Of a stretch of DNA of 64,000 bases, positions 1-64,000 are shown piece by piece. The translations under genes were made by a program, and so were the position numbers. The stretch comes from an uncultured Chloroflexia bacterium (GTDB lineage Bacteria; Chloroflexota; Limnocylindria; QHBO01): positions 13,250 to 77,249 of the forward strand of contig CAWEPF010000007.1 of the NCBI GenBank assembly GCA_963810925.1, in the 5' to 3' direction. Numbering within the stretch: the first letter of the stretch is position 1; every line of letters starts with the position of its first letter. The notes beneath the pieces were generated by a model that had not been told where the DNA came from, did not search any database, and was given only the letters and a program-made list of their open reading frames with translations.

Positions 1-1416
1 GCGCGGGTCGGCCCGGGAATGGTCTTCTTCCTGGTTGGCATGGGCACCCTGGCCTGGGCCGGCATCGTGGCCAGCCTGACCTCGCGCGCCGCAACCCGGG
101 ACCTGCGCGACGTGGTGACCCTCGCCGCGCGGGGTGACACCGACACCGGGGGCGGCGCGAGCGGTGGCGAGGACCTGGGGGCCGTCCAGCGCCAGCTGCG
201 GGCCACGCTCGACGAGCGCAACCGCCAGATCTCGACCCTGGCCGCGGACGTGGCCGGAGCCCCGATCACCGGTGGTCCGGTCGAAGTGGCGGCCCGGGTG
301 GTCGCGGTCGCGCGCCAGGTGACCGGGGATCCGACCTGGCTCCTGGTCGTGATGCGAGCCGCCGATCCGGCGGTGCTCCCGGCGGGCGTGTACACCGATG
401 ATCCGGCCGCCACGCCCCGACCGGTGGGCGAGCTCGAGCAATGGGCCGCGGTCAGCGGCGAGCCCGCCCGCCTCCAGCCGCGCTACCTGGTGGGGCCGTG
501 GGGCGCGGTGGTGGCCGTGGACGCCTCGAGCGGTGATGAGCTGGCGGCCGTCCTGCTGGCCCCGTGGGAAGGCCGTCCCGAACCCACCAGGGCGGAACGC
601 GACCTCATGAGCGTCATCGCCCAGGTGGCGGCATCGGCCATGGATCATTCGCTCCTGTACGCCCGACTCCGTGTCCAGACCGATGAGCTCAACCGCCTGG
701 CCGCGGTCCAGCGCGACTTCCTGCGTGGCATCACCCACGACCTGCAGACGCCCCTGACCAGCATCCGGGCGTTGGCCGCGGACATCGGTCAGGAGGCCGA
801 CCTCACCGACCAGGCCCGATCCGATCTCGAAACGATCACCCATCAGGCCGATCGGCTGCGGCGCATGGTGGGTCAGCTGCTGGCCGTGTCGCGCCTCGAG
901 GCAGGGGCCCTGGAGCCGCGCCAGGAGGTGTTCCGGGTGGAGCCCATCGTCGAGCGGACCTGGGAGGCGCTCCGCGCCGACCGGCCGTTCGCCTTCCAGT
1001 CCATCGGTCCCACCCAGCTGGCGGTCGGCGATCCGGATCGGTTCGAGCAGGTGCTGTGGGCTGTGCTCGACAACGCCGTCAAGTACTCGCCCGCGCGCTC
1101 GGAAATCGCGGTCACCCTCACCGCAGAGCCGCCAGGAGGTCCCGGGACGTCCGGCGGGAGCTGGTGCGAGGTCGCCGTGGCCGACCGGGGCCTGGGCATG
1201 TCTCCGTCGGTCCAGGAGCACGCCTTCGACCAGTTCTTCCGGTCGGAAGAGGCACGGAAGGCCGCGCCCGATGGCAGCGGGATCGGCCTGTACGCCGCGC
1301 GGGGCCTGATCGAGGCCATGGGCGGGTCGGTCCACCTCGAATCGAAGGCGGCGGAAGGTACGACGGTCCGGATCCGTCTTCCCGCAGAGCCTGTTGACGC
1401 GGATGGAGCCGAATGA
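1..1416 (+). CDS. Sensor histidine kinase (HisKA + HATPase), probably 5'-truncated by the window edge
   Basis: H-box THDLQTPLTSI, N-box LDNAVKYS, G1 DRGLG, G2 GSGIGL; frame is open from base 1. Confidence 0.9.
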   Translation, partial: ARVGPGMVFFLVGMGTLAWAGIVASLTSRAATRDLRDVVTLAARGDTDTGGGASGGEDLGAVQRQLRATLDERNRQISTLAADVAGAPITGGPVEVAARVVAVARQVTGDPTWLLVVMRAADPAVLPAGVYTDDPAATPRPVGELEQWAAVSGEPARLQPRYLVGPWGAVVAVDASSGDELAAVLLAPWEGRPEPTRAERDLMSVIAQVAASAMDHSLLYARLRVQTDELNRLAAVQRDFLRGITHDLQTPLTSIRALAADIGQEADLTDQARSDLETITHQADRLRRMVGQLLAVSRLEAGALEPRQEVFRVEPIVERTWEALRADRPFAFQSIGPTQLAVGDPDRFEQVLWAVLDNAVKYSPARSEIAVTLTAEPPGGPGTSGGSWCEVAVADRGLGMSPSVQEHAFDQFFRSEEARKAAPDGSGIGLYAARGLIEAMGGSVHLESKAAEGTTVRIRLPAEPVDADGAE

Positions 1417-1790
1417 CCCAAATGACCGATTGGCTCGAGGTCAGCAACCCCGCCCGGGACACGGTCCTGGCACACCGATGCCGGGTCGCGCGCTCGATGC
1501 GCGACCGCACGGTGGGCCTGCTCGGCACGAGCCAAGTCGGCCCGGGGGACGGGCTGTGGATCGAGCGATCGCCGTCCATCCACATGTTCTTCATGCGCTA
1601 CGCGATCGACGTCGTGTTCGTGGACGACGCGGGCCGCGTGATACGGGTCGTGGAGCGGCTCCGGCCGTGGCGGATCGTGGCCTGGGTCCGCGGCGCGCGC
1701 GATTGCATCGAGCTGCCCGCGGGGTCCGTGGGTCCAACGGGAACCGTGGCCGGTGACGTGCTCGCCACGCGGGCCGTAAGCGGGGAGTAA
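1413..1790 (+). CDS. DUF192 domain protein
   Basis: Motifs R..GLLG, GLWI, SIHMFFMRYAIDVVFVD, IELPAG; ATGA overlap with the kinase stop. Confidence 0.9.
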   Translation: MTQMTDWLEVSNPARDTVLAHRCRVARSMRDRTVGLLGTSQVGPGDGLWIERSPSIHMFFMRYAIDVVFVDDAGRVIRVVERLRPWRIVAWVRGARDCIELPAGSVGPTGTVAGDVLATRAVSGE

Positions 1791-1815
1791 GCCGCCTCCG
1801 CCACGCTCCAGGACC

Positions 1816-2472
1816 ATGGCCATCCTGGACGTCCTCCTGCCACCCTCCTGTGCCGGGTGCGGCCAGTACGGCTCGGCCATCTGTGTCGCGTGCCGCAACA
1901 GCTTCCGAACGGTTGGGTGTGACGGGTTCCTGGCCCCGGATCCCGGGGTCCTCGTCGGTGACGCGTGCATCGTCGCCGTCGCCGCGTTCGCCCACGACGA
2001 GGCCATCCAGCGCGTGCTGCGCCGGCTCAAGTACGGTGGTGGGGCACGACTCGCGGCTCCCCTGGCCGATCTGGCGCTCCCCGCCTTCCGACGCCTGCTG
2101 GGAGAGACCGGACCGGTGGTCCTGGTCCCCGTCCCGCTCCACGTGGAACGGCGGCGGGACCGCGGCTACAACCAGGCGGACCTCCTGGCCCAGCGCCTGG
2201 GACGACAAACCCGAACGGGCGTGTGGGCGGGGCTCGTCCGGCGACGGGCAACCGCCCGGCAGCATGGACTCGATCGCGCCACCCGACTCCGCAACCTGCG
2301 TGACGCGATGGGCGTTGGTCGCACGCCACCGCCCATGGGGCTCGGGCACATGACGGTGATCCTGGTGGACGACATCCTGACCACGGGCGCCACCCTCGAG
2401 GCCAGCGCCGGCGTTCTGCGCGCGGCCGGAGTTGCGGCGGTGTACGGGTTCGCCATCGCGCGCGAGGTCTGA
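1816..2472 (+). CDS. comF: ComF family amidophosphoribosyltransferase-like competence protein
   Basis: N-terminal CAGC...CVAC zinc ribbon, VPVPLH, RGYNQA, LVDDILTTGATL PRT motif. Confidence 0.9.
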   Translation: MAILDVLLPPSCAGCGQYGSAICVACRNSFRTVGCDGFLAPDPGVLVGDACIVAVAAFAHDEAIQRVLRRLKYGGGARLAAPLADLALPAFRRLLGETGPVVLVPVPLHVERRRDRGYNQADLLAQRLGRQTRTGVWAGLVRRRATARQHGLDRATRLRNLRDAMGVGRTPPPMGLGHMTVILVDDILTTGATLEASAGVLRAAGVAAVYGFAIAREV

Positions 2473-2503
2473 CCCGGGTCGGCCGCCGCCGGGCGGCGTG
2501 GAC

Positions 2504-2638
2504 TCAGCCGGCGAGGATGGGGAGGAGCAGCAGAGCCGCCACGATCCCGATCAGGGCGATGAAGAACACGAGCAGCGCGATCGTCAGCAGATCGGGTCCG
2601 CTGGCGGGCTGGATACGCTCAGGCTCGGGTTCGGTCAC
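2504..2638 (-). CDS. Small single-pass membrane protein (44 aa), absent from the ORF track
   Basis: GTG..TGA; MTEPEPERIQPASGPDLLTIALLVFFIALIGIVAALLLLPILAG; extended -10 TGgTAGCGT 6 nt upstream. Confidence 0.65.
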   Translation of the reverse strand: MTEPEPERIQPASGPDLLTIALLVFFIALIGIVAALLLLPILAG

Positions 2639-2675
2639 GCAAGCACGCTACCAGACGGGCACATGCCCACACGCC

Positions 2676-3113
2676 TCAGGAGCGGGAGCGGACCTCGGCG
2701 GTCGGGGCAGCGTCGCCGTTCGTCCCGGCTCGAGCCACGTCGTGGCCGGGCGTGCCCGGGCGCATGCGCCGCGATCGCACGGTGATGTAGGCCTGCATGA
2801 GCTCCCGCACGTCGGTTTCGTTCAACAGCTCATCACCGCGCAGGGCGTACTCGACCCGGCTGGTGGGCATGAGCTGGCGTGCGGCGAGGCCGGCGAAGTA
2901 GGTTGGGCCCTCGGACTCGTCGTGGATCTCGCGCAGGCCTCGCGCCAGCTTGGTGGCGGTTCCCAGCGAAGGCATTCGGTCGCCCTTGATGAGCCGGGAG
3001 ATGGTCGAATGATCGACCCCCGACTGGAGCGCCAACTGTCGCTGGCTCATCTTCTTTTCCTTCAACTGGCCGCGAAGCCAGCTGTTGAAGGAGCGCGGCG
3101 TCTGGAGCGTCAT
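2676..3113 (-). CDS. XRE-family helix-turn-helix transcriptional regulator
   Basis: MSQRQLALQSGVDHSTISRLIKGDRMPSLGT is a typical HTH_3 motif. Confidence 0.88.
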   Translation of the reverse strand: MTLQTPRSFNSWLRGQLKEKKMSQRQLALQSGVDHSTISRLIKGDRMPSLGTATKLARGLREIHDESEGPTYFAGLAARQLMPTSRVEYALRGDELLNETDVRELMQAYITVRSRRMRPGTPGHDVARAGTNGDAAPTAEVRSRS

Positions 3114-3219
3114 CCACGAGGCTCATACGGCGCGCGTCACCTGCAGCGCAGGTGGTGCGTGCGCGCACCCGAAGCATCACCGTCGAGGCGAACCGCCTCA
3201 ATGGGACGAAGGTACCGAC

Positions 3220-7449
<4,230 letters not shown>

Positions 7450-7459
7450 CGGTCTGGCC

Positions 7460-7786
7460 CTACGCGGGCCACGCCTCCTTCCACTCGTGACCACCCAGGT
7501 GGTGCCCGTCACACAGGCCCAGCCGGCCCCCCATGTGGCGCGAGGGGAGCAGCGGCTGCATGCCGTCCTCGACCGCGGTGGGCTGCCGATTGCAGAGCAT
7601 GTACTGATTCTCGCGCAGCCACTCGTACAGATGCGCGCTCGAGCAGAAGGCGAAGCGGCGGGTGAAATTCGAGCTGCCCACCAGATCGGGGCCGCCGCCC
7701 ATGCCGATCGGTCCGCTCTCGCGCACGATGTCGATCCGTACCGGGAGGGCGCCGCTCCGCGCCCCGCACCGTTCGCAGCTCAGCAC
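7460..7786 (-). CDS. Hypothetical Cys/His-rich putative metal-binding protein (108 aa)
   Basis: CERC...FCSSAHL...LCN...CDGHHLGGH; fills the gap upstream of murA on the same strand. Confidence 0.65.
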   Translation of the reverse strand: MLSCERCGARSGALPVRIDIVRESGPIGMGGGPDLVGSSNFTRRFAFCSSAHLYEWLRENQYMLCNRQPTAVEDGMQPLLPSRHMGGRLGLCDGHHLGGHEWKEAWPA

Positions 7787-7799
7787 GACGGCCTGTCGG

Positions 7800-7988
7800 T
7801 CACCCGAGGTAGTGGTCGCCGTCGTCCTCGCGGTGGCGCGCGACGAACTCGGGATCCAGGTTGGGGTCTGATCCGGGGGGCGACCCGCGATGCGGCTTGA
7901 AGTCCACCGGGCAGATGAACGGGTAGTCCCGGCTGATCTTCCGGAACTCCTGCATCCGCCGGAACGGCTTGTCTGGCTGGTCGCTCAC
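7800..7988 (-). CDS. Hypothetical small protein (62 aa)
   Basis: GC-rich third positions; -10-like GATACT 6 nt before the GTG start. Confidence 0.6.
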   Translation of the reverse strand: MSDQPDKPFRRMQEFRKISRDYPFICPVDFKPHRGSPPGSDPNLDPEFVARHREDDGDHYLG

Positions 7989-8002
7989 CGGACCAGTATC
8001 GG

Positions 8003-10711
<2,709 letters not shown>

Positions 10712-10712
<1 letters not shown>

Positions 10713-12241
10713 CAGGCGGCGGACTCCTCCGCTCCGAAGCCTGCATCGCGGCGATACGCGGCAACGGCGGCCTTCAGCGCTTCCTGCGACGCATCGGAGA
10801 TCGCCTTCTCCTTGGCGACGGTCGGGAGCAGGTCGGCGTGGTTCTGGTCGAGGAACCGATAGAACCCGCTCTCGAACTCCTTGACCTTGGGTGTGGGCAC
10901 GTCGTCCAGGTAGCCGTTCGTGCCGGCCCAGATGATCGCCACCTGGCGCTCAACCGAGAGGGGGGCGAACTGGGGCTGCTTGAGGATCTCGGTCAGCTTC
11001 TCGCCACGGGTCAGCTGGTCGCGGGTTGCCTTGTCGAGGTCCGATGCGAACTGCGCGAAGGCGGCCAGCTCGCGGTACTGGGCCAGGTCCAGGCGGAGGC
11101 GGCCGGCGACCTGGCGCATGGCCTTGATCTGGGCATTGCCACCTACCCGGCTCACGCTCAGGCCGGCGTTCACTGCGGGCCGCTGCCCCTGGTTGAACAG
11201 GTCGGTCTGCATGTGGATCTGGCCGTCGGTGATGCTGATCACGTTGGTCGGGATGTAGGCCGACAGGTCGCCCGCCTGGGTCTCGATGATCGGCAGCGCG
11301 GTCAGCGAGCCGCCGCCGTGCTCCTTGCCCATCCGGGCGGCCCGCTCGAGCAACCGGGAGTGGGCATAGAAGATGTCGCCCGGGTAGGCCTCGCGGCCGG
11401 GCGGGCGGCGCATGAGGAGCGACACCTGGCGGTAGGCCCAGGCGTGCTTGGAGAGGTCGTCGTAGATGCACAGCGCGTCCCGCCCGTTCTCCATGAACTC
11501 CTCGCCCATGGCGGCTCCGGCGTAGGGAGCCAGGAACTGGATGGGCGCAGGGTCCGAGGCCCCGGCGACGACCACGATCGAGTGGCCCATGGCCCCGTGC
11601 TCCTCGAGCTGGGCCACGATCTGGGCCACGGTCGACAGCTTCTGACCGATGGCCACGTACACGCAGATCAGGTCCTGGCCCTTCTGGTTGATGATCGTGT
11701 CGACCGCGATCGCCGTCTTGCCGGTCTGGCGGTCGCCCAGGATCAGCTCGCGCTGGCCCCGGCCGATGGGGATCATGGAGTCGATGGCCTTGATCCCGGT
11801 CTGGACCGGGGTGTCCACCGGCTGACGGACGATGACACCGGGGGCGATCCGCTCGACCGGGCGGAACTGGCTCGTTTCGATGGGGCCCTTGCCGTCCAGG
11901 GGGTTTCCCAGCGGGTCCACCACTCGACCGATGAGCGCGTCACCGACCGGGACCTGGACCACGCGTCCGGTGGTCTTGACCTGGTCGCCCTCCTTGAGAG
12001 CGGTGTAGTCGCCCAGGATCAGGGCGCCGACCGTCTCCTCTTCGAGGTTGAAGGCCATGCCCATGACTCCACCGGGGAACTCGAGCAGCTCCGAGGCGAG
12101 CGCGCCCGACAGGCCGTACACCTGGGCGATGCCGTCGCCCACCTCCACGATGGTGCCGACACCGGCGACGTCGGCGCCCTCGGTGAAGCTGCGGATCTCG
12201 TCGCGAATGATCGACGTGATCTCATCGGATCGAATGGCCAT
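10712..12241 (-). CDS. atpA: ATP synthase F1 alpha subunit
   Basis: [27 protein letters not shown]. Confidence 0.99.
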
Positions 12242-12256
12242 GGGTGTGCGTTCTCC

Positions 12257-12793
12257 TCAGATCGTGGTCAGGCGCATCCGCAGCCGTTCGAGCCGGCTCC
12301 GGACGCTCGCGTCATACAGTTGGTCGCCGATGCGGACCGCCACCCCGCCGATCAGGCCCGGATCCACCACTTCGGTGATCTCCACCTGACGACCGGCAAG
12401 GCGCTCGACGGTCTTTTCCAGCTCGGCTCGCTCGTCGTCCCCGAGCGGAAGCGCCGTCCGAACCTCGGCCCTGGCAATCCCTCGGTCCCGCCGCAGCAGC
12501 TCTTCGAAGTGCTGGTGCATGCGGGGAATGGCTCCCGGGCGGCCCCGCCGAATCATGAGCAGGACCAGGTTCATCGGTCCGGCGCCCACGTCGGTGACCG
12601 CTCGGCGGAGCACCCGCTCCTTCTCGGCGAACGGGATGGCCGGATGCTCGAACACCTCGCGCAGCGCGGGAATCGCTGCCGCTTCGGTCAGCACCCCCAG
12701 GTCCGCCTGCCAGGCGTCGAGGGCGTGGTCATCCCGGGCCACCTGGAAAGCGGCCTCGGCATAGCGGCGAGCGGCGGTGTCGCGTCGGGCCAT
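12257..12793 (-). CDS. atpH: ATP synthase F1 delta subunit
   Basis: ARRYAEA, VDPGLIGG, DASVRSRL. Confidence 0.96.
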   Translation of the reverse strand: MARRDTAARRYAEAAFQVARDDHALDAWQADLGVLTEAAAIPALREVFEHPAIPFAEKERVLRRAVTDVGAGPMNLVLLMIRRGRPGAIPRMHQHFEELLRRDRGIARAEVRTALPLGDDERAELEKTVERLAGRQVEITEVVDPGLIGGVAVRIGDQLYDASVRSRLERLRMRLTTI

Positions 12794-12796
12794 GGG

Positions 12797-13294
12797 TCAG
12801 TTGCGGTTCTCCGAGAGGAACTGCTCCACCAGGCGACGCTGAGTGGGCTCGTTCATCTCGGATCCCACGAGCTTGCCGGCGGCCTCCAGGGCGAGGTCGG
12901 CGACCTCTCCGCGGATCTCGGCCAGGGCGCGGTCCTTCTCCGCGGCAATCTCGTCCCGCGCGCGGGACGCGATCTGCTCGGCGTCGGTGCGTGCCTTGGC
13001 GAGGATGTCGGCGCTCGTGGCTTCGGCCGTCTTTGCGGCGCGCTGGACCATGGCCTCGGCCTCGCGACGCGCCTCGGCCAGGGCGGCCTCACGCTCGGCT
13101 CGAGCCAGCTCCCGGTCGCGGGCGGCCGCCTCGGCGTTTTCCAATCCTTCCTCGAGCTTCTGCTTCCGTTCGTCGATCCGGCGCAGCGCCGACTTGAACA
13201 GGAACCTGTTCAGCAGATAGAGGAGGAGCAGGAAGTTGACGATCTGGAAGGCGAGCTTCCAGATGTCGACGCCAAACGCCTCGAAAAAAGCCAT
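12797..13294 (-). CDS. atpF: ATP synthase Fo b subunit
   Basis: N-terminal TM (QIVNFLLLLYLL) followed by a long coiled coil. Confidence 0.95.
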   Translation of the reverse strand: MAFFEAFGVDIWKLAFQIVNFLLLLYLLNRFLFKSALRRIDERKQKLEEGLENAEAAARDRELARAEREAALAEARREAEAMVQRAAKTAEATSADILAKARTDAEQIASRARDEIAAEKDRALAEIRGEVADLALEAAGKLVGSEMNEPTQRRLVEQFLSENRN

Positions 13295-13304
13295 GGTGGG
13301 ACGC

Positions 13305-13544
13305 TCAGACCGCGAAGATCAGGATGAGGCCGATGACCAGGGCGTAGATCGCCATGGCCTCGGTCAGGGCCAGGCCCAGGATGTAGGGCACGAAGATGGT
13401 GCCCGACGCGTCCGGGTTGCGGCCGATGGCCTCCATGGCCTTGCTGAAGCCGATCCCGATCCCAATGCCCGGACCGATGGTGCCAAGGCCGATGGCGAGA
13501 CCAGCGGCAAGAAGTTGGAATTCCACGGTGTTCGTTTCCTCCAC
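13305..13544 (-). CDS. atpE: ATP synthase Fo c subunit (start may be the GTG at 13529)
   Basis: GxGxGxG, GRNPD, ALTEAMAIY with the carrier Glu. Confidence 0.96.
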   Translation of the reverse strand: MEETNTVEFQLLAAGLAIGLGTIGPGIGIGIGFSKAMEAIGRNPDASGTIFVPYILGLALTEAMAIYALVIGLILIFAV

Positions 13545-13576
13545 TGCGCTCCGCGGAAGGGGCGGAGCCTCCCCTT

Positions 13577-14389
13577 TCAGGCCGTGCCCGGTTCGGGTCC
13601 GGCGTCTGGGTGATGGGTCGCGGCCCCGTGGCCCTCACCCTCGCCGTGCTGCCGGTGCTCGGCAATGGCAAGGGTGATGTAGGTCATCGTCAGCAGCGCG
13701 AAGACAAGGGCCTGGACGAAGCCGAACAACAGCTCGAAGCCCAGGAATACGACGGGCACGACAAGCGGCACGAGGGCCAGCATGACGGCCAGCAGGACCT
13801 CTCCCGCGAAGACGTTGCCGAACAGCCGCATCGAGAGGCTGATCAGCCGGGAAAGCTCGCTGATGATATGGATGGGGGTCAGCAGGGGGGTCATGTACGC
13901 CGGCTCGGCGATGAGAGTTTCCTTGAGGTACCCGCCCAGGCCATTCGCCCGGATGCCCCATCCGACGAAGGCCACGAACGCGATGATCGCCAGGCCCAGC
14001 GTGAAGTTGAGATCCGCGGCGGCGGCCCGCACGTAGGGAACCAGTTCTTGCTCCCCGCTCTCGCCCCGGACCGCCTGCCCGATCACCCCCACTCCGGGGA
14101 GCAGGCCGATCAGGTTGGCCACCAGGACGAACATGAAGATGGCGACGACCAACCCCACGAACTCGCGCCAGCGCTTGCCGCCCGTGCCCCGGACGATGTC
14201 CGCCAGCCACTCGATCGGCAGCTCGACGATGGCCTGGAAGCGGCCGGGGACGAGTGCCGCCCTGCGGCGGACGACGACCGTGGCGATCAGCAGGAGGGCG
14301 CTGGCGATGAGCGCGCCAACCATGCTGTTGGTGAAGATCAGGGGGCCGATCTGGAACAGGGGCTCCGCGGCGATGTCGACGTGGACCAG
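13577..14389 (-). CDS. atpB: ATP synthase Fo a subunit, probably starting at a CTG
   Basis: SLSMRLFGNVFAGE, VQALVF; AtpB-like N-terminus HVDIAAEPLFQIGPLIFTNS lies upstream of the first ATG (14323). Confidence 0.93.
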   Translation of the reverse strand: MVHVDIAAEPLFQIGPLIFTNSMVGALIASALLLIATVVVRRRAALVPGRFQAIVELPIEWLADIVRGTGGKRWREFVGLVVAIFMFVLVANLIGLLPGVGVIGQAVRGESGEQELVPYVRAAAADLNFTLGLAIIAFVAFVGWGIRANGLGGYLKETLIAEPAYMTPLLTPIHIISELSRLISLSMRLFGNVFAGEVLLAVMLALVPLVVPVVFLGFELLFGFVQALVFALLTMTYITLAIAEHRQHGEGEGHGAATHHPDAGPEPGTA

Positions 14390-14410
14390 GGCGATTGTTC
14401 CTCTGCTTCC

Positions 14411-14608
14411 CTACTTCCGCATCGCTCGCTTCGCGACGTCCCAGATGGTGTACATCGCGGCCGCCACTCCAAACGTGGCGCCCACCAGGGTCAGCAGGGG
14501 TCGGGTCCCGAGCAGGTTGTCCAGCAGCAGGCCGCCGAAAAACCCGATCATCACCGACGCCCCGAGCCGGATCCCCAGATCGAGAGCGATCCCCCAGTTG
14601 TTGTTCAC
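14411..14608 (-). CDS. AtpZ/AtpI family (ATPase gene 1) protein, copy 2
   Basis: Two TM helices with the GLLLDNLLGTRP turn; directly upstream of atpB. Confidence 0.85.
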   Translation of the reverse strand: MNNNWGIALDLGIRLGASVMIGFFGGLLLDNLLGTRPLLTLVGATFGVAAAMYTIWDVAKRAMRK

Positions 14609-14814
14609 GACCGCTGGCGCTTCCGGATGTAGAGCCAGATACCCGCGGCTGACGTGAGGCTGCCGAGTGCCAGACCGCCGAGCACGAAAATCGGCGAGGT
14701 CCCAGCCTGCGCGTCAAGCACCAGACCGATGACCACGCCGCCGAGCATCGGGATGACCATGATCAGGGTGACTTCACCAAGGATCCTGGCCGGCCCGGGG
14801 CTCGTATTGGGCAT
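14605..14814 (-). CDS. AtpZ/AtpI family (ATPase gene 1) protein, copy 1
   Basis: MPNTS...GLVLDAQAGTSP...; GTGA overlap with copy 2; -10 TATACT upstream near 14848-14853. Confidence 0.8.
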   Translation of the reverse strand: MPNTSPGPARILGEVTLIMVIPMLGGVVIGLVLDAQAGTSPIFVLGGLALGSLTSAAGIWLYIRKRQRS

Positions 14815-14885
14815 TGCGCTCGACTCCGGGCGATCGGAAGCCGCGGCGAGTATAGCGTCTGGCTCCGGCGCCCGCCCCTGGTCGG

Positions 14886-16148
14886 TCAGGCGCGTGTCCA
14901 CGCCAATCCGGGCACCGGGAAGCGCTCGGCCAGGGCCACCACCCGCGCCCGGACGGCGGCCTGCGCGTCGGGATCCTCGCGGGCCGCTATCCCATCCACG
15001 AGCAGCGCCCCGATCTGGTCCATCTCGGCGGTCCCCATCCCCCGCCCGGTGACGCACGGCGTCCCCACCCGAACCCCGCTCGCCACCATTGGCGGGTTGG
15101 GGTCGTAGGGGATGGCGTTCTTGTTGACCGTGATGTCCACCTCGCCCAGGGCCTGATCGGCCTCCTTGCCCGTCACCCCGAACGGGGTCACGTCCACCAG
15201 CAGCAAGTGGGTGTCGGTCCCGCCGGACACGAGCGAAGCTCCCCGCTGCGCCAGTGCCTCCCCGAGGGCGCGCGCGTTGTCCACGGTGTGCTGGGCATCG
15301 GCCCGGAACTCAGGGCTCATCGCCTGGTGGAAGGCGACCGCCTTGGCGGCGATCACGTGCATCAGCGGCCCGCCCTGGATGGCGGGAAAGACCGCCCGGT
15401 CGATGTCCTTGGCGTGCGCTTCGCGGCACAGGATCATCGCCCCGCGCGGGCCGCGGAGCGTCTTGTGGGTGGTGGTGGTGACCACGTCCGCGTGGGGCAC
15501 GGGACTCGGGTGCACGCCGCCGGCCACCAGCCCCGCGAAGTGCGACATGTCGGTCATGAGCAGCGCGCCCACTTCGTCGGCAATCTCCCGGAACGCGGCG
15601 AAGTCCCAATGCCGGGGGTATGCCGTGGCGCCGGTCACGATCATCTTGGGACGGTGCTCGCGCGCCAGGGCGCGGACCTCCTCCATGTCGATCAGGTGGG
15701 TCTCGCGGTCCACGTGGTACGGAACGAAGTTGTAGTACTGGCCGCTGAAGTTCACCGGCGAGCCGTGGGTCAGGTGGCCGCCCTGGTCCAGGGCCAGGCC
15801 GAGGACCGTGTCACCCCGCTCGAGGAGGGCGTGGAAGACCGCCATGTTGGCCTGCGCCCCGGCGTGGGGCTGGACGTTCACGTGCTCGGCCCCGAACAGC
15901 TCGCGCGCCCGGTCGCGGGCGAGATTCTCCGCGCGGTCGACGACCTCGCAGCCGCCGTAGTAGCGGCGCCCCGGGTAACCCTCCGCGTACTTGGCGGTCA
16001 GCACCGATCCGGTGGCCTCCAGGACCGCGCGGCTCGGATAGCTCTCGGAGGCGATCAGCTCCAGGTTGGCGTGAGCCCGATGCTCCTCGTCCTGGATCAC
16101 CTGCCAGATCTCGTGGTCCTCGGCCTCCAGGCCGGCCCAGGCGTCCAT
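14886..16148 (-). CDS. glyA: Serine hydroxymethyltransferase
   Basis: [34 protein letters not shown] (PLP lysine). Confidence 0.98.
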
Positions 16149-16187
16149 CGGTCTGTCTCTCCTCCGTCGGGTGGTCGGAGGGCGAGT

Positions 16188-16589
16188 CTAGACCGTGACC
16201 GTGCCGTCCGAACCGATGTCGACGGCTGCGCCGTCGATGATCCGCGCCAGCTCGGCCGGCGCCAGGACGACGATGGGCACCTGGATCCCGTACAGCTCCT
16301 CCCCGACGGCAGCGCCCAGGGCCAGGATGAGGTCCACTTCCCCGATGACGATGGCCGCCGGGGCGGTGCCCGCCCGGATGGCCTCCGCCAGCACACTGGC
16401 CGACGAGGACGACCCGCGGGCACTCGGCATCACGACTATGCGTCCCGCCAGGCTGGCGCCGGCCTGTGGATGGCGGGGCTCGCTCACCAGGCCGGTGGCG
16501 GGGTCCATCCCGCCCCACAGGGACAGCGGCTCGCCGAGGACCAGCGCGGTGCCGCGTGCCGTGCCGGGGGCCAGCTGGCGACCGATCAC
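16188..16589 (-). CDS. Aconitase X swivel subunit (DUF126)
   Basis: PLSLWGGMDPATG, HPQAG, RGSSS; GTGA overlap with the large subunit. Confidence 0.9.
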   Translation of the reverse strand: MIGRQLAPGTARGTALVLGEPLSLWGGMDPATGLVSEPRHPQAGASLAGRIVVMPSARGSSSSASVLAEAIRAGTAPAAIVIGEVDLILALGAAVGEELYGIQVPIVVLAPAELARIIDGAAVDIGSDGTVTV

Positions 16590-17861
16590 TGCTCGCCCCA
16601 CGCGCGGTCGTGGCGCACCACCCGGCCGGCCACGGCCGACTCGACGCACTCGGCCATGGAACCGAACAGCACCGTGGCCCCGATGTTGCCGGCCGCGTAG
16701 TAGGCCCACTTCCCGGAGTCGGTCATCACCCGTCCGTGCGGACCGCGCAGGATGGGACTGATGTACGAGCAGGTGTCGACCAGGAGGTCGGCTCCGCCGT
16801 CCCGCAGGCGCTCCGCCGTCCCGTCGGCCTCCGCCGCGGCAAGCGTGTCCCGACCGGTGGAGATCAGGAACTCCACGCCAGGGGCGACGCGGCGCCCGTT
16901 CAGCAGGATCGCGGCCCGTGCCAGCTCGGACGCCGATGCATGGGGCGTCCCCAGGCTGACCCCGCTGATCGGTCCGTCCTCGCCGTCCGAAAGCTCACCG
17001 TGGACGGCCTGGAGCTCGGCAACGGTCACCGTGAAGACCGTCTCGGGTTCGCTGGCCCTGTAGCGCAATCTCGATGGTGGCCGCCTCCGGAGTCGATCCG
17101 GCGACGTGGAGCAGGGCCACCGAGCCGGAGGATGCGGCCGCGGCACCGAGCGCCTTGAGGCGGTCCTCCGAGACGCCCGGCGGCAGGCCCTCGATCACGG
17201 CGACCGTGCCGCCCACCAGCCGCCCGACGACAATGCCGAGCACCGGGTAGAACGCGTCGTCGTCCATCAGGACCGGTGGGACGTCCGGGGCAAGACGGAC
17301 CACGACCCGGGCGGCGCGGTTCTCGGTCCGGTGGAGGCCCGCGTCGGGCACCCGTCCGACGACCGCGCAGGCGATGTCCAGGAAGTCGCCATATCGGTTC
17401 GTGCGCGCGCCCAGCACCGAGTTCGCGAAGACGATCGCGTTCGACTCGCCCCACGCGACCTGCTCGCCCAGTCCGGGTCGGGCGCCGGCCAGCTGGTACG
17501 GGGCGCAGGTGAAGGTCGGCCGGCAGCCCAACGCGCGGTACTGCTCCATCAGTCGACGTCCCCGCTCGGCCAGCAGCGGGTCGCCACGCCACAGCTCGGG
17601 ATGGAGCAGGTCAATCGTTCCCACGTTGAGGGTCGCCGGCACCCGGACGGTGGCACCGCCGTCCACCAGCCGATCCACGAAGTCGAGCGTCGCCTGGCCG
17701 TGGTACAGGCACGAGTCGACGTGCGCGCCCGCGATCGGGATCAGCGAGTCCGCATCGAGGACCTCTGCGGCGCGGACCACGAGCCGCATGGCGAATGCCG
17801 TTCCCGGGCCGTCGTCACCCGCCAGCATCCGCCGCTCGTCGGGTGCCAGGTCGAGGCTCAG
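16586..17861 (-). CDS. Aconitase X catalytic subunit (DUF521); extra base near 17055; probable CTG start
   Basis: HVDSCLY, TFTCAPY, AWGESNA, NSVLGARTNR, GTPH, DTC, TDSGKWAYY across two frames. Confidence 0.88.
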
Positions 17862-18310
17862 CCGCGGGCCTCCTCGGCCTCGATGGTCGCGATCTTTGCC
17901 ACGCGCCGGATGTGCCGCCCGCCCTCGAACTCGGCGGAGAGGAACTCGCGGACGCAGGCCTCCGCCTGCTCCAGGGTGGTCACCCGGGCGCCGATCGCCA
18001 TCACGTTGGCGTCGTTGTGCTCCCGACCCAGCCGCGCGACGACCGGGTTGTTGGCCTGGACGCAGCGAATGCCCCGGATCTTGTTGGCGACGATCGCCTC
18101 CCCGGTCCCACTGCCGCCGAGCACGATCCCGAAGTCGAATTCCCCACGCGCGACGGCGCGCGCGACCGGCGCGATGAAGTCCGGATAGTCAACCGGCTCC
18201 TCGGAGTTGGTCCCGAAGTCTCGGAACTCCACGCCCAGCGTGTCGAGCAACGCGCAGAGCTGGCCCTTCAGGACGAATCCGGCGTGATCGGAGCCGATGG
18301 CGACCCGCAT
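17858..18310 (-). CDS. rpiB: Ribose-5-phosphate isomerase B
   Basis: GSDHAG, VDYPD, GSGTG, REHNDAN, FEGGRH. Confidence 0.96.
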   Translation of the reverse strand: MRVAIGSDHAGFVLKGQLCALLDTLGVEFRDFGTNSEEPVDYPDFIAPVARAVARGEFDFGIVLGGSGTGEAIVANKIRGIRCVQANNPVVARLGREHNDANVMAIGARVTTLEQAEACVREFLSAEFEGGRHIRRVAKIATIEAEEARG

Positions 18311-18357
18311 GGGCCGAGTGTACGCGCCGGAATCGGGTCAGCCGGTCGCCTGCGGGC

Positions 18358-18960
18358 TCACGGCTCGAGGTCGATGACCTCGGCGATCTCGAGTGGACCG
18401 ATGGGCCCGGCGCGGAGCAGCCGGGCGGGTGTGACGGTCAGGTCAACCACGGTCGATGGTTGCCCGCCCGGTGAAGCACCGCCGTCCACGACGGCGGCCA
18501 GCTCGTCCTGCTGGGTGGCGAACGCGATCAGGACCTCGTCGGCACCCAGGGTGTCGGGTTCGTCAGACCGGTTGGCGCTCGTGGTGAACAGTGGACCGGA
18601 CGCGCGGATCAGCTCCAGGGCGATGGCGTGGTCCGGTGCGCGGAAGGCCTGCGACCCCGTTGGGCCGGGGAGGACCAGGGTCAGGGCCCCGGGCCAGAAA
18701 CGCCCCGCCAGGGCCGTCGCCCGGTCGTCGGCTTCCCAGCCGCCATCCGTGGCCTGCGACAGGTCCGAAACGAGCATCGGGATGCGCCGGTCCGGGGGCC
18801 GGTCCTTCAGGACGAACAGCGCTTCCACTCGATCCGGGTCGCCGGAGGCCACCCCAACCCCGTACACCGTGTCCGTCGGGAAGGCCACGATGGCACCGTC
18901 ACGCAGAAGGGCGGCGGCGGCGGCGATGCCTTCGGGCGTCGGTTGCAGGACGTCGGTCAC
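18358..18960 (-). CDS. tsaC: L-threonylcarbamoyladenylate synthase (short YrdC-type)
   Basis: FPTDTVYG, KDR, FWPGALT, TSANRS, STVVD. Confidence 0.92.
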   Translation of the reverse strand: MTDVLQPTPEGIAAAAALLRDGAIVAFPTDTVYGVGVASGDPDRVEALFVLKDRPPDRRIPMLVSDLSQATDGGWEADDRATALAGRFWPGALTLVLPGPTGSQAFRAPDHAIALELIRASGPLFTTSANRSDEPDTLGADEVLIAFATQQDELAAVVDGGASPGGQPSTVVDLTVTPARLLRAGPIGPLEIAEVIDLEP

Positions 18961-19871
18961 GATTCACGACCGATCACGACGATGCGCTCGATGCCGGCCA
19001 GGTCGGCGGAGACGGTGTGCGACCAGCGCCCCGGGAGATCGTCAACGGCAGTCCGGATTTCCGCGGCTTGCCCAGCACCCACCTCGAGCAGAGCCACGCC
19101 GCCAGCGGCCAGGTGATCGGGCAGCCGAGCCACGAGGCGCCGCACGACGTCGAGTCCGTCCGGCCCGCCGTCCAGGGCGGTGCGGGGTTCCCAGGCAAGG
19201 CTCCCCATCCCGGCGTCCACCTCACGGGCCGGCACGTACGGCAGGTTGGCCACGACGACGTCCGGATGAGCCGGGTCCTCGCCCACGGGCTGCAGCAGGT
19301 CCGACACCTGGAGGACGACGAGACGATCGACACCATGCGCAGCCAGGTTCTCCGCGGCCAGCTCCACCGCGTCCTGTGAAACGTCGCTGGCCACGAGCCG
19401 GACGCGGCCGAGCGCCAGGGCGGCACGGAACCGACGGGCAAGGGCGACGGCCACGGCGCCGCTCCCCGTTCCCACGTCCCACACCATGATCGGCCGGTCG
19501 TCGGCGGTGAGTCGCCGGGCAATCTCGGTCACCGCCAGGTCCACCAGGAGCTCGGTTTCGGGCCGCGGGATGAGCGCCCGCTGGTCGGTGGCCAGGCGCA
19601 TGCCGTACCACTCCTTGAATCCCCGCAGGTAGGCCACCGGCTCCCCGGCCGCGCGCCGGTGGACCAGCGCCGACAGGCGCGTTTCGGCAGCTGCCGGCAT
19701 CGGTGCCTCCTGGTGTGCCAGCAGCCACGCGCGGTCGCGATCGAGCGCGAAGCCCACCAGCAGCTCGGCATCCAGGCGCGGCGTGGGCGACCCGGCATCC
19801 CGCAACTTGACGACCGCCGCGTCCACGGCGGCGCCCGCCGTCACGGTCGGCGCCGGCGCCTCAGCCGTCAC
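18957..19871 (-). CDS. prmC: Release factor glutamine methyltransferase
   Basis: [33 protein letters not shown]. Confidence 0.95.
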
Positions 19872-20940
19872 CGTCTACCCCGGCCGCGGCCAGTCGCGCG
19901 GCCTGATCGGCCTCCACCAGCGGTTCGATCAATCGGTCGAGGTCTCCGTCCAGCAGGCCGGGAAGGTTGTGCACGGTCAGCCCGATCCGGTGATCGGTCA
20001 CCCGGTCATCGGGAAAGTTGTAGGTCCGAATCTTCTCCGACCGTTCCCCGGTCCCCACCTGCGCCCGACGGGCATCGCCGCGCTCCTCGGCCTGGCGGGC
20101 GCGCTCCGCCTCGAGCAGCCGAGACCGGAGCACTGACAGCGCCTTGGCGCGGTTCTTGTGCTGGCTCTTCTCGTCCTGGATGGCGACCACCAGGCCCGTG
20201 GGGATGTGCGTGATGCGGACCGCGCTGTCGGTCGTGTTGACCGACTGTCCGCCCGGACCGCTGGACCGATAGGTCTCGATCCGCAGGTCCCCTTCGTCGA
20301 TCTCGACCTCGACCTCCTCGGCCTTGGGCAGGACGGCCACGGTGGCCGTGGAAGTGTGGATCCGTCCGCTTGACTCCGTCACCGGCACGCGCTGGACGCG
20401 ATGGACCCCGCTCTCGAACTTCAGGCGCGCGTAGGCGCCGTCCCCGGCCACCTCGGCGATGACCTCCTTGAATCCGCCCGAGGAATTCTCGCTGGTGGAC
20501 AGGAGCTCGACCCGCCACCGGCGGCGTTCCGCATATCGCCCGTACATCCGGAAGAGGTCGGTCGCGAACAGCGACGCCTCGTCGCCGCCTGTCCCCGCGC
20601 GAATCTCGAGGATCACGTCGCGCTCGTCGTTCGGGTCGCGCGGGACGAGCAGCCGCCGCAGCTCCGCCTCCAGCGCGGCGAGCCGCTCCTCCTGGACGGT
20701 CATCTCGTCGCGGGCCATGGCCCGCACCTCGGCATCCGGGTCGTCCAGCATGCCGCGCGTCGCCGCCAGCGCCTCCTGCGCCTGGTCCCGCGCGGCCAGC
20801 AGGTCAACGATGGGCGCGAGCCGCGCCAGCTCACGCCCGGTCCTCGCGAGGAGCGCGGGGTCGGTGGCCGTTTCGGGCTGGGTCAGCAGCTCGCTCAGCT
20901 CGCGGTGGCGCGCGGTGAGCTCCGCCAGGCGATCGGTCAT
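19861..20940 (-). CDS. prfA: Peptide chain release factor 1
   Basis: [21 protein letters not shown] (PxT), GGQ; ATG at 20940. Confidence 0.98.
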
Positions 20941-21845
20941 CAGGCCGCTCCGGCTGGCTGGGTGCCTCCGCCGTCGGCGTCTTCGGCCAGCACCCGCTCC
21001 AGGGCGGAAATGCTGACCTCGAGCATGTCGTGATCCGGGGGCCTGGTGGTCAGGGACTGGAGCCACAGGCCCGGGGCGTAGATGGCCCGGATCAGCCGGT
21101 TCCCGTAGTGGCGGGCACCGAACCGAACCAGCTCGTAGGCGACCGAGGCCACGACCGGGATCAGCGCGATGCGCGACAGCATGAGCACCGGGAGCGGCAC
21201 TCCGCTGCGGGGAATGAACGAGAAGAACACGATGCTCAGCACGACCACGATGAGCACGAATGTCGTCCCGCATCGCGTGTGGGCGGTGCTGAACCGATCG
21301 ACCGATTCGGGCTCGAGGACGGCATCGGCCTCGTGTGCGCTGATGGCCTTGTGCTCGGCGCCGTGGTACCCGAAGACGCGTCGCACGTCGGACATGAGAC
21401 CGATGAGGGCCAGGTACACGACGAAGATGGCCAGCCGGAAAAGGCCCTCCAGAAGGTTGGCGACGAGGTCGCTGCCGGCGGCCTCCTCGGCCAGGCTGGA
21501 CAGGACGAGGGGAAGGACGAAGAACAGCGCCACGGCAAAGCCCAGCGAAGCAATCAACGAGATGGCCAGGGTCCCGCGACCGATCTGGATGTCCTCGCCC
21601 TCTGCGGCAAGGGCCGCCGAACGCATGAGCATCCGCGTTCCGAGGACGAGCGTCTCGTACAGGACAAGGACGCCCCGCACGAACGGGACCTTGAGCCACC
21701 GCCCGCCGCTCAACGCGCGGGGCAGCTGCTCGGAGGTCGTGTGGATCTCGCCATCGGCCATCCGGACGCTCATGGCCGCCGTCGAGCGGCCGCGCATCAT
21801 GACGCCCTCGATGAGGGCCTGCCCGCCGTAGAAGAAGTCGGGCAT
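20940..21845 (-). CDS. DUF1385 domain membrane protein (putative metal-dependent enzyme)
   Basis: [31 protein letters not shown]. Confidence 0.9.
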
Positions 21846-21973
21846 GCGGTACCGCCGCGTGCCGGCGACCGACTGAATGACGAACGGCCCGGCAGCGATC
21901 AGCTGCTCCGGAATGAGGAAGACCAGATGCGGGATGAGCCGCGCGAAGCGGCCCGCGGGCTTACGAGCCGCGG

Positions 21974-22180
21974 TCAGCGGCCGGCGCGCTCCATCCGCCG
22001 CTGGAACCGCTCCACCTGGCCCGCGGTGTCCACGATGTTCTGGGTGCCGGTGTAGAAGGGGTGGCAATTCGAGCACACCTCGACTCGGATCGACTCGGCG
22101 GTCGAACCCACGGTGAAGGTGGTCCCGCAAGCGCAGTGCACCTCGGCCTGATGGTACTGCGGATGAATCGCTGGCTTCAT
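21974..22180 (-). CDS. rpmE: 50S ribosomal protein L31 (zinc-binding type)
   Basis: MKPAIHP, CACG, CSNCHPFYTG. Confidence 0.97.
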   Translation of the reverse strand: MKPAIHPQYHQAEVHCACGTTFTVGSTAESIRVEVCSNCHPFYTGTQNIVDTAGQVERFQRRMERAGR

Positions 22181-22183
22181 CGG

Positions 22184-22441
22184 TCAGGCCTCGGCCACCA
22201 CCGAGACGCGCTTGCGATCACGCGTCTCGTGGGTGAAGCGCACGCGGCCATCGGCCGTGGCGAACAGCGTGTAGTCGCGACCCATCCCCACGTTGGGGCC
22301 TGGGTGGAACGTGCTCCCCCGCTGGCGAACGATGATCGTTCCGGCCAGGACGGTCTGCCCGTCGCCGCGCTTGACGCCCAGCCGCTTGCCGGCGCTGTCG
22401 CGCCCGTTCTTCGAGGACGAGCCTGCTTTCTTGTGTGCCAT
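22184..22441 (-). CDS. rpmA: 50S ribosomal protein L27
   Basis: [23 protein letters not shown]. Confidence 0.98.
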
Positions 22442-22444
22442 GGG

Positions 22445-22960
22445 TTACTCCTCGTCCTTCGCGGGACTGGTCTTCCGGGTTCGCGGCGCCTTGGCGGCCG
22501 TTGCCGGTGCCGCGGCCTTCCGCGGCTTGCGTGGGGTTGGGGCAGCCTTCTCGGCCACCGCTGTTTCTGCGACCGCGTCCTTCTCGGCCTTCTCGGCCTT
22601 GGGAGCGGCGGGCTCGGCAGCCTTGGCGGCGCGCTTGGGCTTCTCCGCCCCGGTGGCGATCTCGTCGATCCGGATGCGGGTCAGCGACGCGCGCTGGCCG
22701 TTCTTGCGGCGGTAGTGATCCTTGGGCCGGAAGTGAAACACGATGATCTTCGGCCCACGCCCGTGCTCGAGGATCGTTCCACGGACCGACGCGCCGCTCA
22801 CGGTGGGCGTACCGACCGTGACGCCGTCGTCGTCCCCCACCAGGAGGACACGGTCGAACGTCACCGTGGCTCCCGCCGCGGCGTTCAGGCGGTCAACGAC
22901 GAGCGTGGTGCCCGCCTCGACCCGATATTGCTTTCCGCCGCTGTCGACCACGGCGTACAT
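22445..22960 (-). CDS. rplU: 50S ribosomal protein L21 with Ala/Lys/Pro-rich C-terminal tail
   Basis: MYAVVDSGGKQYRV, VGTP, core of about 102 aa plus low-complexity tail. Confidence 0.96.
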   Translation of the reverse strand: MYAVVDSGGKQYRVEAGTTLVVDRLNAAAGATVTFDRVLLVGDDDGVTVGTPTVSGASVRGTILEHGRGPKIIVFHFRPKDHYRRKNGQRASLTRIRIDEIATGAEKPKRAAKAAEPAAPKAEKAEKDAVAETAVAEKAAPTPRKPRKAAAPATAAKAPRTRKTSPAKDEE

Positions 22961-23026
22961 GCGCGTTCTCCATGGAATTTGAGGCACGGTCGGACACCGA
23001 TGAGGCGCCGTCGCGGAGTTGGGAGT

Positions 23027-23737
23027 CTATCGGGCGACCGGGGGAGTGTCAACGAAGAGGAGGCGGTGGCGGATCGTCCGGGTGGGCCGCAGGTCCAGTC
23101 CCAGGGCATCGATCACGTCACGCGGTCGACCGGCACCGCTGGGGTCCAGGCGGAGCTGCATCCGCAAGCGGGCCATCCGTTTCGCGGTGTCGGTCTCCAG
23201 CAGCTCCAGGTCCTCCACGTAGGGACGCAGGTCGCGCTCGGCCGCGTCGGACTTCCGCTCGGACTCGCCCCGGCGCCGCAGCCCGGGGAGCGACGGGGCG
23301 GCGAGCAGCTCCACCACCGCCGCCCGCAGGTCGTCTTCGGTCACGCCGTCCTGGATCGTGACCACGACTTCGTATTCTCCGCCGCGCACCTGCGAGGCGG
23401 CCGAGGGAAACCCGTGCCACACCTCGCGCGCGTCGACGATGGCCAGCCCGTCGGCGAGCGTGGAGCCGGCGGCCATCACCTGTTCGAGCGAGACCAGGTC
23501 GTCGAACCAGACCTCCACGATGTCACCGCGCAGCTCCATGCCGGGCGGCGCGGTCGCCGCCAGCCGCAACCGGGGTCGCGGGCGCGCGGCTGCCGTCTGC
23601 GAAACGGGCAGCTCGGCCGCCGACAGGACGCGGTCGAACTCGGCCAGGATGTCCTGCTGGCCCAGGTGCATGGCCGGATCGGTCCGGGAGTACAGGATCT
23701 GCCATCGCTGGCGGGGCTGGGCGGGTTGACTGCTCAT
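23027..23737 (-). CDS. TIGR03936/DUF2344 radical-SAM-linked protein
   Basis: HL..QD, RA.LPV-like, PRPRL, GME, RDLRP pattern; typical position upstream of rplU. Confidence 0.75.
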   Translation of the reverse strand: MSSQPAQPRQRWQILYSRTDPAMHLGQQDILAEFDRVLSAAELPVSQTAAARPRPRLRLAATAPPGMELRGDIVEVWFDDLVSLEQVMAAGSTLADGLAIVDAREVWHGFPSAASQVRGGEYEVVVTIQDGVTEDDLRAAVVELLAAPSLPGLRRRGESERKSDAAERDLRPYVEDLELLETDTAKRMARLRMQLRLDPSGAGRPRDVIDALGLDLRPTRTIRHRLLFVDTPPVAR

Positions 23738-23797
23738 CTTCCCGCGATGGTACCGCCGCCGGAACCGCCCGGACACCCTCGGCTAGGATGGCGGGCC

Positions 23798-24976
23798 ATG
23801 GAGTTCATCTCCCGCCATCGGCTGGGGCTGTTCGTCTCCTTCACGATCGCCATCGTGGCGCTCGTGCTGTGGGAGGCGCGCGGGGCGCTCCCCGTCTTCG
23901 GCATCGCCATCGCCCTGGCCTTCCTGCTCGACCCGCCGGTCACCGCCCTGAACCGCCGGTTCGGCGTGCCTCGGATCGCGGGAATCCTGCTCGTCTACGT
24001 CGTCGTCGTGGTCGGGGCCATCGGCCTGGGATTCCTGCTCATCCCCCCGCTGTTCGACCAGATCCGTCGCTTCCTCGAGGACCTGCCCAACCTGGCGTCC
24101 CAGTTCATCGCGTGGGAGCAGGCGATCGTCGACTGGCTGACGGGACTCCCCCTCCCGGAGCCGATTCGCGAGGCCCTGGACACGGTCATCAAGAGCGGAC
24201 AGCAAGCCGTCATCGGCCTCCTGGAGACGATCGTCGGGCCGCTGCTCAGCGTCGTCGCCCGGACGGCCAGTTTCGTGGTCGGTCTGGTCGTTGTTCCGGT
24301 GTGGCTCGCTTACGTCCTGAAGGATCGCGAGCGCCTGCCCAACGGCGTGTTGGGACTGCTGCCGGTGAACTGGCGCCCGGACGGGAAGAACACGATGGAC
24401 ATTACCGCTGGCGTCATCGGGCGCTGGATCCGCGGCCAGCTCCTGCTGGGAGCGGTCATCTTCGCGGCAACCCTGATCGGCCTGCTCGTCCTGTCGGTGA
24501 TCGGCTTCTCGGAGTTCGCGGACTTCGCCATCCTGCTCGCCCTGATCGCCGGCATCCTCGAGCTGGTCCCCATCATCGGTCCCATCATCTCGGCCATCCC
24601 GGCGGTGCTGATCGGCGCCTCCATCTCGCCGGCAGCGGCCGTCGCCGCCATCGCCCTGTACACCGTCATCCAGCAGCTGGAGAACCACCTGATCGTGCCC
24701 AAGGTGATGGGCGACGCGGTGAACCTCCACCCGGCGGTGGTCATCTTCGCGTTGATCGTGGGCGCGTCGCTGTTCGGACTTTGGGGCGCGATTCTGGCCG
24801 CGCCGGTCGTCTCGCTCCTGCGGGACATGTACCGGTACCTGTTCCGTCGCCTCGAAGGCGGGACACCGGAAGAGGCACTTGCCGTGGCCGGCGGCGCACG
24901 GCCCCCGGCGGCCGCCTCAGCACCCCCACCATCACCGCCCGGCCAGGGGCCGCCTCCGCAGGTGGAAGCGCTCTAG
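23798..24976 (+). CDS. AI-2E family (PerM) transporter
   Basis: LAFLLDP, WIRGQL, ELVPIIGP, QQLENHLIVPKVMG, LHP. Confidence 0.93.
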   Translation: MEFISRHRLGLFVSFTIAIVALVLWEARGALPVFGIAIALAFLLDPPVTALNRRFGVPRIAGILLVYVVVVVGAIGLGFLLIPPLFDQIRRFLEDLPNLASQFIAWEQAIVDWLTGLPLPEPIREALDTVIKSGQQAVIGLLETIVGPLLSVVARTASFVVGLVVVPVWLAYVLKDRERLPNGVLGLLPVNWRPDGKNTMDITAGVIGRWIRGQLLLGAVIFAATLIGLLVLSVIGFSEFADFAILLALIAGILELVPIIGPIISAIPAVLIGASISPAAAVAAIALYTVIQQLENHLIVPKVMGDAVNLHPAVVIFALIVGASLFGLWGAILAAPVVSLLRDMYRYLFRRLEGGTPEEALAVAGGARPPAAASAPPPSPPGQGPPPQVEAL

Positions 24977-26106
24977 AACGTCTCGGTCCGGGTGTGCATC
25001 CGGACCGACTGCAGGATCCCCATCCCGAACAGGATCGACACCGTCGACGACCCGCCGTACGTGATGAGCGGGAGCGGGATGCCGGTCACCGGCAGCAGAC
25101 CGATGACCATCCCGATGTTCACGACAACCTGGAACAGAATCATCGTCGCCAGGCCCATGGCCACCAGACGGCCCAGCCCATCCCGCGCCTGCCAACCGAT
25201 GAGCACGATCCGCCACAGGAGCAGGCTGAACAGGGCGAGGAGGATGAGCCCGCCGGCGAGACCCAGCTCCTCGGCCACGATCGTGAACACGAAGTCGGTG
25301 GTCTGGACCGGCAGGAAGCCCAGCTGGTTGGCGTGGCCCGCGGTCAGCCCCTGACCCAGCCAGCCGCCCGAGCCAACGGCATTCATGGACTGGATCAGCT
25401 GGTAGCACGCGCCCTGCGGATCGGCCCCGGGATCGAGGAAGCACAGCAGCCGCGCCCGCTGGTACTCGGCCAGGGCATTCAGTGCGACCGGGGTAAGTGC
25501 CACCGCCACGCCGAGGAGGAGCGCCATCCAGCCGATGCTCGCCCCACTGATGAACAGCATCCCGCCCAGGATGGCCACGAACACCAGCGCGGTGCCCAGG
25601 TCCGGCTGGCGCAGGACGAGCGCGGTCGGCAGCGCAATCAGCAGGCCGGCGCCCACGATCGTTGACAGCTTCCCCACCCGCTCGCCGCGACTCGAGAGGA
25701 ACGCCGCCAGGACGACGACCATGAGGACCTTGCTGATCTCTGAGAACTGGAAGTCCAGGCCACCGATGCTGACCGACAGGTGCGCCCCCGACACCTCGGT
25801 CCCGATGAGCAGGTTCAACACCAGCAGGCCGAGAGTGACCAGGTAGATCGGAACCGCGAAGGTCCGCAACCAGTGGTAGTCGACCGACGCCGCGACGAGC
25901 ATCAGCGTGAACCCGATCCCGGTCCAGACCAGCGTCTTGACCGGTTCCGGAACGGTGCCCGGGGACGCGGGGTCATTCCACGCGGCCGAGATGCCCAGCA
26001 CCACGCCGAAGCCCAGCAGCAGGGCCAGGTACAGGGTCAGCTGCCAGTCGAAGTCGCGCCAGCGTGCCTGCCGGGCTACTGCAATGGTCGAAACGGCCAC
26101 GCCCAT
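24973..26106 (-). CDS. rodA: SEDS peptidoglycan glycosyltransferase RodA
   Basis: QFSEISK, QPDLGTA, YQ..QS..AVGSGG, TDFVF, PVTGIPLPLITYGGSS; follows a class B PBP. Confidence 0.93.
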   Translation of the reverse strand: MGVAVSTIAVARQARWRDFDWQLTLYLALLLGFGVVLGISAAWNDPASPGTVPEPVKTLVWTGIGFTLMLVAASVDYHWLRTFAVPIYLVTLGLLVLNLLIGTEVSGAHLSVSIGGLDFQFSEISKVLMVVVLAAFLSSRGERVGKLSTIVGAGLLIALPTALVLRQPDLGTALVFVAILGGMLFISGASIGWMALLLGVAVALTPVALNALAEYQRARLLCFLDPGADPQGACYQLIQSMNAVGSGGWLGQGLTAGHANQLGFLPVQTTDFVFTIVAEELGLAGGLILLALFSLLLWRIVLIGWQARDGLGRLVAMGLATMILFQVVVNIGMVIGLLPVTGIPLPLITYGGSSTVSILFGMGILQSVRMHTRTETF

Positions 26107-26109
26107 GCT

Positions 26110-28023
26110 CTAGTTGCCTCCCACCAGCTGGCGCAGGGTGACCGGGTCGAGGCGCAGGTCCTGGCTGGTGTGGAAATACTGCTGGAGGAAGTACTTCACG
26201 ACCTCGGTCGAGACGTTGCCAATGACGGTCGCGTGGTAGGTGAACGTGATCACGGCCAGCGGCGAGTCGGTCGACCCGGGGGTGGACGGCAGGAAGGCGA
26301 CGAACCACGAGTGGAAGGGCAGGACGCCGTTGGCATCGGGCAGACCGAACTCCGCCGTGCCCGTCTTGCCTGACAGGGACCCCGGCAGTCGCAGGTCCCT
26401 GATGTTGTAGGCGTGGCCGGTGGTGATCACCTGGCGCGCACCGATCCGCAGCAGTCGCAGGTTCTCGTCCGTAGCGCCCACCTCGGCCAAGACCTGGGGC
26501 TCGTATTCACGGATCAGGTTCCCGTCGGCGTCGGCCTCGCCGCGCACGACCATCGGCTTCATCAGATGGCCACCGTTTGCGAGGGCCGCATAGGCATTGA
26601 GGAGCTGGAGCGGTGTCACCGCGATGACGTTCTGACCGATGCCGGCCTGTGCCAGCTCCCCGGTGTACACGCCGGCCCGACCCTGGGAGTGGGCCCATTC
26701 GGTCGAGGCGATGATCCCGCTCGCTTCGTTGGGCAGGTCAATCCCGGTCGGCGCCCCGAAGCCGAGGGCGTGGGCCCAGTGGGCGAGTTTGTCCACCCCC
26801 AGGTGGACGGCCATCTGATAGAAGAACGTGTCGGAGCTGATGGCGAACGCTTCGACGATGTTCAGGCGGCCAAAGCCACGGTGGTTCCAGTCGTACAGGC
26901 ACTGCCCGGCCGGCGCGTCGGGGATCTGGTAGCACCCATACGTCTGCCAGCGCTGGGTCGCGGTCGTAACACCTTCCTGGAGGGCCGCCAGCCCGGTCGC
27001 CAGCTTGAAGGTCGACCCGGGGGGATAGATGTCGCTGATCGCGTGGTTGCGGAGCGGCAAGTTCGGGTCTGACAGGTAGGACTGGTACAACTCGTCCGAG
27101 ATCCCGCCCGCGAACGCGTTGTTGTCGTACGACGGGAGCGAGACCATGGCCAGGATCTCCCCCGTCTGCGGGTTCATGACGATCGTCACGCCCTGCGACA
27201 CGTTCGCCTCGCGCATGCCCCACAGGAGCGAATCAGTCGCCATGCGCTGGATGTCGGCGTCCAGGGTCAGGACCAGGTTCTCGCCCGCCACGGGCGCCTG
27301 GGTCTGCTCCAGGGACTTCACCAGCCGGCCCGTGGCGTCGCGCTCCCACAGCTCCGACCCATACGTTCCGCGCAGGGCGCTCTCGAATGTCGCCTCCACC
27401 CCGTTCCGACCGATGGCGTCATCGGGGAGGTATCCCTCGCTCGCCAGCCGATCCAGCTCCTCGGCGTTGATCGGCCCGGTGTATCCCACCACGTGGGCCA
27501 GGAGCGTTCCATCAACGGCCCCGTGGTCGTCGAGGTACTCCCGGCGGGCCGTCACCTGCAGCTCGACACCTGGCAGGTCCTCTGCCTCCTCTTCCAGGAG
27601 CAGCGCGGCATCGCGCTCGATGTCCCGCCCGACCGGAACGAGGTCGAAGGGTGAACCCTGGTAGGCCGCCAGCCTGGTCCGGAGATCCTCGAACGGAATC
27701 CCGGTGATGCGGGCGACCCGTCCAAGGATCGCGCTCTGGCCCACCTCCGGCAGGTCCGCCGGCCGAACGGCAACCGTCCAGGTGGGGACGTTGATGGCCA
27801 GCGGCCGGCCCGCGCGGTCGAACAGCAGGCCGCGCTCCGACGGGATGGCGACCGCCACCGTGCGGGCCGCCTCCGCGTCGGCGGCACGGACCTGCCCTTC
27901 GAGCACCTGCAGCTGGAACAGCCGCCCGCCCAGCATCGTGAAGAGGAGCACGCCGATCACCAGGAAGGCCACGAAGCGGCGGCCCAGGCGCGGCACATCG
28001 CGCTCGCCGAACGCGGCGCTCAT
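26110..28023 (-). CDS. mrdA: Penicillin-binding protein 2
   Basis: N-terminal TM, dimerisation domain, STFK, SSD, KTG. Confidence 0.94.
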   Translation of the reverse strand: MSAAFGERDVPRLGRRFVAFLVIGVLLFTMLGGRLFQLQVLEGQVRAADAEAARTVAVAIPSERGLLFDRAGRPLAINVPTWTVAVRPADLPEVGQSAILGRVARITGIPFEDLRTRLAAYQGSPFDLVPVGRDIERDAALLLEEEAEDLPGVELQVTARREYLDDHGAVDGTLLAHVVGYTGPINAEELDRLASEGYLPDDAIGRNGVEATFESALRGTYGSELWERDATGRLVKSLEQTQAPVAGENLVLTLDADIQRMATDSLLWGMREANVSQGVTIVMNPQTGEILAMVSLPSYDNNAFAGGISDELYQSYLSDPNLPLRNHAISDIYPPGSTFKLATGLAALQEGVTTATQRWQTYGCYQIPDAPAGQCLYDWNHRGFGRLNIVEAFAISSDTFFYQMAVHLGVDKLAHWAHALGFGAPTGIDLPNEASGIIASTEWAHSQGRAGVYTGELAQAGIGQNVIAVTPLQLLNAYAALANGGHLMKPMVVRGEADADGNLIREYEPQVLAEVGATDENLRLLRIGARQVITTGHAYNIRDLRLPGSLSGKTGTAEFGLPDANGVLPFHSWFVAFLPSTPGSTDSPLAVITFTYHATVIGNVSTEVVKYFLQQYFHTSQDLRLDPVTLRQLVGGN

Positions 28024-28026
28024 CGC

Positions 28027-28553
28027 TCAGGCACCGACTGGCTCCTGGCCCACCCGAGCCAGGACCGCGCGCAGCCCGTACCAAACGGCGAGGGCGAGCA
28101 CGGCATTCACGAGGGCGCTGGGCACCAAAAGCGAGAGCAATGAGGTTGGTGACAGCGCCATCGAGGCGCTTCCCGCGAAGGCGAGAACCACCAGGCCCGT
28201 GACGTCCACCACGAGGGAGCCGCTGAAACCGCCCAGAAGCACCGCCGCGACCGGGGGACGCTCAAGGAGGCGCACCAGGCCCGCGACGGCCGCAGCGGCC
28301 AGCAGGAGGCCCAGCGGCAGGCTTCCGAGCGGGTCACTGGTCAGGAGATTGGCGGTCAGACCGCCGAGGAAGGCCCACATCGCTCCCGAACCGAGGCCCA
28401 GGAGAGCCGTGACAGCGACGACGAACGCGAGAATGAGATTGGGTCTCAAATCCCCCACGGCCAGGACCGGGGCAAGACTGGCGTGGACGATACCGATGGC
28501 GATGGCGACGAGCGCGCTGATGGCGTTGATCGGACGATTCTCGCGGGGTTCAT
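28027..28553 (-). CDS. mreD: Rod shape-determining protein MreD (start uncertain)
   Basis: RPNLIL, GAMWAFLGGL, PLG pattern; first TM extends upstream of GTG 28458; nearest ATG (28553) is out of frame. Confidence 0.75.
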
Positions 28554-28649
28554 GCGGCTTTGGGCGGGCTCGGCCAAGTATAGGCGGCGGGGCACTTCCA
28601 GGACCGCCTCGACGCCCGAGAGGGAGACGGGGAATCGGTCCCGAAGGCG

Positions 28650-28665
28650 TGTTTCACGTGAAACA
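28650..28665. promoter_or_regulatory. parS: parS centromere site
   Basis: Perfect palindrome TGTTTCACGTGAAACA about 80 bp upstream of parA. Confidence 0.95.
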
Positions 28666-28701
28666 TGGAGCGCCTGGTAAGCGGCCGGAAACCACCCAAA
28701 C

Positions 28702-28710
28702 TGGTACAAT
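28702..28710 (+). promoter_or_regulatory. Extended -10 promoter of parA
   Basis: TGgTACAAT upstream of GGAG SD and GTG start. Confidence 0.7.
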
Positions 28711-28746
28711 TGAGGCTGCCCGACAGGAACTCGCAACGGAGTGCGC

Positions 28747-29497
28747 GTGGCTAGGGTCACGGCCTGTACCAACCAGAAGGGCGGCGTCGGAAAGACGACC
28801 ACCGTCATCAATCTCGCGGCCTACCTTGCCCTGTCAGGCACGCGAACTCTGGTCATCGACCTCGACCCCCAGGGGAATGCCTCCACGGGGCTCGGAGCCG
28901 ACCGACGGTCATCTCTCACGATCTACGACGCCCTGATCAATCGGACACCGATCTCGGACATCGCACGCCCGACGGCAATTCCGGGCCTGGACCTGGTCCC
29001 GGCGAACCCAACGCTGGCAGGCGCGGAAATCGAGCTGGTGGGCGTTCCCGCCCGCGAGCATCGGTTGGCGGCCAGCCTGGCCGAGGTCGACGACACATAT
29101 GACCGGGTGCTGGTGGACTGCCCACCGTCACTCGGATTGCTTACGGTCAATGCGCTCACCGCGGCCGATGGGGTGCTCATCCCCATCCAGGCGGAGTTCT
29201 ACGCCATGGAGGGGCTCGGCAACCTGGTCAACACGATTCGTCTGATCCGCGGATCCCTGAACCCACGCCTCGAGATCGAGGGCGTGGTGATCACCATGTT
29301 CGATCGGCGCACGCGCCTCTCCTTCCAGGTGGCCGACGAGGTTCGGCGCCACCTGAACGGCACGGTGTATGACACCGTCGTACCGCGCAGCGTCCGCCTG
29401 AGCGAGGCGCCGAGCCATGGCATGCCCATCGCGATGTACGACCCCGCCTCGCACGGCGCCCACGCGTACGAAGCGCTGGCCGCGGAGGTGATGGCTC

Positions 29498-29505
<8 letters not shown>
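28747..29505 (+). CDS. parA: Chromosome partitioning ATPase ParA/Soj
   Basis: NQKGGVGKTT, DLDPQGN, DCPPSLG, LSEAPSHG. Confidence 0.97.
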
Positions 29506-32376
<2,871 letters not shown>

Positions 32377-32388
32377 GAGACGAGACCG

Positions 32389-32622
32389 ATGCCATCCCGA
32401 CACGTCGCCGACATTCGCCAGGTCGAGTCCAAGACCGGCCGCACGCTCGAGGACTGGTGCTCCCTGCTCGAGGCGCATGGCATCGGCGACCGGCGCGAAG
32501 CGGTGAATTTCCTGCGCGACGGATACGCGGTGGCCCATGCCTATGCGCTGGCCATCGCGGATCACTGCCTACGCCCTGGCCGCGACGAATACGCCGACGA
32601 CTGGGAGGAGCCGAGCTGGTGA
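32389..32622 (+). CDS. DUF4287 domain small protein
   Basis: ESKTGRTLEDW...VNFLR...AHAYA resembles DUF4287. Confidence 0.7.
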   Translation: MPSRHVADIRQVESKTGRTLEDWCSLLEAHGIGDRREAVNFLRDGYAVAHAYALAIADHCLRPGRDEYADDWEEPSW

Positions 32623-33110
32623 CCGATGGGAAGACAACCCAGCCGACCGCCCCCCGCTACGGCTTCGCCGATCACCACTGCTTCGCGTGCGGCACCACGA
32701 ATCCCATCGGGATGGGGTTGAAGATCGAGCTCGGAGATCGCCGCGCCAGCACGACCTGGACGCCGGGCCCGGATTTCGTGGGCTGGAGCGATCGCGTCCA
32801 CGGCGGCCTGCTGGCCACCGTGCTCGACGAGGTCATGGCCTGGGCGCCGTCGAGCGAGGACGCCTGGGCGGTGACTTCGCGGATGGAGATTCGCTATCAC
32901 TCCCCGGCCACGCCCGGGGAAGCCCTGCGGGCTGAAGGTTGGGTCGAGAGTCAGCGGCGCCGGATCTACGAGGTGCGCGGCGAGATCCGCGGTGCCGACG
33001 GGCGGCTCGTCGCAGAGGCGACCGGCAAGTTCCTGGGAGCGTCTCCGAGCCAGAAGGCCGAGCTGAAGGACCGATACGGCTTCCGCCCGACCAGCGGGGT
33101 GGCCGGATGA
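32619..33110 (+). CDS. PaaI family hotdog thioesterase
   Basis: CFACG..NPIG, HGGLLATVLDE; GGAGGAG SD and GTGA overlap. Confidence 0.9.
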   Translation: MTDGKTTQPTAPRYGFADHHCFACGTTNPIGMGLKIELGDRRASTTWTPGPDFVGWSDRVHGGLLATVLDEVMAWAPSSEDAWAVTSRMEIRYHSPATPGEALRAEGWVESQRRRIYEVRGEIRGADGRLVAEATGKFLGASPSQKAELKDRYGFRPTSGVAG

Positions 33111-33120
33111 CCGGTCGACT

Positions 33121-33145
33121 GCGACAGACGCGACAGACGCGACAC
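33121..33145. repeat. Short tandem repeat (GCGACAGAC) x about 2.7
   Basis: gcgacagac gcgacagac gcgacac upstream of gyrA. Confidence 0.7.
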
Positions 33146-33165
33146 GCCAAACGGGGTAGCGGGGC

Positions 33166-35694
33166 GTGATCGACGATCGGATGGGCAACGTCCGCGAGGT
33201 CGCGATCGAGGAGGAGATGCGCTCGGCCTACATCGACTACGCGATGTCGGTCATCGTCGCCCGCGCGCTCCCCGACGTGCGGGACGGCCTGAAGCCCGTC
33301 CACCGCCGAATCCTGTACACGATGCACGAGATGGGGCTGCGCTCCACCTCCGGCTACCGTAAGTGCGCCGGCGTCGTCGGCGAGGCGCTGGCGAAGTACC
33401 ACCCCCATGGCGACGTGGCCCTGTACGACGCGCTCGTCCGGCTGGCGCAGGACTTCAGCCTCCGGTATCCGCTCGTGGATGGCCAGGGCAACTTCGGGTC
33501 GATCGACGGCGATCCCGCGGCCGCCTACCGGTACACCGAGGCCCGACTCGCCGCGATCAGCGACGAGCTCCTGGCGGACATCGAGCGCGACACGGTCGAT
33601 TTCGTCGAGAACTTCGACGGGCGGCTCCAGGAACCCACCGTCCTGCCCGCCCGGCTGCCCAACCTGCTGGTCAACGGCTCGTCGGGGATCGCGGTCGGCA
33701 TGGCCACCAACATTCCACCCCACAACCTGGGCGAGATCACGCGGGCCATCGAGAAGCTGATCGACGAGCCCGATGTCACGGTCGACGCGCTGGCGGAGAT
33801 CGTCACCGGGCCGGACTTCCCGACCGGCGGCACGGTATTCCGCTACGCGGACCAGCGCTCGATTGCCGGCGAGAAGGAGCGGATCGACGCCATCCGGCAC
33901 ATGTACGCCACCGGTCGTGGCCGGATCGTGATGCGGGGCCAGGTCGCCTTCGAGGAGATCCGCCCGGGACGGATGGCCGTCGTGATCACCGAGCTGCCGT
34001 ACCAGGTCAACAAGACGACGCTCATCGAGAAGATGGCGGACCAGGTCGGGGCCAAGAAACTGACCGATGTCAGCGACATTCGCGACGAATCCGACCGCGA
34101 CGGGATGCGCATCGTGGTCGAGGTCAAGCGCGATGGCTCACCGCACACGGTCATGTCGCAGCTGTTCAAGCACACCCAGCTCGAGTCCAGCTTCTCCGCG
34201 AACATGCTGGCCCTGGTCGACGGGCAGCCGCAGACGCTGGGCCTCAAGCGGATGCTCGAGCACTACATCGCATACCGGCGCGACGTCGTCCGGCGACGGA
34301 CCGAGTTCGACCTTGCCAAGGCCAAGGAGCGCGCCCACATCCTCGAAGGTCTCAAGATCGCGCTCGACCACCTCGACGAGGTGATTGCCACCATCCGCAA
34401 GGCCGCAGACGTGGACGCCGCCCGGGCCGCCCTTATCAAGACCTTCACGCTGAGCGAGATCCAGGCCAACGCGATCCTCGAGATGCAGCTCCGACGGCTG
34501 GCGGCCCTCGAGCGCAAGAAGATCGAGGACGAGTACGAGGAGCTCATCCAGGTCATCGCCGGCCTGGAGGACCTGCTCGCCAACCCGCGCAAGATCCTCG
34601 ACGTCATCAAGACCGAGTTGGCGGACCTGCGCACGAAGTACGGCGAGGAACGCCGGACGCGGATCCGCGATGACGCCAACCGCGAGCTGTCGGCGGAGGA
34701 CCTGGTCACCGCGGAAGACGTGGTCGTGACCCTGTCCCAGCGGGGCTACATCAAGCGCCAGCAGATCCGCACCTTCCGGTCGCAGCGGCGCGGGGGCAAA
34801 GGCAAGCTGGCCATGATCACCCGGGAGGAGGATGCGGTCCGTCACCTGCTGGTCGCGAACACGCACGACAACATCCTGTTCTTCACGAACCGCGGGCGGG
34901 TGTTCATCACCAAGGTCCACGCCCTGCCCGAGGCAAGTCGCAATGCCAAGGGAATTCCGATCATCAACCTGCCCGGGATCCAGGTGGACAGCGGCGAGTA
35001 CGTCAGCGCGATCATCTCCCTGCCCGGATTCGAGCCCGACCACTACCTGGTCATGGCCACCCGACGGGGGATGATCAAGAAGACCTCGCTGGCGGACTAC
35101 GCCAAGATCAAGGCCAATGGCCTGATCGCGATCAATCTCGTGAACAACGACGAGCTGCGCTGGGTGGACCTGTCCGACGGGAACAGCGACATCATCATCG
35201 CGACCAAGGACGGCCAGGCGGCGCGTTTCACCGAACGCGAGGTGCGTGCCATGGGCCGCGACACGCGGGGCGTGACGGGGATCCGGCTCAAGGGCAAGGA
35301 CGAGGTCATCGGTATGCAGGTCATCCACGACCCGGCCGCCCAGCTCCTGGTCGTGACCGAGCAGGGCTACGGCAAGCGGACCGACATGAGCGACTTCCCG
35401 ATCAAGCACCGAGCCACCGGGGGCGTGATCGCCAACGCGCTCAACGAGGAGACCGGCGCGGTGGCCGCGGTTCGGCTGGTGGGCGGCGAGGACGAGGACG
35501 TGATGCTCATCACCGAAGAGGGGACGATGCTCCGGACCGAGGTGGCGAGCGTGAACAACTATCGACGCTCATCACGAGGGGTCACGGTCATGAAGCCGGC
35601 AGACAAGGATCGGATCATTTCGATCGCCGTTTTCGTCGACAACGGGCTGCCCGACGAGGCCGATCAGCCCGAAGAGCCCGGCGGGGAGGAATGA
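33166..35694 (+). CDS. gyrA: DNA gyrase subunit A
   Basis: [23 protein letters not shown], GyrA-box QRRGGKG. Confidence 0.98.
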
Positions 35695-35749
35695 GGCGGT
35701 AGAATCGGCGGGCCGGATCCCTGTCCGGCGACGCGCACGGAGCGAGCCG

Positions 35750-36787
35750 TTGTACGCCGACGAGTTCAGCATCTACTCGGGCAACGCCAACCGGCCGCTG
35801 GCGGAGAACATCTGCCGCTACCTCGGGACCCGGATGGGCGAGGCCGACGTCTTCCAGTTCCAGAACGAGAACATCTTCGTGCGGATCCTGGAAAACGTGC
35901 GGGAGCAGGACGTGTTCCTGATCCAGCCCACCTGCCGCCCGGTGAACCATTCGATCATGGAGCTCCTGATCATGATCGACGCCTTCAAGCGGGCCAGCGC
36001 CGGGCGGATCACGGCCGTGATCCCGTACTACGCCTACGGCCGCTCGGACAAGAAGGACCAGCCGCGGGTGCCGATCACCGCGCGCCTCGTGGCCGACATG
36101 CTGACCGTGGCCGGCGCGGACCGCGTCCTCACCATGGACCTCCACCAGGGACAGATCCAGGGCTTCTTCTCCATCCCGGTGGACGAGCTGACCGCCGTGG
36201 ACATGCTGGCTCGCTACATCATCGACCTGGACACCATCGACCAGGAGGACCTGGTCGTGGTCAGCGAGCTGGGGTTCGCCAAGAAGGCGCGCGGGTTCGC
36301 CGAGAAACTCGACGCACCGCTGGCCATCGTCGAGAAGCGGCGCACCGGTAACGACGACCAGGCCGAGCTGAAGAACGTCATCGGCGAGGTCGAAGGCAAG
36401 ACGGCGGTGATCATCGATGACGAGATCAACACCGCAGGCTCGCTGATCGAGACCGTCAACGCGCTCATCGCCGAAGGGGCGCGCGACGTCTACTCCTGCG
36501 CGACCCACGGCGTCCTGTCGGGATCGGCCATCGAGCGGATCGAAGCATCTCCCCTCAAGGAGGTCATCGTGACCGACACGATCCCGCTCCCCGAGGGCAC
36601 CGAGTCGGACCGGATCACGATCCTCTCGGTGGCTCCGCTGTTCGGCGAGGCCATTCGCCGCATCCACCGCGGGGAGAGCGTGGGGGCGCTCTTCTCGTCG
36701 GAGGTCGAGCTGGTCGAGGAGATGACCTTCTGGGGCGCCCGCGGCGACGACGAGGAAGAGGCCGAGGCCGTCACCGTCGAGGGCTGA
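35750..36787 (+). CDS. prs: Ribose-phosphate pyrophosphokinase
   Basis: PYYAYGRSDKK, MDLH..QIQGFF, IDDEINTAG, ATHGV; TTG start. Confidence 0.96.
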   Translation: MYADEFSIYSGNANRPLAENICRYLGTRMGEADVFQFQNENIFVRILENVREQDVFLIQPTCRPVNHSIMELLIMIDAFKRASAGRITAVIPYYAYGRSDKKDQPRVPITARLVADMLTVAGADRVLTMDLHQGQIQGFFSIPVDELTAVDMLARYIIDLDTIDQEDLVVVSELGFAKKARGFAEKLDAPLAIVEKRRTGNDDQAELKNVIGEVEGKTAVIIDDEINTAGSLIETVNALIAEGARDVYSCATHGVLSGSAIERIEASPLKEVIVTDTIPLPEGTESDRITILSVAPLFGEAIRRIHRGESVGALFSSEVELVEEMTFWGARGDDEEEAEAVTVEG

Positions 36788-36857
36788 GCCGAGCGGCACT
36801 TGCGCCGTTTCCGATCTCGGTTCACGCTGAGCGTCACTTACCAGAAGGGGACCAATC

Positions 36858-37589
36858 ATGCGCAAGGTGCTATTCGCCATCGCCGCCGCGACAGCGGCTG
36901 CCGTCGTCACCTATCAGGTTGCCGTTCGCCCGTGGTGGAAGAGCTGGGGAGTGTCCCCAGAAGAAGCCGAGGAGGCACTGCCGGGCGATGACGTCATCGC
37001 CGATGCGAACGCGGGAGAGACGCGGGCCATCACGGTCAACGCGCCGGCCGCAGCGGTCTGGCCGTGGCTCGTCCAGCTGGGCACCGGGCGCGGGGGCTGG
37101 TACAGCTACGAAGGGATGGGCATGCAGGGACAGAGTGCGTTCAAGGTCTTGCCCGACTTCCAGGACCTGAAGGTGGGGGACCTGGTGCCGACGTACCCGG
37201 GCGGCGGCTTCGTGGTCTCTCGCCTGGAGCCCGGCCGGGCACTCGTCCTGTATCTCGACAGCAACCTTGCTCGCGAGCAGGCGGCGGCGGCGAAGGCCGA
37301 CGGAGCCGCCGACGCGCCGGCAGGCAAGCAGGGCCGCGGGGCGCTCATGGAGAACGCCCCGCCCATCGAGTTCGCGGCGACCTGGGCCTTCGTGCTTGAC
37401 GAGCAGCCCAATGGACAGACCCGGCTCATCGAGCGATTCCGCTTCCGCTTCGGCGAAACCGACCAGCCGTGGACCCGGTACACGCTGCCATTCATGGGCT
37501 TTGGCATGTTCGTGATGATGCGCAAGCAGCTCCTGGGCATCAAGCAACGGGTCGAGGCCGCCTCCGAGCCGGTCGAGGTCGTCGCTTAG
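36858..37589 (+). CDS. SRPBCC-like protein with N-terminal membrane anchor
   Basis: WG...E...LPGD, TRAITVNAP..VWPWLVQLG..RGGWYSY, TWAF, TRLI. Confidence 0.8.
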   Translation: MRKVLFAIAAATAAAVVTYQVAVRPWWKSWGVSPEEAEEALPGDDVIADANAGETRAITVNAPAAAVWPWLVQLGTGRGGWYSYEGMGMQGQSAFKVLPDFQDLKVGDLVPTYPGGGFVVSRLEPGRALVLYLDSNLAREQAAAAKADGAADAPAGKQGRGALMENAPPIEFAATWAFVLDEQPNGQTRLIERFRFRFGETDQPWTRYTLPFMGFGMFVMMRKQLLGIKQRVEAASEPVEVVA

Positions 37590-37638
37590 CCACCTCTCGG
37601 GGCCCAACCGAAGAGGCGGATATACTCGCCGCCGACCA

Positions 37639-40503
<2,865 letters not shown>

Positions 40504-40633
40504 TCAGACCCATTGGTCCCCGCCCGGACCGCCATCGACCCCCCGGGGCGTTCAGAATGGGCATGCTCCCCCTCGATCGCAGCTTGACCTGGGATTCAAG
40601 CCAGCTTGAAAGCCGACGAGCCAAGATTGGGGG

Positions 40634-40662
40634 GTGACATCGAGCGCTCGTCCGGGTACGAT
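40634..40662 (+). promoter_or_regulatory. Sigma70-type promoter for the Cys-rich ORF and prfB
   Basis: GTGACA-17 nt-TACGAT. Confidence 0.6.
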
Positions 40663-40721
40663 GCTGACCTCAAGGCACGTCGGTCCTCGGAACGGCGCGC
40701 CCCACGTGGGCGGAGGCGTGA

Positions 40722-41033
40722 GTGAAGCAACTGGCGGGTGAGTCTCCCATTCAGATCTCTGATCTCCCCGCTTCGGCGCCCCCTCTTCCGGCACAGGATC
40801 TTCCTCTCGTCACCCGCTTCCGGGATCCATCGGTCCCCTACGAAGACCTGATCCAGTGCGAGCGGGACTGCATGCGGTGCAGCTACGCGGCCACCCTGGG
40901 ATGCGACGGCAACTGCGGGGCATGCCCCCGCCAGTCGTATTGCCCGTGCGTGAACCCCGCCAAGCTGCGATCTCGATCCGGCCGCCTGGCCGACGTGGAG
41001 CTCACCCTCGTCAACGACCTTGGACGAAATTAG
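40722..41033 (+). CDS. Hypothetical 8-Cys metal-binding protein (103 aa)
   Basis: GGAGG SD; C-x3-C-x2-C-x7-C-x3-C-x2-C-x5-C-x-C; GC-rich third positions in the core. Confidence 0.7.
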   Translation: MKQLAGESPIQISDLPASAPPLPAQDLPLVTRFRDPSVPYEDLIQCERDCMRCSYAATLGCDGNCGACPRQSYCPCVNPAKLRSRSGRLADVELTLVNDLGRN

Positions 41034-42148
41034 GACCGAGGCGGAGCGCTTGGCGCGCCTCGTGGCCGACACGGCGGTGCGACTTTGACTTGGTCACCAA
41101 GCAGGCCGAGCTCGAGGAGCTGACCGCCAAGTCGTCAGACCCCAACCTGTGGGACGACCCGGCCGCAGCCCAGACCGTGCTGCGCCGGGCGGATGAACTC
41201 CGTGACGAGATCACCTTCTGGACCGATCTCCAGGCGCGTGCCGCTGGGCTGGCCGAGCTGGCCGAGCTGGCGGCCGCGGACTCGGAGACCGATGGCGCGT
41301 TGCAAGCGGATCTCGAGAGCGACCTGGCAGCGCTCCAGGCCAGCTGGAAGTCGGCGGAGCAGCGGCTGCTCCTGGGCGGGGCCTACGACGAGCGCCCGGC
41401 CATTGTCTCGATCTACGCCGGAGCGGGGGGAACGGAGAGCCAGGACTGGGCCGAGATGCTGCTCCGGATGTACCTGCGCTGGGCGGAGCGGCACAAGTAC
41501 AAGACCGAGATCCTCGACCAGAGCGAGGGCGAGGAGGCCGGCCTGAAGAGCGCCACGGCGGCCATCGACGGGCGATGGGCGTACGGGCGGCTGCGCTCCG
41601 AGCGGGGCGTGCATCGCCTGGTGCGAATCAGCCCGTTCGACGGGCAGAAGCGGCGCCACACCTCGTTCGCGCTGGTGGAGGTCATGCCCGAGGTGCCGGC
41701 CGACGCGGAGATCGAGATCCGCGACGACGACCTGAAGATCGACACCTATCGGTCCAGCGGAGCCGGTGGCCAGCACGTGAACAAGACCGACTCCGCGGTG
41801 CGGATCACGCACCTCCCGACCGGAATCGTGGTCACCTGCCAGAACGAGCGGAGCCAGATGCAGAACAAGGAGCGGGCGATGGCCGTCCTGCGGGCCAAGC
41901 TCGTCGAGCGGGCGGAGGAGGAGCGGGAAGCGGAGCTGGCCCGCCTGCGCGGCGTGCACGTGGAGGCGGGCTGGGGCAACCAGATCCGGAGCTACGTTCT
42001 CCAGCCGTACACGATGGTCAAGGACCTGCGGACCGGGGTCGAGACCTCGAACCCCACCGCCGTCCTGGACGGGGAGATCGACGACTTCATCGAGGGCTAC
42101 CTGCGCGACCAGATCGGGACCGATGTGGACGGGAACGGCGCCGCATGA
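41020..42148 (+). CDS. prfB: Peptide chain release factor 2, programmed +1 frameshift (start uncertain)
   Basis: TTG..MDEIRTEAERLARLVADTAVRL, CTT TGA C at 41083-41089, then DLVTK...SPF...GGQ. Confidence 0.96.
41073..41089 (+). other. RF2 autoregulatory +1 frameshift cassette
   Basis: SD-like GGCGGTG, 3 nt, CTT TGA C. Confidence 0.92.
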
Positions 42149-42861
42149 CCACCCCCGTGGCCACGACCGAGGAGGCGCTCATCCGCCTGGTGGACGTCAG
42201 CGTCACGTACCCGAACGGCAAGGTGGCCCTCAACAACGTGGACCTGGACATCCGGCGCGGCGACTTCATCTTCCTGGTCGGGCCGTCCGGAGCGGGCAAG
42301 TCGACCCTCATCCGGCTCCTCATCCGCGAGCAGGTGGCGAGCAGCGGGCGGGTGTACCTCGCCGGCCGCGACCTGGCGCGAGTGAGCCGCAGCCAGGTCC
42401 ACCGCCTCCGGCGGCGGATCGGGGTCGTGTTCCAGGACTTCCGCCTCCTCCCCAACAAGACGGTGCGCGAGAACGTGGCCTTCGCCCTGGAGGTGACCGG
42501 GGCGCCGCTGTCGGAGATCCGTCGTCGGGTGCCGCGCCTCCTGTCCCTGGTAGGGCTCGAGGACCAGGCCAACCAGCTGCCCAGTCAGCTCTCGGGCGGG
42601 GAGCAGCAGCGGGCGGCCATCGCCCGGGCCCTCGTCCACGACCCGGCCATCCTCATCGCGGACGAGCCCACCGGCAACCTCGACCCGGTCACCGGCTGGG
42701 AGATCGTCCAGCTCCTGCTCGAGATCAACGGGCTGGGGACGACCCTCGTCATGGCCACCCACAACCAGGAGATCGTGACCGCCCTCCGCCGACGGGTGGT
42801 GGCCCTCGAAGGCGGCAAGATCGTGCGCGACGAACTGGGGGCCGCCTACCGTCGCGGCTGA
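42145..42861 (+). CDS. ftsE: Cell division ATP-binding protein FtsE
   Basis: [33 protein letters not shown]. Confidence 0.94.
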
Positions 42862-42882
42862 CCCCGGGTAGGATGCGCACCG

Positions 42883-43776
42883 ATGGGCTTCCTGCGCTTC
42901 CTTCGGTTCGCTCTGGTCCGCGCCGGCCAGGGCTTCTGGCGCAACAAGATGATGAGCCTCGCCGCCACCGCCACGGTCATCCTGATGCTGGTCCTCCTTT
43001 CCGGGCTGGTCATCGTCCTGGGCGGGCTGAACTCGGGACTGGCCTACATCGAGAGCAAGGTGGGGGTCACCGCGCGCCTCGTCGACGACCTGAGCCAGGA
43101 CGACGTGGACGCCCTCGTGGCGGACGTCGAGACGATCCCCGGGGTGGCATCGGTCACCTACGTCTCTCCCGAGGAGGCCATGCACCGGCTGGAAGAGGCC
43201 TACGCCGAGCGGGGCCAGGAGCTGGACACCGGCGGCGCCCAGATCACCCTGTACGCGAGCATCGAGGTGGACCTGACCGATCCGGTCATGGGCGACTCGG
43301 TGGCGGCAGCCCTATCCGAGCGGCCCGAGATCGAGCGGATCACGACCCGCCAGGAGCAGTACGACAAGCTGCTGGGGGTCACCAACGTCGTCCGCCTGGC
43401 GGGGATCGCGGCCATGGTCCTGGTCGGTCTGACGGTCGTGTTCATGATCGTGAACACGATCCGGATCGCGGTCTTCTCGCGCAGCCGAGAGATCGAGATC
43501 ATGCGCCTGGTGGGCGCCAGCGACGCGTTCATCCGCTGGCCGTTCATCGTCGAGGGCATGCTGTGCGGCCTGCTGGGAGCGCTGGTCACCGTGCTCCTGG
43601 TGGCCCTCGTGTGGGGCCCGGTCCAACCGCTCCTGATCGAGATCTTCCAGATGCCCACCGCGGTGGGCGCCCAGTTCTACACCTTCGTCGCGGCCCTCAT
43701 CCTGACGGTGGGCCTGGTCGTGGGCATGCTGGGCAGCTGGATCAGCGTCCGCGCCCACCTGGGAGCCGGCGCATGA
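42883..43776 (+). CDS. ftsX: Cell division permease FtsX
   Basis: 4 TM, NTIRIAV.SR.REIEIMRLVGA, PFIVEG. Confidence 0.95.
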   Translation: MGFLRFLRFALVRAGQGFWRNKMMSLAATATVILMLVLLSGLVIVLGGLNSGLAYIESKVGVTARLVDDLSQDDVDALVADVETIPGVASVTYVSPEEAMHRLEEAYAERGQELDTGGAQITLYASIEVDLTDPVMGDSVAAALSERPEIERITTRQEQYDKLLGVTNVVRLAGIAAMVLVGLTVVFMIVNTIRIAVFSRSREIEIMRLVGASDAFIRWPFIVEGMLCGLLGALVTVLLVALVWGPVQPLLIEIFQMPTAVGAQFYTFVAALILTVGLVVGMLGSWISVRAHLGAGA

Positions 43777-43845
43777 CGCATTGCGAAACCCGCATCTGAC
43801 CAACACCGGGCCTTGACCGGGCCGGTGCTAGACTCCCGCACCCAC

Positions 43846-45282
43846 ATGGACGACAACACACCCGCGGATCTGCCCCCGGCAGATCTGCCCGACCCCATCC
43901 CGGATCCCGCCGACACGCCGCCCGGCACGGCGCCGCTGCCGACCGAAGCGCCCGTGCGCTCCACGGGCGGTCGGTCGCTGCGCTACGCGGCCCTGTTCGG
44001 CCTGGCCGCCCTGCTCGGTACGTTCCTGTTCATCGGTGGCTACCTGGCCGCCGGCGGCAACGGGAGCTCGTGCGCGGCCCCGAGCGAGGCCTTCGCGGCC
44101 TTCTGCCAGGCGTACGACAAGCTGCACGCGGAGTACGTCGACCCTCTCGATGACGACCTGCTGGTCGATGGCGCGCTGCACGGCATGTTCCAGTACGGCG
44201 TCCCGGATCCGCACAGCGGGTACATGAGCCCACAGGACTACGAGAACTCGCTCGGCGACCTGCAGGGCACGTTCAGCGGGATCGGGGCCGAGCTGGCGGT
44301 GAGCAACACCGAGAACCCCGACGACCTGGCGGCGTGCCAGACGCTCTCCGACACGTGCGTCCTGGAGGTCATCGCCCCCATCAACGGATCGCCCGCCGAG
44401 GCGGCCGGCCTCCAGTCGGGGGACATCGTCGTGGCCATCGACGGCGAGAGCGTGAACGGCGGCACCATCGAGGACGCCATCACCAAGGTCCGCGGCCCCG
44501 AAGGGACCGATGTGACGCTGACCATCAGCCGCGACGGCGAGGTCTCGGACCTGACCATCACCCGGGCCCAGATCACGGTGGTCGAGGTCGAAAGCCGGAT
44601 GATCGACGACCACGTGGGCTACATCGCTCTCCACGGGTTCAGCTCCAATGCGAGCACCCAGTTCCACGACGAGCTGAAGACGCTCCTCGACCAGGGCGCC
44701 GACCAGATCGTGTTCGACCTGCGCGACAACCCGGGCGGCTACATCAGCGCCGCCCAGGAGGTGGCGTCGGAGTTCATCGCCGACGGGCTGCTGTTCACGC
44801 AGGAGTCCTCGGGCGGCGAGGTCAAGCGCTGGGAGGCGACCGGCGACGGGATCGCCACCGACCCGCACATCTCGCTGGTGGTCCTCATCAATGGCGGCTC
44901 GGCCTCGGCGTCCGAGATCGTGGGAGCCGCGCTGGACGAGACCGATCGGGCCGAGATCATCGGTGAGCCCAGCTACGGCAAGAACACGGTCCAGGTCTGG
45001 GACCAGCTGGTGAACGGGGGTGGCGTCCGGATCACGATCTCGCGGTGGTTCACCCCGGACCACAACAGCGTGGCCCCCGACGGGATCCAGCCCGACATCG
45101 TGGTCGCCATTCCGGAGGGCACGCCGCCGACCGAAGACCCCGTTCTGGACCGCGCCCTCCAGTACCTCGGCACGGTGGAGCAGCCGGCCGCGGCGGCTCC
45201 GGCCCGGGCAGTGGGCGCCCCTGCTGGCCTCGTGCCGATGAGCGTGGTGGGTCGCGTCAGTCCCGGATGGGTTGTGGGCTGA
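43846..45282 (+). CDS. S41 family carboxyl-terminal processing protease
   Basis: TM, PDZ (FSGIG, SPAEAAGL), DLRDNPGG, SASASE, YGK. Confidence 0.93.
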   Translation: MDDNTPADLPPADLPDPIPDPADTPPGTAPLPTEAPVRSTGGRSLRYAALFGLAALLGTFLFIGGYLAAGGNGSSCAAPSEAFAAFCQAYDKLHAEYVDPLDDDLLVDGALHGMFQYGVPDPHSGYMSPQDYENSLGDLQGTFSGIGAELAVSNTENPDDLAACQTLSDTCVLEVIAPINGSPAEAAGLQSGDIVVAIDGESVNGGTIEDAITKVRGPEGTDVTLTISRDGEVSDLTITRAQITVVEVESRMIDDHVGYIALHGFSSNASTQFHDELKTLLDQGADQIVFDLRDNPGGYISAAQEVASEFIADGLLFTQESSGGEVKRWEATGDGIATDPHISLVVLINGGSASASEIVGAALDETDRAEIIGEPSYGKNTVQVWDQLVNGGGVRITISRWFTPDHNSVAPDGIQPDIVVAIPEGTPPTEDPVLDRALQYLGTVEQPAAAAPARAVGAPAGLVPMSVVGRVSPGWVVG

Positions 45283-45292
45283 TTGCGGCGCG

Positions 45293-45301
45293 TGCTAGCA
45301 T
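45293..45301 (+). promoter_or_regulatory. Extended -10 promoter upstream of the micro-ORF and smpB
   Basis: TGcTAGCAT. Confidence 0.55.
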
Positions 45302-45330
45302 CCGCGGCCACGAAAGGAGGTGGTGTGCAG

Positions 45331-45372
45331 ATGGACAGTTCCAGGCGCGCCACCACCGGGGCGGTGCATTAG
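45331..45372 (+). CDS. Putative 13-aa leader/micro-peptide MDSSRRATTGAVH
   Basis: Preceded by AAAGGAGGTGGT; ATG..TAG; followed by a strong hairpin. Confidence 0.5.
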   Translation: MDSSRRATTGAVH

Positions 45373-45397
45373 ACACAGCCATCGCGTGGTAGCGCAG

Positions 45398-45431
45398 GAT
45401 GGAGCCGGCCGGCAGGCCGGCTCTTTCCATC
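45398..45431 (+). terminator. GC-rich hairpin, terminator or attenuator-like
   Basis: GAGCCGGCC-GGCA-GGCCGGCTC then TTT; outer GATGGA/TCCATC pairing also possible. Confidence 0.6.
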
Positions 45432-45446
45432 TCACCCCCAAGGGAC

Positions 45447-45905
45447 ATGCCTGACCAGACCGTTGCGCTGAACCGCCGCGCCCGCCACGAGTTCGCCGTC
45501 GAGGAGACGCTCGAGGCCGGCCTCGTCCTGACCGGGACCGAGATCAAGAGCATCCGGGCCGGTCGCGCCAACCTGGCCGAGGCCTACGCCCGGATCGAGC
45601 GAGGCGAGGCCTGGCTCATCGGTGCGCACATCGCTCCGTACGAGCAGGCCAGCCGCTTCAACCACGAGCCCACCCGGACCCGCAAGCTGCTCCTCCATCG
45701 CGACCAGATCGCGGAGCTCGTGGGCAAGACCCAGAGCAAGGGATACACCCTGGTTCCCTTGAAGCTGTACATCCGCGGGGGAATCGCCAAGGTGGAGCTG
45801 GGCATCGGCCGCGGGCGCAAGGCGCACGACAAGCGCCGGGTCATTGCGGAGCGCGATGCACGACGCGAGCTGGAGCGCGAGTCGAAGGTCCGGGTCCGGC
45901 TCTAG
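45447..45905 (+). CDS. smpB: SsrA-binding protein
   Basis: NRRARH, EAGLVLTGTEIKS, RKLLLH, HDKR. Confidence 0.98.
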   Translation: MPDQTVALNRRARHEFAVEETLEAGLVLTGTEIKSIRAGRANLAEAYARIERGEAWLIGAHIAPYEQASRFNHEPTRTRKLLLHRDQIAELVGKTQSKGYTLVPLKLYIRGGIAKVELGIGRGRKAHDKRRVIAERDARRELERESKVRVRL

Positions 45906-45980
45906 CCCAACTCGCCCAGCCGGACCGGCGGAGGGCCCGTGGTATCCTCGAAACACCGGGCGGAGCCGTTCGGTGTTCGT

Positions 45981-46337
45981 GGGGATGTCAGGTTTCGACA
46001 GGGCCAACGAACCGGGAATCGCGAGCCGAGGTCGCCCGCAGGCCTCGTTAAACCGCGGGCAAACGTAACTGGCAACCGTCAGTTCGCCCTCGCTGCCTAG
46101 GCAGTGAGCACTGACACCGTCCCCTCTCCCCGGGCGGTGAAGGTGTCATCAGGGGAGATGCGGCACCGCCGACTCCGGTGAGCGGTGACAAAGAGCCGAA
46201 AGGCAGCCGGATAGGACTTGGAGCACCCCGCCGGTTGGGGGCCCGAGACCCGAAACCCAAATAGGCCGGAAACGCTCGTAGTGAGACCCGGGAACTCGGT
46301 TCTGGACGGGGAGTTCGATTCTCCCCCATCTCCACCA
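45981..46337 (+). ncRNA. ssrA: Transfer-messenger RNA; tag (A)GNRQFALAA at 46071-46100
   Basis: 5' GGGGATG..GGTTTCGAC, 3' GGGAGTTCGATTCTCCCCCATCTCCACCA; tag ORF after TAACT; extended -10 TGgTATCCT upstream. Confidence 0.97.
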
Positions 46338-46441
46338 TTTCTCCTGCACATCGGTCTTGCTTGACCGATGCCGGGCGCGGTAGGGTCCGCGTGCCGAGGA
46401 ACTTCTCGCGCCCAATCCGCCGAGTTGGAGAAGCAACGCCC

Positions 46442-46885
46442 ATGAATTTCTCTGCCCTGAGCGGTACTGACCGCATGGCCGCCCTGTCTGCCGTGGTGGT
46501 CCTGATCACGTCGATCATCAGCCTGGTCTGGGCGTGGGGGGCATTGATGCTCCTCCCCCTGGTGGCCGGCCTCTTCGTCCTGTTCGTCGTCTTCCAGCCG
46601 AGCGTCGCCCCGACAGTGAAGCTGCCGATGACCCACGGCTTCCTCCTCCTGGTTGGAGGGGCGGCAGCCGCGCTGTTCTGGGCCGTCGTGGCACTCGAAT
46701 GGCTGGGTTACATCTTCGAGCACCTGCTCTCGTTGGACGTCCTGCAATTCTTCGTGGGGTTCATCGCGGCCCTGGCCATGGCGTTCTTCGGCTGGCAGGC
46801 GTTCCAGGCGGACAAGGGAACGGCAGGCGCCGCGCCCCCGTCGGCCCCGTCGGCCCCGGTTCCCCCGGCTCCCCCCGCCGCCTGA
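46442..46885 (+). CDS. Hypothetical 4-TM membrane protein with Pro/Ala tail
   Basis: GGAG SD, four hydrophobic segments. Confidence 0.75.
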   Translation: MNFSALSGTDRMAALSAVVVLITSIISLVWAWGALMLLPLVAGLFVLFVVFQPSVAPTVKLPMTHGFLLLVGGAAAALFWAVVALEWLGYIFEHLLSLDVLQFFVGFIAALAMAFFGWQAFQADKGTAGAAPPSAPSAPVPPAPPAA

Positions 46886-46901
46886 CGACGGGCGGGCGCG
46901 C

Positions 46902-47345
46902 CTAGCGCGCTCCGCTGAGGACGCGGTACCGCGTTTCCAGCAGTTCGGCTGCGTCCGGACTGCCGGGAGGCAGCAGCCGCTGCAGACGGAGGACGACGGC
47001 GTCGGCCGGCAGGCCATCGTCCACCGCGTCCAGGGCTTCCGCCGCCAGGGCGCGGTCTGATCCGGTCACCCGCGATCGCAGGTCGGTGAGGAGGGCCGCC
47101 ATGTCGGCCTGGGTCGCCTCCAGCTCCCCGGGAGGGTCGGCCAGGGACGCGAGGAAGTACACGATGGCGGCCGCGACCAGCCCGGCCCGGATTCCGGCCG
47201 GGTCATCGGTCGGGTCCGGCACCAGCGCCCCGTCAGGAGCACCGAAGACGAGCCGGTAGCCGCTCGGCAGCGGCTCGATCCCGACCCACGCCCCGGAGGG
47301 CGCGAGCCGACCGATGGCGCGGACCGGGCCGCCGGCCCGCTCCAC
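46902..47345 (-). CDS. Hypothetical protein
   Basis: Follows jag on the same strand and fills the gap to the convergent gene. Confidence 0.6.
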   Translation of the reverse strand: MERAGGPVRAIGRLAPSGAWVGIEPLPSGYRLVFGAPDGALVPDPTDDPAGIRAGLVAAAIVYFLASLADPPGELEATQADMAALLTDLRSRVTGSDRALAAEALDAVDDGLPADAVVLRLQRLLPPGSPDAAELLETRYRVLSGAR

Positions 47346-47356
47346 GTCGAGGGCCC

Positions 47357-48361
47357 CTACTCGACCTTGCTGGCGGGGAGGATGACGACCCTGCGGTTGG
47401 GCTCCACGCCGACGCTCTGGGTCCGCACCTCCGTGTGCTCCGCCAGGGCGAGGTGGATGATCCGCCGCTCCATGGCCGGCATGGCCTCGAGCTGGATGAT
47501 CTTCCCGCTCTGGGCGACGCGCTTGGCGGCCCGATCGGCGACGTCACGGAGCTGGTCCTCGCGACGGCCGCGGTAGTTCTCCACGTCGACCATGATCCGG
47601 TTGGGCTGGCCCTCGTCCTTGCGGGCGACGATCAGGTTGACGATGTGCTGGAGGCTGGCCAGCTTCTCGCCTCGACGACCGATGAGCACGCCCAGGTCGT
47701 CGCCCACCACGTTCAGCTTGGCGGCCTCGGTGCCCATCTGGATCTCGACGGCGCCCTTGAGCTCCATGAGCCGAAGCAGCTCCTCGAGGACCGATTTTGC
47801 CTCGTCCAGGGTGGCCCGCTCCGAGTCGGAGAGCTCCTCCATGGGCTTGGCCGGAACGAACGGGCGCGGCTCCGGCCGAGAGTCGCCGTTGCGACCCTCC
47901 GACGAGCGGCCCTCTGACGGCGGGCGGCTGCTGCTGCTCCGTCCGGTCCCGCTGCTGCGGCCGCGGCCCCGGTCACCGTCGCGGCCTCGTCCGCGCCCAC
48001 GGGGCGCACCACGCGGGGCCTCTGCCGTTTCGACGGCCATCACCGGCACGGAATCGGCTTCCGCATCGGCCAGCGCCGCCTCGGCGGCGTCATCGGTGTC
48101 GATGGGACGCGACGGCGCGGCCGGCACAACGGCCTCCGGCTCGTCATCGGCTTGTGGCTCCACCCGGAGGGTGGCCGCTCCGGCCACCGCGGACTTGGGC
48201 GCGGCCAGGATCCGGGCCTCGTCACCGCCCACGCCGAGGATGCCTCGGCTGCCTTGGGCCAGGATCTCGATGTCGAGGTCGGACAGGTCGGCGCCGAACT
48301 CCTTCATCGCAGCCCGGATCGCCTCCTCGACGTTCTTTCCACTGAATTCCTTGAAGGTCAT
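47357..48361 (-). CDS. jag: RNA-binding protein Jag/KhpB (EloR)
   Basis: Jag_N GKNVEEAI, KH LIGRRG, R3H ERRIIH. Confidence 0.95.
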   Translation of the reverse strand: MTFKEFSGKNVEEAIRAAMKEFGADLSDLDIEILAQGSRGILGVGGDEARILAAPKSAVAGAATLRVEPQADDEPEAVVPAAPSRPIDTDDAAEAALADAEADSVPVMAVETAEAPRGAPRGRGRGRDGDRGRGRSSGTGRSSSSRPPSEGRSSEGRNGDSRPEPRPFVPAKPMEELSDSERATLDEAKSVLEELLRLMELKGAVEIQMGTEAAKLNVVGDDLGVLIGRRGEKLASLQHIVNLIVARKDEGQPNRIMVDVENYRGRREDQLRDVADRAAKRVAQSGKIIQLEAMPAMERRIIHLALAEHTEVRTQSVGVEPNRRVVILPASKVE

Positions 48362-49485
48362 CGTCGTCGGCCCTCCCGGCCTTTCTTCCGACGGCTTGGG
48401 CGTCGCTGACCGGCGTTGGGAGCCGGGGCAGCCTTGTCTTGCCCGTTGGTCGGTGATGGATTGGCGCTCTTGGTGGTCGCCGTCATGCCGAGGTCTCCGG
48501 CGTCAGGGCTCGGAGCCCAGCGGGGCTGCCACCCGAAGAGCGGGAAGAGATTGCCCCACCCCATGATCAGGTACTGCTGAACGATGAGGTAGGCGGTGTA
48601 GACACCCCAGTACAGGACCAGGCCGCTGGGGAAGATGCCGCCCCAGACGATGGTCATGACCGGGAACAGGAAGGTCATGGTCTGGGTGGTGGCCGCAGTG
48701 GGGTCGTCGCCCGCGTTGCCGCGCGGCGACGTCATGCGGACCTGGACGAACTGGAGTGCGGCCGCGATCACGGCCAGGAGTGACAGGGAGAAACCGATCC
48801 CCGGCAGCACGATCGCGAATGCGTGGTCCACCGTTGCCAGGTTCAGGGACACGTGGGTGAACGGGTTGGTGAGCCACTCGATGATCGTGTCGATGGGCAC
48901 GTCCAGCTTGAACGGGGTGATCAGCTGGCAGTTGAGCGGCAGGAACTGGTGGAAGTCAGGCGGGACGGTGCAGGAGCCGTTGATCGGGATCTCGTACTGG
49001 TTGGTGCCGATCAGGGCGATGCCCGGGTTCGACGCCAGGAACGCGTCGAAGCTCGCCTGCTTGTCCTGCGGCGGGGTGTAGGTGATGACGCTCGAGGCCC
49101 GGCTCAGGGTCTGGTACAGGGCGAACAGGATGGGCAGCTGGAGGAGGAGCGGCAGGCAGCCCCCGAACATGTTTACGCCGTGCTCGCGGTAGATGGCCGC
49201 CTGCTCTTCGCGGATCTTGGTCGGGTTGCCCTTGTGCTTGCGCTGGACTTCCTTGAGCAGGGGTTGGAGGCGCTGCATCTCTTTCTGGGACTTGATCTGG
49301 CGGATGAACAGCGGAGCCAGCAGGGTCCGGATGATCAGGGTCAGGGCGATGAGGGCCAGGGCGAGGTCGCTGAACAGCAGGTGATACAGGCCGATGAGGG
49401 CGTTGAAGAGGGGAAGGAAGATGACGTCCCAGGGCGGGTTGAAGGTCTCGATTCCGAAGAATCCGTCGGCGAGCAATGGCGTCAC
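48358..49485 (-). CDS. yidC: Membrane protein insertase YidC (short form)
   Basis: TLIIR, MQRLQP, GGCLPLLLQLPI, SGLVLYW. Confidence 0.95.
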   Translation of the reverse strand: MTPLLADGFFGIETFNPPWDVIFLPLFNALIGLYHLLFSDLALALIALTLIIRTLLAPLFIRQIKSQKEMQRLQPLLKEVQRKHKGNPTKIREEQAAIYREHGVNMFGGCLPLLLQLPILFALYQTLSRASSVITYTPPQDKQASFDAFLASNPGIALIGTNQYEIPINGSCTVPPDFHQFLPLNCQLITPFKLDVPIDTIIEWLTNPFTHVSLNLATVDHAFAIVLPGIGFSLSLLAVIAAALQFVQVRMTSPRGNAGDDPTAATTQTMTFLFPVMTIVWGGIFPSGLVLYWGVYTAYLIVQQYLIMGWGNLFPLFGWQPRWAPSPDAGDLGMTATTKSANPSPTNGQDKAAPAPNAGQRRPSRRKKGREGRRR

Positions 49486-49494
49486 AGGGCGTTC

Positions 49495-49701
49495 CTAGCG
49501 GACCGGGTCATAGCCACCGGGATGGAACGGGTGACAGCGCGCGATGCGCTTGGCCCCCATCCACGAACCCCGGAAGAAGCCGTACTTCTCGACTGCCTGG
49601 TAGGTGTAGGCCGAGCAGGACGGGGTGTAGCGGCAGGTGGGCGGCATCCACACGGTGAGGATCTGGTAGGCACGGATCATGCCCATCCCGAGATAGCGCA
49701 C
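49495..49701 (-). CDS. yidD: Membrane protein insertion efficiency factor
   Basis: [26 protein letters not shown]. Confidence 0.96.
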
Positions 49702-49702
49702 G

Positions 49703-50041
49703 TCAACGCTCCCGCACGCCGGCGCGGGACAGCACCTGATCCAGGGCGTCGCCCAGCTCTGCGAAGGACGCACGACGCGCCCCGGGTTTCGTGATCACCA
49801 GCAGGTCCCAGCCCGCTCCCATCTCGCCATAGCGCTTCCGGACCAGCTCGCGCATGCGGCGTCGTACCCGATTGCGTTCCACTGCCCCGCCCAATGTGGC
49901 GGGAGTGGCCAGGCCGATCCGGGTGATCGGCTCTTCCGTTTGTCGGGCCCGCAGGACCAGGAGCCGGGTGGCGTTGAGGCTTCCCGAGCGCACCACCGCC
50001 TCGAAGTCGGCCCGGCGACGAAGTGTCGGATAGGCCGCCAC
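49703..50041 (-). CDS. rnpA: Ribonuclease P protein component
   Basis: [24 protein letters not shown]. Confidence 0.94.
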
Positions 50042-50058
50042 GGGTGTGGGCGTCGGGC

Positions 50059-50193
50059 TCAGGCGCTCAGCCGGCTGCGCCCCCTCGCCCGACGGCGGGA
50101 AAGCACGCGGCGACCGCCCTTGGAAGCCATGCGAGCGCGAAAGCCGTGATTCCGCTTTCGGGCGCGCTTCTTGGGCTGGTAGGTCCGTTTCAT
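50059..50193 (-). CDS. rpmH: 50S ribosomal protein L34
   Basis: MKRTYQP...HGFRARM. Confidence 0.98.
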
Positions 50194-50307
50194 CGTCGCT
50201 CTGGCTTTCCCTCTGTTGAACCATGGCGCTGCAGCCGTCAAACACGCTGCGAGGCTGGCGTCTCGCCAGCCTCATCGGTCCATCACGGACTGCGGTGCGC
50301 GGCCGCG

Positions 50308-50359
50308 ATTCTATCCCAGGTGAACAATCATTGCCCACCCCACCGGCTGGCGCTACACT
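50308..50359. promoter_or_regulatory. Divergent rpmH/dnaA promoters with degenerate DnaA boxes
   Basis: TAGAAT on minus (50308-13); TTGCCC-17-TACACT on plus; box-like CTATCCCAG, TTGTTCACC (minus), TTGCCCACC. Confidence 0.6.
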
Positions 50360-50481
50360 ACGCCGACCCCCGGGACCAGACGCCCACGACTACGGGCCGT
50401 GCCCGCCCCGGTGGCATACCAGATTCTCGGATTTCGCCCGGTCCGTGGTACTCCCAAGGCCGGCCTGGAGGCGTCTGTCGA

Positions 50482-51822
50482 ATGGATGCGAAACAGGTGT
50501 GGCGCGCCGTCCTTGGCGAGCTGCAGGTCAGTCTCTCAGCTGCAAACTTCGAAACGTGGCTGAAGGACACCTCCCTCGAGGAGATCGACGAGCACCTGTT
50601 CCGGATCTCGGCACCCAACGGCTTCACCCGGGATTGGCTCGATAACCGCTACCGGACCCTGATCAGCCAGACCCTGGCCCGCGTGGTGGGCCGCTCAGTT
50701 CGCGTGGAGTTCGTGGTCGCGGATGCGCCCGGCCCCGCGCCCGAGCAGGCCAGCGACGAGCTGACCCCGGTCCCGGTCACCACCCCCAGCGGCAACACGG
50801 TCAACCTCAACACCCGCTACACGTTCGCGAACTTCATCGTGGGCAGCGCCAACCGTCTGGCCCACGCAGCGGCCCTGTCGGTGGCCGAGCGCCCGGGCCA
50901 CGCCTACAACCCGCTCTTCCTGTACGGCGGGGTGGGCCTGGGCAAGACCCACCTCATGCATGCCATCGGTCATGCGGTCGCCGCCAAGTTCCCGCGCAAG
51001 CGGATCATGTACGCGACCAGCGAGAAGTTCACGAACGACTTCATCAACTCCATCCGCGAGCAGAAGATGGAGGACTTCCGGAGCCGATATCGGCGGATCG
51101 ATGTCCTGCTCATCGACGACATCCAGTTCATCGCCGAGCGCGAGCGGACCCAGGAGGAGTTCTTCCACACCTTCAACGCCATCCACGAGGTGGGCAAGCA
51201 GATCGTCCTGTCCTCGGACCGCCCGCCCAAGGCCATCACCACCCTGGAGGAGCGGCTCCGCTCGCGGTTCGAGATGGGCCTCATCGCTGACCTCACGCCC
51301 CCCGACCTCGAGACCCGGATCGCCATCCTTCGCTCCAAGGCGGAGGACCAGCTCCACCTCATCCCGTCGGAGGTCATCGACTTCATCGCCCGCAAGGTGG
51401 TGAGCAACGTCCGCGAGCTGGAAGGGGCCCTGAACCGGGTCCTGGCGTACGCCTCCATGAGTGGCGCGCCCATCAACATCGAGCTGGCGTCGGCGGTCCT
51501 GAGCAACGTCATGTACAACCCGCGCAAGCGGTCGATCACCCCCCAGCGCATCGTGCGGGTGGTGGCCGACTACTACGGCGTGAACCTGGACCAGCTGCGC
51601 AGCAGCAAGCGGGAGAAGGCCATCGTCGTCCCGCGCCAGATCGCGATGTACCTGATCCGCGAGGAGACCGATATCTCGCTCCTGCGAATCGGTGCCGAGC
51701 TGGGCGGGCGCGACCATTCCACCGTCCTCCACGCCTGCGACAAGATCAACCGCGAGATGCAGGAGAACGACGAGCTGCGGCGCGAGATCAGCGCCGTGCG
51801 GGAGATGATCTACTCGGAGTGA
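50482..51822 (+). CDS. dnaA: Chromosomal replication initiator DnaA
   Basis: YNPLFLYGGVGLGKTHL, IDDIQF, RDHSTV. Confidence 0.99.
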   Translation: MDAKQVWRAVLGELQVSLSAANFETWLKDTSLEEIDEHLFRISAPNGFTRDWLDNRYRTLISQTLARVVGRSVRVEFVVADAPGPAPEQASDELTPVPVTTPSGNTVNLNTRYTFANFIVGSANRLAHAAALSVAERPGHAYNPLFLYGGVGLGKTHLMHAIGHAVAAKFPRKRIMYATSEKFTNDFINSIREQKMEDFRSRYRRIDVLLIDDIQFIAERERTQEEFFHTFNAIHEVGKQIVLSSDRPPKAITTLEERLRSRFEMGLIADLTPPDLETRIAILRSKAEDQLHLIPSEVIDFIARKVVSNVRELEGALNRVLAYASMSGAPINIELASAVLSNVMYNPRKRSITPQRIVRVVADYYGVNLDQLRSSKREKAIVVPRQIAMYLIREETDISLLRIGAELGGRDHSTVLHACDKINREMQENDELRREISAVREMIYSE

Positions 51823-52080
51823 GCGGTGCATAACCAGCCCGGAGCTGGTGACCGGCGGGGGATAGCGGAGCGCGCGGCGTGGGGCCAGCGACCGGCGCGA
51901 GGAACGGTCATCCCCGGTCCATCAGTTCCGGCGGGCGGTCAGCCCACCATCGGTCCCCACCCCGCGCACCGAGGCCTGGCAGCCCCGGCGGTCTCACCGG
52001 GCGAGGATGTCCACACCGTCCACACCCCTACTGCCAGAGACGACTATTCAAAGACTCTATTCTTCAGAGGTACCGTAGTG
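51823..52080. other. oriC: Replication origin oriC (dnaA-dnaN intergenic)
   Basis: Degenerate DnaA boxes; tandem ATGTCCACA CCGTCCACA, CCCC, trio-like TAC..., AT-richer tract (52007-52068). Confidence 0.8.
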
Positions 52081-52109
52081 AGCAGCTCGTTCAGCCCCAT
52101 GAGCCCCTC

Positions 52110-53258
52110 GTGAACATCTCCGTCATGCAGGAAAACCTTGCCCGTGGCCTGGGCATGGTCAGCCGCGCCGTGGCCACGCGGGCCACCCTGCCGGTCCTCG
52201 CCAACGTCCTGATGCGCACCGAGGATGGGGGTATCAAGCTCACGGCCACCAACCTCGAGATCGGGATCACGTGCTGGGTACCGGGCAAGGTCGAGGATCC
52301 GGGCGAGATCACGGTGCCGGCCCGCCTCATCACCGACCTGGTCAGCTCGCTTCCCCCGGGGAAGATCGATCTCGAGCTGTCGGCCAAGGACCGGAGTCTC
52401 AAGGTCAGCTCGGGCGGAAGCCGCGCCTCGATCAAGGGCATCGAGGCCGACGAGTTCCCGGTCGTGGGTGGCATCGGAGACGCGCCCGTAACGGCGGTTC
52501 AGGCGCGCGTCCTGCGTGAAGCGCTGGGCGAGGTGGTCTTCGCCGCTGCCAGCGACGAGTCACGACCCATCCTGACCGGCGTCCTGACCCGGCTGGAAGG
52601 CGACACGATGACCCTGGCGGCGGCCGACAACTACCGGATCGCGGTCCGCGAGCTCACCCTGGCCCGCCCGGTGTCCGCCGAGATCACGGTCGTCGTTCCG
52701 GGGCGCAGCTATGCCGAGCTGGTCCGGATCCTGCCCGACGCGGACACCGAGGTCGAGGTCACGATCACGCCCAACAAGAGCCAGATCCTGTTCCACGTCG
52801 AGGGCGTGGACCTGGTGAGCCGCCTGATCGAGGGCCAGTTCCCGAACTACGAGCCCATCGTCCCGCGCAAGGACGCGTGGACCGCGCGCGCCACGCTGGA
52901 CCGCGAGGACTTCCTGGCCGGCACCCGGCGGGCCAGCTTCTTCGCCCGCGACTCGGCCAACATCGTGAAGGTCGAGGTCGGCGGCGAGGACGGCGATGGG
53001 GCGGGCGTCACGATCAGCGCCCACGCGGCCGACATCGGTGACAACGCCGATGCGCTCGAGGCCCAGGTGGAGGGCACGGCCACGACGATTGCCTTCAACG
53101 CCCGCTACCTGACCGATGTGCTCGGCGCCCTGGGCTCCGAGCGGGTCGTGCTCGAGCTCTCCGGGCCGCTGGCCCCCGGCGTCATCCGAGGCACGGATGG
53201 CACCGCGGTGAAGGACGACTACGTCCACGTGATCATGCCCGTCCGCACCGCGTCCTGA
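52110..53258 (+). CDS. dnaN: DNA polymerase III beta sliding clamp
   Basis: ATNLE, DESRPILTG, SRLIEGQFPNY, VIMPVR. Confidence 0.98.
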   Translation: MNISVMQENLARGLGMVSRAVATRATLPVLANVLMRTEDGGIKLTATNLEIGITCWVPGKVEDPGEITVPARLITDLVSSLPPGKIDLELSAKDRSLKVSSGGSRASIKGIEADEFPVVGGIGDAPVTAVQARVLREALGEVVFAAASDESRPILTGVLTRLEGDTMTLAAADNYRIAVRELTLARPVSAEITVVVPGRSYAELVRILPDADTEVEVTITPNKSQILFHVEGVDLVSRLIEGQFPNYEPIVPRKDAWTARATLDREDFLAGTRRASFFARDSANIVKVEVGGEDGDGAGVTISAHAADIGDNADALEAQVEGTATTIAFNARYLTDVLGALGSERVVLELSGPLAPGVIRGTDGTAVKDDYVHVIMPVRTAS

Positions 53259-53265
53259 CCTTGAT

Positions 53266-54468
53266 GTGCGTCTCGTCCGCCTCGAGCTCGATCACTTCCG
53301 GAGCTACCCCTACGCGGAGCTCGAGCCCGATCCTGGGCTGACCCTCATCGCCGGGCCAAACGGGGCCGGCAAGACGAACCTGCTGGAGTCCATCTGGGTG
53401 GCCGTGTCCGGCCGTTCCCATCGGGCGGCGACCGACGTGGAGCTCGTGACCCGCGGGGCGCCGCTGGCCCGGGTCCGGCTGGACGTGGGTCCGGAGGATC
53501 GGGCTGTCGGCGCGGACCCGGTCGAGAGCCGCCTCGAGCTCGTCATCCCCGGAGAGGAGCCGCTCCCCGGGGTGCGGCGACGGCTCACCGTGAATGGCGT
53601 TTCCCGTCGACAGGCAACCCTGCCGGAGGTCGTCCGGGCGGTGCTCTTCCGTCCGGAGGAGATGCTCCTGCTGGTGGGCACGCCGTCGGAGCGGCGGCGG
53701 TTCCTGGACGCGATCCTGGCCCAGCGCTCGCGGGGCGTGGCCCAGGACCTGGCGGACCTGGCCCGGGTGCTGGCCCAGCGCAACGCGCTGCTCCGCGCGA
53801 TCCGGGCCGAGGAGGCCGACGAGACGGGGCTGGCGGCCTGGGACGAGCACCTGGCGGTCACCGGCGGACGGGTCCTCGCCGCCCGGTTGGACCTGGTGGC
53901 CGAGTTGGGCCTGCGCATCGGTCCGTTGCACGACGCGGTGGCGCCCGATGACGAGCGGGGCCAGGAGGTGGGCCTCGCCTACGTCGACACCCTGAAGGAC
54001 GCCTGGCCGGGGCGGACCGACGCCCTCGCCGACCCCGAGGCCCGCCACCCGGACCTCCTGGCCGCTGCGCTCCGACGCCGCCTGGCCGAGGTCCGCCAGA
54101 AGGAGATCTGGAACGGGATGTCGCTGGTGGGCCCCCAGCGGGACGACCTGGCGGTGACGCTCGGTGAGGTCCCGGTGGCGGCCCACGCCAGCCGTGGCCA
54201 GCAGCGGACGATCATCGTGGCCCTCAAGCTGGCCGAGACCGATCTGCTGGCGGAGTCCGGCGGCCCCTCGCCCATCGTCCTGCTGGACGACGTGTTCAGC
54301 GAGCTCGACCCGGAGCGCTCTGAGCGGGCGCTGGACCTGCTCCGTCAGCGCGGCCAGGTGCTGGTCACGATCACGGACCCGGGCCTGCTCCCCGCCCGCC
54401 ACCGCCACCGGGTTCCCATCTGGACCGTGGGGGACGGCCAGCTGGCCCGCGCCTCGCGCGTGGCCTAG
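53266..54468 (+). CDS. recF: DNA replication/repair protein RecF
   Basis: FRSY, GPNGAGKTNLLE, ASRGQQR, LLDDVFSELD. Confidence 0.97.
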   Translation: MRLVRLELDHFRSYPYAELEPDPGLTLIAGPNGAGKTNLLESIWVAVSGRSHRAATDVELVTRGAPLARVRLDVGPEDRAVGADPVESRLELVIPGEEPLPGVRRRLTVNGVSRRQATLPEVVRAVLFRPEEMLLLVGTPSERRRFLDAILAQRSRGVAQDLADLARVLAQRNALLRAIRAEEADETGLAAWDEHLAVTGGRVLAARLDLVAELGLRIGPLHDAVAPDDERGQEVGLAYVDTLKDAWPGRTDALADPEARHPDLLAAALRRRLAEVRQKEIWNGMSLVGPQRDDLAVTLGEVPVAAHASRGQQRTIIVALKLAETDLLAESGGPSPIVLLDDVFSELDPERSERALDLLRQRGQVLVTITDPGLLPARHRHRVPIWTVGDGQLARASRVA

Positions 54469-54480
54469 CCAACCAGACCG

Positions 54481-54846
54481 ATGGGCACCGTCGCGAGCAC
54501 CGAGGAAGCCATCAGCGCGGTTCAGCGAGCGCTGCTCCAGTGCGTGGGCCCGGGGGCGGCCGAGCAGCTGGCGCTCGCCCAGGCTCGCGTGGCCTGGCAG
54601 GAAGTGGTCGCCGATCTCGGCCTGGCCCCGGCCGGGATGTGGAGCCGCCTGGTGACCGTTCAGAACGGGACGGCCACCGTGGTCGCCTCGGAGCCGATCC
54701 TGGCCGGTGAGCTGAACCTGCGTGGCCCGGCACTGGTCCAGGCCGTGAACGAGCGGCAGCGCGGGCGACCAGGCGCTCATCACCAGCTGCGGAGCCTGAC
54801 CGTCAGCGTCCGGCCCGGCGAGGCGCCACCAGCGGAGGCACCGTGA
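54481..54846 (+). CDS. dciA: DciA/DUF721 helicase-loading protein
   Basis: Position after recF; W.EVV...G...V......A.EL......L...VN pattern. Confidence 0.7.
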   Translation: MGTVASTEEAISAVQRALLQCVGPGAAEQLALAQARVAWQEVVADLGLAPAGMWSRLVTVQNGTATVVASEPILAGELNLRGPALVQAVNERQRGRPGAHHQLRSLTVSVRPGEAPPAEAP

Positions 54847-57061
54847 GCCAGCGCCTGGCCGCCCGACACGGCCTCGTCCCCCAGGCGGAGCGCGCGCCCG
54901 ACGCCACCGACCTGGTCCGCGTCAACGAGCCCACGGTCGGCGCCCCGGTCCGGACCAAGGGCAGCCTGTACCTGCTCGCCCAGCTGACCGATCCGACCAG
55001 CGGCACGATCCGCGCCGCCCGCGAGACGCTCGAGGCCATCGAGCACGAGTACTACTACGACCTCTCGGCCGGCCCGCAGGACACCCTGGCCCGGGCCCTG
55101 GCCCAGGCCAATCGGCGCCTGTACCACGGGCGCGGACGGGCCGGCCTGACCAAGGGGGCGCAGCTCAGCATCGTGGCGGCGGTCATCCGGACCGGGGAGC
55201 TGCACGTGGCCAAGATCGGCCCGGCAGGGGCGATCATCGTGCGCGGAGACCGGATCTTCGAGCTGCCGCCGCCGCTTCCCGTCCCGGCGGACGACTTTGG
55301 TCCCGACCGGCGGGTGGCCACCTCCCTCGGGGAGGCGCTCGAGGTCGATCCCGTGACCTGGTCCGGCGAGCTGGCCGGCGGCGACCGGGTGGCGCTCATC
55401 AGCCGAAACCTGGCCGAGGTGGTGGGGGCCGAGGACACGCGTGCCGCACTGCTCGCCGACCGACCGGGCGCGGCGGCGGAGCGCATCCACGAGCTGTTCC
55501 GGGAGCGCGGAGGCACCGGTTCCGACGGGCTGATCGCCATCGAGCTGACGGCGATCGGTCTGACTACCACCACCCATCGGCTGGAGCCGGTGCGTGCGGC
55601 CGACCCCCTGGCCGGCCTCCCGGACCGCAGCCCCGTCCCCGGGGCGGACGCGGTGGGCGGCGCCATCCGCCGAGCGGATCGAGCGGTGGACAGCGCCCAG
55701 ACCCGGGTCGGCAACTCGCTGGACCTCGCGGTGAGCCGCGTCATGTCGTACATGCCGCGGCGGCGGGTGAACTACCCCCGACGGGTGGTGCGCACGGAAG
55801 CGGTCGAGGCCCGCCGAAGACGCCGGATCGGGATCCTGGGCATGGTCGCGCTGGCCGCCACCCTGGCCGTGGGGGTCACCGTGGCGAGCTACCCCTCGCT
55901 GGACCCCACCCAGGCCATTCCGCGCCTCGCCGTGGCCCGTGAGGCGGTGGCGGAGGCAGAGGATCGGATCGCGACCGTGGAGGCCCGGGTGGACGGCCAG
56001 GACCTGGTCGACCGCGACCCTGAGCAGGCCAGGGACCTCCTGTCCGAAGCGGCGGTGGCGCTGGACCGGGCAGAAGCGGCCGGGGTCAGCCCATCGGCCC
56101 TGGAGCCGCTTCGCATCCGGCTGGACGGGCGGCTGGACGCCATCTACGCCGTGACCCGCATTCGCGAGCTGACGACGGTTGCGGACCTGGCGTCGTCCTT
56201 CACCGGGGTCAACGCGGAGCGGATGGTGGCCGCATCGGACGGCTCGCTCTGGATCCTGGATGGTGGCCGGGGCCGCATCTTCCGGGTTGACCCCCTGGCC
56301 GGCACGAGCGAGGCGGTGTACCGCGCCGGCCAGCAGCTGGAAGGGGGCATGGCCGGCGACCCGTGGCTGCTGGCCACTGCCGCCACGGACGTGGTCATCG
56401 TCGATCGCGACCACCAGGCCTGGCGCGCGGACCTGGTGGAGCGGATCCCGCGTCTCATGCCGCTGGCGGGGATCGAGACCCTGGATCCGGCCAGCACCCT
56501 GATGACCGCCCTCCAGCACCGCCCGCCGCTCGAGATCTTCACCCTGTACGCGGTGGATCACGCGACCAGTGACGTCTGGAAGTGGACCCCGCCGGCCGTC
56601 ATCCCGGTCACGTTCCCGGACCCCGCCGAGTCGTTCCTCACCGACCCGCCGGACCTCGACCCGGCGGCCGCCACCGACCTCCACGCCGACGCCAACCTGT
56701 GGCTCCTGCACCGCACGACCGTGACCCGGGTCAACTTCGGGACCCCGGTCCCGCAGACCGACTTCTCGCTGGACCGACCGCCGGACGCCGCCGTCCGTGA
56801 GCCGCTGGACTACGCCTGGTTGACGCCGCCACCATCGGCGACCGCGACGAGTTCTTCGTGTACGACCGCGGCAATGCCCGGATCATCGCCTTCAACCGCG
56901 CCGACGGCTCCTTCGTCCGCCAGTGGATGGCGCCGCGGCGCGGAGACTCGGCCGACATCCTGGACGAGGTGGTCGGGATGGCCGTCCTGTCCACCCCCGA
57001 CGGCCCGCCGGTCGCCTACCTGGCCACCCCGGATCGGGTCATCCGCGTCGTCCTCGAGTAG
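54843..57061 (+). CDS. Membrane protein: degenerate PP2C-like domain, TM, probable beta-propeller; one base missing near 56822
   Basis: PP2C-like motif order; TM after RRRR; repeated strands LWILD..GRIFRV, LWLL, FFVYDRGNARII. Confidence 0.75.
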
Positions 57062-57081
57062 CAGACACTAGAATCGCGCCC

Positions 57082-57606
57082 GTGACCCAGCTGATCGAGA
57101 TGGTCGTCGAGAGCGTGCGCGTCCACGTTCTGTCGAGTCAGCACGTGGTCATCCTCAAGGAGACCGAGCGAGACCGATACCTGCCCATCTGGATCGGTCC
57201 ATCGGAGGCGAACGCCATCGCGATGCGCCTGCAGGGGATCAGCGCCGAGCGGCCCCTGACCCACGACCTGCTGGTATCGGTGCTGGGAGCCGTGCACGGC
57301 AACCTGAGCCGAGTGGTTGTCACCCACGTGAGCGACGGGACGTTCCACGCTCGCCTGTACCTCGAGACGGCCGAGGGCGGCGAGACGGAGATCGACTCGC
57401 GGACGTCCGATGCCATCGCGGTGGCCATACGGACCGGCTCCACGATCTACGTCGACGAGCGCGTCCTGGACGAGGCCGGGGTCGAGCCCGAGTCCAACGG
57501 GGAGCTGGGCGGCGAGGACGACGAGAAGCTGGCCGTGTTCCGGGACTTCGTGAACTCGCTCGACGTGGACCTGGGTCCCACCGAGGGCCGTCCGCCGGCC
57601 GAATAG
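57082..57606 (+). CDS. Bifunctional nuclease family protein (DUF151)
   Basis: LPIWIG..EA.AI, RPLTHDL, IDSR.SDAIA.A. Confidence 0.95.
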   Translation: MTQLIEMVVESVRVHVLSSQHVVILKETERDRYLPIWIGPSEANAIAMRLQGISAERPLTHDLLVSVLGAVHGNLSRVVVTHVSDGTFHARLYLETAEGGETEIDSRTSDAIAVAIRTGSTIYVDERVLDEAGVEPESNGELGGEDDEKLAVFRDFVNSLDVDLGPTEGRPPAE

Positions 57607-57611
57607 GCGCA

Positions 57612-57641
57612 GCCGAGCGGCCGAGCGGCCGAGAGCGGCCG
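57612..57641. repeat. Short tandem repeat (GCCGAGCG) x about 3.5
   Basis: Between convergent stop codons. Confidence 0.6.
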
Positions 57642-57644
57642 TGG

Positions 57645-58391
57645 CTACTTGGCGGAGAGCGTCCGCTCCCGGTCGGTCCACAGGGCCCAGCGGAGCCGGA
57701 AGATGTCCCGGAACGTCCGCAGGATCTTCGTGAAGCTGGCCCCGGTGTTCGTGCCCGCCGTGCGCGGGTAGTGGGTGACGCCCACCTGGTCCATCTTCGC
57801 GCCCCGCGCGTTGAGCTTGATGAGCAGCTCCGCCGACAGGAACGGACCTTCCGAGTCCAGGCGCAGGCCCGAGAAGACCTGGCGCCGGAACACCTTCATG
57901 GCGCAGTCGATGTCGCGCACCCGCAGGCCGAACAGGACCGACACGATGGCGTTGTACGTCTTGGCGATGACCAGCCGATGGGCGGGGTCCATCCGCTTGA
58001 TCCGGTAGCCGATGACCGCGTCCACGGGGCGCGTCGGGTCGTTGAGCCGATCGAGCAGCCGTGACAGCTCGGCCAGGTCGAACTGGAGGTCGCCGTCGGA
58101 GAAGGCGATGAGGTTGCCGCGTGCGTTCGAGAAGCCAGCCTTCAGGGCGCCGCCATACCCGCGATTCTCCTGGTGGACCACGCGCACGCGCGAATCAGCC
58201 GCCGCCAGGGCATCGGCCAGTTCCGGCGTACGATCGGTGGAGCCGTCATCGATCGCGAGCACCTCCAGCGAGGGGACCAGCGGACCGATGTGCTCCAGGG
58301 CCAGGGCGACCGTCCGCTCGATGTTCGGTTCCTCGTTGTAGGCGGGGAAGAAGAACGTCAGCGCGGGGCGGGTCGAGGTCGTCACGTTCAA
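57645..58391 (-). CDS. GT2 glycosyltransferase, polyprenol-phosphate sugar synthase-like
   Basis: PAYNEE, IDDGSTD, NRGYGGA, DGD, DIDC..K. Confidence 0.92.
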   Translation of the reverse strand: MNVTTSTRPALTFFFPAYNEEPNIERTVALALEHIGPLVPSLEVLAIDDGSTDRTPELADALAAADSRVRVVHQENRGYGGALKAGFSNARGNLIAFSDGDLQFDLAELSRLLDRLNDPTRPVDAVIGYRIKRMDPAHRLVIAKTYNAIVSVLFGLRVRDIDCAMKVFRRQVFSGLRLDSEGPFLSAELLIKLNARGAKMDQVGVTHYPRTAGTNTGASFTKILRTFRDIFRLRWALWTDRERTLSAK

Positions 58392-58440
58392 AGGGTGGCG
58401 CGGATGGTAGCCGAAGTGCGGCGCTATACTCACCGCCGCC

Positions 58441-61400
58441 TTGCCGAGCGACACCGGCGGCGGATCACGCCCCGCGCCGCCGACCATGAGAATCTGGGGT
58501 GCCCGGCGCATCGACGCGGTCGGCGCGATGCTCCTTCTTCTGATCGCCGGACTCACGCTGCGCGTCGTCGTGGCGGCGATCCTGCTCCCTGCGAGCGGGT
58601 TCCATACCGACATCAACGCCTTCGCGGCGTGGGCCATGCGCATGGCCGACGTGGGCCCGGGCGACTTCTACGCGCCCGGCTACTTTGCCGACTACCCGCC
58701 GGGCTACATGTACGTGCTCTGGGTTCTGGGCGAGATATCGCGCGCCCTGGAGCCGGTCATCGGTGGGGATGCCATCACCGGGCTCATCAAGATCCCCGGC
58801 ATCCTGGCCGACCTGGGGGTGGCCTGGGTCATCTTCCTCATCGGCTCACGGTTCTTCGGTGATCAGCCCCCGGTCAAGTGGCTGGGCTCGGGCACCCGGA
58901 TCGGTGTCATCGGTGCTGCGCTGTACCTGTTCAACCCCGGGGTCGTCTTCAACTCGGCGGTGTGGGGCCAGATGGACTCGGTGGGGGCCCTGGTCATCCT
59001 GCTGGGCCTGTACGCGCTGGGCCGGGGCTGGACCGAGGCCGCCGGTTTCGCCGCCGTGGTCGCGCTCGTCATCAAGTTCCAGTTCGGCTGGCTGATCCCG
59101 ATCGTGGCGGTGGTGGGCATCAAGCGCCACCTCTTCGGCCGTTCCAGCGACCCGGCCCTGGCCGCCCGCCCGGACCCGGTGCGCGTGCTCAGCTCGCTGG
59201 CGGTGGGCGTGGGGTCGCTGGTGCTCCTCATCTGGCCGTTCGGGATGACGGTTCTGCCCACCGGCGATCCGACCACCGGGCTGATCGACAAGTTCCTGGC
59301 CGCCGCGAACCAGTACCAGGGCCTCTCGATCAACGCCTTCAACGTGTGGCGCAACCCGTGGAGCGGCCTGGGAAACACCCTGGTCTGGGGCGACGACCAG
59401 GGCATCGCGTTCGCCCTGGGCGGTCTGAGTGTGACCTGGGCCATGCTGGGCGTGACCCTGTTCGCGGTGGCCGCGGTCCTGGCGCTGGTGGCCGTCGCCC
59501 GTCGTGACGACATGCAGGGCCTCCTCATGAGCTCGCTGACGATGGCCGTGGCGTTCTTCGCGCTTCCCACCCGGGTCCACGAGCGCTACCTCTTCCCCGC
59601 GCTTGCCCTCCTGGCCCCGCTGGCCGGCAAGGCGGCCCGCTGGGCGGTCCTGTACGCGACCCTGTCCGCCCTGTTCTTCCTGAACATCTACTGGGTCTAC
59701 TCCGCCGATTGGGCCTTCGCCTCGCCCCCGACCATGAATCCGGGGGTCGGCGGCGATGCGTTTGCGCGGGATCCCCTGCTCGCGGCCACGGTCTTCACCG
59801 ACTGGGGCATTTACCTCGTCTCGTTCGCCATCGTCATCGTCCTGGGCTGGGTCATGTGGCTCGCCTTCCGCCGTGAACCGCGCCCCGCCGAAGCCGTCTC
59901 GCCCGACGAACTGGCCGAGGAGCAGGAAGCTGAGCGAGAAGCGGAGGAAGCGGTTGCGGCGGCCAGCGCCGTTCGCGCCGCTCGCGGGCGCGCGGCGCTC
60001 CGGTGGCTGCGCCAGGACCCCGTCTCCGATGCCGAGCGCAACCCGCCGCGCCGCCTGGATCGGCGCGACCTGTGGATCTTCACGGTCATCGTCCTGGTAG
60101 CGCTCGTCTTCCGTCTGTGGCGCCTGGACCTGCCGCGCCAGATGATCTTCGACGAGGTCTGGCACGCCCGCACCGCGGTCGACTTCCTGTCCGACTGGCG
60201 TTGGGGCTGGAAGCGCGACGCCTACGAGTGGACCCACCCCATGCTGGGCAAGTACCTGATCGCGGCCGGCATGGAGCTCGCGAACCCCAACCAGGTCAGC
60301 GGCACCGCGGACCTCGACGCGCCCGCCGGTGGCCCTCACGGTCGCCCCGCAGCGCGCCCAGTCGGGCTGGCCGTCATCGGTCGCGTTCACGTCGGACGGC
60401 ACCCGGAAGATCGTCGCCACCGACCTCCGCTCGGGAGAACGGATCACCGATTGGGATGCGCCGGGGCTGGTGGCCAGCCTGGCCTGGGATCAGGACACCC
60501 GCCGCCTGCTGGCCGGCATGACCGATGACGGCAACATCGCGGCCTGGGACCTGACCGAGTTCCTCAAGGGGAACGGGGAGCGGGCACCGCCCGTCTCGAC
60601 GCCCGGTATCGACACCGGCATGAGCTGGCGTCCTCCAGATGGTCCTGCCGCTGGACGAGTCGGTGATCGTGGTCCGCAGCGCCGACCAGGTGAAGATCTT
60701 CGAGCGCGCGACCGGCGCGGAGATGGCCAACCGCGACATCGCGGTGGACGCCGTGACCTACACGACCGAGGTGACCGGCGACAGCCCGGTCACGGCCCGG
60801 GTCATCGCGCTGGACATGGCGCGCCAGACGATCATGTCGCTGGACGGCACGAGCCTGGAGACGACCTCCACCCAGCGCCCCGAATCCGCGCCCCTCGGGA
60901 TGCTGCTGACCACCGGCCATGGGTCGAACCAGCTGGTGTGGGTGCCGGTCGGGCCGCTCCCGGCGGATGACGAGCACCCGGCGGTCGATGGCGGGATGCT
61001 GATCCTCAAGGGCGGCACGATCATCCCCGACGACACGGTGCCACTCCCCGGCCCCGCGCTGTCCATGGGCTGGGACTCGGTCGCCAACCTCGTCTTCGTG
61101 GCCGGGCCGTCGCAGGTGTGGGCCATCGAGCCCCACGGGGACAGCCGCTCCGGCTACGGGGTCTTCGACGAGACCCCGGTGGAGGGCACGCCAGGCCCCA
61201 TGGCGTTCGACATCAGCGACACCTCCCAGACCGATGACCACGGGACGCTGGTCCTGGCCACCGCCACCGGTGACGCCGGCGCCCTGGTGAGCATCGACGT
61301 CAGCGACAACGCGTACGCCTGGCGCCTCGCGTCCGCCCTGTTCGGGGCGGCGCTGGCCGGGATCGTCTACCTGCTGACCGCCATGCTGTTCCGCCAACGG

Positions 61401-63032
61401 CGGATCGCGGTCCTGGCCGGGCTGTTCATTGCGTTCGACCTGATGGCCTTCGCCATGAGCCGGATCGCCATGAACGACATGTTCGCCGCGGTCTTCATCA
61501 TGGCCGCGTACGCCCTGTTCTGGCCGATCTACGGCGGGCGCTGGCTGCGCAGCGCGTGGTGGGTGCTCCCCATGGTGGGGGTCATGATCGGTCTCGCCGC
61601 GGCGTCCAAGTGGGTGGGCTGGTACGCCCTGTACGGCCTGTGGTTCCTCGTCCTGCTGCGCTCGCAGCTGGGCCGATTCGTGCTCATCGGTGCCACCGGC
61701 TTCGCCGCGGTGGCGGTGGGGATCGGTGCCCCCTGGCCGTTCACCCTGGTGGCCTTCGCGACCCTGGCCATCGGCCTGGCGATCGCGTGGGTCAAGCCAG
61801 TGCGCCTGACGACGGGCGAGCTGATGGCCCTCCCCGCCACGGCGCTCGTCGTTGGCGCCATCGGTCTGGCCTTCGCCGTCGCGTGGCCCACCATCGAAGG
61901 TGCGCGCGAACCCCACAGCCTGATCGAGCTGGCCTTCTCGCTCCTGTTCCGCGGCCTCCAGGCCGGCTGGCCCGCGGTCGTGGCCCTGGGCATCACCGCC
62001 GTCCTGCTCCTGTGGCGTGCCATCCGGAGCCTGTGGAAACGGGGGAGCGACGCACGCTGGTTCGCGCCGGCCGAGATGACCGGCTTCGCGTGGCCGTGGA
62101 TCTTCGCGTGCCTGTTCATCGTTCCGACCGCGGTCTACGTGGCGACCTACATCCCGTGGCTGGCGCTGGGCCACACCTTTGCCATCGCCGACGTGGGGCC
62201 CGGCTACGGGTGGTCACTCGATGAGCTCCACGCCCAGATGTACAGCTACCACTTCGGGCTGCAGGCCGGGCATCCCGCGTCCTCGCCGTGGTGGAGCTGG
62301 CCGCTGGACCTCAAGCCGGTCTGGTTCTACAGCCACTCGTTCGACTTCAACCAGATCGCGGTCGTCTACAACGGCGGCAACCCGGCGCTCTTCTGGGCCA
62401 GCGTGCCGGCCATCCTGGTGTCCCTGTTCCTGGCCTGGCGCCGCCGCTCGTGGGCGTTGCTCCTGATCACGATGGCCTTCGCCTTCCAGTTCGTGCCCTG
62501 GATGCGGGTCGAGCGCGCGACGTTCCAGTACCACTACCTGACCGCGGTGATGTTCGCGTTCATCGCCGTCGCGTACCTGCTGGACGAGATCCTCCGCGAC
62601 CGCACCCTGCGCGACTACGGGATCGCCTTCCTGGTGGCGGCCGGGGTGCTGGGCCTGATGATCTACCCGCTCAACTCGGCGCTGGCCATGCCCGACTGGT
62701 ACATCAACGCCGCCCGCGCGCTGCCGCCGTGGAACTACGCATTCCAGTTCCCCGGCCCGCCGCAGGGCGAGCGCCCGCCGCTCATCAGCAACGACCCCAT
62801 CGTCCTGATGGTGGCTACCGCGCTCTCGGTGGGATCGGCCGCGTTCGCCTCGTTCGGGCGTGACCTGCTGGGCCGGCCCGAGCCCGCGTCAGCCGGGGCG
62901 GCGGACGGCGGCGAGGAGGATGATCACCCCGATCACGACCAGCCCGATCGGCCACAGGAGCCCCCAGTTGAACCCGGGGATGAACTCCCGGGCGAGGGCC
63001 CAGCCGCCGATCAGGATGAGGATCGCGCCTAG
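58441..63032 (+). CDS. Fused GT-C glycosyltransferase plus protein O-mannosyltransferase (GT39) with beta-rich insert; two extra bases near 60327 and 60625
   Basis: DYPPGY, WGQMDS, HERY; FDEV, HPMLGK, SRIAMND, SKW, HP.SS.WWSWPL, FQYHY across three frames. Confidence 0.82.
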
Positions 63033-63392
63033 GATCACCCGCCCGCTGGGCCCGTTGTGCGAGACCGATGAGGGCGTCCACGACGGAGGCGGTACCGATG
63101 CGCCTGCGGCGGCTCCACTCGCGGCCGCGTCTCCGCTGGTCGCGGCGTCTCCCGATGGCGCCTGGCCCGGGACCGACGCGGTGCCCACGATCGTGTCCGG
63201 ATCCCACGGCTCCTCGGGCACCACGGCCCACATGACGAGGTAGGCGATCAGGAACGCGCCGCCCGTGAAGATCGCGAGGAGGACCCACAGGACGCGCGCG
63301 ATGGACGGATCGATGTCGAAGTACTCCGCGGTCCCGGCCGCGACACCACCGATCCGACGATCCTGAACTGACCGATACAGCCGCCTGCTCAT
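62889..63392 (-). CDS. PspC domain protein with C-terminal LiaF/DUF5668-like TM hairpin
   Basis: RLYRS..DR.IGGV.AG.AEYF.IDP; G.ILILIG...LWP. Confidence 0.92.
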   Translation of the reverse strand: MSRRLYRSVQDRRIGGVAAGTAEYFDIDPSIARVLWVLLAIFTGGAFLIAYLVMWAVVPEEPWDPDTIVGTASVPGQAPSGDAATSGDAAASGAAAGASVPPPSWTPSSVSHNGPSGRVILGAILILIGGWALAREFIPGFNWGLLWPIGLVVIGVIILLAAVRRPG

Positions 63393-64000
63393 GAGCAGCC
63401 TCCCTCCGGGTTCACGTTGAACGACGCCGCGTTCCCGCTGAAGGAAATCTCGATCTGCGTGTCCGCCGCGGTATACCCGTCACTCGTCCACGTGTCGCCG
63501 TCCTGCGTAAACCCCTGGTCGTCCAGGTTGTGGCCCACCGCGATGTCGCTGCCCATCGTCACCCGGAGACCCACGCTGTCGGGCGCGCACACCTCGATGG
63601 ACCCCGCGTTGGCCGAGAAGTCCACCGAGCCGATGCTCGTCCCATCCGACAGCTGGATCTCGCTTGAGCCCGCATTCAGCGTGACGGCCAGCGAGTCCAG
63701 GTCAGCATCGGAAAGGTCCACGTGGAGCGCGGTCGCGTTTCCGGTCAGCGCGGTCGAGCCCCACTGCCCGTCGGACAGATCGAGGGTCGCCTCGCCGGCG
63801 TTCAGGCTCAGATCGAGGTTCGTGCCCTCGTCGCCCGGCACCGTGATCGCCACGTGCCGCCGCCCGGAGAAGGTGACGTCGTTGTCGGTCTTGAGCTGGA
63901 TCCCGTCCGAGTTCTCCTCGAGGTCGAGGTCGTTCTGGGTGTCCTCATCGGTCTCGACCGCCCAGTTCGATCCAGACCCGCCGCTCACCTCGAGGGTGAT
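63389..64000 (-). CDS. Lia/toast-rack-like beta-solenoid envelope-stress protein (5' partial)
   Basis: Repeated L.LNAG...LDLS units; ATGA overlap with the PspC gene. Confidence 0.7.
   Translation of the reverse strand: MTLEVSGGSGSNWAVETDEDTQNDLDLEENSDGIQLKTDNDVTFSGRRHVAITVPGDEGTNLDLSLNAGEATLDLSDGQWGSTALTGNATALHVDLSDADLDSLAVTLNAGSSEIQLSDGTSIGSVDFSANAGSIEVCAPDSVGLRVTMGSDIAVGHNLDDQGFTQDGDTWTSDGYTAADTQIEISFSGNAASFNVNPEGGCS

Follow-up and report, generated by a model that had tools for sequence, protein, structure and literature searches.

Does the small, cysteine-rich open reading frame (ORF) that runs into the start of the release factor 2 (RF2) gene prfB in an uncultured Chloroflexia bacterium encode a protein, and is that protein tied to RF2? 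We addressed this question in a 64,000-nucleotide (nt) stretch of DNA, referred to here as the window, and in homologous loci from genomes, metagenomes and protein databases. Autoregulation through programmed frameshifting has its textbook example in RF2 synthesis; no dedicated protein partner encoded with prfB is known to us, and our literature search for such a partner found none. A first-pass annotation of the window had described the ORF, its cysteine motif, its overlap with prfB and its Shine–Dalgarno (SD) sequence, and had proposed either translational coupling to prfB, an RF2 whose N-terminal domain is masked by an indel error, or a second +1 slip at a CTT-G. The observations were all confirmed, and the interpretation was supported in part: the comparative data favour coupling and speak against both the indel fusion and the CTT-G slip. 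The best explanation as a whole, to which we assign a probability of about 0.78, is a real, class-specific gene that is coupled to prfB and whose product binds metal and acts with RF2 or the terminating ribosome. The features of the locus, in window coordinates, are as follows.

37639 to 40503, + strand: secA, the next gene upstream; 218 nt separate its end from the small gene.
40634 to 40662, + strand: promoter-like site GTGACA-17 nt-TACGAT upstream of the small gene, a match to the sigma-70-like consensus only.
40712 to 40716, + strand: GGAGG SD sequence of the small gene, 5 nt 5′ of the GTG.
40722 to 41033, + strand: small 8-Cys gene, 103 amino acids (aa), GTG start and TAG stop.
40857 to 40949, + strand: 8-Cys core, residues 46–76, C-x3-C-x2-C-x7-C-x3-C-x2-C-x5-C-x-C.
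41020 to 41033, + strand: 14-nt overlap of the small gene 3′ end with prfB, TTG GAC GAA ATT AG.
41020 to 41088, + strand: prfB 0 frame, TTG start without SD, 22 sense codons and then an in-frame TGA.
41083 to 41089, + strand: RF2 +1 frameshift site CTT TGA C, canonical in sequence.
41087 to 42148, + strand: prfB +1 frame, the RF2 body, with PCRF and RF-1 domains and SPF and GGQ motifs.

The 103-aa protein opens with approximately 29 variable, Pro/Ser/Ala-rich residues; VTRFRDP comes next, then the 8-Cys core, and the last 27 residues form a tail. GC content in its frame follows the order GC3 > GC1 > GC2 (0.78/0.68/0.53). Comparison of 103 distinct core DNAs revealed variation at the third position of 30 of the 31 codons, at the first position of 15 and at the second of 13, with a pN/pS of 0.205, indicating that the core evolves as coding sequence. 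The position of the start codon is conserved among relatives' loci, and an SD-like motif lies 5′ of the homologous start in 29 of 32 of them. The small ORF is, with near certainty, a real protein-coding gene. The SD and promoter that had been attributed to it are present as a GGAGG and as a consensus match, respectively; the region upstream holds one sigma-70-like match, where 50 shuffled versions averaged 0.0, and ten loci of the same genus keep both hexamers and vary in the spacer. Contigs from RNA libraries of two studies cover only positions 40710–40875, and may derive from DNA carry-over; gaps in read coverage of the window and the small word shares of the RNA runs carry no information on how strongly the gene is expressed. 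We also considered an RNA element in the leader and dropped it after a 5′-untranslated region alignment of 14 loci gave just a 5-pair hairpin (−5.8 kcal/mol); an Rfam search of positions 40300–41300 returned only a sub-threshold M23 match within secA (E = 0.64).

The 31-residue core with its eight invariant Cys is the only strongly conserved part of the small protein. In the window it reads CERDCMRC-x7-CDGNCGAC-x5-CPC, exactly as first annotated in the 103-aa ORF. The eight Cys are intact at all 112 fetched genome loci and invariant in both alignments analysed (A1 and A3), and of 176 database proteins analysed, 155 keep their exact spacing; the exceptions, 21 in number, comprise fragments, chimeras and frameshifted entries, together with one unrelated repeat protein, one Cys-to-Phe change and one deletion. 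Residues E47, Y55, L59, D62, G63, Y73, P75 and V77 are conserved as well, and family members span 65–110 aa. Loss of the cysteines in homologues had been named in the first-pass annotation as grounds for giving up its proposal; they are conserved. Database searches gave 187 homologues, every one unnamed or 'hypothetical', and 58 matching clusters among 1.84 billion representatives. One entry that joins a small-protein N-terminus to a family-4 uracil-DNA glycosylase (P0204) is a likely assembly chimera, being a single 1,144-nt contig with the join at a shared C-P-R-C-P-R-like stretch.

The small gene is specific to the class Candidatus Limnocylindria of the Chloroflexota: in a sample of the phylum it is present in 31 of 33 genomes of this class versus 1 of 268 other Chloroflexota, and 36 of 41 relatives have a match. 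Public records agree in the main, with 71 of 80 titled Limnocylindria, Chloroflexota or 'Chloroflexia'. The remaining nine carry titles from other phyla (Steroidobacteraceae 5, Thermoanaerobaculia 2, Zixiibacteriota 1 and Gemmatimonadota 1) and show the order secA–small gene–prfB unchanged; these are presumably mis-binned contigs.

Within the class, the gene keeps close company with prfB. An RF2 gene lies downstream at 111 of the 112 genome loci, and at the last one the contig ends 141 nt past the stop yet carries CTTTGAC; the linkage is likewise kept at all 78 metagenome loci analysed, a set separate from the 112 (80 fetched, 78 readable). Homologues unlinked to prfB would, according to the first-pass annotation, also have spoken against its proposal, and the homologues are linked. 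The association with secA is looser, with a gap of 222–1,932 nt; at 3 of the 112 loci, the flank that was retrieved yielded no secA. Downstream, the order is prfB–ftsE–ftsX–S41 peptidase–smpB–tmRNA, which places the small gene in a termination and rescue neighbourhood. The prfB gene itself encodes, when read through the shift, a product with PCRF and RF-1 domains and SPF and GGQ motifs, as in RF2 genes with a programmed +1 frameshift; CTTTGAC is present at all 112 genome loci, preceded by a 0 frame of 20–22 codons. This short 0 frame, the shift site and the domains and motifs of the product are those of standard RF2 frameshift genes. Unlike in those genes, the 0 frame here lacks an SD, and its start codon lies within the conserved protein-coding gene that precedes it or directly at the end of that gene, an arrangement for which we found no report in the literature.

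The geometry of the junction suggests how the two genes may be expressed. In the window, the TTG at 41020 is the only ATG, GTG or TTG of the prfB 0 frame after the stop at 40951, and the overlap of the small ORF with this SD-less TTG was confirmed at positions 41020–41033. No GGAGG, GAGG, GGAG or AGGA was found 4–17 nt upstream of the TTG, either in the window or at 86 distinct junctions of the 14-nt-overlap form. Three junction designs occur in the class, namely the 14-nt overlap, TAGTG/TGATG and a short gap; in the class's two other families, the stop of the small ORF falls immediately 5′ of the prfB start or one base into it. The stop-to-start distance at the 112 genome loci is −14 nt in 96, −1 in 6 and 0 to +9 in 10, and the prfB start is TTG in 91. 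At the 78 metagenome loci it ranges from −4 to +11 nt, with a −1 overlap in 75, and the junctions read TAGTG in 58 and TGATG in 20. Because the small ORF ends on or near the prfB start throughout, the pair is probably translated together. The small gene and prfB form a two-gene unit, headed by the small gene, that has what marks a coupled pair, a conserved stop/start overlap or abutment and a downstream start without SD. SD-less translational coupling is an established model system (PMC9955659, PMC2268962). Known termination–reinitiation pairs resemble the present one in their TAGTG, TGATG, 14-nt-overlap or 0–9-nt-gap junctions and SD-less downstream starts; the present pair differs from the classic ones in that its coupling is deduced from geometry and its upstream partner is a conserved Cys-rich protein. 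Translational coupling is thus the option that the comparative data favour among the three first put forward, given a distance between −14 and +9 nt at 112 of 112 loci and the missing SD in the 14-nt-overlap form, and we consider it probable that the small gene and prfB are coupled. Tight stop–start spacing is frequent in compact bacterial operons, so the geometry is no proof of a functional partnership. The junction RNA is no more structured than its shuffles (z = −0.49), and thus no structure is predicted to occlude the prfB start.

The stop codons of the small ORF (TAG 64, TAA 45 and TGA 3 at 112 loci) depart from those of the genome's 765 long ORFs, of which 62% end in TGA. We discarded the idea that TGA avoidance makes the coupling RF1-dependent, because in the 14-nt-overlap form the stop sits within prfB codons 4–5, in the other family its type is tied to the overlapping start (TAGTG 58, TGATG 20), and the loci are interrelated. 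The low TGA share is treated here as a by-product of junction constraints, not as evidence.

What the small protein does was approached through its family and fold. It matched no Pfam family at E ≤ 1; NCBIfam gave no family for two forms of the protein and for a third one only at E = 8.4; the best profile match in the PDB was a β-galactosidase segment at E = 0.34; and the ESM Atlas held no usable match. Zinc-finger, zinc-ribbon and anti-sigma ZAS (zf-HC2) profiles from Pfam, NCBIfam and the PDB were likewise without a match. Judged by these searches, the small protein represents a new, as yet uncharacterised family, whose gene sits in an arrangement of a known kind. The radical SAM [4Fe-4S] site has the form CxxxCxxC, and the 2[4Fe-4S] ferredoxin site the form CxxCxxCxxxCP. 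The small protein carries the CxxxCxxC triad twice, at residues 46–53 and 61–68, and has Cys-Pro after its sixth and seventh Cys, as ferredoxin ligands do. The twin copies thus have radical-SAM spacing, as read at first pass; a radical-SAM-like role is unproven, as the protein has the Cys triad and not the domain (65–110 aa, no barrel, no Radical_SAM match) and the distant homologue P0202, described below, does not keep the first triad. From 2[4Fe-4S] ferredoxins it is set apart by its spacing and by the lack of a Fer4 match. Structure prediction, which had been recommended as a check, was run with AlphaFold2 and gave a mean pLDDT of 48.6 with 23 sequences and of 50.6 with 147 sequences for the 74-residue core plus tail, neither model being usable. 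The fold thus escapes prediction and the case for metal binding is the Cys pattern itself, which makes it likely, with less assurance than the coupling, that the small protein binds metal through its Cys. The eight residues would hold two Zn(Cys)4 sites or iron–sulfur clusters. The protein is cytoplasmic, and disulfides are unlikely as there is no signal peptide.

Taken together, these features suggest a mechanism whose coupling steps draw on the junction geometry and on established termination–reinitiation. Most ribosomes at the prfB start would have come there by terminating on the small ORF and then re-initiating, and RF2 synthesis would still require the +1 shift at CTT TGA C, so that RF2 output would pass two gates, one set by translation of the small gene and the other by RF2 autoregulation. 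At least as many copies of the small protein as of RF2 would be made, and the small protein would act in trans, together with RF2 or with the terminating ribosome. That it is a functional partner of RF2 or of the ribosome is a tentative proposal, to which we give clearly less than even odds. A more specific version, which we regard as rather doubtful, is that the small metalloprotein is an RF2 accessory factor kept in fixed proportion by obligatory coupling, either binding RF2 or the terminating ribosome or gating RF2 synthesis by metal or redox state. Metal or redox status might in this way be linked to termination, as was first suggested from the window. A complex prediction with the RF2 body (353 aa, A2), residues 30–103 of the small protein (A1) and two Zn gave ipSAE values of 0.01 and 0.01, which we read neither for nor against binding. 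ArfA, BrfA and ArfT, which bring RF2 to stalled ribosomes, are also small proteins and are not known to be Cys-rich or to be encoded beside prfB. The small protein resembles them in being small, free of a catalytic motif and tied to RF2, and its gene is clustered with smpB and tmRNA; it has no sequence relation to them and no Pfam match, to the ArfA profile included.

The interest of the locus is that a strongly conserved 8-Cys protein is encoded upstream of prfB across a whole class of Chloroflexota, abundant in soil and freshwater and uncultured, that prfB in the 14-nt-overlap arrangement has no ribosome-binding site of its own, and that the protein fits no described family. Were the protein to bind RF2 or the ribosome, or were its translation to answer to metal or redox state, the capacity for termination would depend on that signal, and control of a universal translation factor would have a new layer. 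Should neither hold, it would still be a new Cys-rich metal-binding candidate of 65 aa, easily expressed, with an origin at the secA–prfB junction.

Foremost among the alternatives, and in our judgement unlikely, is that the small protein has its own job unrelated to RF2, for example in carrying zinc or iron–sulfur clusters, in binding nucleic acids or in buffering redox state, and that its gene was inserted into an ancestral secA–prfB junction, the tight spacing reflecting operon compaction. In one family of the class the gene is missing from both genomes sampled (0 of 2), which are small and 92–93% complete; in the one whose prfB locus was read, G032, prfB has its own SD-like GAGG and lies 55 nt after secA, and RF2 is evidently able to do without the small protein. 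In the outgroup, secA lies directly upstream of prfB at 7 of 26 loci from other Chloroflexota, with prfB often a few nt after secA, so that the small gene occupies a spot at which close spacing between prfB and the ORF before it was already in place. An independent job is also suggested by the only homologue found outside the class, a ParB N-terminal-domain protein from another Chloroflexota class (P0202, L127) with an N-terminal 8-Cys module that aligns to the family with an hhalign probability of 93.8% (E = 1.7e-7, 39% identity over 61 columns). The two share C-x3-C-x2-C-P-R, C-x-C-(V/T)-N-P and Y-x-D-L elements; in P0202, unlike in the small protein, the first motif is spaced C-x6-C-x2-C and the module is fused to ParB_N (24.4 bits, under the Pfam cut-off of 26.3) and a helix–turn–helix (HTH), not to a translation factor, and does not adjoin prfB. 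Such independence is hard to square with a prfB linkage that persists at 111 of 112 genome loci and all 78 metagenome loci through three junction designs, whereas that to secA is far more variable, and a search of genome G000 found no second, unlinked copy.

The small gene might instead be mainly a cis-acting regulatory upstream ORF (uORF), whose nascent Cys-rich chain senses metal or oxidant and alters re-initiation on prfB; we consider this improbable. The SD-less prfB of the 14-nt-overlap form would suit such a role, and a precedent exists in CruR (DUF2946) of Bordetella, a copper-sensing conserved uORF that heads an operon and whose Cys are proposed to sense metal co-translationally through a CXXC motif (PMC9426467). 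CruR is, like the small gene, a conserved, small protein-coding ORF with cysteines and the first of its operon. CruR is reported to work through Rho-dependent termination and a RAPP arrest motif, neither of which is seen here, and precedes a metal transporter, whereas the gene downstream of the small ORF encodes a translation factor. The two are unrelated in sequence (Pfam, E ≤ 1): the small protein has no DUF2946 match, and its three tail types contain no RAPP and share no arrest motif. The many conserved non-Cys residues and the low pN/pS argue further for a folded product.

The two readings in which the small protein is joined to RF2 fare much worse, and we hold it almost certain that the two are separate proteins. 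A second programmed +1 slip at the CTT-G of positions 41019–41022 would fuse some of the small protein to RF2; slippage at the canonical RF2 site also takes place on CTT, and moving +1 at CTT G leads into the prfB 0 frame. The codon is not conserved, being CTT at 52, GTT at 23, ATT at 6, GGT at 3 and AAT at 2 of 86 distinct junctions, the next codon is a sense codon and not a slow stop, an SD-like stimulator is absent upstream, and the junctions of the other two families differ and contain no such codon, all of which makes the slip highly improbable. The conserved feature of the junction is the prfB start codon, not a slippery codon.

An RF2 that truly carries an N-terminal 8-Cys domain, with the stop and overlap created by an assembly indel, is less probable still. 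Deleting one T at 41020–41021 does join the frames, and four database entries (P0147, P0189, P0193 and P0199) read as fusions. When positions 41017–41023 were checked, as had been advised, a DNA contig from a different study matched positions 40967–41117 with 0 differences and 0 gaps; in the prfB 5′ regions of related genomes, 96 of 112 loci from many assemblies share the 14-nt overlap with the stop. The stop of the small ORF is present at all 112 genome loci and at all 78 analysable metagenome loci, which have the other junction type, so that most members do not form one frame with RF2 as a fusion would. The fusion-like entries P0189, P0193 and P0199 are each one sequence on one contig, P0147 is one cluster representative among 58, and P0124 and P0126, two more 'long' entries, are plainly not in frame. 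Finally, a chance open frame can be dismissed: long spurious ORFs are frequent in intergenic DNA of 69% GC, but class-wide conservation at the protein level, coding-type substitutions and a conserved start and SD already contradict it.

In the family with TAGTG or TGATG junctions, the small ORF lies in frame with the RF2 body, with one stop between them, at 73 of 78 loci. Read-through or loss of this single stop, as in P0189 and P0193, would give a fusion of the small protein to RF2 that bypasses the frameshift. Such fusions, if real and functional, would argue for two proteins working together.

The first-pass annotation placed between secA and prfB, the gene for release factor 2 (RF2), an 8-Cys ORF with its own Shine–Dalgarno (SD) sequence and promoter-like site, the end of which overlaps a TTG start of prfB. 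The ORF was present exactly as described, every detail being confirmed, and the cysteine spacing of its product, C-x3-C-x2-C-x7-C-x3-C-x2-C-x5-C-x-C at residues 46–76, matched the proposed motif exactly.

Features of the locus in the window
40634–40662, + strand: sigma-70-like site GTGACA-17-TACGAT, one consensus match
40712–40716, + strand: GGAGG (SD), 5 nt before the GTG of the small gene
40722–41033, + strand: small gene, 103 codons, GTG start, TAG stop
41020–41033, + strand: overlap of the small gene with prfB, 14 nt
41020, + strand: TTG start of the prfB 0 frame, the only ATG, GTG or TTG after the stop at 40951; 22 codons follow
41083–41089, + strand: +1 frameshift site CTT TGA C, after 22 prfB codons
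to 42148, + strand: prfB +1 frame, with PCRF and RF-1 domains and SPF and GGQ motifs when read through the shift
45399–45905: smpB, about 3.3–3.8 kb downstream of prfB with the tmRNA gene
45981–46337: tmRNA gene (ssrA), tag GNRQFALAA

The conservation pattern of the small ORF shows that it is a gene. Of 41 related genomes, 36 yielded a homologue in a six-frame search; among the five misses, two had prfB cut at a contig end, two had no assembled prfB (RF1 alone was detected) and one, 93% complete and 1.2 Mb in size, truly lacked the small gene. We then analysed 112 genome loci, 32 from these relatives and 80 from public records (the sets partly overlap; 103 distinct core DNAs). Two of the properties on which the first-pass annotation had staked its proposal held, with eight cysteines at identical spacing in 112/112 loci and an RF2 gene downstream on the same strand in 111/112; in the remaining locus the contig ends 141 nt past the small-gene stop, with CTTTGAC still present. 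The third position was variable in 30 of 31 core codons, versus 15 and 13 for the first and second positions, and mean pN/pS for the core was 0.205, at a pS of 0.50 that is near saturation. The start codon was kept (GTG 26, ATG 4 and TTG 2 in 32 loci) and preceded by an SD-like motif in 29 of these 32, and the hexamers of the promoter-like site were kept across 10 same-genus loci with a variable spacer. Among stored database proteins, 155 of 176 carried the exact 8-Cys pattern, the other 21 being truncated, chimeric or frameshifted entries together with one unrelated repeat protein, one Cys-to-Phe variant and one deletion. Locus L015 (genome G021) was counted in the distribution, codon, pN/pS, junction and start/SD figures; removing it together with G015 (a genome among the five explained misses) and L214 (an outgroup locus from genome G077) changes no conclusion, and none of them is in alignments A1–A4. 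The stretch of approximately 55 nt from the promoter-like −10 to the GTG (40663–40721) was near-invariant within the genus (the window and L003–L012), not beyond it; it matched no Rfam entry and gave no convincing sign of a conserved RNA structure.

Among 301 evenly drawn Chloroflexota genomes, the gene was found in 31 of 33 from the window's class, Candidatus Limnocylindria, and matched in 1 of 268 outside it. Within the class, across which the pairing with prfB is kept, the small gene is present in two families (16/16, the window's genome included, and 15/15) and absent from the third (0/2), whose genomes are small (1.1–1.2 Mb). In the gene-free genome G032 (locus L114, G032:C2, 1377–1503), prfB lies 55 nt beyond secA and has a GTG start with an SD-like GAGG of its own, an SD that this member of the family has regained or kept. 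Of the 80 public records, 71 were titled Candidatus Limnocylindria, Chloroflexota or 'uncultured Chloroflexia'; the other nine stand under other phylum names yet show the same gene order, and are therefore probably mis-binned. When 1.84 billion representatives were scanned in full with HMMER, only 58 clusters matched.

The family comes in three lengths (about 100, 74 and 65 aa) that share the 8-Cys core and a 25–30-residue tail; the window's form, of about 100 aa, adds a VTRFRDP motif and, at the N-terminus, a variable stretch rich in Pro, Ser and Ala. In one relative (L010:1501–1824; 108 aa versus 103), a P-P-P-S-A unit of this stretch is tandemly duplicated, which fits a disordered linker. 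Pfam, NCBIfam, PDB-sequence and Atlas searches gave no match, database sources offered no name but 'hypothetical protein', no signal peptide or hydrophobic segment was seen in the sequence, and the pI of members is 5.3–8.2. From eight invariant cysteines within 31 residues of a cytoplasmic protein, we infer that it binds metal. The spacing CxxxCxxC is there in two copies, as in the first-pass annotation, and, in the manner of Fe–S ligands, Cys-Pro follows the sixth and seventh cysteines, but the protein has neither a radical SAM nor a ferredoxin domain, and its two CxxC pairs and CxC would fit two Zn(Cys)4 sites equally well. Nor is the radical-SAM-like spacing a family constant: the sole homologue outside the class, P0202 (321 aa, L127:310–1275, − strand, genome G055 of another Chloroflexota class), has C-x6-C-x2-C as its first site. 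In P0202 the homologous 8-Cys module is N-terminal (hhalign probability 93.8%), and a weak match to ParB_N and an HTH come after it; the gene adjoins an SSB-like ORF, and the contig that carries them is short and may be a segment of a plasmid or phage. The structure prediction that had been suggested yielded no confident fold (AlphaFold2 mean pLDDT 48.6 and 50.6); low confidence is what one would expect of a mini-domain organised by metal, but it proves nothing.

At the junction, the distance from the small-gene stop to the prfB start was −14 nt in 96 of the 112 loci, −1 in 6 and 0 to +9 in 10, and prfB began with TTG in 91. The 74-aa type was represented by 78 additional metagenome loci, whose junctions read TAGTG (58) or TGATG (20), with a one-base overlap in 75. 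The SD-less TTG of the first-pass annotation was borne out, since none of 86 distinct 14-nt-overlap junctions had an SD-like motif 4–17 nt before the prfB start, leaving prfB SD-less in the largest family of the class. Junction RNA showed no structure beyond shuffles (z = −0.49). The three designs are different solutions to one geometry, in which an upstream stop lies on or beside an SD-less downstream start. Such junctions are the signature of termination–reinitiation, an established form of translational coupling (PMC9955659, PMC2268962), and their conservation supports the first of the options offered earlier, that prfB is translationally coupled to the small gene.

The reading we favour is that ribosomes have to enter prfB by way of the small gene, and that its product is a metal-binding protein made with RF2. 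We give a probability of about one in three to the product acting with RF2 or the terminating ribosome. Somewhat less probable is a job for the small protein unrelated to RF2. It is unlikely that the ORF serves mainly as a uORF that senses metal or redox state, of the type represented by CruR (PMC9426467). Both the frameshifted prfB downstream and its junction, of the translational-coupling kind, are standard; the upstream 8-Cys protein belongs to no described family, making this a new lineage-restricted family in a known arrangement. In full-text literature, in which few subscription journals are covered, neither this Limnocylindria protein nor the coupling of any cysteine-rich gene to prfB was found described.

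The data do not support a second +1 slip at CTT-G, also offered earlier: the codon is CTT in only 52 of the 86 distinct junctions (GTT 23, ATT 6, GGT 3, AAT 2), the triplet after it is not a stop but a sense codon, and no SD-like sequence lies upstream as a stimulator. The feature kept across these junctions is the NTT-G, GGT-G or AAT-G that forms a TTG, GTG or ATG start. An RF2 with an N-terminal 8-Cys domain masked by an indel is contradicted by a DNA contig from a different study that spans 40967–41117, including 41017–41023, with 0 differences and 0 gaps, by recurrence of the same overlap and stop in the 96 loci from many assemblies, and by the non-overlapping or one-base-overlap junctions of the other two families. 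No insertion or deletion was reported in any of four runs. The stop was kept in 78/78 comparable metagenome loci analysed (among L128–L207); where the junction is TAGTG or TGATG, the small ORF and the +1 body of RF2 share a reading frame, and in 73/78 only a single stop keeps them apart. Of the fusion-like database proteins, P0126 and P0124 are out of frame over long stretches, P0189, P0193 and P0199 (449–461-aa fusions with no separating stop) are each a single sequence on a single short contig, and P0147 is known only as one cluster representative.

Linkage to secA is looser than linkage to prfB: the secA-to-small-gene gap ranged from 222 to 1932 nt, and in 3 of the 112 loci the flanking sequence examined held no secA. 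In outgroup Chloroflexota, secA lay directly upstream of prfB in 7 of 26 loci (L212–L237, L214 among them), ending within a few to ~30 nt of the prfB start. In the phylum, tight spacing of secA and prfB thus looks ancestral, and the small gene occupies an already tight upstream-ORF/prfB junction. Gene order in the window is secA, 8-Cys gene, prfB, ftsE, ftsX, S41 peptidase, smpB, ssrA, a termination and ribosome-rescue neighbourhood. The SecA C-terminus carries a cysteine-containing SEC-C motif, CYCGSGKKYKRCHG (40449–40500; Pfam SEC-C, E 4.9e-9), so that another metal site built on cysteines is encoded ~220 nt upstream of the 8-Cys gene, with no sequence relation seen between the two. In two same-genus loci, L008 and L012, left out of the RF2 alignment, the RF2 bodies are split over 2–3 frames beyond the programmed shift, most likely by assembly indels.

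What the first reader, a model, noticed from the sequence alone, without database searches (positions are those of the whole stretch)
45290..45447. Micro-ORF/attenuator-like cassette with a very strong SD in front of smpB-ssrA
Seen: extended -10 TGcTAGCAT, then AAAGGAGGTGGT, then a 13-codon ORF (MDSSRRATTGAVH, 45331-45372), then a GC hairpin with a short U run ending about 20 nt before smpB. AAAGGAGGTGGT can form 12 pairs with the canonical 16S 3' end and is the strongest SD I found in a window full of leaderless or weak starts. GGTGGTGTGC can pair with GCGCGCCACC inside the ORF, hiding the SD and start. CCATC (45379-83) competes with CCATC (45427-31) for GATGG (45398-402), giving alternative folds, and the first copy would lie under a ribosome paused at the stop codon. 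smpB has no well-spaced SD or clear -10 of its own. Inference: a translation-sensing attenuator tuning ribosome rescue, or a standalone peptide or 30S-binding small RNA. I do not recognise it as a described element.
Basis: partly seen in the sequence, partly recalled or inferred. Interest (0 to 1): 0.8.

Follow-up and report, generated by a model that had tools for sequence, protein, structure and literature searches.

The report
Conserved micro-ORF RNA upstream of smpB
A short, strongly conserved RNA with a near-perfect ribosome-binding site, a tiny reading frame and a self-masking hairpin sits just before the ribosome-rescue gene smpB; look-alikes stand before other genes across the phylum, so it is a self-contained element of unknown role, not a dedicated smpB switch.

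Summary
The unit has its own promoter and a 5'-terminal 13-nt complement of this genome's 16S 3' tail. A 13-codon ORF follows, then an anti-SD that pairs either with the SD (P1) or with a downstream GGUGG segment (P2). A GC hairpin ends 18 nt before smpB. The unit lies upstream of smpB in all 39 same-class (Ca. Limnocylindria, Chloroflexota) genomes where smpB was found. P2 and the hairpin covary. The ORF (start spacing, frame, stop) is kept in 154 of 155 sites, but the peptide is not conserved, so the RNA and the act of translation appear to be what is selected.

Two results go against a dedicated smpB attenuator. No antiterminator was found. Elements with the same layout in other Chloroflexota families precede birA (11 of 14) or greA, behind canonical U-tract terminators. 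The uncharacterised actinobacterial sRNA Ms_IGR-5 (RF02471) has the same layout with a 12-codon ORF and is reported as ribosome-protected, but neither RNA model detects the other group at threshold.

Verdict: a real, undescribed, self-contained ribosome-engaging micro-ORF RNA. Here it also forms the smpB 5' leader by position. Its function is unknown.

The parts
45272..45277 (+). -35-like TTGTGG, inside the end of the S41 peptidase ORF
   Evidence: A TTG hexamer 16-19 nt upstream of the -10 is present in 150 of 162 distinct elements, against 0 of 750 control positions.
45293..45301 (+). Extended -10, TGcTAGCAT. The predicted transcript start is about 45308, 3-4 nt before the SD.
   Evidence: A TANNNT ends 9-11 nt before GAAAGG in 159 of 162 elements, against 15 of 750 controls. 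The start site itself is inferred, not measured.
45312..45327 (+). 16-mer GAAAGGAGGTGGTGTG. Positions 45312-45324 pair with 13 nt of the 16S 3' tail.
   Evidence: The 16-mer occurs as a single copy in 107 of 401 Chloroflexota genomes; the reversed control pattern hit once. It is invariant in smpB-anchored loci that were not chosen by this pattern.
45331..45372 (+). Micro-ORF of 13 codons, MDSSRRATTGAVH*. An in-frame GTG at 45325 would add 2 codons.
   Evidence: An ORF of 13-31 codons starting 8-11 nt after GGAGG is present in 154 of 155 sites. Stops: TAG 74, TAA 56, TGA 24. No codon periodicity.
45316..45357 (+). P1: the SD and spacer (45316-45328) pair with an anti-SD inside the ORF (45345-45357), enclosing the start codon.
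   Evidence: SD:anti-SD pairing appears in the MFE of 68 of 87 representatives. The SD-free fold costs a median 10.3 kcal/mol.
45347..45395 (+). P2: the anti-SD strand (45347-45367) pairs with a downstream GUGGU/GCGC strand (45372-45395). The stop codon sits at the apex. P2 excludes P1.
   Evidence: Both-side changes occur in 8 of 12 pairs, and 92.7% of cells are paired (on an alignment fitted to the model).
45397..45428 (+). GC-rich terminal hairpin, terminator-like, with a weak U tail (UCUUUCC)
   Evidence: Both-side changes occur in 11 of 13 pairs, and 99% of cells are paired. It was not called by the simple terminator scan.
45447..45905 (+). smpB, the downstream gene, 18 nt after the hairpin
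   Evidence: The gap from hairpin to smpB ATG has a median of 55 nt (13-427) in 109 loci and is 30 nt or less in 13.
45981..46337 (+). tmRNA (ssrA), context
   Evidence: ARAGORN. Rfam RF00023, 134.3 bits. RNA-run contigs cover it.
43813..45282 (+). S41-type peptidase gene, the upstream neighbour (context). The family name is recalled from the translation; no family scan was run on it.
   Evidence: ORF. A homologue lies upstream, with smpB downstream, in 108 of 112 loci.

Best explanation
This is a self-contained small transcription unit whose working part is the RNA and its engagement by ribosomes. It is not a peptide gene and not an smpB-specific switch. A conserved promoter starts the transcript 3-4 nt before a 13-nt complement of the 16S 3' tail, so a free 30S subunit can seize the 5' end as soon as it emerges. 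About 35 nt later the anti-SD is made. If no 30S is bound, P1 closes and hides the SD and start codon. If a ribosome is bound, the 13-codon ORF is translated, and the anti-SD instead pairs with the downstream GGUGG strand (P2), leaving the SD open. The RNA would therefore record ribosome availability as a translated/open or an untranslated/closed form. The unit ends at a GC hairpin. In this genome smpB begins 18 nt later, so smpB is most likely transcribed by read-through and carries the unit as its 5' leader. Shown by computation: the promoter, SD complementarity, ORF retention, the P1/P2 alternatives, covariation of P2 and the hairpin, and the distribution. Inferred: the start site, translation, the kinetic competition, read-through, and what the two forms do (stability of the transcript, or use of the unmasked 16S-tail-like CACCACC strand).
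For: The element is present upstream of smpB in all 39 same-class genomes where smpB was found: 30 loci (two from unpublished genomes; L012 holds only the 3' half because its contig ends) and 9 loci. The promoter is present in 159 of 162 elements against 15 of 750 controls. The 12-mer SD is unique in the genome apart from the 16S complement. The ORF is kept in 154 of 155 sites with all three stop codons used. There is no codon periodicity, and synonymous to non-synonymous codon differences run 188:1203, 494:3702, 334:1902 and 278:3299. P1 is in the MFE of 68 of 87 representatives. P2 and the hairpin covary: 19 of 25 pairs change on both sides, 96% of cells are paired against 82% in shuffles, and 0 of 500 shuffles reach the observed values. 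Elements of the same layout in other Chloroflexota families have TTGACA/TAnAAT promoters and U-tract terminators, and stand before birA in 11 of 14 loci and before greA-lysS in 1. The actinobacterial sRNA Ms_IGR-5 has the same layout with a 12-codon ORF in 99 of 106 sites and variable downstream genes. It is a validated sRNA (bioRxiv 10.1101/2021.12.14.472595, passages) and is reported with significant ribosomal reads in two mycobacteria (PMC4974804, passage).
Against: There is no expression evidence for this organism: four metatranscriptome contig sets covered only the tmRNA and scraps of smpB. The 5' strand of P1 is invariant, so P1 has no covariation support. In 19 of 87 representatives the MFE lacks P1. 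Homology to the birA-linked and actinobacterial elements rests on shared layout and motifs. RF02471 gives no match over its cut-off in 61 same-class genomes, and finds the element at E 1.3e-4 in 1 of the 61. My model R1 does not find Ms_IGR-5 loci. Both flanking genes are syntenic across the class (108 of 112), and 13 of 109 gaps are 30 nt or less, so a cis role on smpB remains possible. No output of the switch has been identified.
Confidence: 0.5

Rival explanations
1. Dedicated cis-acting attenuator. Translation of the micro-ORF sets how many polymerases pass the hairpin, tuning smpB (and possibly ssrA) to translational stress.
For: The order is promoter, leader ORF, hairpin, gene, with only 18 nt to the smpB ATG here and 30 nt or less in 13 of 109 loci. 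The element lies upstream of smpB in all 39 class genomes examined. In this window smpB has no promoter or good SD of its own. In other families birA starts about 15-30 nt after the terminator, read by eye.
Against: No antiterminator was found. The hairpin is intact in both the free and the 5'-blocked folds wherever the output was visible (the output was cut). Its GC core persisted at every simulated ribosome position in 11 of 12 sequences; the 12th had a mis-picked hairpin (a rough test). The stop codon lies 24 nt before the hairpin and about 60 nt before the release point, too far for steric interference. The CCATC competition is not conserved. The downstream gene differs between classes (smpB, birA, greA). 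In 7 of 17 same-genus loci a -10-like box lies 9 nt before the smpB ATG.
Confidence: 0.18
2. 5' mRNA stabiliser of the STAB-SD type. A 30S subunit, or the ribosome on the mini-ORF, parked at the extreme 5' end shields the transcript and its read-through smpB mRNA from 5'-to-3' decay by RNase J.
For: GAAAGGAGG lies 3-4 nt from the predicted 5' end. RNase J (TIGR00649) scores over its cut-off in 30 of 30 relatives that are at least 90% complete. The same 16-mer without a start codon lies before other genes in other Chloroflexota; in the one locus tested, a solute-binding-protein gene starts 131 nt after it. STAB-SD blocks RNase J1 through a bound 30S (PMC4113751, section 3.2 passage). A strong SD protects hbs mRNA (PMC5737220, abstract only).
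Against: [quoted passage not shown] A stabiliser does not need the anti-SD, P2 or a conserved stop. RNase J was not found over its cut-off in this genome, which is 78.5% complete. A hairpin separates the module from smpB.
Confidence: 0.15
3. Micro-protein gene: the 13-residue peptide is the product that matters.
For: A strong SD, fixed start spacing and a retained ORF. A loose C-terminal pattern recurs: T-T-E-A-V-R/H here, T-E-V-I-A-x in family f2 and T-C-E-V-A-A-R in Actinomycetota.
Against: Variable columns are equal at the three codon positions: 7/7/6 of 12, 13/13/12 of 14, 10/12/10 of 15, and 22/22/23 of 23. Non-synonymous differences outnumber synonymous ones 6- to 12-fold. Length runs from 12 to 31 codons. 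The recurring residues coincide with the helix strands, ACC ACC and GAG GYG.
Confidence: 0.07
4. Nothing special: the terminator of the upstream peptidase gene plus a chance SD and ORF.
For: A short open frame is expected by chance in GC-rich DNA. The hairpin was not called by the simple terminator scan.
Against: Conservation far above the flanks across a class. The unit has its own promoter. Covariation. A single copy per genome in 107 of 401 genomes, with one hit to the reversed control pattern.
Confidence: 0.02

Closest known systems
Ms_IGR-5 (Rfam RF02471), an uncharacterised sRNA of Actinomycetota
   Same: The transcript starts a few nt before an extended SD (ACACAGGAAGGAGGUGGUC). The start codon lies 9-11 nt after GGAGG. 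The micro-ORF has 12 codons in 99 of 106 sites. An SD-like GAGGUGG lies about 9 nt before the stop. A CCACC strand can pair with either SD-like strand. There is a terminal GC hairpin followed by CUCCAU. It is reported as ribosome-protected (PMC4974804, passage).
   Different: No match to RF02471 at E up to 10 in the window. None of 61 class genomes scores over the cut-off of 45 bits; the best is 27.2 bits, exactly on the element of G032. R1 does not detect Ms_IGR-5 loci. The order of the anti-SD and SD-like strands differs. The starts are UUG there and GUG or AUG here. The papers I could search do not mention its ORF.
STAB-SD 5' stabiliser (cry3A mRNA of Bacillus thuringiensis)
   Same: [quoted passage not shown] RNase J is present in the clade.
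   Different: STAB-SD does not start translation (PMC4113751, section 3.2). This element keeps a start codon, an ORF, an anti-SD and a stop at the apex of a helix.
Ribosome-mediated leader-peptide attenuators (trpL type; antibiotic-sensing leaders of the ermC or ABC-F type). Recalled knowledge.
   Same: The order is promoter, short translated leader ORF, alternative helices, terminator-like hairpin, then the gene. The peptide sequence is largely free.
   Different: No helix competes with the terminator. There are no runs of regulatory codons. The alternative helices act on the leader's own SD. The downstream gene changes between classes.
Dual-function sRNAs and SD-sequestered type I toxin mRNAs. 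Recalled knowledge.
   Same: A small transcript that carries an ORF whose SD is masked by an internal anti-SD.
   Different: The peptide is polar, only 12-31 residues long and not conserved. No antisense RNA partner was seen. There is one copy per genome in a housekeeping neighbourhood.

Membership tests
Rfam RF02471 Ms_IGR-5 | Score at or above the curated gathering score (45 bits) | tested here: not met
   No match at E up to 10 in window 44800-46500. One of 12 Chloroflexota loci matched, at 27.2 bits. None of 61 class genomes scored over the cut-off, and 1 had E 1.3e-4 on the element. As a positive control, 10 of 10 actinobacterial loci scored 57-185 bits.
Rfam RF02471 Ms_IGR-5 | Shared layout: 5' extended SD, SD-hiding hairpin, micro-ORF, terminal hairpin | tested here: met
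   Side-by-side reading. This is a resemblance of architecture, not proof of common descent.
Ribosome-mediated transcription attenuator | Short translated leader ORF upstream of an intrinsic terminator and the regulated gene | tested here: met
   ORF 45331-45372, hairpin 45397-45428, smpB ATG 45447. Translation itself was not testable.
Ribosome-mediated transcription attenuator | An antiterminator helix that excludes the terminator and depends on ribosome position | tested here: not met
   The hairpin is kept in both the free and the 5'-blocked folds. Its core was kept at every simulated ribosome position in 11 of 12 sequences; the 12th was mis-picked. P1 and P2 compete only with each other.
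Ribosome-mediated transcription attenuator | The same regulated gene or pathway across relatives | tested here: not met
   smpB in Limnocylindria (39 of 39). birA in 11 of 14 and greA-lysS in 1 of 14 loci of other families. Downstream genes vary in Actinomycetota.
STAB-SD 5' stabiliser | An SD-like sequence near the 5' end that is complementary to the 16S 3' end | tested here: met
   13 pairs with the genome's own 16S tail. The -10 box ends 10 nt before it.
STAB-SD 5' stabiliser | Does not direct translation initiation | tested here: not met
   A start codon at +8 to +11 with an ORF of 13-31 codons is present in 154 of 155 sites.
STAB-SD 5' stabiliser | Protects the mRNA from a 5'-to-3' exonuclease | not testable with these tools
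   Only the presence of RNase J could be checked: 30 of 30 complete relatives, but not over the cut-off in this 78.5%-complete genome.
Small-protein gene | Purifying selection on the peptide (excess third-position and synonymous change) | tested here: not met
   Equal variability at the three codon positions. Synonymous to non-synonymous differences are 1:6 to 1:12, and 1709:6992 in Actinomycetota.
Intrinsic terminator | A GC-rich stem directly followed by a U tract | tested here: inconclusive
   The stem covaries, but the tail is UCUUUCC and the scan did not call it. Elements in other families have runs of 5-7 U.

The most novel reading that the evidence does not exclude
One ancient RNA family, shared by Actinomycetota (Ms_IGR-5) and Chloroflexota, works as a read-out of the free 30S pool. 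Capture of its 5'-terminal extended SD competes kinetically with an internal anti-SD. Translation of the micro-ORF then unmasks a 16S-tail-like CACCACC(UC) strand, which acts on the SDs of other mRNAs or on the downstream transcript. Here that would tie smpB to ribosome availability.
Probability: 0.15. Interest if true: 0.85.

Novelty: new variant of a known kind. Interest (0 to 1): 0.6.

Why it matters
The 16-mer that defines the element occurs once per genome in 107 of 401 sampled Chloroflexota genomes. The element has a likely counterpart in Actinomycetota that has been seen on Northern blots and in ribosome profiling but never explained. Selection for a maximal SD, a frame-preserved but sequence-free ORF and a three-strand SD/anti-SD switch points to a device that senses or uses ribosome binding itself. 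If the two groups are related, the micro-ORF and the switch give a concrete, testable mechanism for an orphan Rfam family. They also explain why smpB here lacks start signals of its own. If the two groups are unrelated, the layout has evolved twice, which would also be informative.

Tried and rejected
1. Expression. The look-up of sequencing runs listed 24 runs, none holding half or more of the sampled words. Contigs of X3, X9, X4 and X7 lay only on tmRNA 45981-46337 and on short pieces of smpB, with none on 45283-45446. Contigs cannot show absence, so this says nothing either way.
3. RNAalifold on plain MAFFT alignments found P1 and the hairpin but not P2, because the middle was misaligned. 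P2 was set by hand from single-sequence folds and then tested on a model-fitted alignment. That alignment leans towards the structure it was fitted to.
4. One script crashed without output and one failed on an index error. Both were redone.
5. It was repeated at E 1e-6.
6. The ribosome-scan folding is rough. My hairpin picker took in flanking pairs, and it chose the wrong hairpin in L195.
7. R1 against Ms_IGR-5 loci found nothing at the right places.
8. Literature searches found no description of an smpB leader, of this element, or of an ORF in Ms_IGR-5. Supplements are closed. Additional file 2 of PMC4974804 and the tables of the M. smegmatis papers may hold footprints or coordinates that bear on this.
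9. Rejected ideas: 6S RNA or another housekeeping RNA (no Rfam match, not rod-like); a biotin-sensing RNA because of birA (the window's form lacks the closing-helix domain seen in the longer forms, and the gene is the ligase); a type I toxin (the peptide is polar); a RiPP precursor (no modifying genes nearby).

Full report
WHAT IS THERE. tmRNA follows at 45981-46337. The fold of 45283-45460 pairs GGUGGUGUGC (45319-28) with GCGCGCCACC (45345-54). It also forms a 10-bp GC hairpin with a lower GGA/UCC stem at 45397-45428 (z = -2.61). The SD is exceptional. AAAGGAGGTGRT occurs exactly twice in the 2.0-Mb assembly: here and as the reverse complement of the 16S 3' end. That gives 13 consecutive pairs with the 16S tail. 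Rfam in E-value mode finds nothing in the spacer apart from a noise-level minus-strand PtaRNA1 match (E 8.6, 15.1 bits).

CONSERVATION WITHIN THE CLASS. An smpB protein search found the gene in 39 of 41 relatives. Record titles of pattern hits place the clade in Chloroflexota, Candidatus Limnocylindria. The element lies upstream of smpB in all 30 loci fetched. L012 shows only the 3' half because its contig ends. L025, L027 and L028 were confirmed by the model. L008 and L021 come from unpublished genomes. It also lies upstream of smpB in all 9 more distant genomes of families f2, f4 and f5. These loci were anchored on smpB, not on the motif, yet GAAAGGAGGTGRTGTG is invariant in them, while the flanks and even smpB diverge.

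Most are Chloroflexota or Limnocylindria MAGs. A few carry other labels (Zixiibacteriota, Saccharimonadales, Alphaproteobacteria) but hold typical Limnocylindria sequence, probably through mis-binning.

PROMOTER. A TANNNT box ends 9-11 nt before GAAAGG in 159 of 162 distinct elements, and 150 of these elements also have a TTG hexamer 16-19 nt further upstream. At displaced control positions the figures are 15 of 750 and 0 of 750. The transcript should therefore begin 3-4 nt before the SD, near 45308 here. This is inferred, not measured.

THE ORF. Of 174 distinct motif sites (unpublished loci left out), 8 are cut by the locus end. Another 11 have no start codon 8-11 nt after GGAGG, and those are other contexts. 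The remaining 155 have such a start. Of these, 154 carry an ORF of 13-31 codons. The exception, L050, is an ordinary gene in a Desulfobacterales MAG. Starts are GTG 120, ATG 34 and TTG 1. Stops are TAG 74, TAA 56 and TGA 24. Length changes come in whole codons, and the stop keeps its structural place.

The peptide itself is not conserved. Variable columns are equal at the three codon positions: 7/7/6 of 12, 13/13/12 of 14, 10/12/10 of 15, and 22/22/23 of 23. Non-synonymous codon differences outnumber synonymous ones 6- to 12-fold. What is kept is the RNA and the possibility of translating it.

STRUCTURE. Single-sequence folds show two exclusive states. In P1 the SD and spacer pair with an anti-SD inside the ORF. 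With the first 24 nt blocked, the anti-SD pairs instead with a downstream GGGUGG or GUGGU strand (P2), with the stop codon at the apex. P1 is in the MFE of 68 of 87 representatives, and the SD-free state costs a median 10.3 kcal/mol. The listed P2 strands show many compensatory variants.

On an alignment of 87 sequences fitted to my model R1, 96.0% of cells are paired, against 82.2% in shuffles. Nineteen of 25 pairs change on both sides, and 0 of 500 shuffles reach the observed values. Slid controls give 34-53% paired. Both-side changes occur in 8 of 12 P2 pairs and in 11 of 13 hairpin pairs. Two caveats apply. The alignment is fitted to the structure. The P1 5' strand never varies, so P1 rests on thermodynamics and one-sided changes only.

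IS IT AN smpB ATTENUATOR? In favour: smpB starts 18 nt after the hairpin here. The gap is 30 nt or less in 13 of 109 loci (median 55, range 13-427), which is too short for a separate promoter. By position, then, the unit is the smpB leader in these genomes.

Against:
- No helix competes with the hairpin. It stays intact in both states and, roughly tested, at every simulated ribosome position.
- The stop codon is 24 nt from the hairpin.
- The CCATC competition is not conserved (by eye).
- In 7 of 17 same-genus loci TGATA(C/G)GGT lies 9 nt before the smpB ATG, which suggests a leaderless smpB mRNA there.
- Both neighbours are syntenic across the class (108 of 112), so adjacency alone is weak evidence.

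BEYOND THE CLASS. The 16-mer occurs, almost always once per genome, in 107 of 401 sampled Chloroflexota genomes; the reversed control pattern hit once. By family the counts include f25 26/28, f29 11/11, f17 5/5 (one unpublished), f6 5/6, f3 23/23 and f1 14/16. In the non-Limnocylindria loci the layout recurs: a strong promoter, a start at +9 to +11, an ORF of 21-31 codons, a closing helix and a canonical U-tract terminator. No smpB lies within the fetched 1.5 kb. The next gene is a biotin protein ligase in 11 of 14 loci, greA-lysS in 1, an abhydrolase in 1, and has no family match in 1. This genome's own BPL genes lie on another contig.

LINK TO A KNOWN sRNA. One locus (L165, G032) gave a sub-threshold match to RF02471 Ms_IGR-5, at 27.2 bits against a gathering score of 45. 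In a whole-genome search that match is E 1.3e-4 and falls exactly on the element, but it is the only such case in 61 class genomes, and none passes the cut-off. A pattern taken from the Rfam consensus retrieved Actinomycetota loci, and 10 of 10 tested are bona fide RF02471 at 57-185 bits. They share the layout:
- a 5' ACACA followed by GGAAGGAGGUGGUC;
- a start, mostly UUG, 9-11 nt after GGAGG;
- a 12-codon ORF in 99 of 106 sites, for example LIDLWTCEVAAS*;
- GAGGUGG about 9 nt before the stop;
- a CCACC strand before the terminator;
- a tail CUCCAU.

Downstream genes there vary. R1 does not detect these loci. The relation is therefore one of architecture and is possibly distant homology. I put common descent at about 0.6.

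From the papers: IGR-5 is a validated but uncharacterised M. smegmatis sRNA between MSMEG_5794 and MSMEG_5795, with a corrected start at an A (bioRxiv 10.1101/2021.12.14.472595, passages). It was re-detected as ncMSMEG15794c (PMC10454040, passage) and found by Rfam in Streptomyces (PMC8079986 and PMC8780764, passages). Ms_IGR-5 homologues show significant ribosomal reads in M. abscessus and M. smegmatis (PMC4974804, passage). None of these passages mentions an ORF. Supplements could not be read.

HOW IT MOST LIKELY WORKS. I commit to a ribosome-gated small RNA (0.5). Capture of the 5'-terminal SD by a 30S subunit competes with P1. Translation of the sequence-free ORF keeps the SD open through P2. 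The unit ends at the hairpin, and read-through feeds smpB here.

Two cis outputs remain open. One is a true smpB attenuator (0.18). The other is a STAB-SD-like shield against RNase J (0.15). RNase J scores over its cut-off in 30 of 30 relatives that are at least 90% complete but not in this 78.5%-complete genome. STAB-SD is described in PMC4113751, section 3.2. A functional peptide (0.07) and chance (0.02) are unlikely.

NOVELTY AND SCORE. The element is not in Rfam at threshold, and I found no description of it in print. It is best filed as a new variant of a known kind: SD-masked micro-ORF sRNAs or leaders, with Ms_IGR-5 as the nearest named relative. Interest 0.6.

Noticed in passing
L167-L171, L205, L107, L145 (other Chloroflexota genomes): The same 16-mer GAAAGGAGGTGRTGTG, without a start codon after it, lies some 75-190 nt upstream of the next gene's own RBS. 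That gene looks like a lipoprotein or solute-binding protein by eye. In L205 the ORF starts 131 nt after the 16-mer and matches SBP_bac_8. This looks like a STAB-SD-type 5' stabiliser in this phylum.
   Followed up: partly
L003-L009, about 9-20 nt before the smpB ATG: In 7 of 17 same-genus loci (one from an unpublished genome) TGATA(C/G)GGT lies 9 nt before the smpB ATG, which suggests a nearly leaderless smpB mRNA. The segment is missing in the window and in L002.
   Followed up: partly
window 45320-45454: A 44-codon frame starting inside the SD ends in ATGCCTGA, overlapping the smpB start. In most relatives this frame stops after 2 codons (VQ*), so it is not conserved.
   Followed up: yes
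window 45440-45449 and family f1 loci: The smpB start context (G)ACCGATG, without an SD, is conserved across family f1. The window has AAGGGACATG instead.
   Followed up: no
window 45940-45948: TGGTATCCT, an extended -10-like box, lies about 33 nt before the tmRNA 5' end. It may be the ssrA promoter. Seen by eye only.
   Followed up: no
window 45981-46337: Contigs 95-99% alike to this tmRNA (tag GNRQFALAA) are held in soil and freshwater-sediment RNA runs, at depths up to about 400 in X9. Close relatives are therefore transcriptionally active there. Contig depth is a poor measure of level.
   Followed up: no
G000, whole genome: RNase J (TIGR00649) was not found over its cut-off in this 78.5%-complete assembly, although 30 of 30 relatives that are at least 90% complete have it. 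It is probably unassembled.
   Followed up: partly
L040, L053, L055, L090, L105 (public MAG records): Contigs labelled Angelobacter, Alphaproteobacteria, Zixiibacteriota, Steroidobacteraceae and Saccharimonadales carry typical Limnocylindria element-smpB sequence. The bins are probably contaminated or mislabelled.
   Followed up: no
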